From Promethearchaeota archaeon (GTDB lineage Archaea > Asgardarchaeota > Lokiarchaeia > Sigyniarchaeales > SOKP01): a DNA stretch of 19,141 nt. This document shows positions 1-19,141 of the stretch, one piece after another. Both the position numbers and the translations under genes were made by a program. The notes under the pieces were generated by a model. The model was not told where the DNA came from and did not search any database. It saw nothing but the letters and a program-made list of their open reading frames with translations. The stretch covers positions 1 through 19,141 of the forward strand of contig JABCSY010000077.1 in assembly GCA_018238625.1 (NCBI GenBank). Direction: 5' to 3'. Numbering within the stretch: position 1 is the first letter of the stretch; the number at the start of each line of letters is the position of its first letter.

Positions 1-292
1 CGCTGGAACCATTTCCTACAAAAACAGTATTTCTATTAGTTAATGTATCTTTGTCTCTCAATAGTTGATTTAGAACCGCTTTACGAACCTCAAGAGCTAT
101 CGGGTCGGGGTATTTTTGTAATAATTCTTTATTTTCTATAGCTAATTTTAAATCATCTAGTATTTCTTGGATTGGGGGGTATGCGTTTTCAGTTGAGTTT
201 AATTTTACCCAGCCATCTCCTTCCGGTTGTTCTTCTGGTTCATAAGCGCTATAATTTCGAAGATCTTCTCTAATTAACTTTTCTAATTCCAT
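1..292 (-). CDS. hisC: Histidinol-phosphate aminotransferase-like PLP enzyme (class I/II), N-terminal part; runs off the window edge
   Basis: Not in ORF track. Manual translation from ATG at 292: MELEKLIREDLRNYSAYEPEEQPEGDGWVKLNSTENAYPPIQEILDDLKLAIENKELLQKYPDPIALEVRKAVLNQLLRDKDTLTNRNTVFVGNGSS. Matches HisC motifs KLxxNENPYPP, YPDP and GNGSDE with some deviations. Confidence 0.8.
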   Translation of the reverse strand, partial: MELEKLIREDLRNYSAYEPEEQPEGDGWVKLNSTENAYPPIQEILDDLKLAIENKELLQKYPDPIALEVRKAVLNQLLRDKDTLTNRNTVFVGNGSS

Positions 293-536
293 CTCGATTA
301 CCTTTTTTTTAATAGACTATTTGGTAGCAATTTCTTAATAATTGAATATTTTATATAACTATGTTATAACATTTATTTTTTGTCTTCTAACCTCTCATTC
401 ACAGATTTTCTAGAGTCTTACTGTCCTTTAAATTATCTTTTTTTTTTTACAATTTATAAAAACAAATCAAAAAACTCAATTTTTAAAACTATTAATTTTA
501 TAATATTATAAATAACAATATTAAGTGGTTTTTAAA

Positions 537-1403
537 ATGCAATACGCTATCATGTTTCAAGTTTTAGAAGGTGGAGTAAGTGAGCCTATAAAATGGAATA
601 AAGGCAAGCTTACAGCTGAAAGCAATATTATCATCTTAGATGAGGGATCTTCCTCTCTTTTTTTATGGTATGGGGCAAAACAAGGGTTGGTTTCAAGAAG
701 AACGGCACTTAGACAAGCACAATCATTAAGAGGGCATGGATTTACTATCGGTAAAAGTATAATCGGGAGAGATATTAGAGATTTAAAAGAAGTTGATCAA
801 AGGAAAATTGGTAGGGTCCTTGAAAACGATGAATTAAACGACGAGCTTCAAACTTTATTAAATAGAGAGTATAAAGAATTAGGTAATTTTATGATAACTT
901 TTGAATTAAAAGAAATTGTAGAACCCGTTGCAAAAGTGATACCTAAACCTGAACCTAAGCCAGTACCAAAACCTGTATCTAAACCCGAACCAGTAATCAA
1001 GCAAGAAACTCCTAAAGTTGTAAAGACAGAAATGAAATTTGCTTCTGAATATGACATTAAGCCAGATACTGTTTTAGAAAGCAAACCAACAGTAAAACCA
1101 TCAATTTCTACTACAAAGGTTTCTACGCCAGAACCAAAAGTTGCGCCTAAACCTGTATTAGGTCTTTCCGTCCAGGCTAAAATAGGATTTGTATTATTGG
1201 GGATATTAGATCACTATAAGGATATTTGGATTTCAGTAAAAGAAGATGGGAGTTATTCCGTCGAGCACATGGATGGAAGAGTTTGTGAATTCTCAGTTGT
1301 CGAAGGCAAGATTAAATTTACAGTAGATTCTTTTTCAGGCATCTCTACAAATATTAAAACTGAGATCCAAAAGAAATTTGTAGAACTATCAAAACTAATA
1401 TAA
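537..1403 (+). CDS. Gelsolin-like domain protein with Pro/Lys-rich linker and uncharacterised C-terminal domain
   Basis: N-terminal SNIIILDEGSSSLFLWYGAKQGLVSRRTALRQAQSL fits the gelsolin-fold pattern (hydrophobic-LD-x(n)-hydrophobic-W-x-G followed by an RxxAxxxAxxL helix). PKPx linker and ~80-aa C-terminal domain follow. ATG 537 preferred over GTG 525. Confidence 0.7.
   Translation: MQYAIMFQVLEGGVSEPIKWNKGKLTAESNIIILDEGSSSLFLWYGAKQGLVSRRTALRQAQSLRGHGFTIGKSIIGRDIRDLKEVDQRKIGRVLENDELNDELQTLLNREYKELGNFMITFELKEIVEPVAKVIPKPEPKPVPKPVSKPEPVIKQETPKVVKTEMKFASEYDIKPDTVLESKPTVKPSISTTKVSTPEPKVAPKPVLGLSVQAKIGFVLLGILDHYKDIWISVKEDGSYSVEHMDGRVCEFSVVEGKIKFTVDSFSGISTNIKTEIQKKFVELSKLI
942..995 (+). repeat. Degenerate 12-nt coding tandem repeat encoding PKPE-PKPV-PKPV-SKPE-PV
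   Basis: cctaaacctgaa cctaagccagta ccaaaacctgta tctaaacccgaa ccagta read directly from the sequence. Confidence 0.8.
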
Positions 1404-1424
1404 TTCTTTTTTTTCTAATTTTTT
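1404..1424 (+). terminator. Probable archaeal oligo-T terminator
   Basis: T-rich tracts directly after the TAA of the gelsolin-like gene; T-runs are common in this AT-rich DNA. Confidence 0.4.
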
Positions 1425-1533
1425 ATATGTTGGAATTTAAATTTTAAGCTATTTTCTTTATTATTATTAAGAATAAGAGTTTCGATTCTTAGTGTTATAT
1501 TTATTATTTTTAAAAAAATAATTTAGTAAAATT

Positions 1534-3291
1534 ATGAAATTCAAAACATTAGCAGTTTTATTTTCTGATTTAGAGGCTACCCCAAAAAGACTTGAAATGA
1601 TCGATATCTTGTCACTTTTTTTTGGAGATATAAAAGAGAATAAAGATTTAAAGGATTTAGATAAAATAATCTATCTGTTGCAAGGTCAATTAGTTTCGAA
1701 TATAAAACAATTTCCAAAAATCGGCCTTGCAGAAAAAATGATAATTGAAGCGCTATCTCTTCATTCTGGAATCGAAAAAAAAAAGATTAAAGAAGTTCTA
1801 ATAAAAATTGGAGATATAGGGGCTACTGCTGAATTAATATTAACTAAAAAGAAAAAGCAAAAATCTCTATTTGATTTTGAAGATAAACCGGGTAAATATG
1901 AATCTTTATTAGAGATTTCGGAATTATATTCGGCTTTACAGAAAATTGCCTTAAGTGAAGGAGCAGGATCACAGGACGTGAAACTAGGAATTTTAAGAGG
2001 TTTAATGAGCAAAAGTTCTCCTTTAGAAACTAAATATCTATTACGTATAATTACATCAACTCTAAGAGTAGGTGTATCAACATTAACTATTATTGATGGG
2101 TTAGCTCTAGGGTTCACTGGTGTTAAAAAAAATAGAGAATGCATTGAAAAAGCCTACAATTTGCATCCTGATTTGGGAGATATTACAAGAATCTTAGCAG
2201 AAAAGGGAATAGAAGAAGTAGAAAAGATTGATGTGAGTTATGGCGTTCCAATTCGAAGTATGCTTGCCTCTCGGGTTCCTTATGGAGAAATCATTGAAAA
2301 AACAGGTTCACCTTTAATAGCAGAATATAAATTAGACGGAGAGAGATTACAAATTCACAAGCAAGGAGATAATGTTTTACTCTTTTCACGGCGATTACTT
2401 GAGATATCTGAACAGTATCCAGATGTTTGTCAAATTGTACGGGAAAACGTGAGAGTAAATAAGGCTATTATTGAAGGAGAGATTGTTGCTATGGACGCTT
2501 TTTACGAAAGAATGCTTCCATTTCAGGTTTTAAGTAAAAGAAGGAGAAAACATGATGTCGAAGACGTTTTAAAAGAAGTTCCAGTTAGCTTATTTTTATT
2601 TGATTTGCTAAAAATTGAAGACGAATCCTATATAGAAAAACCATTCCTTGAACGACGTAAAAAATTAGAAGAAATTGTGAAGGAAAGGGACGAAATACAT
2701 TTAGTTAAATCCGTTTTAATAAATACAACAGAAGAACTATTAGATATTTTTAATGAAGCACGAAAAAATGGAACGGAAGGAATTATTGCTAAATCTATTA
2801 AAGAGGATTCTACATATCAAGCAGGAAATCGTGGTTTTCTCTGGATCAAATTAAAGGGTTTAGAAGGGGGAAAACTAAGCGATACAATAGATTGCGTAAT
2901 AATAGGAGGGATATATGGAAGAGGTCGTAGAAAAGGAGTTTATAGCGCTTATATCTTAGCGGTTTACGATCCTGAAGATGATACTTTCAAAGCGTTTACT
3001 CGCGTTGCTTCAGGTTGGACAGACGAAATATTAGAAAATTTAATGAAAGAAATGACGCAGTACGAAGTAGATAAAAAACCTAACGATGTGATGTGTGCCG
3101 ATAAACCAGATCAATGGTTTCAACCGGTTGTAGCGATCGAAATTATGGGAGATGAAATTACTATTAGCGATAAATTTCCTTCTTTAGGATTCTCCTTAAG
3201 ATTTCCAGTTTTTCTACGGTTTCGACCAGAAAAGGCTCAAAAAGATGTAACTACTGTCGACGAAATTAAAGATTTGTATAAATTTCAATAA
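1534..3291 (+). CDS. lig: ATP-dependent DNA ligase (archaeal/eukaryotic ligase I type)
   Basis: Motif I EYKLDGERLQIHK, III IIEGEIV, IIIa FDLL, IV EGIIAK, V WIKLK, VI LRFPVFLRFRPEK; N-terminal DNA-binding domain; 585 aa. Confidence 0.97.
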   Translation: MKFKTLAVLFSDLEATPKRLEMIDILSLFFGDIKENKDLKDLDKIIYLLQGQLVSNIKQFPKIGLAEKMIIEALSLHSGIEKKKIKEVLIKIGDIGATAELILTKKKKQKSLFDFEDKPGKYESLLEISELYSALQKIALSEGAGSQDVKLGILRGLMSKSSPLETKYLLRIITSTLRVGVSTLTIIDGLALGFTGVKKNRECIEKAYNLHPDLGDITRILAEKGIEEVEKIDVSYGVPIRSMLASRVPYGEIIEKTGSPLIAEYKLDGERLQIHKQGDNVLLFSRRLLEISEQYPDVCQIVRENVRVNKAIIEGEIVAMDAFYERMLPFQVLSKRRRKHDVEDVLKEVPVSLFLFDLLKIEDESYIEKPFLERRKKLEEIVKERDEIHLVKSVLINTTEELLDIFNEARKNGTEGIIAKSIKEDSTYQAGNRGFLWIKLKGLEGGKLSDTIDCVIIGGIYGRGRRKGVYSAYILAVYDPEDDTFKAFTRVASGWTDEILENLMKEMTQYEVDKKPNDVMCADKPDQWFQPVVAIEIMGDEITISDKFPSLGFSLRFPVFLRFRPEKAQKDVTTVDEIKDLYKFQ

Positions 3292-3319
3292 ATCTTGATA
3301 AAACACAAAAAACTATTTT

Positions 3320-4696
3320 TTAAATATAAATCTGGAGCCCCTTTTCCTCTAATTTCTTTAAAAAGGATGGAGAATTCTTAAAATTGTTTTCTCCTAAATA
3401 TAGTTCTTCTAAAAGAGCAAGAGACGAGATTGATTTTGGAAGTATAGTTAGTTTATTTCTTGAAAGGTTTAAGATTTTTAAGTTTTTTAATTTTCCAATT
3501 GTTTCAGGGATAGTTTCTAATTTATTATCGCTTAAATTTAAGTTTTCTAAGGAAGCAAGTGATCCTATTGAGTGTGGGACGTCTACTAACTCATTTCTTT
3601 CAAGGTCTAACGATTTTAATGATAATAGGTGAGCTATTGAAGGAGGGAGAGTAGTTAATAAATTCCAACTTAAATTCAACGCTATTAAATATTTTAGAGA
3701 TGATAAAGAATCTGGAAAATAAGTTAATTTATTATCGTGAAGATTTAGAGTTTTAAGGTTTATTAAATTTCCAATGTTATTAGGTAATAGTGTTAGTTGG
3801 TTTAATCGTAAATTTAAATGCTCTAATAATTTTAACGAACAAATTGAGGTTGGAAGATCTTGAAGTTCATTCTGCCAAAGTGACAATTCTTTAAGTTTAG
3901 AAAGTAAACCTATACTATCAGGAATTTTATTTATATTATTTACATTTAAATTAAGATATTCTAACGAATTTAAAGAGTTAATCCACTCTGGAATTTCTAT
4001 TATTTGGTTGTATCTTAGAGTAAGCTTTTTAAGAGCTTTAAGGTGTTTTATTGAGGGAAATTTTGTTAACCCTTTAAATATAAAATCTAACTCCACAATT
4101 TTACAACGTTCAATAGTATACTTCAATCTCCAATAAGTCTTTTTTAAGTAAATCAAGGTGAAATAATTGATTAAAATGTCAGTTAATTCCATATGCGTAA
4201 ATAGTTTCGCACCCTTGGAAAAACTTAAAGTCTCAAAGCCGATTTTAAAATCTATATCATCGATTTGTTTTATCTCGTGGATCAAAATTAGTTTTGTAAG
4301 GCGTTCGTTTCTGTTTTCTAAGTTGCTAATTATAGATATTAATGAATTAAAAATTGTATACAAGCAAGTTTGAGATTCTTCGTGATGAAGAGCCCATCTT
4401 AGTGGGTTCAACGCTTTATCTTTAAAATTATACCCTAAAGTAAGAGCGGCTTCGTTTCTGATTTTTTCTTCTGAGTCCGAAATAAGTAAATTTTCAAAGA
4501 AACTAAAAATCTTCTCCTTCTTTACGCTAGTATTATCAAAATTATCCCCAATAGTTCTTAAAATTTGAAGGCTTTCGTAGCGATCTTTAACTTTTGTACT
4601 ATTTTCTATTAATGCGATTAGTTGTTTAACTGCCGATGATATATCGATTTTTTTTTTGTTAAATTCGTCAAATATCTTAGTTGGTGTGCGTCTCGT
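3320..4696 (-). CDS. Leucine-rich repeat protein with N-terminal HEAT-like helical domain (paralog 1); start extended beyond the ORF-track TTG at 4411
   Basis: About 10 regular 23-aa LRRs (LxxLxxLxLxxNxLxxLPxxI). The frame is open to 4708, and the extra 95 codons (TRRTPTKIFDEFNKKKIDISSAVKQLIALIENS...FFENLLISDSEEKIRNEAAL) align with the N-terminus of paralog 2. The proposed ACG start at 4696 is inferred. Confidence 0.85.
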   Translation of the reverse strand, partial: TRRTPTKIFDEFNKKKIDISSAVKQLIALIENSTKVKDRYESLQILRTIGDNFDNTSVKKEKIFSFFENLLISDSEEKIRNEAALTLGYNFKDKALNPLRWALHHEESQTCLYTIFNSLISIISNLENRNERLTKLILIHEIKQIDDIDFKIGFETLSFSKGAKLFTHMELTDILINYFTLIYLKKTYWRLKYTIERCKIVELDFIFKGLTKFPSIKHLKALKKLTLRYNQIIEIPEWINSLNSLEYLNLNVNNINKIPDSIGLLSKLKELSLWQNELQDLPTSICSLKLLEHLNLRLNQLTLLPNNIGNLINLKTLNLHDNKLTYFPDSLSSLKYLIALNLSWNLLTTLPPSIAHLLSLKSLDLERNELVDVPHSIGSLASLENLNLSDNKLETIPETIGKLKNLKILNLSRNKLTILPKSISSLALLEELYLGENNFKNSPSFLKKLEEKGLQIYI

Positions 4697-4705
4697 AATG
4701 TAAAT

Positions 4706-4710
4706 CCCTC
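4706..4710 (-). promoter_or_regulatory. Shine-Dalgarno-like GAGGG upstream of the proposed ACG/ATT start of LRR paralog 1
   Basis: Minus strand reads TAG-TT-GAGGG-ATTTACATT-ACG; 9-nt spacer to ACG. Confidence 0.5.
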
Positions 4711-4712
4711 AA

Positions 4713-6212
4713 CTATTTGTAAATTATTAATCCATTTTTTTCTAATTTATACAAAAAATCGGGTGTTTCTTCAATATTATTAAAATTTAAATCTAGAATC
4801 TTCAATGATTTAAGATTCTCAAGAGATTCGGGAAGTATTTTCAATTTATTCCCCCATAAACTCAATGTCTCAAGAGATTTAAGAGCTCCCAGGCAATCGG
4901 GTAGATTTTCGAAACGGTTCCAACTTAAATTTAAAACTTTTAAATTAATTAACGAGCTAAACGACTCAGGTAGAGTAGTTAAATTATTATTCCATAGAGT
5001 TAATTCTTTAAGCGTAGAAATCTTACCAATTGATTCAGGAAGTTCAATCAACTTATTATCAAATAATTGTAATATTTCTAATGATTGCAACGACCCAAAC
5101 CAAGAAGGAAGTGATGTCAATTTATTACCTCCCAAACCCAATTTTTTAAGAGATTTAAGAGGCTTTACCCATTTAGGAAGTCTTTCTATATTGTTTAATC
5201 CCAAATCTAATTGTTTAAGAGAAGTCATTCGCTTGAAAGAACCCTTCAATTTGCTTAGATCATTTCCGTGCAAATCTAAAACTTCTAACTTTGATATATT
5301 CTTTATTGTTTTCGGCAAAGAAGTTAATTCGTTCGCCCTTAAATCTAAATGTTTTAACGATTTTAAAGAGCCTATAGAAGGGGGTAGACTTTTAAGTTTA
5401 TTATATCTCAAATTCAACACATTTAAAGCTGTTAATAAACCAATAGAATGAGGAATTGATTTAATTTTATTATAACTCAAATCTAAGTGAATCATTGAAG
5501 ATAATAAGCCAATAGTTTTAGGTATCGTATTAAGTCTATTAAATTTTAAATCTAGAAATTCTAATGAAGATAAAAATTCCATAAAATCTGGAAATTTGTT
5601 TAAAATTGTCCATCCGAAAACGTGACTACTAACATCAGATAAATCTAATTCAAAAATTAGACCCTCTTTCACCTTAAAATTAATTTGACCAAATCTTTTT
5701 TCCAGATCGGATACAATAAAATAATTCTCGATAATACGTGAGAGTTCAAAACTCGAGAAACTTTCAATATCTCTTTTTTTGAATAAGAGATTTAAATTTT
5801 CAGTTATCTTCTCATTTCTTATTTTTTTAATTTTACTAATTAACAAAGATTTTGATTGAAGAGTATCAATTTTTCCTAATATCTTTGAGATTACTAACAA
5901 ACATTTTAGAGATTCCTCGTGTTTCAAAGCCCATCTCATTGGCTCAAAAGCATTATCTAAAAATAATTTTTCTATGACATTAATCGAATAAAATCTTATC
6001 GATTCATGAGAATCTGAAATTAGTAAATTTTCTAATAGTTTAAAAACATCATTAGATTTAGCATCAATCTGAGATAGTGTATTGATGCTTTCAATTCTTG
6101 TATCTAAATTATCGCTATTGTCTATAATCGATATTAATTGATTTATCGCAGAAATTTTATCTAATGTCTTGTTCTTGTAATTTTTATTAATTATTTTTGG
6201 AGATAATTCCAT
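4713..6212 (-). CDS. Leucine-rich repeat protein with N-terminal HEAT-like helical domain (paralog 2)
   Basis: 12 regular 23-aa LRRs; N-terminal helical segment LENLLISDSHESIR...EPMRWALKHEES; C-cap FLYKLEKNGLIIYK resembles FLKKLEEKGLQIYI of paralog 1. Confidence 0.92.
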   Translation of the reverse strand: MELSPKIINKNYKNKTLDKISAINQLISIIDNSDNLDTRIESINTLSQIDAKSNDVFKLLENLLISDSHESIRFYSINVIEKLFLDNAFEPMRWALKHEESLKCLLVISKILGKIDTLQSKSLLISKIKKIRNEKITENLNLLFKKRDIESFSSFELSRIIENYFIVSDLEKRFGQINFKVKEGLIFELDLSDVSSHVFGWTILNKFPDFMEFLSSLEFLDLKFNRLNTIPKTIGLLSSMIHLDLSYNKIKSIPHSIGLLTALNVLNLRYNKLKSLPPSIGSLKSLKHLDLRANELTSLPKTIKNISKLEVLDLHGNDLSKLKGSFKRMTSLKQLDLGLNNIERLPKWVKPLKSLKKLGLGGNKLTSLPSWFGSLQSLEILQLFDNKLIELPESIGKISTLKELTLWNNNLTTLPESFSSLINLKVLNLSWNRFENLPDCLGALKSLETLSLWGNKLKILPESLENLKSLKILDLNFNNIEETPDFLYKLEKNGLIIYK

Positions 6213-6306
6213 TAATTCTCGAAATTTGGTGTAATTATTTAAATTTTTTATTTTAATACATTAAATTTCTAATTTCATTTTTTATTAAAAAATAATTATT
6301 ATAGAT

Positions 6307-8211
6307 CTAAAAATATTTCTCTAAAGCTAGCGCTTTAATTTTACTTATTGTAGGGAGACCATTTTGTTTATCCCAACCTCGTTCGTCATAATAATCGTCT
6401 AGTAATTGATTGGCAATATCTTGAGTAATAATTACTTCTCCGTAGAAATCTTGGAATTTAAGTACATTTTCTCCAATTTTTAAGGGTTTAAACCATCCGC
6501 TAGGGAATTTATCGTCCTTTCGAGAAAAACCTTCTTTTAAATTCATTAACTTCAATAAATTCCAAGAACGTTCAGCTGATAGTCTTAATTCTTCTTGATG
6601 TAAATTGAATCCGGTAATTAAATTGTATAAATCGGTTACTAATTCTAAACTAAAAAATCTATTCATTTGAGCTCTAGCGCACAATCCTAGAGAGGTTAGT
6701 ACGGTGTACCAATCTTCAGAGTATCTGGTTAACCGTCCAACATTTACGCCCATTCCTTTTTTGGGAGGACTAAATATTCTAGGGAAAGCGGTTTCGGGAA
6801 TACCCATCCTATTAAAATGGCTTTTCATTTTATCCGGAGATCCTCCAGCGCCAACATAAGTCGGTGATCCACCCGAAGCTACATGAGCGCCTTTAGGGTT
6901 TACTACTTGTTCAAATTCCATTGTTCCTAATCGCAAAAACCTAGGTTCGAATATAATATCTAAACCTTTCACTGTAAGCATTTCTTTTGAAAAAGTTTTA
7001 TTTTCTCCGGCTAATTTTTTCCACCCATCTGCTAATATATCTCCAAATCCTTCTCTTTTTGCGATTATATCAATAAGGTGCTGAAAAGTCTTAAAATCTT
7101 GCTTCCACTCAATACCTAACTTTTCATTGGTGAGGATCCCTCGTTCATTCATTTTACTTATAAATTCGAACAGCGCTGTCATAGTTAATGAATCCAATCC
7201 ATATCTACTTATTAGATCAAACGCTTTTATTGCTTGGTCGTATGTATCTAGCCCATCAACGGTAAACATCATTAAGGGGTTAATTATTGAGGATGTGTAA
7301 TTAATCAAACCGCTATATTCTCCTTCACGTATTTCAAGAATATCTTTATCAGCCATAGGACAAGATGGACAAGCTATACGTCTTTTTTTCATTTTTTTTA
7401 GGTACATCCTATCGCTACATTGGCGAGCTTTTTTCTTTTGTCCTTTTGCGGTTAAGAACATGCCAACGGGCAAGCTTCTTAACATACCTAATTCAATCCA
7501 AGAATCCCTATGAGGATATTTGCGGATACGCTCAATCAGACTATTATACAGCTTATTAAATTTTTTTGGTTCTGCTATTGGAATCCCTTTTGTCCCTTGA
7601 GTCAAAATAGCTTTAAGGTTTTTAGACCCCATAATTGCAGCAAGTCCACCACGCCCTAAAGTTGAGGTTTTATCTATTAGCGTCATCGAAGATTTAACAA
7701 GATTTTCTCCCGCTTGACCAATAGCAATTACTCCACTTTCACCATGTTTCTTCTTCAAATAATTAGTTGTTTCAACAATATCTTTACCCCATATTACTTT
7801 AGCTTTAGTTAATTCAACATGATCGTCAGATATATGTAAATATACTGGTTTTTCTGATTTCCCAGTTACAATTATATGATCAAATCCCGCTTGCTTCAGG
7901 TTAAACGCAAAGCTCATACTTCCGCAAGAATTAGCTATGGCTCCGGTCGCTGGAAATCTTGAAATTGCAACGGTTCGAGAAGAACCAGGAACAATAGTTC
8001 CTACTAAAGGTCCAGTTCCAAATATTATTAAATTTTTTGATGAAAATGGATCCGTTAACGGTTTGAATCGATCAGCAAAAAGTTTACAATTCATTCCAAA
8101 TCCGCCAATGAACCTTTTAAGGTCTCTGACATCTTCTTTAATAATTGACACTTTATTTTCCGTTAAATCAATGTCAAGTATATTTCCAGTGTAACCAAAC
8201 CAATCCGTTAT
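6307..8211 (-). CDS. aor: Aldehyde:ferredoxin oxidoreductase family (tungstopterin) enzyme, divergent; start extended beyond the ORF-track GTG at 8151
   Basis: Motifs IFGTGPLVGT, LKQAGFDHIIVTGKSEKPVYL, IGQAGEN, GRGGLAAIMGSKNLKAI, SLGLC, YYDERGWD. The in-frame upstream sequence encodes the conserved N-terminal FGYTGNILDIDLT. The ATA/ACG start is inferred. Confidence 0.88.
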   Translation of the reverse strand: MTDWFGYTGNILDIDLTENKVSIIKEDVRDLKRFIGGFGMNCKLFADRFKPLTDPFSSKNLIIFGTGPLVGTIVPGSSRTVAISRFPATGAIANSCGSMSFAFNLKQAGFDHIIVTGKSEKPVYLHISDDHVELTKAKVIWGKDIVETTNYLKKKHGESGVIAIGQAGENLVKSSMTLIDKTSTLGRGGLAAIMGSKNLKAILTQGTKGIPIAEPKKFNKLYNSLIERIRKYPHRDSWIELGMLRSLPVGMFLTAKGQKKKARQCSDRMYLKKMKKRRIACPSCPMADKDILEIREGEYSGLINYTSSIINPLMMFTVDGLDTYDQAIKAFDLISRYGLDSLTMTALFEFISKMNERGILTNEKLGIEWKQDFKTFQHLIDIIAKREGFGDILADGWKKLAGENKTFSKEMLTVKGLDIIFEPRFLRLGTMEFEQVVNPKGAHVASGGSPTYVGAGGSPDKMKSHFNRMGIPETAFPRIFSPPKKGMGVNVGRLTRYSEDWYTVLTSLGLCARAQMNRFFSLELVTDLYNLITGFNLHQEELRLSAERSWNLLKLMNLKEGFSRKDDKFPSGWFKPLKIGENVLKFQDFYGEVIITQDIANQLLDDYYDERGWDKQNGLPTISKIKALALEKYF

Positions 8212-8453
8212 TCCTCACCCTCTTTGAGTTCTAAAGCTCCATACAGACAATAATTTACACATTGCCCGCAGTGAGTACATCCATCCAAGAACGAGATTTT
8301 TGGGATTAGTTCGTAGGCATCAAAAATTTGAATAAAAGCGTCAGTAGGGGAATATTTATTTTTATATATGGAGGAACAGATTAATTGACAGATTCTACAT
8401 CCTGTACATTTTTCCTCGTGTATAATTATCTCAAGTAATTTAGATTTTACCAA
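8208..8453 (-). CDS. 2x[4Fe-4S] ferredoxin-like protein coupled to aor
   Basis: CTGCRICQLIC and CTHCGQCVNYC motifs; 81 aa; TTG start; its stop overlaps the proposed aor start. Confidence 0.9.
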   Translation of the reverse strand: MVKSKLLEIIIHEEKCTGCRICQLICSSIYKNKYSPTDAFIQIFDAYELIPKISFLDGCTHCGQCVNYCLYGALELKEGEE

Positions 8454-8578
8454 AATAAATCAAATCTTTACTGTTCTTTTACTAACTTGTAAATTTTATT
8501 AGGTTCACTATACTTAATATGTTATAATTTGAGTTTTTAGTATATATAGCTTTTCAAGTATGATGTTAAAATAAAAAA

Positions 8579-10117
8579 TTATATCCTTTCTATCATCATA
8601 CCACCTAAGATGATAGGTCCACCAGTCGCATTATATATTTTCTCGGCTTTTTTTAATTTGTTTTGACTGCTAGAATGAATTTTAAAGATTAAATCTCCTT
8701 CCTTTATTCTTGCTCCTTGTTTTTTAAAAATCTCAACACCAGAATTTTTTGAATGGGGGCAACCAGTAGCTTTAGCTATACGGTTAATAATTGCGTTGTT
8801 TACTCCAGTTATATGCCCTGCTTTAATAGCAAAAAATTCTTTAGAATGGGGGCCTATTTTAATATCTTTGGGTTTTAGTTCTGGATTTCCACCCTGGACT
8901 TCGATTATTCTTTTCATTTTTTCATAAGCTTTACCAGAACGCAATATCTCTTTGGCTAAGCTCTGTCCCTTCCCTTTCTGAGCTTTTCCACCCATTTCAA
9001 GTATTATTCCCGCTAAATCGGTTGATTTCTCAATCAGAGAATTTGGACCTGCAGAATAATCCATAAGCAAAGTTAACGCTTCTTTAGCTTCTAATCCCGG
9101 GCCAATTGCGTGGCCAATTGGTTGATGGGCAAGAGTTAGGGCACACTCCGCTTCAATCCCCACATTTTTTGCAATTTCTTTAAATAAATAAGCAAACTGT
9201 TTCCCATTATCAGGAGTAGGAAATTTTGTTCCTTCGCCAACGGGTATATCTAATACGAGCTTTTTAACTCCAAGAGAAAGTTTTTTAGTGAGTATAGATG
9301 GAATCATAAGTCCTATTGGATCCATGTGGAGTGGGCGCTCAATTTCGATCAATATATTATCTGCAGGCGAAGTATTTAGAGCTCCACCCCATATAATGCA
9401 CGCTTTTTCTTTCGATACAATGCTTTTCAATTTTTCAGCATCAAAAGCAATAGGAGCCAGAACTTCCATAGAATCGGCAGTTCCAGAGGGAGAAGTTATA
9501 GCTCTTGTCGATGACTTTGGAATTGTTAGCCCAGCAGCTGCGACAATTGGAACAATGATAAGCGTAACCTTATTTCCTGGCACTCCACCTGTCGAATGTT
9601 TGTCATAAACTTCCGGTCCGAAGTCGAATAGCTCTCCACTTCTTGCTTCAGCATAAGTCAATGCTGTCATCTCTTCGTTATCCATGCCATTTATAGACAC
9701 CGCAGTTATAAATGCTGCTAAATCGATTCTTGATAAAGAACCAGAGATCGTATCTTGAATTATACTATTGATTTCTTCAGTTGTTAATTTAGCCCCTCTT
9801 ATTTTTTTCTGAATGTATTTAAAAGAATCAGGCGGATCTGCCGGTTTAACGGATATAATCATATTGTTAACTAAATCCTTTTTCTCCTTAAGGATATCTA
9901 AGAAAACTCCGATCTCTCCAGGGTGAACCAAAGAATTAGAATAATCAATTTGTAGTATTGCCACCCAATATTTATCTTCAAGAGATTTTGATTGAGGATT
10001 TTTTACGACAATACGTTCGCCGGCTTTCTGTCCTAATTCTTGAGCGTCTTTAATATTAAGGACAATAGCTTTGGTATTCCCAGTTTCGAAATTAATTTCT
10101 TTTACTTTGAATTTCAT
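8579..10117 (-). CDS. deoA: AMP phosphorylase (archaeal thymidine-phosphorylase family)
   Basis: DKHSTGGVPGNK, RAITSPSGTADSMEVLA, LVLDIPVGEGTK, QPIGHAIGPGLEAKEAL; N-terminal beta-barrel extension typical of AMP phosphorylases; 512 aa. Confidence 0.93.
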   Translation of the reverse strand: MKFKVKEINFETGNTKAIVLNIKDAQELGQKAGERIVVKNPQSKSLEDKYWVAILQIDYSNSLVHPGEIGVFLDILKEKKDLVNNMIISVKPADPPDSFKYIQKKIRGAKLTTEEINSIIQDTISGSLSRIDLAAFITAVSINGMDNEEMTALTYAEARSGELFDFGPEVYDKHSTGGVPGNKVTLIIVPIVAAAGLTIPKSSTRAITSPSGTADSMEVLAPIAFDAEKLKSIVSKEKACIIWGGALNTSPADNILIEIERPLHMDPIGLMIPSILTKKLSLGVKKLVLDIPVGEGTKFPTPDNGKQFAYLFKEIAKNVGIEAECALTLAHQPIGHAIGPGLEAKEALTLLMDYSAGPNSLIEKSTDLAGIILEMGGKAQKGKGQSLAKEILRSGKAYEKMKRIIEVQGGNPELKPKDIKIGPHSKEFFAIKAGHITGVNNAIINRIAKATGCPHSKNSGVEIFKKQGARIKEGDLIFKIHSSSQNKLKKAEKIYNATGGPIILGGMMIERI

Positions 10118-10266
10118 AATATCACAATTTTGTGTAATTAATTATTAATTAGAGAGCTTGATTAATTAAATTTAATTGAAAATTTTATAATTGTATTAGG
10201 TTTTTTCGATTATTTTATTTATTCATTTTAATAAAATTAATTAAAAACCATTGAATGATTTGAAAT

Positions 10267-11406
10267 ATGAATAAGTTCGAAAAAGCTCAAAAAGTACTCC
10301 ATGAACTGAAGAGCGATGGTTGGTTAATTGTTTGCAGCGAAGACAGCGATGTTAATTCTCGATTTCTTATAGGCGTTGAATCTCACGCTCGACACTACAT
10401 CTATGTGGCAAAAGACGGGAAGCATAAAGTCCTTGCCGTCGAAATGGAAGCACCTATGATCGAGCGTTCTTTAAAAAGCAAAGGAATTGATGTTGATGTA
10501 ATAAGCTATAGAACTCTAAAGGATTTAGTTTCATCGTTAAGTTCATTAATTAATAAACCACGTATAGCTCTGAATTTTGGAGAAAGTATTTTAAGCGCGG
10601 AAAGTACGGCATATGCGGATTATATTCGTGCTGGAGATTATTTTTCGTTGAAAAAGTTGGCTCCTCAAACGGAGTTCATTTCAGCAGCACCAATAATAGA
10701 TAATTTAAGGAGCGTTAAATCATCAGAAGAATTAAAGGATTTACGAAACACCTGTAAAGCAACTATGGAAATCTTAGAGACGATACCGGATTGGGTTAAA
10801 GTTGGTATTACGGAAAATGAAATCAAAGCAAAAATAGAATACGAATATATGAAGTTAGGAAAACCATCATTTGGAACGATTGTCGCAACTGGAGCTCATT
10901 CGGCCGATCCACACCACAATACCTCCAAGAAAAAAATTGAACAAGGAGTTTTATTGATAGATACTGGTTTGCAAATTGATGGGATGTGTTCTGACATAAC
11001 TTGGACATTTTGGGTCGGGAAACATCCTACGGAAGAATTTATTCGCGCGTATCACGCTCTTTATGAGTCGAAACAAGTGGCAAATAAATACTTTACTGAC
11101 GGTACCCCAAACAATATACCCGCCAAAAAATGTCGCGAATATTTATCAAAAGAGGGGTACGATCATGAAAAACTATTTTTTCATGGATTAGGACATTCGT
11201 TAGGTTTTGAAGCGCATGACATTGGGGGAAGGATAAGTTGGAAAATGCCTGACAAATATAAACTTAAAGAAAATATGGTATACACTAACGAACCCGGTTT
11301 ATACTGGATAGGTAAATGGGGGATTAGATTAGAAGACGATATAATAATCGGTAAAAATGAGTGCGAGCAAGTTACTGTCGTTCCAAAAGAACCAATTCAA
11401 ATATAA
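10267..11406 (+). CDS. M24 family Xaa-Pro aminopeptidase/prolidase
   Basis: Metal and active-site motifs PHH, DTG...SDITWT, HGLGHSLGFEAHD, TNEPGLY, GIRLEDD; N-terminal creatinase-like domain. Confidence 0.92.
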   Translation: MNKFEKAQKVLHELKSDGWLIVCSEDSDVNSRFLIGVESHARHYIYVAKDGKHKVLAVEMEAPMIERSLKSKGIDVDVISYRTLKDLVSSLSSLINKPRIALNFGESILSAESTAYADYIRAGDYFSLKKLAPQTEFISAAPIIDNLRSVKSSEELKDLRNTCKATMEILETIPDWVKVGITENEIKAKIEYEYMKLGKPSFGTIVATGAHSADPHHNTSKKKIEQGVLLIDTGLQIDGMCSDITWTFWVGKHPTEEFIRAYHALYESKQVANKYFTDGTPNNIPAKKCREYLSKEGYDHEKLFFHGLGHSLGFEAHDIGGRISWKMPDKYKLKENMVYTNEPGLYWIGKWGIRLEDDIIIGKNECEQVTVVPKEPIQI

Positions 11407-11420
11407 TTGAAAGAAAAGCG

Positions 11421-12728
11421 TTATAATTTTATAGAGAATGGAAAATCTTTTGTTTCTTCTATTTTGTTTTGATCAGAGTCCATAAATTTTAAATTTATTT
11501 TAATTATGTAGTCTCCTGCTTCAATAGGTTTAAGACTAATTTCCCATTTTAAATCTTCATTCGTCTTCAACGAAAAGATTTGTTTATTAGTAGTACCCCT
11601 CATAACTTTCAAATCTTCGGGAAATTCGACATCAATCTTTACATCTAACGCCTCCCCTTTACCATTATTCTCAATCACAATCTCCAAGGGAAAAGTTTTA
11701 CCAATGAGAGGAGGTCTTAAATTCTTAATCGATGTGTTTAAAGTAGCAGGAGGAGAAATTAGATGCGGTTTTATCGATTGAGTTTCATAAATAAATATCA
11801 AATTGTTGTTTAATTCACATGTTAAAAACATAGGACCTATTCTTGGATTATCGACTTGAAAATGTGGTTTAAATGTGAACTCTAATGGTGTTTGTTTTCC
11901 AACTTCAATTTGGAAGGGAGTTTTTGATTTTTTACTGATAGCCAAATTATCTGAGAGATTTACCACTATTTTTGTTATATTGAATTCGTCTAAATCATAA
12001 TGTAAAAAAGAGTCTTTTAAAATTTGTAAAAGGTTTGAAGTATCAAAACCCAATTTCAAATTTATAATTTCTTTAGTCGTGTATGTTTCTTTATCTAATT
12101 TAAATGTAATGTTTATTAAAAGCTTAAATTTTGTTAATAGTAATACGTTCTTTAACAATTTCAATTCAGCATCTCTAAATTTATAGCGTCCAACATTGTT
12201 TTTAATTTTATCGAGGTATTTTGGATCGTTATCTCTTAGCGCTATTGTTAGTTCAGAAACGAGCTTTATTAGAGAATGTTCTTTAAAATATTCATTATCA
12301 ACTCTTTTTTTAGTTCTTTTTATAAAATCTAAACCCTCATCAGGAGAACCTTTAGCAAACGAGCATAAATACGATAATACCGAAAATATAACAAAATTTG
12401 AATCCCTATCGCTGTTATTTTTCAGTTTAGGAATGTAGTTAAAGATCTCTTTATAAATTTGGTTAGCTTCTAAAAACTTGCTATTGTGTAGACAAACCTC
12501 TCCAGATTGTCTCAATAACTCTATACTAGTTTCAAATTTCTCTAACATTATAAACGATTTTGCACCATTAATGAAACAGACCTTTGCTTTTTCAAATTCA
12601 TTTAGCTTAATATACGAATTTCCCGCTACATGGTATTTATTACCAGCTTTTTTAAATTGTCTAGCCTTAAACAGTTGCTCAGCTCTTAAAAATTGATTTT
12701 CGGCAACTAATCTTTGATTTTTTCCCAT
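11421..12728 (-). CDS. Hypothetical protein: N-terminal TPR/SNAP-like helical repeats plus two C-terminal Ig-like beta-sandwich domains
   Basis: Helical repeats AEQLFKARQFKKAGNKYHVAGNSY / FEKAKVCFINGAKSF / FLEANQIYKE; C-terminal IGKTFPLEIVIENNGKGEALDVKI...LKPIEAGDYIIKINL has a CARDB/Ig-like pattern. Confidence 0.65.
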   Translation of the reverse strand: MGKNQRLVAENQFLRAEQLFKARQFKKAGNKYHVAGNSYIKLNEFEKAKVCFINGAKSFIMLEKFETSIELLRQSGEVCLHNSKFLEANQIYKEIFNYIPKLKNNSDRDSNFVIFSVLSYLCSFAKGSPDEGLDFIKRTKKRVDNEYFKEHSLIKLVSELTIALRDNDPKYLDKIKNNVGRYKFRDAELKLLKNVLLLTKFKLLINITFKLDKETYTTKEIINLKLGFDTSNLLQILKDSFLHYDLDEFNITKIVVNLSDNLAISKKSKTPFQIEVGKQTPLEFTFKPHFQVDNPRIGPMFLTCELNNNLIFIYETQSIKPHLISPPATLNTSIKNLRPPLIGKTFPLEIVIENNGKGEALDVKIDVEFPEDLKVMRGTTNKQIFSLKTNEDLKWEISLKPIEAGDYIIKINLKFMDSDQNKIEETKDFPFSIKL

Positions 12729-12890
12729 TTTTTCAACGCTTTCTTCAAGAATTTAAAAAATCACTATTATTATTATAAATTCATTGTGAAATTAAAAATT
12801 AAGTGAATAGTCCGAATTTTCTGTTATAATCTTACAAAGAATAAACCTTTAAAAAAATAAAAAAATAAAAAAAAGATTTTTAATTATGGA

Positions 12891-13511
12891 TTAAAAAGCC
12901 ATTAGGATAAGGATAAATGCCACCATAATAATTGTTCCGCTAACGGGCGTCACCCACGTAAATACTACAAAACCAATTATTAGAACGACCCACCATGCAT
13001 AGGACACCTTTACATCTATTTTATTTTGCAAAGTTAAAATTAATATTATTGCAAAAACGAATCCAACAATAGAAAGGGCTATACTTGTAGGTGAACCAGA
13101 AAGGAATAGCATTACAGATTCATATATTAGATAACATGCTCCAATTAAAGCGACAATTTTCGATTCTGCGTAAGTTTTCTTCTGGCTTAAAAATTCTAGT
13201 AATGCTGCTATTAAAACTAAAATGCCTCCAAGATAAGAGGATCCAGCAGCAAATTCAAATAATATTAAGATAAGCCCGATAATTAACAATACCCACCATA
13301 AAAAAGGAATGTTCACTTTCTTAAAATCCACGATTTCTAATGATATGAACATCACTGCTGCAAAGATTAGTCCTATTATTCCATACATTATATTCAATGG
13401 GATTGCTGTGAAAAAATATCCTATACTTACTTGAATAACGACTAACGCACCAATAAGAGCTACAACTTTAGATGCAGATATTCCTACTTTAGAAGTTTCT
13501 CCCATATTCAT
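12891..13511 (-). CDS. Multi-pass membrane protein built from two internal ~4-TM repeats
   Basis: Strongly hydrophobic; repeated SK[VI]VALIGA ... I[IV]G[LF][IV]FA ... WWV[LV]LIIG motifs. Confidence 0.85.
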   Translation of the reverse strand: MNMGETSKVGISASKVVALIGALVVIQVSIGYFFTAIPLNIMYGIIGLIFAAVMFISLEIVDFKKVNIPFLWWVLLIIGLILILFEFAAGSSYLGGILVLIAALLEFLSQKKTYAESKIVALIGACYLIYESVMLFLSGSPTSIALSIVGFVFAIILILTLQNKIDVKVSYAWWVVLIIGFVVFTWVTPVSGTIIMVAFILILMAF

Positions 13512-13693
13512 TCACTTATTTGTTTTTTAAAATTGTTTTTTTTTTTTGAATTTCAAACAAAATTGAAATTATAGTTTAACTAGAAAGATGTGTTTTTATA
13601 CTTTGTCTTACAATTTATAAGTTTAATAGTTTTAAACTTCAAATTCTATTAATTTAAAATAAATAATAAAAATTATTATAGAAATAATAATTT

Positions 13694-13760
13694 CCGAAAC
13701 CATAGCTAATGGTTCGTCGCCTTGCGACTCATTTTTTCTCGCAAGAGTCATTCCTTCGGT
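13694..13760 (-). promoter_or_regulatory. Eukaryote-like SECIS element in the 3' UTR of hdrA-mvhD
   Basis: mRNA: ACCGAAGGA-AUGAC-UCUUGCGA-GAAAAAAUGAG-UCGCAAGG-CGAC-GAACCAUUAGCUAUGGUUUCGG. It has an AUGAN/NGAN tandem GA core, an 8-bp stem, an unpaired A6 in the loop and a closing CCGAA/UUCGG helix. It is a GC-rich island in AT-rich intergenic DNA, right after a gene with in-frame TGAs. Confidence 0.85.
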
Positions 13761-14234
13761 TTAATTTTTCTTTTGTTCTACTTTTGAATCTTTTTTTTTC
13801 ATTTCTGAACGCAGAGATTCTTTAATTGGATTGCTGCCTAAATTTTCGATTATTTCTGAGATTCTGGTGACTTCTTCTTGAAATCTTTGACCTTCAGCTG
13901 CGGTACAATGGAACATTTGGATTCTATCAGGTGAAATACCCGTAGTTTTTAAAATTTCTCTCGCATACTTTACATTTTTTGCTGCTACTAAATTACCCGT
14001 TTCATAATCGCATTCTCCTTCGTATCATCCAGCAACAATTACTCCATCGGCACCCTTTCCAATCGCACGCATCATAAGTGAAGGCGTTACGCGTCCAGTA
14101 CAGTTGATTCTTATAGGTCTAATCGTAGAAGGGTATTGAGCGCGTATCGTGCCAGCCATATCTCCAGCACCATAACCTCATTTCCAGCACATAAATGTTA
14201 AAATCTTTATTTGGTCTTTATCGTTTGTCGCCAC
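13761..14234 (-). CDS. mvhD: Hydrogenase iron-sulfur subunit MvhD/VhuD, selenoprotein (Sec19, Sec70), 157 aa
   Basis: Missing from ORF track. GTG start after GAGGTG: MATNDKDQIKILTFMCWK(U)GYGAGDMAGTIRAQYPSTIRPIRINCTGRVTPSLMMRAIGKGADGVIVAG(U)YEGECDYETGNLVAAKNVKYAREILKTTGISPDRIQMFHCTAAEGQRFQEEV...KKN*. TGAs at 14178-14180 and 14025-14027 correspond to the Cys of CxxC and GCxxGxC. Confidence 0.93.
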
Positions 14235-14239
14235 TTTTT

Positions 14240-14245
14240 ACACCT
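14240..14245 (-). promoter_or_regulatory. Shine-Dalgarno GAGGTG for mvhD
   Basis: Minus strand TAG-A-GAGGTG-TAAAAA-GTG in the 13-nt hdrA/mvhD gap. Confidence 0.65.
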
Positions 14246-14247
14246 CT

Positions 14248-16212
14248 CTATATCTCTTCTAAAATAGCATCGATTTGTTTTTCATATTGAGGTTCACGGT
14301 AGTATCTTAGCGTAATCGCCTCAGAAGGACAATTGGCTAAGCACGAACCGCATCCACGGCATAATATCTCGTTTACATCTGCTCCGTCAGCTAAAGTCTT
14401 AATTGCATCGTAAGAACAATTTAATTCACACAGTCCACACTTCGCGCATCTATCTTTGTCTACAGTAGCTCGAATTAATAAAATCCTATATTTATCCTTT
14501 CCCATCAATCGTGCTAAAGAAGAAGCTGCCGCTCTCCCTTGAGCTATTGATTCAGCTACAGATTTAGGACCTTGAGAAGCTCCTGCAAGTACTATACCCG
14601 GAATTTTGGTGTCAATTGGATTTAAACGAGAGTGAAATTCCTTGAAGAATCCATCTTGGCTCGTTTCAAGCTTTAAGATTCTACCAATTTTTTCTACTCC
14701 ATTTGCGGGCACCATAGCGCACGATAGAATTACCATGTCGTACTCAAGTTCTTTTAATCTTGTGCTACTAAGCGTGTTTTGGATAATTATTTTAAGATTT
14801 TGAGTTTCTGGGTCTTCTTGAATTTTTGAGACATTAGTTCTAATGTACCTAATACCTTCTTTTCGTGATGCGGTGTAATACTCTTCGTAATCTTTTCCAG
14901 CGGCTCGAATATCTATGTAGGCAACAGAGATTTCCATTTCAGGATAATGTTGTTTTATGAGTTTAGAATTTTTAATTGAAACCATACAACATACTCCGGC
15001 ACTGCAATAAGTATTCATGTTTAAATCTCTCGACCCGACACATTGAATAAATAGTATTTTTTCAGGTTTTTTTCCGTCAGAAGGGCGAACTAAATGTCCA
15101 ACGGTTGGTCCGTTAGGCGCAAGAATCCTTTCTAACTTCATTTGGGTTATTACATTTGGATAGACATTGTAACCTAAATAACCCGTTTCTGGTTCGTACT
15201 CGTCCCATCCTGTAGCTACTACTACTGAGCCAACTTTAACATCTACAATTTCATCTTCTTGATCAAAATCAATTGCTTTAACTTCACAAACGCCTTTACA
15301 CAATTCACATTTAATGCAACGCGTCATATCAATTTGGGCTATCGAAGGTACTGCTTGAGCAAACGAAAGGTAAATTGCTTTTCTCGGGTTCATTCCTTCG
15401 TTAAATTCGTCGTATCCGTAAGCGGGACACACTTCAAAGCAAGCACCGCAGCCATTGCAGTCGTTATTGACATACCTTGCCCTTTTACGGATTTTAACAT
15501 CGAAGTTTCCAACGAATCCAGAAATCTCTTCCACTTCACTATAAGTGTATATGTTTAACCTTGGAGTTCTTGCTGCTTCGAGCATAACAGGGCCAAGGAT
15601 TCATATACTACAATCGTCAGTGGGAAATGTTCGATCTAACATAGCCATTTTTCCACCAGTTGTCGGATTTTTCTCAACCAAATGGACTTCAAAACCTTCT
15701 TCAGCCAAATCTATTCCTGCTGATAGTCCTGCTACGCCACCACCAATAATTAAGGCTTTCTTAGTGATATCTACCTCTTTGATTAGGATTTTTTCTAAAA
15801 CACTAGCCCTAGCAACGCCAGACCGAATAAGATCCTCAGCGGTTCTTTGTGCCCCTGGTTTATCTTGTTTGTGGACATAACTCGCGTGTTCTCGTATGTT
15901 CACGAATTCCAAGTAAGAAGGGTCCAAACCCATAGATTCTAGTACGCTTTTAAAAACAGGTTCGTGAGTTATTGGGGTGCAAGACGCCATAACTAACCTA
16001 TTAGCATTGTTCTCGATCATTTTTTCTTTGATGAATTCAGCACCTGGTTGAGTACACATGGATATATAGTCTAAAGCTTCAACTACATTTGGAAGCGTTT
16101 TTGAATATTCTGATAGAGCTTTTGTATCGATTATTTCGGCAATATTAATTCCTCATTGGCATACTGCCACGAAGATTCTCGGTTCATCATTTGTAATTTC
16201 AGTTTCTACCAT
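14248..16212 (-). CDS. hdrA: Heterodisulfide reductase subunit A (FAD, Fe-S), selenoprotein (Sec20, Sec204), 654 aa
   Basis: One frame joins the ORF-track pieces 15601..16059 and 14248..15585 plus a missed N-terminus: MVETEITNDEPRIFVAVCQ(U)GINIAEIID...ASCTPITHE...IIGGGVAG...DRTFPTDDCSI(U)ILGPVMLEAA...CNGCGACFEVC...QCVGSRD...YCSAGVCC...CRGCGSCLANC. TGAs at 16153-16155 and 15601-15603 are at conserved Cys sites. Confidence 0.95.
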
Positions 16213-16426
16213 TGCATAAATCACTTTTGTTCCTTTTTGTTAGTTTCCTCCAATAATTTGTAATAATAGTTGTTATGAATTTAAAATATTTTATTCTAAT
16301 TTAAAATAACTGATTAAAAAAATTAACTTTAATTCAAAAATCTTTTATGTGTTTTTTAAACAATTGAATAAAAAAAGTTCGATTAAATCAAATTTAAATA
16401 GAACTTCTACGGTTATTGAGATAGAG

Positions 16427-16846
16427 ATGTTATTAAATTTATTACAAATGGGAGGTCCTATAGATAAGGAAACTTTGTCTCTAATCCTTATGGCAGCTTT
16501 TGCGGGTGGAGATATCTTATTATTAAAACTCGGGTTAAAAATAACCAAAGCTCGTGAAAGAACAAGAATGAAATGGGTCGCAGTAAGTTTTCTAATTCAA
16601 TTTGGAGTAATTTTTATTATTAGTTCTCCCATGTTTTTGTTAGGATTCGCAGGGAAGTTCGATGGAGACCCTGAAGTAGTCATCCCGATAATAATTCTTT
16701 GTACTTTTATTGACTTAAACGTAATTAATGTCATACATCAAGTTGGCCTTAAACGTTCGTTAATCGTAGTATCGATAATACTCCTTCCAATCGTCTTTAT
16801 TATGGCTAATATGGGATCTATTCTCTCAGGTCCCACGGGATTTTAA
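16427..16846 (+). CDS. Hypothetical membrane protein (~4 TM)
   Basis: Four hydrophobic segments. ATG at 16427 (after GAGATAGAG) is preferred to the ORF-track start at 16349, whose extension looks like AT-rich intergenic DNA. Confidence 0.7.
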   Translation: MLLNLLQMGGPIDKETLSLILMAAFAGGDILLLKLGLKITKARERTRMKWVAVSFLIQFGVIFIISSPMFLLGFAGKFDGDPEVVIPIIILCTFIDLNVINVIHQVGLKRSLIVVSIILLPIVFIMANMGSILSGPTGF

Positions 16847-16856
16847 TAATTTATTA

Positions 16857-17777
16857 TCACAAATTAATTTCTTTGTTAATTTTTTTGTTCATATCAATGA
16901 TTTCGTCTCTCGCAGCTTCACCATACTTGTCAGGAGAGAATAGTTCTTTTTTATTGTATGAATATATTATCCCTCTTGACGAATTTACAATTCCCCCCAA
17001 TCCATTATCGCTAAAACCATGTTTAATTTCTTTCGCTTGAGCCCCTTGAGCTCCAAACCCCGGTATTAACACATAGGAGTTTTTGACTATCTTCCTTATT
17101 GCTTTTAATTCTTGTGGGTAAGTCGCTCCTACTACTACTCCCAAATTATGAAAATTAGAAATTTGTTCAAGGTTTTGTCCCCACTTAGAAACTAGTTTTG
17201 CCATGTGGATATAATTTCTTTCCAGTGTTATATGGTCTACTATGACTTCAACGTCAGAGTCGGGAACATTAAGAATTCTAGCGCTAAAGATATCTTGAAA
17301 ATCTTTACTACTAGGGTTTGAAGTTTTTACTAGGATAAATAGACCTTTCTCTTTATAACTTAAAAAGGGTTTAATTCCATCAAATCCAAGGTACGCGTTT
17401 ATTGTACAAGCGTCAGCATTATAAACTTTAAACGTGGAATACGCGTACGCTTCCGAAGTTGAGCCAATATCGTTTCGCTTTGAATCTAAAATGACAAGTA
17501 AATCTTTTTTATGGGCGTATTTTATCGTTTCTTTCAACGCTGCTAACGCCTCGTATTTCTCGTAAAATGCGATCTGCGGTTTTACAACGGGAATTAAATC
17601 AGATGTGTGATCAATAAGATTTTTGTTAAATTCTAGAATTATTTTACTCGGATCTTTTAATTCATCTATTAAGTACTTAGGAATTTCGCCTTGCTTATCC
17701 ATTCTGGGATCAAGTCCCATACAAACTACGCTTTTTTTATCCTTTATAGACTGAATTAATCGTTCAATAAAATGCAT
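16857..17777 (-). CDS. pyrF: Orotidine-5'-phosphate decarboxylase (subfamily 2)
   Basis: CMGLDP, KPQIAFYE, catalytic DSKRNDIGST (DxKxxDIxxT), LVKTSNP, VVGATYP, LIPGFGAQG, NSSRGIIY. Confidence 0.96.
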   Translation of the reverse strand: MHFIERLIQSIKDKKSVVCMGLDPRMDKQGEIPKYLIDELKDPSKIILEFNKNLIDHTSDLIPVVKPQIAFYEKYEALAALKETIKYAHKKDLLVILDSKRNDIGSTSEAYAYSTFKVYNADACTINAYLGFDGIKPFLSYKEKGLFILVKTSNPSSKDFQDIFSARILNVPDSDVEVIVDHITLERNYIHMAKLVSKWGQNLEQISNFHNLGVVVGATYPQELKAIRKIVKNSYVLIPGFGAQGAQAKEIKHGFSDNGLGGIVNSSRGIIYSYNKKELFSPDKYGEAARDEIIDMNKKINKEINL

Positions 17778-17911
17778 ATCTAATTTCAGTGATTTTTTTA
17801 AATAATTGGCACATATCTAAAATCTAAATATATATAGGAAGTGGTTTCTAAAAAATTTAGAGCATAAAATAAAAAATAGAATTAATTAATTATTTTTAAA
17901 ATAGATTTAAC

Positions 17912-18880
17912 TTAATCTGTTTCTTCAATATCATCTGCCGCTCTTCTTTCATGGATTTCTTTCTTAATCTTTTTTATTGTTATCCCTTTAAGTTTAATGA
18001 ATTGATGAATGAATATACCCGTGGATATAACAATTCCAACTAAGTAAAACACTTGAATAGTCCAGTAAAATGGCTCGATAGATGTAAAGAATACAAGTTT
18101 GAAGGTGTAAGCCAAACATGTGATTGTTGTGATCCAAATCGTAGAGATAAGTAAAGCTATTCTTTCATAAAACTTAGGCTCGCCTTTATCAAAAACAATT
18201 ATTTTTAGCCAAAAGATTACGCAGACAAATGTTATAGGTGTAAAGACAAGGGAACCTATGGCAATCGGGATAAGCAGATACACTGCAAATTGATTTCTCC
18301 AGATGTTTAAAACTTCTCCTAATGTCATCTGATCTTGAATTTGAACTTTCGCATACTTTCCTCTCCAACTAAAGTATCCTTTCTTCATTTTTCTTCCTAT
18401 TTTTTTTGTTCCTCTCTTCACACGCTTAATTATTCCCGTGTCTACAGCTTCCTGAAATTCTTCTCTAATTAAGGGAACTATATATAATGATAGCATTAAA
18501 GAGATAATACCGTAAAGAAATAATAGAAGATCAAACCAATATTGTATACCTGTTTTAGGTGTTACGGGAGGTAAGCTTGAAATTATGCTATAAATAGCGT
18601 ATCCTACTAGAATTCCTGGGACTATCACCTGAATAATTATAAGAACCTGAACGTCTTTTTTACTAAATTTTTCAGTAAAACGATTTAGAATCAACAAAAT
18701 ACCATTTGCTACAGTTAATATCAAACCAAAACCAGAAAGAAGCTTCATTGTCCAAAAGAAAATTAAGAAAGTAATATTCAACTCAATAAATCCAAAGATC
18801 AATTGAAGAATCATAAAAATAGTAGTTGCAACTAGTCCAATTATATAAAAGATGTCAAATTTTTTAAGATTTAGATTCAT
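17912..18880 (-). CDS. Hypothetical multi-pass membrane protein (~7-8 TM) with a Lys/Arg-rich loop
   Basis: 322-aa ORF with repeated hydrophobic helices and the basic loop IIKRVKRGTKKIGRKMKKGYFSWRGK. Confidence 0.8.
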   Translation of the reverse strand: MNLNLKKFDIFYIIGLVATTIFMILQLIFGFIELNITFLIFFWTMKLLSGFGLILTVANGILLILNRFTEKFSKKDVQVLIIIQVIVPGILVGYAIYSIISSLPPVTPKTGIQYWFDLLLFLYGIISLMLSLYIVPLIREEFQEAVDTGIIKRVKRGTKKIGRKMKKGYFSWRGKYAKVQIQDQMTLGEVLNIWRNQFAVYLLIPIAIGSLVFTPITFVCVIFWLKIIVFDKGEPKFYERIALLISTIWITTITCLAYTFKLVFFTSIEPFYWTIQVFYLVGIVISTGIFIHQFIKLKGITIKKIKKEIHERRAADDIEETD

Positions 18881-19059
18881 AAATAAAATAAATTACTTGA
18901 AATCTTAAAAATATTCGTGTTTTCAGACTTTATGTAATATCATTCAAAAAATGCTATTGAAAGGCAGCTTGAAAACTATTCAAAGCTCTTGAAAGACATG
19001 AGTAAGCGGGAACACGCAAATAAAAAAACTTTTTTAACTTCTAAAAATATCAGAGAAAT

Positions 19060-19140
19060 TTAAATTTGGTTAATTATCTCTTTCAAAATCTCTTCATTGA
19101 AAGATCCAATTGTAATTCCTTTATTAACGATTAATTCCCC
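19060..19140 (-). CDS. 3' end of an unidentified gene entering from beyond the window
   Basis: Open minus frame GELIVNKGITIGSFNEEILKEIINQI followed by TAA (19060-19062); too short to assign a function. Confidence 0.55.
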   Translation of the reverse strand, partial: GELIVNKGITIGSFNEEILKEIINQI

Positions 19141-19141
19141 A

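Follow-up and report, generated by a model that had tools for sequence, protein, structure and literature searches.

Tandem selenocysteine (Sec) genes for HdrA and VhuD (hdrA-frhD) that share one lokiSECIS have been described in Lokiarchaeota and Asgard archaea (Mariotti 2016, PMC4989117; Huang 2024, PMC11227280); these and the other papers identified here by PMC number are cited from excerpts. In M. maripaludis, HdrA Sec197 has been described, and the canonical Sec site forms a Cys-Sec selenylsulfide beside FAD (PMC13518236). A first-pass annotation of the locus treated below named HdrA and VhuD as known Sec families, which agrees with the published Loki pair and with the M. maripaludis Sec sites in structure 9sfi.

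The locus lies in a 19,141-nt stretch, called the window throughout (contig JABCSY010000077.1 of assembly GCA_018238625.1, Promethearchaeota archaeon). It holds the hdrA-vhuD (mvhD) pair of a Lokiarchaeia (Promethearchaeota) Asgard genome as a two-gene unit whose four internal UGAs are, on comparative sequence evidence, very probably decoded as Sec. The features on which this reading is built are collected in Table 1.

Table 1. Features of the hdrA-vhuD locus and the tRNA-Sec gene of the same genome
Feature	Position	Strand	Remarks
hdrA, HdrA-type flavin/iron-sulfur subunit, 654 aa	14248..16212	-	ATG start; TAG stop 14250-14248; two in-frame UGA
UGA, predicted Sec20 of HdrA	16153..16155	-	Context VCQ-U-GINI (C-Q-U-G), N-terminal Fe-S domain
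UGA, predicted Sec204 of HdrA	15601..15603	-	Context DCSI-U-ILGP (C-S-I-U); canonical HdrA Sec site
GAGGTG, Shine-Dalgarno-like motif	14241..14246	-	6 nt upstream of the vhuD GTG; putative role
vhuD/mvhD, FlpD-family iron-sulfur subunit, 157 aa	13761..14234	-	GTG start 14234; TAA stop 13763-13761
UGA, predicted Sec19 of VhuD	14178..14180	-	Context MCWK-U-GY
UGA, predicted Sec70 of VhuD	14025..14027	-	Context VAG-U-YEGEC
lokiSECIS (eukaryote-like SECIS)	13717..13751	-	10 nt past the vhuD stop
lokiSECIS parts	AUGA 13751-48; 5' stem 13747-39; 3' stem 13727-19; GA 13718-17	-
lokiSECIS apical loop	13738-28	-	11-nt A-rich loop GAAAAAAUGAG, ends AG
Conserved 3' block, putative second hairpin	13694..13716	-	C-N-AACCAU-loop-AUGGUUUCGG, directly after the SECIS
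tRNA-Sec(UCA), intron-bearing	C107:14173-14328		9-bp acceptor stem

Reading frames and conservation of the UGA codons

When TGA is read as Sec (U), the hdrA frame contains exactly two TGA codons and no TAA or TAG before its terminal TAG, and the vhuD frame contains two TGA, 51 codons apart, with no internal TAA or TAG; neither frame has a frameshift. The readthrough translation confirms that the fragmented ORFs form one HdrA and one MvhD interrupted only by TGA at four positions, as the first-pass annotation had proposed, and its statement that frameshifts and internal TAA/TAG are lacking is correct for both frames. The two genes are on the same strand with hdrA upstream, and 13 nt separate the hdrA stop from the vhuD start. 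For annotation, the consequence is that gene calling with translation table 11 breaks the pair into four fragments of 152, 445, 44 and 51 aa, and it has been remarked that Sec can break hdrA gene calls (PMC12054007). Both points fit the first-pass expectation that standard gene callers would miss mvhD. The operon had been called hidden, which is apt in that table 11 splits the pair, but it is not new, having been published in 2016 and 2024 (PMC4989117, PMC11227280).

Pfam finds Fer4 and FAD-binding domains in HdrA and assigns VhuD to FlpD (PF02662; E 8.8e-42, 142.4 bits against a cut-off of 22.3), and the NCBIfam VhuD model NF045873 scores 149.2 bits, below its cut-off of 215. For HdrA the best NCBIfam match is HdrA2 (769.8 bits, under the cut-off of 1100), and the three CoB-CoM HdrA equivalogs (NF040770, NF041778, NF041891) all fall short (769.8 against 1100, 592 against 1400 and 542.5 against 1300), so the name CoB-CoM reductase is unsuitable for this protein. 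The alignment with 5odc_A is full-length (residues 9-651, E 3.6e-199) and places it in the HdrA structural family, whose members have an N-terminal Fe-S domain, an FAD-binding domain of the thioredoxin-reductase type with a cluster of its own, and 2x[4Fe-4S] ferredoxin domains, one inserted and one C-terminal; by this sequence comparison the protein resembles HdrA in both its fold and its cofactor sites. It would function as a flavin-based electron-bifurcating subunit, and VhuD as its [2Fe-2S] electron-input adaptor.

The 12 further window ORFs that were examined contain no internal TGA, and the four sites of the pair are conserved as TGA in relatives; the four TGAs are therefore beyond chance. 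The same-genus set comprised 20 loci, of which one was without hdrA and four without vhuD (owing to the motif filter or to the end of the locus). With the window included, both hdrA TGAs are present in 19/19 orthologues and both vhuD TGAs in 16/16, at 81-95% protein identity. A wider comparison of 81 loci, namely the window and its 80 best public matches, shows TGA at U204 in 77/77, at U20 in 75/77 (Cys in the other two), at vhuD U19 in 69/73 and at U70 in 70/73. UGA columns of HdrA are limited across the 77 loci to positions 20, 53, 78, 204 and 599; published Loki HdrA likewise has five UGA sites (PMC4989117/PMC11227280).

Judged by codon changes relative to relatives, purifying selection continues downstream of every one of the four TGAs. 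Changed codons number 1324 synonymous versus 393 non-synonymous between the hdrA UGAs and 2971 versus 1217 after U204, and in vhuD 354 versus 25 between the UGAs and 304 versus 184 after U70. These counts bear on the explanation that the genes are pseudogenes, or that the TGAs arose by error during sequencing or assembly, as could be suspected from four table 11 fragments in a 201-contig assembly with 7.59% estimated contamination. This explanation is effectively refuted by the strong synonymous excess behind each TGA, the retention of the codons in every same-genus orthologue and the intact frames, as well as by DNA contigs from other runs, which are identical at all four TGAs (run X2) or at two of them (X5).

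Contigs from two metatranscriptome runs of one study cover hdrA and vhuD and bridge their junction. As their source is strains that are related (90-99% alike) and DNA may be mixed in, the bridging contigs show neither transcription nor a single mRNA. Among 40 of the 160 differences between these contigs and the window that were listed, none falls on a TGA site.

The 3' SECIS element and the decoding machinery

Eight standard pairs and a C-C at the core-proximal position make up the 9-position stem of the lokiSECIS, which recurs at the orthologous position in 16 of the 20 same-genus loci. Compensatory (double) changes affect five of the nine stem pairs in these 16 loci. The stem pairing of 94% across the loci is partly circular, since the filter that picked them demanded at least 8 of 9 pairs; the compensatory changes alone escape this dependence. 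The element alone has a weak fold z-score (-1.10), and an Rfam scan of the window gave no family match at E <= 1, SECIS_1 included. Because a strict lokiSECIS pattern matched 7 times genome-wide and 8, 2 and 3 times in shuffled genomes, the pattern by itself proves nothing; it also misses SECIS elements with a 12-nt loop on contigs C119 and C95. On contig C7, a small conserved ORF for a membrane protein contains GGGUxC and is accompanied by a SECIS of its own.

The first-pass annotation started its span at 13694, 67 nt beyond the vhuD stop, without mentioning what the extra stretch contains, namely the SECIS, which is the key to the mechanism, and the conserved 3' block; a T-rich tract follows after 13694. 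This block is nearly invariant across the 16 loci and shows no covariation, so its hairpin fold is only putative. Its terminal UUCGG is able to pair with CCGAA (13759-13755) upstream of the AUGA. RNAalifold on the lokiSECIS loci does not predict this closing helix; single-sequence folds of five SECIS regions of the same genome, whose z-scores are modest (-1.3 to -2.3), give the closing helix in three of five (weakly in a fourth) and the second hairpin in four of five. If the larger RNA with its closing helix and second hairpin were real, it could allow a single signal to work across 2.4 kb and a cistron boundary.

In the proposed mechanism, hdrA and vhuD would be translated from one mRNA, on which the single 3' SECIS would bring Sec-tRNA(Sec), together with its Sec-specific elongation factor, to each of the four UGAs. 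These codons are 276, 429, 1852 and 2404 nt upstream of the SECIS, and its action would thus cross the cistron boundary; the hdrA stop, being UAG, would not be recoded. The sharing of the SECIS is deduced from the absence of another element, and its reach over 2.4 kb past a stop codon is a prediction. The hdrA UGAs could instead be served by a different signal, whether within the coding sequence of hdrA or vhuD or on another transcript, leaving the SECIS behind vhuD unshared. A relaxed SECIS scan of 13600-16400(-) found no other element except one weak GUGA..AA match at 15287, inside hdrA and downstream of both its UGAs. However, that stem-loop is AU-rich, mismatched and without an A-rich loop, and lies within conserved coding sequence, whereas the element conserved in 16 loci is the one behind vhuD. 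Moreover, in every pair of Mariotti 2016 (PMC4989117) the lokiSECIS is confined to the region behind vhuD, and hdrA ends here in TAG, as the model in that paper requires. A separate signal for hdrA is accordingly improbable, and the shared element would provide a further well-supported case of an unusual situation, one 3' SECIS apparently serving several UGAs in two cistrons.

The first-pass annotation had named the genome's Sec machinery as a check, and a search for it returned tRNA-Sec, PSTK-like, SepSecS and SelB-like genes and two SelD genes. SepSecS scores 479.9 bits against a cut-off of 224.85, and both SelD genes, each with one TGA (Sec-SelD), are above their cut-off. The PSTK-like gene reaches 145 bits, below the NCBIfam cut-off of 290.5, and is the best match for its protein; the SelB/EFSec-like factor reaches 237.8 bits, below the NCBIfam cut-off of 242.25, with EF-Tu next at 148.9. 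EFSec and tRNA-Sec share one contig. The tRNA has a 31-nt insert in the T loop and apparently another in the D arm. It scores 28 bits with Rfam RF01852 (E 0.14, cut-off 47), and for ARAGORN to recognise it the T-loop insert must first be removed in silico. Genome-wide ARAGORN runs, with and without introns, reported no tRNA-SeC and only 12 and 19 tRNAs overall. Three sub-threshold matches to the Rfam tRNA-Sec model across the whole genome were rejected, as ARAGORN reads them as tRNA-Arg, tRNA-Gly and tRNA-Leu. In intron mode the program also listed one 'tRNA-Pyl(cta)' and one 'tRNA-Stop(tta)', which may be artefacts.

Selenium and the iron-sulfur clusters

The four positions had been identified at first pass as Cys in canonical proteins, and the alignment with the Cys-type homologue supports this, the residues of 5odc_A opposite the HdrA UGAs being Cys (VCHCG, DCSIC). 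In the M. maripaludis structure, U204 aligns with X (Sec) of 9sfi_A in the context DDCAMX, and VhuD U19 and U70 both align with X in 9sfi_K, so that three of the four UGA sites are Sec in these HdrA/VhuD structures; U20 aligns with Cys in both 5odc_A and 9sfi_A.

Sec insertion is read here from sequence, and Cys-type HdrA and VhuD paralogues encoded in the same genome imply that sulfur versions work. The UGAs might therefore be read without Sec-tRNA, by near-cognate read-through to Cys or Trp or as a reassigned stop, to give full-length, selenium-free proteins. Against this, TGA is a regular stop in the genome, where it closes 198 of 1745 long open frames, including that of a pyrF-like gene in the window, and among relatives the internal TGAs are confined to Cys/Sec columns. 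With SECIS and Sec machinery both present, and the same sites occupied by Sec in the solved M. maripaludis structures, selenium-free decoding is highly improbable. The earlier proposal that all four UGAs specify Sec thus draws support from TGA conservation, the three Sec sites in 9sfi, the SECIS and the machinery.

It had also been proposed that several of the four Sec residues occupy Fe-S ligand positions, and this part is plausible for some of them. It does not extend to U204, which is no cluster ligand because in M. maripaludis the residue at this canonical site is tied up in a Cys-Sec selenylsulfide adjacent to FAD (PMC13518236); Cys201-Sec204 would here act as a selenylsulfide relay beside FAD. 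For the remaining sites a counting argument can be made. HdrA has six clusters that need 24 ligands (PMC12054007), and 24 Cys/Sec are left once the 201/204 pair is set aside, the invariant Cys/Sec sets in the public-locus comparison being 4 + 2 + 8 + 4 + 8. Exactly four Cys/Sec positions are invariant in the N-terminal domain (18, 20, 53 and 78), and by this count Sec20 probably belongs to the four residues that ligate the [4Fe-4S] cluster there. Similarly, residues 6-133 of M. maripaludis VhuD offer only three Cys and two Sec for a four-ligand cluster, by which one or both of the Sec residues in VhuD are probable ligands of the [2Fe-2S] cluster. The excerpts of PMC6019823 and PMC12054007 name Hdr domains and clusters and do not name the ligand residues.

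A tentative proposal, with somewhat less than an even chance of being right in full, joins two parts: the N-terminal [4Fe-4S] cluster of HdrA would have Sec20 as a direct selenolate ligand and the [2Fe-2S] cluster would be bound by one or both VhuD Sec residues, and the SECIS would be no more than the upper arm of a bigger conserved RNA. If the ligand part is true, there would be naturally selenium-ligated iron-sulfur clusters within an electron-bifurcating enzyme.

Comparison with described systems

Among methanogens, M. maripaludis (9sfi) offers a full-length HdrA match (E 1.4e-191) and a VhuD match (E 1.5e-34), with Sec at the positions given above and Cys where Sec20 stands here. It uses an archaeal-type SECIS and CoM-S-S-CoB as substrate, whereas the present pair has a eukaryote-like SECIS and belongs to a non-methanogen. 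The best structural relative of HdrA is HdrABC-MvhAGD of Methanothermococcus thermolithotrophicus (5odc; MvhD match E 3.3e-30), which shares the domain order and all cluster cysteines and has Cys at all four Sec positions. In the window, hdrBC and mvhAG are not beside the hdrA-vhuD pair.

The lokiSECIS resembles eukaryotic SECIS elements, which have a kink-turn AUGA..GA core and an A-rich apical loop, in the AUGA before the stem, the GA after it, the adenines opening the apical loop and its 3' untranslated location. In contrast to them it has a much shorter stem, and it is not a member of the Rfam SECIS_1 model; SBP2 is not known in Lokiarchaeota (PMC4989117). Judged by these motifs, it would work like a eukaryotic SECIS core, and the Loki-type SECIS is a proposed evolutionary link from archaeal to eukaryotic selenocysteine decoding.

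The closest likeness is to the published Loki pair. The excerpts of PMC4989117 and PMC11227280 do not mention the 3' hairpin and closing helix (13694-13716) or the D-arm insert of tRNA-Sec, and the core-proximal SECIS stem position is a C-C mismatch here, unlike in the published pair. In all other respects compared the two agree: hdrA and vhuD share a strand, with hdrA directly upstream and a very short spacer between them, HdrA has multiple Sec including the canonical site near residue 200, and about 50 codons separate the two Sec of VhuD. The same single AUGA, 9-position stem, 11-nt A-rich loop ending in AG and GA follow directly behind vhuD, the hdrA stop is UAG, and no second SECIS lies near hdrA bar the weak 15287 match. 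The published Loki system also has a tRNA-Sec with a 31-nt T-loop insert and carries EFSec and tRNA-Sec on one contig. To summarize, a Sec-encoding hdrA-vhuD pair with a shared lokiSECIS is an already published arrangement from which nothing essential differs here, and it is an ordinary feature for this lineage.

Reading frames and identity of the gene pair

When TGA is read as selenocysteine (Sec, U), hdrA and vhuD/mvhD each resolve into a single frame (Table), with exactly two TGAs in hdrA, and translation of these frames reproduced the coordinates, TGA contexts and lengths proposed for both genes by the first-pass annotation. Under table 11, the same DNA gives ORF pieces of 152, 445, 44 and 51 aa. 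Only 13 nt separate the hdrA stop from the vhuD GTG, which is preceded by a GAGGTG motif. The boundary earlier set at 13694 runs beyond the vhuD stop over an RNA element that had been left unmentioned.

Table. Features of the hdrA-vhuD locus (window positions) and of the Sec genes on contig C107 of the same genome (G000)
Feature	Position	Strand	Remarks
hdrA	14248-16212	-	single 654-residue frame when TGA = U; stop TAG
HdrA U20	16155-16153	-	in-frame TGA
HdrA U204	15603-15601	-	in-frame TGA
vhuD/mvhD	GTG start 14234, stop TAA 13763-13761	-	157-residue frame
VhuD U19	14180-14178	-	in-frame TGA
VhuD U70	14027-14025	-	in-frame TGA
lokiSECIS	13751-13717	-	AUGA-CUCUUGCGA-GAAAAAAUGAG-UCGCAAGGC-GA; 10 nt after vhuD stop
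SepSecS	C107:14407-15708		480 bits
tRNA-Sec(UCA)	C107:14173-14328 (locus L021)	+	adjoins SepSecS; 3.2 kb from SelB-like gene

The identification of the pair as HdrA and an MvhD-type protein is borne out by alignment of the read-through translations with solved homologues. HdrA carries FAD-binding and ferredoxin domains (Pfam) and aligns end to end with the subunits of Methanothermococcus thermolithotrophicus (5odc_A, E 3.6e-199) and Methanococcus maripaludis (9sfi_A, E 1.4e-191), while the second protein belongs to the FlpD/MvhD family (PF02662, E 8.8e-42; M. maripaludis VhuD, 9sfi_K, E 1.5e-34). The best NCBIfam matches are HdrA2/HdrA and VhuD; because every score lies below the curated equivalog cut-off, the names are kept at HdrA-like and VhuD/MvhD-like and a CoB-CoM substrate is not asserted.

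The closest public loci are from Promethearchaeota/Promethearchaeia MAGs, i.e. Loki-type Asgard archaea. The window's own genome (4.29 Mb, 201 contigs, 32% G+C, completeness 97.9%, contamination 7.6%) holds CCG-domain proteins and a vhuG-vhuA-vhuU cluster elsewhere, and no hdrBC or hydrogenase genes lie beside the pair within the window. Tandem leucine-rich-repeat proteins (3320-4411 and 4713-6212, minus strand; LRR_8, E 1e-30 and 9e-40) are also encoded there, near genes for an ATP-dependent DNA ligase, an aldehyde:ferredoxin oxidoreductase and a family-3 glycosyl transferase (thymidine/AMP phosphorylase-like). This neighbourhood is unremarkable and unconnected with the hdrA-vhuD pair.

Conservation and proposed roles of the Sec residues

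Motif filters applied to 20 orthologous loci (the window and 19 relatives) yielded hdrA in 19 and vhuD in 16, the remainder being truncated loci or filter misses. TGA occupies both hdrA sites in 19/19 and both vhuD sites in 16/16 orthologues, and a third TGA falls in the Cys53 column of hdrA in 4/19. In a wider sample of 81 loci, composed of the window and the best 80 of 201 public relatives and biased toward Sec-type genes, U204 is TGA in 77/77 hdrA genes, U20 in 75/77 (Cys in the other two) and the vhuD sites in 69/73 and 70/73; columns 53 (4), 78 (2) and 599 (1) are rarer Sec positions of hdrA in this sample. The resulting five columns equal the 'five possible Sec positions' in the available text of Mariotti 2016 (PMC4989117).

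Downstream of every UGA, codon changes are mostly synonymous (1324 vs 393, 2971 vs 1217, 354 vs 25 and 304 vs 184 synonymous versus non-synonymous changed codons). Elsewhere in the genome TGA acts as a stop, ending 198/1745 long frames, and the pyrF-like gene of the window terminates with it. Independently assembled contigs are identical at all four TGAs in run X2, which may be the source sample, and at two in X5. Furthermore, the solved M. maripaludis structures show the non-standard X, i.e. Sec, at the positions that align with U204, U19 and U70, and M. maripaludis HdrA is described as carrying Sec197 (PMC13518236).

Several of these Sec residues had been placed at Fe-S ligand positions. The invariant Cys/Sec columns of HdrA form sets of 4 (18, 20, 53, 78), 2 (201, 204), 8, 4 and 8, and the protein is described as binding one cluster each in its N-terminal and thioredoxin-reductase domains and two per ferredoxin domain (PMC12054007). 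As 24 ligands are needed (4+4+8+8), columns 201 and 204 would be left over and make up a redox pair. The M. maripaludis enzyme has a selenylsulfide, located between cluster A3 and FAD, that joins Sec197 to a Cys (PMC13518236). Taken together, this bond and the ligand count argue that the earlier placement would not hold for U204, and that U20 is probably a ligand. Residues 6-133 of M. maripaludis VhuD offer only 3 Cys and 2 Sec for its [2Fe-2S] cluster, so at least one VhuD Sec is probably a ligand as well.

The lokiSECIS element and the Sec machinery

The element behind vhuD fits, point by point, the lokiSECIS (the eukaryote-like SECIS of Lokiarchaeota) as described in the available text of PMC4989117. 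Its stem comprises 8 standard pairs and, beside the core, a C-C; its A-rich loop of 11 nt ends in AG. The four UGAs precede the element by 276, 429, 1852 and 2404 nt. It recurs at the orthologous position in 16/20 loci (two stop short and two are unmatched by the pattern), with compensatory double changes in 5/9 pairs. The search pattern itself demanded at least 8/9 pairs, which makes the 94% pairing figure partly circular, and the pattern alone is not specific genome-wide (7 matches vs 2-8 in shuffles); position and covariation therefore carry the SECIS evidence. Scanning 13600-16400 (minus strand) under relaxed criteria returned this element, one weak GUGA..AA match inside hdrA and nothing else. 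The UAG stop of hdrA agrees with the published rule, by which a UGA at that position would be recoded too (Mariotti 2016, PMC4989117).

Directly 3' of the SECIS, a block C-N-AACCAU-loop-AUGGUUUCGG (13694-13716, minus strand) is nearly invariant in 16 orthologous loci and is predicted to fold as a second hairpin; it lacks covariation because its bases do not vary. Its UUCGG end can pair with a conserved CCGAA (13755-13759, minus strand) just upstream of the AUGA, and the single-sequence fold of SECIS and block is a three-way junction. A second hairpin stands right behind the SECIS in 4/5 SECIS regions of the genome (vhuD, prxL, vhuU and a small ORF on contig C7).

The genome search for Sec machinery that had been proposed as a check recovered SepSecS, two SelD genes (in tandem, one TGA in each), PSTK-like and SelB-like proteins and tRNA-Sec. 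The PSTK-like (145 bits) and SelB-like (238 bits) proteins each have that family as top match, yet score below cut-offs. In the tRNA-Sec, the anticodon loop reads CUUCAAA, the discriminator base is G, and the T loop holds a 31-nt insert like that in the available description of Loki tRNA-Sec. An apparent second insert of ~33 nt lies in the D arm (about 14191-14223). ARAGORN calls tRNA-SeC(tca) once the T-loop insert is removed in silico, whether or not the putative D-arm insert is taken out too (487/840 boundary combinations with both removed), and the perfect 9-bp acceptor stem GGCCCCCGG/CUGGGGGCC joins the tRNA body only with both removed. ARAGORN found only 12-19 tRNAs although the genome is 98% complete, which suggests many intron-bearing tRNAs. 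Overall, hdrA-mvhD is almost certainly a selenoprotein pair, and the observation is real and was correctly read in the first-pass annotation.

Other predicted selenoproteins and comparison with published pairs

In-frame TGAs number 4+2 in a second hdrA-vhuD pair (C119:2526-4837, minus strand), whose SECIS has a loop of 12 nt; the vhuD stop lies inside the AUGA of this SECIS. A third pair is divided over contig ends, C26:5-1207 (minus strand) carrying an N-terminal piece of hdrA that includes 2 TGAs and C200:1-170 (plus strand) a vhuD 3' end with SECIS. The genome further encodes several hdrA/mvhD paralogues of the Cys-only type.

A candidate small selenoprotein of 57 aa (C7:5139-5309, plus strand; L135:840-1013) combines a membrane helix at its N terminus with the invariant motif GG(G)-U-x(1-3)-C, in which U is an in-frame TGA; a lokiSECIS follows 17 nt past its stop (L135:1028-1062). 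The TGA and a SECIS with covarying stem are kept in 9/9 loci inspected. Within the genus its profile gave matches in 35/41 genomes, almost always with one TGA, and sister genera gave weaker ones. The downstream gene is presumably a TrmB-like regulator. No Pfam family matched the small ORF, and the available text of PMC4989117, PMC11227280 and PMC13188914 does not name it among Asgard selenoprotein families. Its identity as VhuU was rejected, as vhuU was found on C95 (L132:347-520, minus strand), where its small ORF encodes the motif FDCULSCAAH and directly follows two genes of 438 aa each, one for a [NiFe] large subunit and one vhuG-like. The UGA that ends vhuU belongs to the AUGA of the gene's own SECIS, which has an AA-type core; PMC4989117 describes the same for VhuU.1. 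On C88 (about 12200-12660, plus strand; L137), a peroxiredoxin-like selenoprotein with the motif NWUSHC, followed by a lokiSECIS, is the published PrxL family.

The hdrA-vhuD selenoprotein pair with an apparently shared lokiSECIS is already known. All defining sequence features of the Loki pair in the available text of Mariotti 2016 and of Huang 2024, the latter a survey of hundreds of Asgard MAGs (PMC11227280), are found here.

Follow-up and report, generated by a model that had tools for sequence, protein, structure and literature searches.

The 3' UTR of what would be a bicistronic hdrA-vhuD mRNA in a Promethearchaeota (Lokiarchaeia-type) archaeon very probably carries a Loki-type SECIS, that is, a member of the Asgard, eukaryote-like type I class, as judged from its sequence, its conservation and the genes that it follows. 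The element lies on the minus strand of the stretch of 19,141 nucleotides analysed here (the window), which is a whole contig of a 201-contig, 4.29-Mb assembly with 32% G+C. This interpretation is supported and the element is at the same time already known, because it fits all features of lokiSECIS as well as the type I class of Huang et al. (2024); the present instance is orthologous to the lokiSECIS already published for hdrA-vhuD, and since the class was published in 2016 and surveyed in 2024, no new principle is involved. The class matters because it has been proposed to connect selenocysteine decoding in archaea with that in eukaryotes. The only feature that might add to the published descriptions is a predicted three-way junction around the element, which may have a functional role.

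The element and the hdrA-vhuD genes

The vhuD (mvhD) gene ends with a TAA codon at 13763-13761 (minus strand, as are all coordinates of the element given below), and a spacer of 9 nt (13760-13752) separates it from the AUGA of the core (13751-13748), in agreement with the distance given in a preliminary description of this DNA. AUGA is followed by C13747, the 5' strand of the upper stem (UCUUGCGA, 13746-13739), an apical loop of 11 nt with a run of A and a final AG (GAAAAAAUGAG, 13738-13728), the 3' strand of the upper stem (UCGCAAGG, 13727-13720), and the non-bulged strand of the core (13719-13716), which consists of C13719 (position 3n, opposite C13747), G13718, A13717, and C13716 (-1n). The bulged strand of the core (13753-13747) begins with G13753 (-1b), continues with the loop nucleotides A13752, A13751, and U13750, and ends with G13749, A13748, and C13747 (3b). 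Both strands of the upper stem were identified from the sequence, from predicted folds and from pairing in orthologs. The first of the nine stem positions is a C.C mismatch and the other eight are consecutive pairs, the outermost of which is U-G; six A stand in succession within the loop. Thus, the AUGAN/NGAN core (AUGA-C at 13751-13747 and C-GA-C at 13719-13716), the eight consecutive pairs with one GU, and the A6 in the loop had all been described correctly beforehand. The interval given there (13694-13760) also takes in two parts that it left undescribed, namely a lower helix and a second hairpin. The 5' strand of the lower helix (CCGA, 13759-13756, starting 1 nt past the vhuD stop codon) is assigned from folds and covariation and would pair with UCGG at 13697-13694, closing a three-way junction, and the second hairpin (AACCAU, loop UAGCU, AUGGUU; 13714-13698) starts 1 nt past the C of the core. 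Directly 3' of the junction, folds of the window and of its closest relatives contain a hairpin of A and U only and, after it, a U5 tract (13693-13668, with U5 at 13672-13668); this arrangement is kept in these relatives and may represent the 3' end of the transcript.

When TGA is translated as U, hdrA extends over 654 codons (14248..16212, minus strand) and contains two in-frame UGA codons, one near the N-terminus (U20, 16155-16153, motif VCQU) and one at the 'canonical' position (U204, 15603-15601, motif DDCSIU). It is because of these two Sec codons (residues 20 and 204) that an ORF call with translation table 11 breaks hdrA into three pieces. The vhuD gene (13761..14234, minus strand, 157 codons) has a GTG start preceded by GAGGTG and also contains two in-frame UGA codons (U19, 14180-14178; U70, 14027-14025). 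HdrA matches the NCBIfam models HdrA2 (769.8 bits) and HdrA (592 bits), both matches extending through the UGA positions, and has Fer4 and FAD-binding domains according to Pfam, and VhuD matches Pfam FlpD/MvhD (E = 8.6e-42) and NCBIfam VhuD (149.2 bits). The end of hdrA is 13 bases away from vhuD, and the distances from the UGA codons to the element are 1.85 and 2.4 kb for hdrA and 0.27 and 0.43 kb for vhuD. The 60-nt stretches after the four UGA codons have neither a common fold nor a consistent hairpin (z = +1.12, -1.19, -1.56, and +0.19), which bears out the earlier claim that the element differs from a bacterial in-frame hairpin. Considering that there is no room between the two genes, that this is the sole element found in the window by the covariance model R1 (see below), and that no consistent hairpin follows the UGA codons, one element appears to serve all four of them, and a single 3'-UTR element would thus be common to hdrA (two Sec) and vhuD (two Sec), with UGA codons up to 2.4 kb away. 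Such use of one element for the hdrA-vhuD pair is the arrangement described by Mariotti et al. (PMC4989117) and Huang et al. (PMC11227280).

We also compared contigs of four metatranscriptome runs from two studies with positions 13400-16300 at a likeness of at least 90%. Contigs from relatives (mostly 90-99% alike) cover hdrA-vhuD and end at 13771, 13770, and 13802, before the element, and one unrelated contig spans 13413-13654; since no contig lies over the element, these data are uninformative on its transcription.

Conservation and specificity of the motif

Folding energy by itself was weak evidence for the element, with an MFE of -17.7 kcal/mol and z-scores of about -1.8 (-1.74 to -1.97), and 9-11 of 200 shuffled sequences folded equally well. 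Much stronger specificity was found for the motif. The lokiSECIS descriptor was coded as AUGA, nine positions with at least eight paired, an 11-nt loop with at least three A among its first five bases and AG at its end, and GA. It matched once in the window, never in 1000 random windows generated with a first-order Markov model, and five times on both strands of the 4.29-Mb genome, and all five of these genome matches were 1-40 nt 3' of frames with an in-frame UGA (one of these frames being devoid of a standard start codon). The motif is highly non-random. A looser pattern scan of the genome gave 29 matches, and every match whose loop was A-rich and had AG at its end lay 1-40 nt behind a UGA-containing frame.

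Six elements from the same genome, including that of the window, were picked with a pairing filter and used to build the covariance model R1, and the 100% pairing in its seed is therefore by construction; a paralog with a 12-nt loop was gapped in the stem by MAFFT and was consequently left out of the seed. When the genome was searched with R1, seven elements were found at E ≤ 3.3e-6 among the 150 of 5185 candidates that were scored. All seven are located behind genes with an in-frame UGA, and the seventh, which was absent from the training set, lies behind a third vhuD paralog. An eighth element of this genome, with a 12-nt loop, follows vhuA-vhuU, and two paralogous elements of the genome have AAC instead of GAC. 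Within the window, a scan with R1 with filters off gave 49.3 bits for the element and 17.6 bits for the next match (3259-3299, after a DNA ligase gene), which is A/T-rich, lacks AUGA and was considered a chance match.

Orthologous loci provided a wider sample. Using vhuD as a query, we obtained 65 related loci, the closest of which come from MAGs labelled Promethearchaeota, and R1 matches (E ≤ 5.6e-5) were present directly downstream of vhuD and on the same strand in every one of the 62 loci with sequence 3' of the gene (in the remaining three, L093, L097, and L098, the sequence stops at the vhuD match or at most 14 nt from it). In the ortholog alignment of 63 sequences (58 distinct), the core reads AUGA in 62 sequences and GUGA in one, and GAC is present in all 63. 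Pairing was found in 97.9% of the stem cells, compared with 83.9% in shuffles and 32-58% with slid partners, and seven of the eight stem pairs have compensatory changes on both sides. Three A positions and the last G of the loop are invariant in the 61 aligned sequences. The covariance-model check that the preliminary description had proposed, namely conservation of the GA core and the stem in orthologous 3' UTRs, therefore came out in favor of the element.

The exact geometry captured by R1 is restricted in its distribution. Searches of a sample of 151 genomes of the phylum (E ≤ 1e-4, strict filters) gave matches in 26, which are the genome of the window and all 25 further genomes of its family in this sample, and none of the 125 genomes from 26 other families had a match, from which we conclude that this geometry is family-specific. 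Such a restriction fits the more varied forms described for other Asgard archaea by Huang et al. (PMC11227280).

At several loci the coding region extends into the SECIS, as on contigs C119 (2415-2457, minus strand) and C95 (about 33923-33965, minus strand) of this genome (G000) and at loci L106, L114, L115, L118, L121, and L129. The frames of the third vhuD paralog and of vhuU enter the AUGA of the core, whose UGA is the first in-frame stop-type codon, and the UAG stop codon of vhuD2-type genes in relatives contains the invariant G that closes the K-turn.

The predicted three-way junction and known SECIS classes

Every element that was folded is predicted to form a three-way junction composed of the lower helix, the SECIS hairpin, and a second hairpin that starts 0-2 nt past GAC. 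This third arm has 4-8 bp in every element examined, and its loop is often GCAA or GCGA. A search for a hairpin plus closing helix succeeded for 66 of 70 elements and for 619 of 3500 shuffled 3' flanks; for elements from other genomes, the corresponding numbers are 21 of 28 and 273 of 1400, and in some of the seven misses the helix lies just beyond the spacing limits of the search. Because MAFFT shifted the lower helix of extended elements by one column between two length classes, model-based alignments were used to count pairs, both for the vhuD orthologs and for a diverse set (34 elements, taken from several gene families in 26 genomes). In the orthologs, 99.6% of the cells of the lower helix and 90.9% of those of the second hairpin are paired (slid controls, 30-51%), and in the diverse set the values are 95.4% and 90.7% (slid controls, 32-48%), with changes on both sides in 4/4 pairs of the lower helix and 6/6 pairs of the second hairpin, counts that overstate independence since the alignments were fitted to the structure of the model and most sequences are related. 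We show here that the SECIS hairpin is one arm of a predicted three-way junction that is conserved and covarying.

The G located 3 nt before the GA of the core is always opposite the C of GAC (58/58 distinct ortholog sequences and 33/33 distinct sequences of the diverse set). Since both nucleotides are invariant, the core can be read as a G-C pair, a 3-nt bulge (RAU), and tandem G.A/A.G pairs, a canonical-looking K-turn pattern that would imply a kinked geometry and that is comparable to simple K-turns, for example in U4 snRNA. In its secondary structure, and only there, the element also resembles the k-junction defined by Wang, Daldrop, Huang, and Lilley (2014, PMC4005666), with which it shares a covarying second hairpin 0-2 nt after the -1n C. 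It differs from the k-junction as described there in having just one, invariant G-C pair on its canonical side and 1-4 unpaired bases between this pair and the lower helix. This refined anatomy (the junction, the -1b/-1n G-C pair, and the second hairpin) should allow sharper covariance models for Asgard selenoproteins and gives defined mutants for first functional tests.

The term lokiSECIS, which a full-text literature search found only in Mariotti et al. (2016, PMC4989117), was introduced for elements of hdrA-vhuD, vhuU, and prxL genes of Lokiarchaeota, so the earlier remark that such elements had been reported in this group is correct. They are defined there by AUGA in front of a stem of nine positions, by a loop of 11 nt that opens A-rich and closes with G (mostly after A), and by GA (rarely AA) after the stem. 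Each of these published features is present in our element, with an identical core. Further common points are the location near the stop codon, the single element that follows vhuD in the hdrA-vhuD tandem, an hdrA gene with more than one Sec, and the lack of matches with older SECIS tools. The main text of that paper presents the stem-loop only and leaves the lower helix and the second hairpin unmentioned; its supplementary alignments (S4) may show them. Huang, Xiao, and Zhang (2024, PMC11227280) mapped the eSECIS-like type I class over more than 400 Asgard genomes. Their model combines a GA_[G/A]A core with 7-15 bp in the upper stem and 8-20 nt in the loop, and the element falls within these ranges. 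Shared with this class are also the joint service of neighboring hdrA and frhD/vhuD genes, the AA core variants in paralogs, and the lower stem and internal loop in the published drawing. However, the stretch between core and lower stem is an internal loop without conserved nucleotides in that model, whereas it holds a conserved, covarying hairpin here. A 2026 review (PMC13188914) repeats the same models, and a full-text literature search for SECIS together with 'three-way junction' returned no paper with Asgard or archaeal SECIS as its subject.

Like eukaryotic type I SECIS, the element has the non-Watson-Crick quartet AUGA_GA, adenines left unpaired in its apical loop, a helix I below the core, and a location in the 3' UTR, from which it presumably also acts on several distant UGA codons. 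On the other hand, the eukaryotic upper helix has about 11-12 or more positions and that of the element has 8-9 (eight pairs and one mismatch), a shortness that had been pointed out in the preliminary description and that agrees with published wording, and an extra hairpin interrupts the internal loop of the element on its 3' side. Rfam searches at E ≤ 10 gave no match in the whole window, and the search with SECIS covariance models suggested earlier yielded nothing either: in the 131 nt around the element no Rfam SECIS model scored at E ≤ 10, and the only two matches there (RefA9 and ctRNA) were judged to be due to chance. Moreover, the reader of eukaryotic SECIS elements is the large protein SBP2, which carries a domain of L7Ae type, whereas a PF01248 search detected only two small L7Ae-family genes in this genome (open frames of 131 and 134 aa) and no evident SBP2-like protein; absence of an SBP2 homolog from Asgard archaea has been reported (PMC11227280). 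The earlier label 'eukaryote-type' thus holds for the AUGA_GA core, the A-rich loop, and the 3'-UTR site but not for Rfam SECIS scores or an SBP2-like protein, and it denotes resemblance only. The element probably works like a eukaryotic SECIS and is probably related to it.

The SECIS of Methanococcales and Methanopyrus resembles the element in its 3'-UTR position and in serving the same gene pair, and in methanogen vhuD elements, according to Mariotti et al. (PMC4989117), AUGA and GAC/AAC separate the main stem from an additional stem below it. However, methanogen SECIS is characterized by a GAA_A bulge and three consecutive G-C pairs, and the main hairpin here has neither; its 8-bp stem is uninterrupted and made of mixed pairs, so that the distinction drawn beforehand from the GAA/A type is justified. 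By defining features, the element is outside the eukaryotic, methanogen, and bacterial SECIS families.

It is possible, if rather doubtful, that the Loki-type SECIS is more than a simple stem-loop, namely a K-turn embedded in a three-way junction, in which both the junction and its third arm are required parts. They could then serve as a docking surface in place of SBP2 and present the A-rich loop to aSelB or the ribosome. On the same reading this form would be ancestral, and the eukaryotic one with helix I, internal loop, and helix II would derive from it by loss of the third arm.

Selenocysteine machinery, rival readings and further loci

Most of the Sec machinery is encoded in the genome. 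We found SepSecS (386 bits), aSelB carrying an aSelB_III domain (archaeal domain III), PSTK (KTI12 family), and two selD genes with one UGA each. tRNA-Sec was not found in the 201-contig assembly, either as an RF01852 match past the cut-off or by ARAGORN, and the best sub-threshold matches turned out to be tRNA-Arg and tRNA-Gly. The assembly is rated 97.9% complete with 7.6% contamination. ARAGORN recovers only 19 tRNAs in all, because of which we attribute the missing tRNA-Sec to incomplete recovery; it remains a gap.

If the element is a Loki-type SECIS, the RNA would fold into a three-way junction closed by the lower helix CCGA/UCGG. The base of the SECIS arm would form a K-turn-like core consisting of the invariant G-C pair, the AAU bulge, and tandem G.A/A.G pairs from AUGA and GA, above which would stand 8 bp and the 11-nt A-rich loop, and the other arm would be the short hairpin starting right after GAC. 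The folded element would recruit aSelB/EFSec with Sec-tRNASec, directly or via an L7Ae/L30e-type K-turn-binding protein, so that the four upstream UGA codons (two in hdrA and two in vhuD) would be read as selenocysteine.

Other explanations of the hairpins have to be considered. They could be a mere transcript-end or mRNA-stability (terminator-like) structure with no role in recoding, as might be suggested by the location of the element at the end of the operon, the A/U hairpin and U5 tract (13672-13668) that come after it, and its unremarkable folding energy. However, a structure of this kind would have no need for an invariant AUGA...GAC, an invariant loop-closing G, and a fixed 11-nt A-rich loop, nor would it be limited to UGA genes as all matches of the descriptor (5/5) and of R1 (7/7) are, and we regard this explanation as very unlikely. 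The exclusive association of the element with UGA-containing homologs of known selenoproteins also argues against a K-turn regulatory site (e.g., an L7Ae-bound translational or processing signal) combined with some other way of decoding the UGA codons. Although the G-C pair, 3-nt bulge, and tandem GA fit a K-turn and the genome has two L7Ae-family genes and no detected tRNA-Sec, the presence of SepSecS, PSTK, aSelB, and SelD and the failure to find any other recoding signal at the UGA codons leave such a site with very little probability.

It might also be supposed that the second hairpin is the functional SECIS, of the methanogen (GAA_A) type, and that the AUGA hairpin is a relic. A GAA does precede the second hairpin in the window (13715-13713), and Huang et al. 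(2024, PMC11227280) report, for 3.4% of genes, an eaSECIS-like structure 3' of the eSECIS-like one but judged such structures to be probably non-functional. Considering that this GAA varies among elements (UUA, UAA, UCU, or AAA elsewhere) and that both a 3' A bulge and a run of three G-C pairs are missing, this possibility is extremely remote. The reading of the AUGA hairpin as a Loki-type SECIS is the one that we retain.

A genome scan that starts from the SECIS points to small UGA genes outside the seven Asgard selenoprotein families of Huang et al. (2024, PMC11227280). One of them encodes a protein of 122 codons with no Pfam family (contig C47:3214-3579 of G000, plus strand, corresponding to L005:2615-2983), which has the invariant motif QPDVG-C-U-U-E with two adjacent in-frame UGA codons, has a Loki-type SECIS 8 nt further on (core C47:3585-3626), and is absent from those seven families as given in PMC11227280. 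Its homologs were detected in 38 of 41 genomes of the family, several of them adjoining R1 SECIS matches, and 55 of the 56 among the matches listed keep two or three in-frame TGA codons, the exception being a partial sequence that ends before the motif. Another frame, of about 60 codons (contig C7 of G000, L001:2834-3013, plus strand; SECIS core C7:5321-5362), would encode a membrane peptide in which the motif GGG-U-(S/L/P)C occurs, and similar membrane peptides with a SECIS are present in three other genomes (L103, L113, and L124); the gene call in G000 is uncertain because there is no ATG, GTG, or TTG start, ATA being the first candidate.

The tandem selD genes (contig C148 of G000, minus strand, 3' UTRs below 29752 and 31271) have one Sec codon each, and each has an extra in-frame UGA 5' of its apparent start. 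The SECIS of each is type II-like, with a stem of 7 bp and a loop that contains a ministem and ends in AG. These SECIS elements also sit in a lower helix with a second hairpin, and one of their cores is UUGA, not AUGA. A 36-codon zinc-ribbon ORF (CxxC...CxxC; contig C201 of G000, L004:397-510, minus strand) ends with RFK-UGA-UAA and has a SECIS 38 nt downstream (core C201:62220-62261, minus strand), and its ortholog in another genome (L130) ends with FRFK-UGA and has a SECIS 36 nt downstream; it is possible that this ORF encodes a small selenoprotein with a C-terminal Sec. A leucine-rich-repeat gene (L004:693-1733) adjoins this locus, and several leucine-rich-repeat proteins (Pfam LRR_8 and LRR_4) are also encoded in the window, at 3320-4411 and 4713-6212 (both minus strand).

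Follow-up and report, generated by a model that had tools for sequence, protein, structure and literature searches.

The hdrA and mvhD (vhuD) genes of this Lokiarchaeal (Promethearchaeota) genome very probably form a bicistronic selenoprotein operon, in which four in-frame UGA codons would specify selenocysteine (Sec) and in which both cistrons share a single SECIS element, the only one at the locus, located just after mvhD. The window referred to below is the whole stretch of DNA that was analysed, 19,141 nucleotides in length. Sharing of a SECIS by hdrA and mvhD is already known, having been published in 2016 (Mariotti et al., 2016, Mol Biol Evol 33:2441, PMC4989117) and surveyed in 2024, and the window is another instance of it. 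The present analysis adds independent, quantitative support for there being no second element, obtained by scanning with a covariance model without filters and by profiling synonymous sites, as well as a within-genome specificity control, weak transcript evidence and the embedding of the SECIS hairpin in a three-way junction. The features of the locus are as follows.

14248..16212, minus strand: hdrA, heterodisulfide-reductase subunit A-like flavo-iron-sulfur protein, with putative Sec TGA codons 20 and 204
14235..14247, minus strand: intercistronic spacer AGAGGTGTAAAAA, 13 nt, with the Shine-Dalgarno-like GAGGTG within it
13761..14234, minus strand: mvhD/vhuD, FlpD family, with putative Sec TGA codons 19 and 70
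13694..13759, minus strand: full conserved fold, a three-way junction of lower helix, SECIS arm and second hairpin
13717..13751, minus strand: lokiSECIS core hairpin, consisting of AUGA, an 8-bp stem, an 11-nt loop and GA
13655..13693, minus strand: A/U-rich tail 3' of the fold with several oligo-T runs, from its sequence only a probable archaeal termination region

Gene identity and the in-frame UGA codons

The hdrA gene (16212 to 14248, minus strand) encodes 654 amino acids when TGA is read as U and ends in TAG; mvhD (14234 to 13761, minus strand) encodes 157 amino acids, starts with GTG and ends in TAA (13763-13761). Profile matches to the HdrA and MvhD (FlpD) families extended over the full length of both proteins. 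HdrA scored 769.8 bits with the HdrA2 model (residues 12-653) and 592 bits with the HdrA model, both below the equivalog cut-offs (Pfam/NCBIfam), and MvhD scored 142.5 bits with FlpD (PF02662, cut-off 22.3) and 149 bits with the VhuD model (cut-off 215); because the equivalog scores lie below their cut-offs, the names are used at the family level and not at the equivalog level. A sequence-only reading of this DNA had described a gap of 13 nucleotides between the two genes with a Shine-Dalgarno sequence in it, and GAGGTG is indeed contained in the spacer at 14247-14235.

In-frame TGA codons are located in hdrA at 16155-16153 (U20) and 15603-15601 (U204), and in mvhD at 14180-14178 (U19) and 14027-14025 (U70). 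The hdrA UGAs could be true stops, the gene being decayed or producing fragments and mvhD alone encoding a selenoprotein; the only point in favour of this is the standard genetic code. Conservation of the codons leaves this explanation with a probability close to negligible: among 51 full-length hdrA orthologues, codon 20 is TGA in 48 and TGT (Cys) in the three exceptions, and codon 204 is TGA in all 51. Both upstream and downstream of the UGAs, substitutions are of the coding type, and the reading frame stays open over 654 codons. Within codons 1-19 of hdrA, differences fall mostly at third positions (464, versus 212 and 161 at the other two), and this segment is therefore translated. The mvhD columns are equally uniform, with TGA at codon 19 in 66 of 66 sequences and at codon 70 in all 64 sequences that have a residue there. 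The alignment of Sec with Cys at hdrA codon 20 is of the kind described for lokiSECIS (UGAs matching Cys in homologues, near the stop). In all 64 sequences the hdrA stop comes immediately behind the last aligned residue, and it is TAA in 31, TAG in 33 and TGA in none; the available text of Mariotti et al. argues likewise that hdrA never ending in TGA is a sign of recoded UGAs (PMC4989117).

The SECIS element downstream of mvhD

Both strands of the whole window were searched, with filters off, using a covariance model derived from 59 related elements. The model matched at 13687-13765 on the minus strand with 82.2 bits (E 2e-22), while the next best match in the whole window, at 5434 on the plus strand, reached only 14.2 bits; this sole strong match is in favour of one 3' SECIS serving both cistrons. 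The AUGA of the core (13751-13748) lies immediately 5' of a main stem of 8 bp (13746-13739 with 13727-13720), which is closed by an A-rich apical loop of 11 nt, GAAAAAAUGAG (13738-13728), and followed directly on its 3' side by GA (13718-13717). A ninth stem position is occupied by a C.C mismatch (13747/13719) and is often paired in relatives (A-U, U-A or C-G). The hairpin has the hallmarks of a lokiSECIS, namely AUGA, a nine-position stem (eight pairs plus C.C), an 11-nt loop that begins A-rich and ends in G, and a 3' GA, and it is predicted to be a eukaryote-like, kink-turn-type element with an AUGA ... GA core. In the RNAalifold consensus of the 59 sequences, seven of the eight stem pairs showed compensatory changes. 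Across the same aligned elements, U16, G17 and A18, loop positions A30-A32 and G38, and G48, A49 and C50 were invariant, and A15 was present in at least 90%. The fold begins 2 nt past the mvhD stop, and the distances from the four UGAs to the SECIS downstream are 276, 429, 1852 and 2404 nt; the last value, from the first UGA to AUGA, agrees with the distance of up to ~2.4 kb given previously.

The same layout was found in relatives. A single full-length match (56.6-92.2 bits) was detected just after mvhD in 62 of 65 related loci; in the other three, the match was cut by the end of the locus (one) or the locus ended before the site (two), and the hdrA-mvhD-SECIS arrangement hence recurs in all 65 wherever the DNA reaches that far. 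A phylum sample of 151 genomes provided 29 further hdrA loci, from species that partly overlap with the set of 65, and 24 of these had a match ~0.5 kb after hdrA. Two of the other five had no downstream DNA, two had a divergent SECIS after mvhD, found by pattern search, and one had an atypical core. As a control for specificity, the same genome contains eight paralogous mvhD loci, among which only the one containing UGA was matched (46.9 bits); the seven without an in-frame UGA scored no more than 11 bits, and the element is absent from them. Two other candidates were set aside. A 23.5-bit match at 4402-4483 of locus L062 has no 5' stem strand, follows no convincing UGA-containing ORF and looks like a decayed copy, and a pattern match at C47:3591 has an atypical loop and was not listed by the genome search with the model. 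That search scored 150 of 6114 first-look candidates, so that counts of SECIS elements across the genome are minimum values.

The hairpin forms one arm of a conserved three-way junction. CCGAA at 13759-13755 pairs with UUCGG at 13698-13694 to form a lower helix, and the 3' GA-C is separated from this helix by a second hairpin, ACCAU-UAGCU-AUGGU (13713-13699). Pairing of the lower helix amounted to 72% on the model-fitted alignment A3, a value depressed because a length difference of 1 nt in the 5' junction misregisters about half of the rows. The helices were therefore counted per sequence, with shuffled flanks as a control. In 61 of 65 distinct elements the second hairpin ran straight into a lower helix of 4 bp or more; shuffled flanks yielded 4.3 such cases on average and 11 at most. 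Neither the lower helix nor the second hairpin is mentioned in the available portion of the 2016 description (PMC4989117).

Search for a second element and for separate transcripts

The sequence-only reading had reported no SECIS-like hairpin in the 5' leader, had proposed a covariance-model scan of both coding regions and had named as contrary evidence a second SECIS inside or upstream of hdrA, or separate transcripts. Neither contrary finding came to light in the data described below. With filters off, the model gave no match in the leader (16213-16340), and its best matches on the coding strand within hdrA and mvhD scored 11.0 and 9.3 bits, compared with 82.2 at the SECIS. Among the 65 related loci, searched with default filters, there was no match at E<=1 in any hdrA or leader. 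For 15 diverse loci searched with filters off, one strong match was obtained in each (15/15), and the only match in an hdrA region was of 12.8 bits.

The hdrA UGAs could instead be served by a differently shaped element in hdrA, mvhD or the 5' leader that the lokiSECIS model does not see. Bacterial in-frame SECIS, eukaryotic Sec-redefinition elements and the 5'-UTR SECIS of a Methanocaldococcus fdhA are models for such an element. In its favour, the covariance model finds only shapes like lokiSECIS, and structure libraries are blind here since even the real element is missed by every Rfam family: there was no Rfam match at gathering thresholds in the whole window, and cmscan over 13400-16500 at E<=10 matched 0 of 4227 families, those of eukaryotic SECIS included. 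Synonymous sites argue against it. Measured in 15-codon windows on 51 hdrA and 66 mvhD orthologues, synonymous-codon identity was flat, with no rise around any of the four UGAs; the hdrA profile (mean 1.09, sd 0.07) peaked only where the leader meets the start region, the mvhD maximum (1.21) fell at the 3' end, and no hidden recoding element shows. Furthermore, RNAz is reported to have detected no further conserved structure when applied to these genes with 200 nt of flanking sequence at either end, as far as the available text of PMC4989117 goes. An additional element of another shape is on these grounds very improbable. A match beginning ATGAGAGC, just 5' of mvhD codon 70, was obtained in many relatives with a permissive pattern (21-nt loop, one mismatch), and is an artefact caused by conserved MRAIGKGADGVIVAG codons. 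The window, in which CGT encodes the Arg, does not have this match, and the covariance model gave it no score.

Action of the shared SECIS on hdrA in cis would also call for one mRNA. If hdrA and mvhD were transcribed separately, for example with mvhD driven by a promoter within the 3' part of hdrA, either the SECIS would have to work in trans or no SECIS would be involved in reading the hdrA UGAs. An internal promoter is compatible with the data, and no contig of the RNA-library runs spans hdrA through the SECIS. On the other hand, the 13-nt spacer holds a ribosome-binding site and has no room for a promoter or terminator; among the 62 related loci with an assignable start, 32 have a spacer of exactly 13 nt and none has one above 19 nt, and adjacency with a spacer of this size is kept in every relative examined. 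The complete avoidance of TGA as the hdrA stop is, moreover, as expected if UGAs on the mRNA are recoded. RNA-library contigs of close relatives bridged the hdrA/mvhD junction in three runs (X15, X16 and X18) from two studies; these are contigs and not single-molecule reads, with DNA carry-over possible, and they fit one transcript without proving it. In none of four RNA-library runs did a contig of at least 90% identity cover 13655-13770, which says nothing on whether the SECIS is in the transcript. The X15 and X16 contigs both ended at 16271, but since both derive from one study this was not usable as a hint of a transcript 5' end. Taken together, separate transcripts are not indicated and are judged very improbable, and hdrA and mvhD are probably co-transcribed.

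Known systems, mode of action and significance

In the available text of PMC4989117, all Loki HdrA-VhuD pairs have a single lokiSECIS downstream of VhuD, which is probably shared on one polycistronic mRNA and serves up to six UGA codons over ~2 kb. The window has the same hdrA-to-vhuD order, with both genes on one strand, a minimal gap between them and multiple UGAs per gene, the same lone AUGA...GA hairpin just after vhuD with an 11-nt A-rich loop ending in AG, and likewise an hdrA stop of UAA/UAG and a shared-SECIS, polycistronic reading over a similar distance. Its stem has eight Watson-Crick pairs plus C.C and that of the paper 9 bp; nothing essential differs. Shared SECIS elements were extended across Asgard archaea by Huang, Xiao and Zhang (2024, ISME J 18:wrae111, PMC11227280), whose eSECIS-like type I of hdrA/frhD has the same AUGA_GA core and A-rich apical loop. 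As far as the available text shows, that survey saw no nucleotide conservation between families in the lower stem or internal loop, whereas in the present orthologue group the lower helix CCGA/UCGG and the nested second hairpin are strongly conserved.

The 3'-UTR SECIS of Methanococcales and Methanopyrus include, in the available text of PMC4989117, that of vhuD with two UGAs 50 codons apart, and in a Methanococcus maripaludis reporter a SECIS acted on UGAs 520-679 nt upstream (PMC9622424). Those elements and the present one both lie outside the coding region, in a prokaryote with operons, and act, or in the present case would act, on UGAs hundreds of nucleotides upstream. They differ in that the former have a GAA_A kink-turn-like loop and the lokiSECIS has AUGA/GA, and in that the neighbouring hdrA there is described as having its own SECIS (PMC4989117, available text), while here one element would serve two cistrons over 2.4 kb.

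Eukaryotic SECIS have an AUGA/GA kink-turn quartet and AA in the apical loop, and SelP is an example with many UGAs. The element described here has in common with them the AUGA/GA core, the A-rich loop, the 3' position and the proposed distant action on several UGAs; it differs in its shorter stem and its polycistronic mRNA.

Parts of the Sec machinery were recognized in the genome. SepSecS (386 bits, above cut-off) is present, and an EFSec-like protein of 486 amino acids, for which the best model was selB (238 bits, cut-off 242, versus 149 for EF-Tu), is encoded on the same contig. A search of the 201-contig draft with RF01852 and ARAGORN did not find tRNA-Sec, the best RF01852 matches (35.7 bits) being ordinary tRNA-Arg and tRNA-Gly; ARAGORN listed only 12 tRNAs in the draft and is therefore not a reliable census. 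The window holds no tRNA genes. According to the available text of PMC4989117, no SBP2 homologue is known in Asgard archaea. The lokiarchaeal vhuU.2 SECIS is reported not to be functional in an M. maripaludis reporter (PMC11881835, available text), which a missing host factor would explain; the failed construct had a predicted energy of only -6.9 kcal/mol, suggesting that it was a minimal hairpin. The three-way junction could matter for the design of such reporters.

Comparative evidence, here and in the literature, suggests that the SECIS directs Sec insertion, including at the hdrA UGAs. It would most likely act in cis at a distance, as in eukaryotes, with a putative SECIS-binding factor, EFSec and Sec-tRNA(Sec) being delivered to any ribosome on the same mRNA, and it would then be immaterial that the stop of hdrA and the restart at mvhD intervene between UGA and SECIS. 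Complete HdrA would be obtained only once the 3' end is present in the transcript, and ribosomes reaching the UGA at codon 20 earlier would terminate or pause; we infer both the binding factor and this kinetic consequence for HdrA. The sequence-only reading had proposed delayed or uncoupled translation, or a checkpoint, for a signal transcribed after its UGAs; the timing problem behind this is the same for any archaeal 3'-UTR SECIS and not specific to this locus, and our full-text literature searches found no treatment of coupled transcription-translation timing for SECIS in archaea.

The functional unit may be not the published minimal hairpin but the three-way junction of ~66 nt, consisting of the lower helix, the kink-turn SECIS arm and the GNRA-like-capped arm, with the extra arms as a platform for the putative Asgard SECIS-binding factor that permits recoding across the cistron boundary over 2.4 kb; with a UGA at codon 20, this would amount to a transcript-completion checkpoint. 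As a whole this proposal is tentative and rather unlikely to hold. The shared element itself is among the most striking instances of long-range recoding: in the archaea most closely related to eukaryotes, a SECIS of eukaryotic type apparently acts on multiple UGAs spread over two cistrons of one prokaryotic mRNA. If the checkpoint proposal is true, HdrA/MvhD synthesis would require a completed transcript, the only price being an abortive peptide of 19 residues, and a prokaryote with coupled transcription and translation would possess a built-in check on transcript completion.

The hdrA–mvhD cistrons and their in-frame UGA codons

The sequence-only reading had placed hdrA and mvhD 13 nt apart; this distance was confirmed from the sequence, and both genes lie on the minus strand with GAGGTG in the spacer. 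The two cistrons comprise the following features, with U marking an in-frame TGA.

Features of the hdrA–mvhD pair
ATG 16212 to TAG 14250-14248, minus strand: hdrA, 654 residues with TGA read as selenocysteine
16155-16153, minus strand: hdrA codon 20 (U20)
15603-15601, minus strand: hdrA codon 204 (U204)
13 nt, minus strand: hdrA/mvhD spacer, AGAGGTGTAAAAA, GAGGTG inside
GTG 14234 to TAA 13763-13761, minus strand: mvhD, 157 codons
14180-14178, minus strand: mvhD codon 19 (U)
14027-14025, minus strand: mvhD codon 70 (U)

FAD/NAD-binding and 4Fe-4S domains typical of HdrA are present in the hdrA product, whose top NCBIfam models were HdrA2 (769.8 bits) and HdrA (592 bits), both below their equivalog cut-offs. 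The mvhD product (P0002) is a FlpD/MvhD/VhuD protein (PF02662, 142.5 bits; VhuD model, 149 bits) and also matches NF040770, the HdrA2 model, over its MvhD-like C-terminal portion (positions 641-774). NF040770 describes a fused HdrA–MvhD protein, so the counterpart of the two cistrons in other archaea is a single fused polypeptide. The closest public-genome relatives of the window are MAGs labelled Promethearchaeota (Lokiarchaeal).

All four UGAs were conserved among orthologues. TGA occupied hdrA codon 20 in 48 of 51 sequences (TGT, Cys, in 3), hdrA codon 204 in 51/51, mvhD codon 19 in 66/66 and mvhD codon 70 in 64/64; some relatives had additional UGAs, aligned to residues 53, 78 or 599. Differences within hdrA codons 1-19 were biased to the third position (464, versus 212 and 161) and residues flanking U20 were conserved on both sides, showing that translation begins upstream of U20. 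The hdrA stop followed directly on the last aligned residue in 64/64 sequences and was TAA (31) or TAG (33), never TGA (0). That hdrA does not end in UGA was also seen by Mariotti et al. (2016; PMC4989117), who interpreted it as selection against stop codons that could be recoded.

The host genome (4.29 Mb, 32% G+C) encodes SepSecS (386 bits) and, 3.6 kb from it on contig C107, an EFSec-like GTPase of 486 residues (best model selB, 238 bits versus 149 for EF-Tu). A tRNA-Sec gene was not detected in the 201-contig draft, for which ARAGORN gave only 12 tRNAs genome-wide; many tRNA genes, perhaps ones with introns, were thus missed or unassembled.

A single SECIS element, probably shared by both cistrons

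The SECIS-containing fold starts 2 nt past the mvhD stop and bears the published lokiSECIS signature. No Rfam family was recognised in this region even at E ≤ 10.

Features of the SECIS element
13751-13748, minus strand: AUGA
13746-13739 with 13727-13720, minus strand: 8-bp stem, preceded by a C.C mismatch
11 nt, minus strand: apical loop, GAAAAAAUGAG
13718-13717, minus strand: 3' GA

The four UGAs precede the AUGA by 2404, 1852, 429 and 276 nt, the first distance agreeing with the earlier estimate of about 2.4 kb. We collected 65 related loci with the MvhD protein as query and made a covariance model from 59 aligned non-identical elements, in which 7 of 8 stem pairs showed compensatory changes. 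Scanning the whole window on both strands with filters off returned 82.2 bits (E = 2e-22) at 13687-13765 (minus strand), versus 14.2 bits for the runner-up (position 5434, opposite strand). On the coding strand of the hdrA–mvhD pair the two top scores were 11.0 and 9.3 bits, and the 5' leader (16213-16340), where the sequence-only reading had likewise seen no hairpin, gave no match.

Among the 65 related loci, 62 contained a single full-length match directly 3' of mvhD (56.6-92.2 bits); in L069 the match was clipped by the locus end, and L073 and L074 stop short of the site. No hdrA or hdrA leader in this set gave a match at E ≤ 1. With filters off, each of 15 diverse loci (95.5 kb) had a single strong match, and the sole hdrA-region match among them scored 12.8 bits. 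In one related locus (L062:4402-4483, plus strand), a weak match of 23.5 bits some 0.9 kb past the genuine element is a partial copy of the fold's 3' half; no convincing UGA-containing gene precedes this copy, which probably arose by duplication and then decayed.

Across 151 sampled genomes of the phylum, hdrA paralogues of the Sec type, each with one to five TGAs, were common. Of 29 hdrA loci from this sample, which are not independent of the 65-locus set, 24 had a SECIS match about 0.5 kb past hdrA and two lacked downstream DNA. Divergent elements after mvhD were recovered by pattern search in loci L108 and L109, and the fold in L112 resembles a SECIS but is atypical in its 3' core. As a negative control, we scanned the eight mvhD paralogues of the host genome with filters off; the only match (46.9 bits) was at L005 on contig C119, the UGA-containing paralogue, while the seven loci without in-frame TGA scored at most 11 bits.

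A recoding element of another type inside the genes would be expected to suppress synonymous change. We therefore compared observed with expected synonymous-codon identity in 15-codon windows, a test independent of RNA shape. The profile was flat across 51 full-length hdrA orthologues (mean 1.09, sd 0.07; sole excursion 1.42, over the leader and start codon) and across 66 mvhD orthologues (maximum 1.21, at the 3' end beside the SECIS), consistent with the RNAz result of Mariotti et al. (2016).

Six metatranscriptomic runs contain part of the window. The four examined yielded contigs from close relatives (90-99% identical), covering both hdrA and mvhD. Contigs from X15 (13771-14292), X16 (13770-14343) and X18 (14162-14362), representing two studies, span the 13-nt junction; they fit co-transcription, although a contig does not represent one molecule and carry-over of DNA is possible. 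The observation of a single SECIS after the two cistrons was confirmed, and the interpretation that both probably share it was supported by every test run.

Other loci were noted in the same genome. A strong SECIS match (54 bits) on contig C7 (5315-5385, plus strand) follows a short ORF occupying about 14-200 nt upstream of it (61 codons between stops, membrane-like in appearance, GGGUSC, one in-frame TGA); this ORF may encode a small selenoprotein that belongs to none of the five families widespread in Asgard archaea. Another, on contig C200 (113-194, plus strand; 58.6 bits), is 113 nt from the contig start, so its selenoprotein gene was lost to the assembly break. Within the window (8151-8280, minus strand), the Pfam N-terminal domain of an aldehyde:ferredoxin oxidoreductase extends about 12 codons 5' of the earliest canonical start (GTG 8151), with no in-frame ATG, GTG or TTG between an upstream TGA and the domain start; a small 2x[4Fe-4S] ferredoxin ORF (8453-8208) precedes the gene and no SECIS lies near it. 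Either a non-canonical start or an assembly error accounts for this. Two adjoining leucine-rich-repeat proteins (Pfam LRR_8 and LRR_4) are encoded at 3320-4411 and 4713-6212 (minus strand); Asgard genomes typically carry this eukaryote-like domain family.

A predicted three-way junction around the SECIS

From comparative sequence data, the SECIS hairpin is predicted to be set in a conserved three-way junction, in the window and in relatives.

Predicted features of the junction
13694-13759, minus strand: complete fold, three-way junction
13759-13755 with 13698-13694, minus strand: lower helix, CCGA(A)/(U)UCGG
13713-13699, minus strand: second hairpin, nested after the invariant 3' GA-C and before the lower-helix 3' strand

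This architecture was seen in the window and in loci L010-L072, L076-L079, L108, L109 and L113-L116, the second hairpin often being capped by a GCAA or GCGA loop. It recurs with very different helix sequences at other SECIS elements of the genome (a PrxL gene, a second hdrA–mvhD pair, a VhuU-like gene and others), and distant hdrA–mvhD pairs have likewise enclosed elements (e.g. CGAUGG/CCAUCG, CUGCUGC/GCGGCAG). The second hairpin was found in 65/65 distinct elements, and in 61/65 a lower helix (≥ 4 bp) came directly after it; shuffled flanks gave both in a mean of 4.3 (maximum 11), a contrast overstated by the relatedness of the sequences. Unconstrained single-sequence folding recovered the topology in at least 43/65. 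In the alignment, which was fitted to the model, 15 of 18 pairs showed double changes and 87.4% of cells were paired, versus 76.1% when shuffled and at most 50.2% with partners slid.

Mariotti et al. (2016) and Huang et al. (2024; PMC11227280) present the SECIS as stem, loop and core, the latter reporting no conserved nucleotides across families in the lower stem or internal loop. We did not find the junction in the main-text descriptions of either, and a literature search linking SECIS to a three-way junction gave nothing on Asgard archaea; it may nonetheless have been described already. For a lokiarchaeal construct without activity in M. maripaludis the predicted energy was -6.9 kcal/mol (PMC11881835), versus -10.5 to -20.9 kcal/mol for whole-junction folding of hdrA–mvhD orthologue elements, which suggests that a minimal hairpin was tested. 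A missing host factor is, however, a simpler reason for its failure than use of a minimal hairpin.

Published arrangement and the timing of recoding

A single lokiSECIS downstream of VhuD was reported by Mariotti et al. (2016) and extended to 1439 Asgard selenoprotein sequences by Huang et al. (2024). The central idea of the sequence-only reading was therefore already in print, and the window is a further instance of this arrangement. That reading had also noted that, under coupled transcription-translation, ribosomes would reach the first UGA before the SECIS is transcribed; full-text searches found no discussion of this timing for archaea. The same conflict applies equally to the Methanococcus 3'-UTR SECIS, for which a reporter shows recoding over distances of 520-679 nt, 5' of the element (PMC9622424). 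The timing question is a legitimate one, and general to archaeal 3'-UTR SECIS elements.
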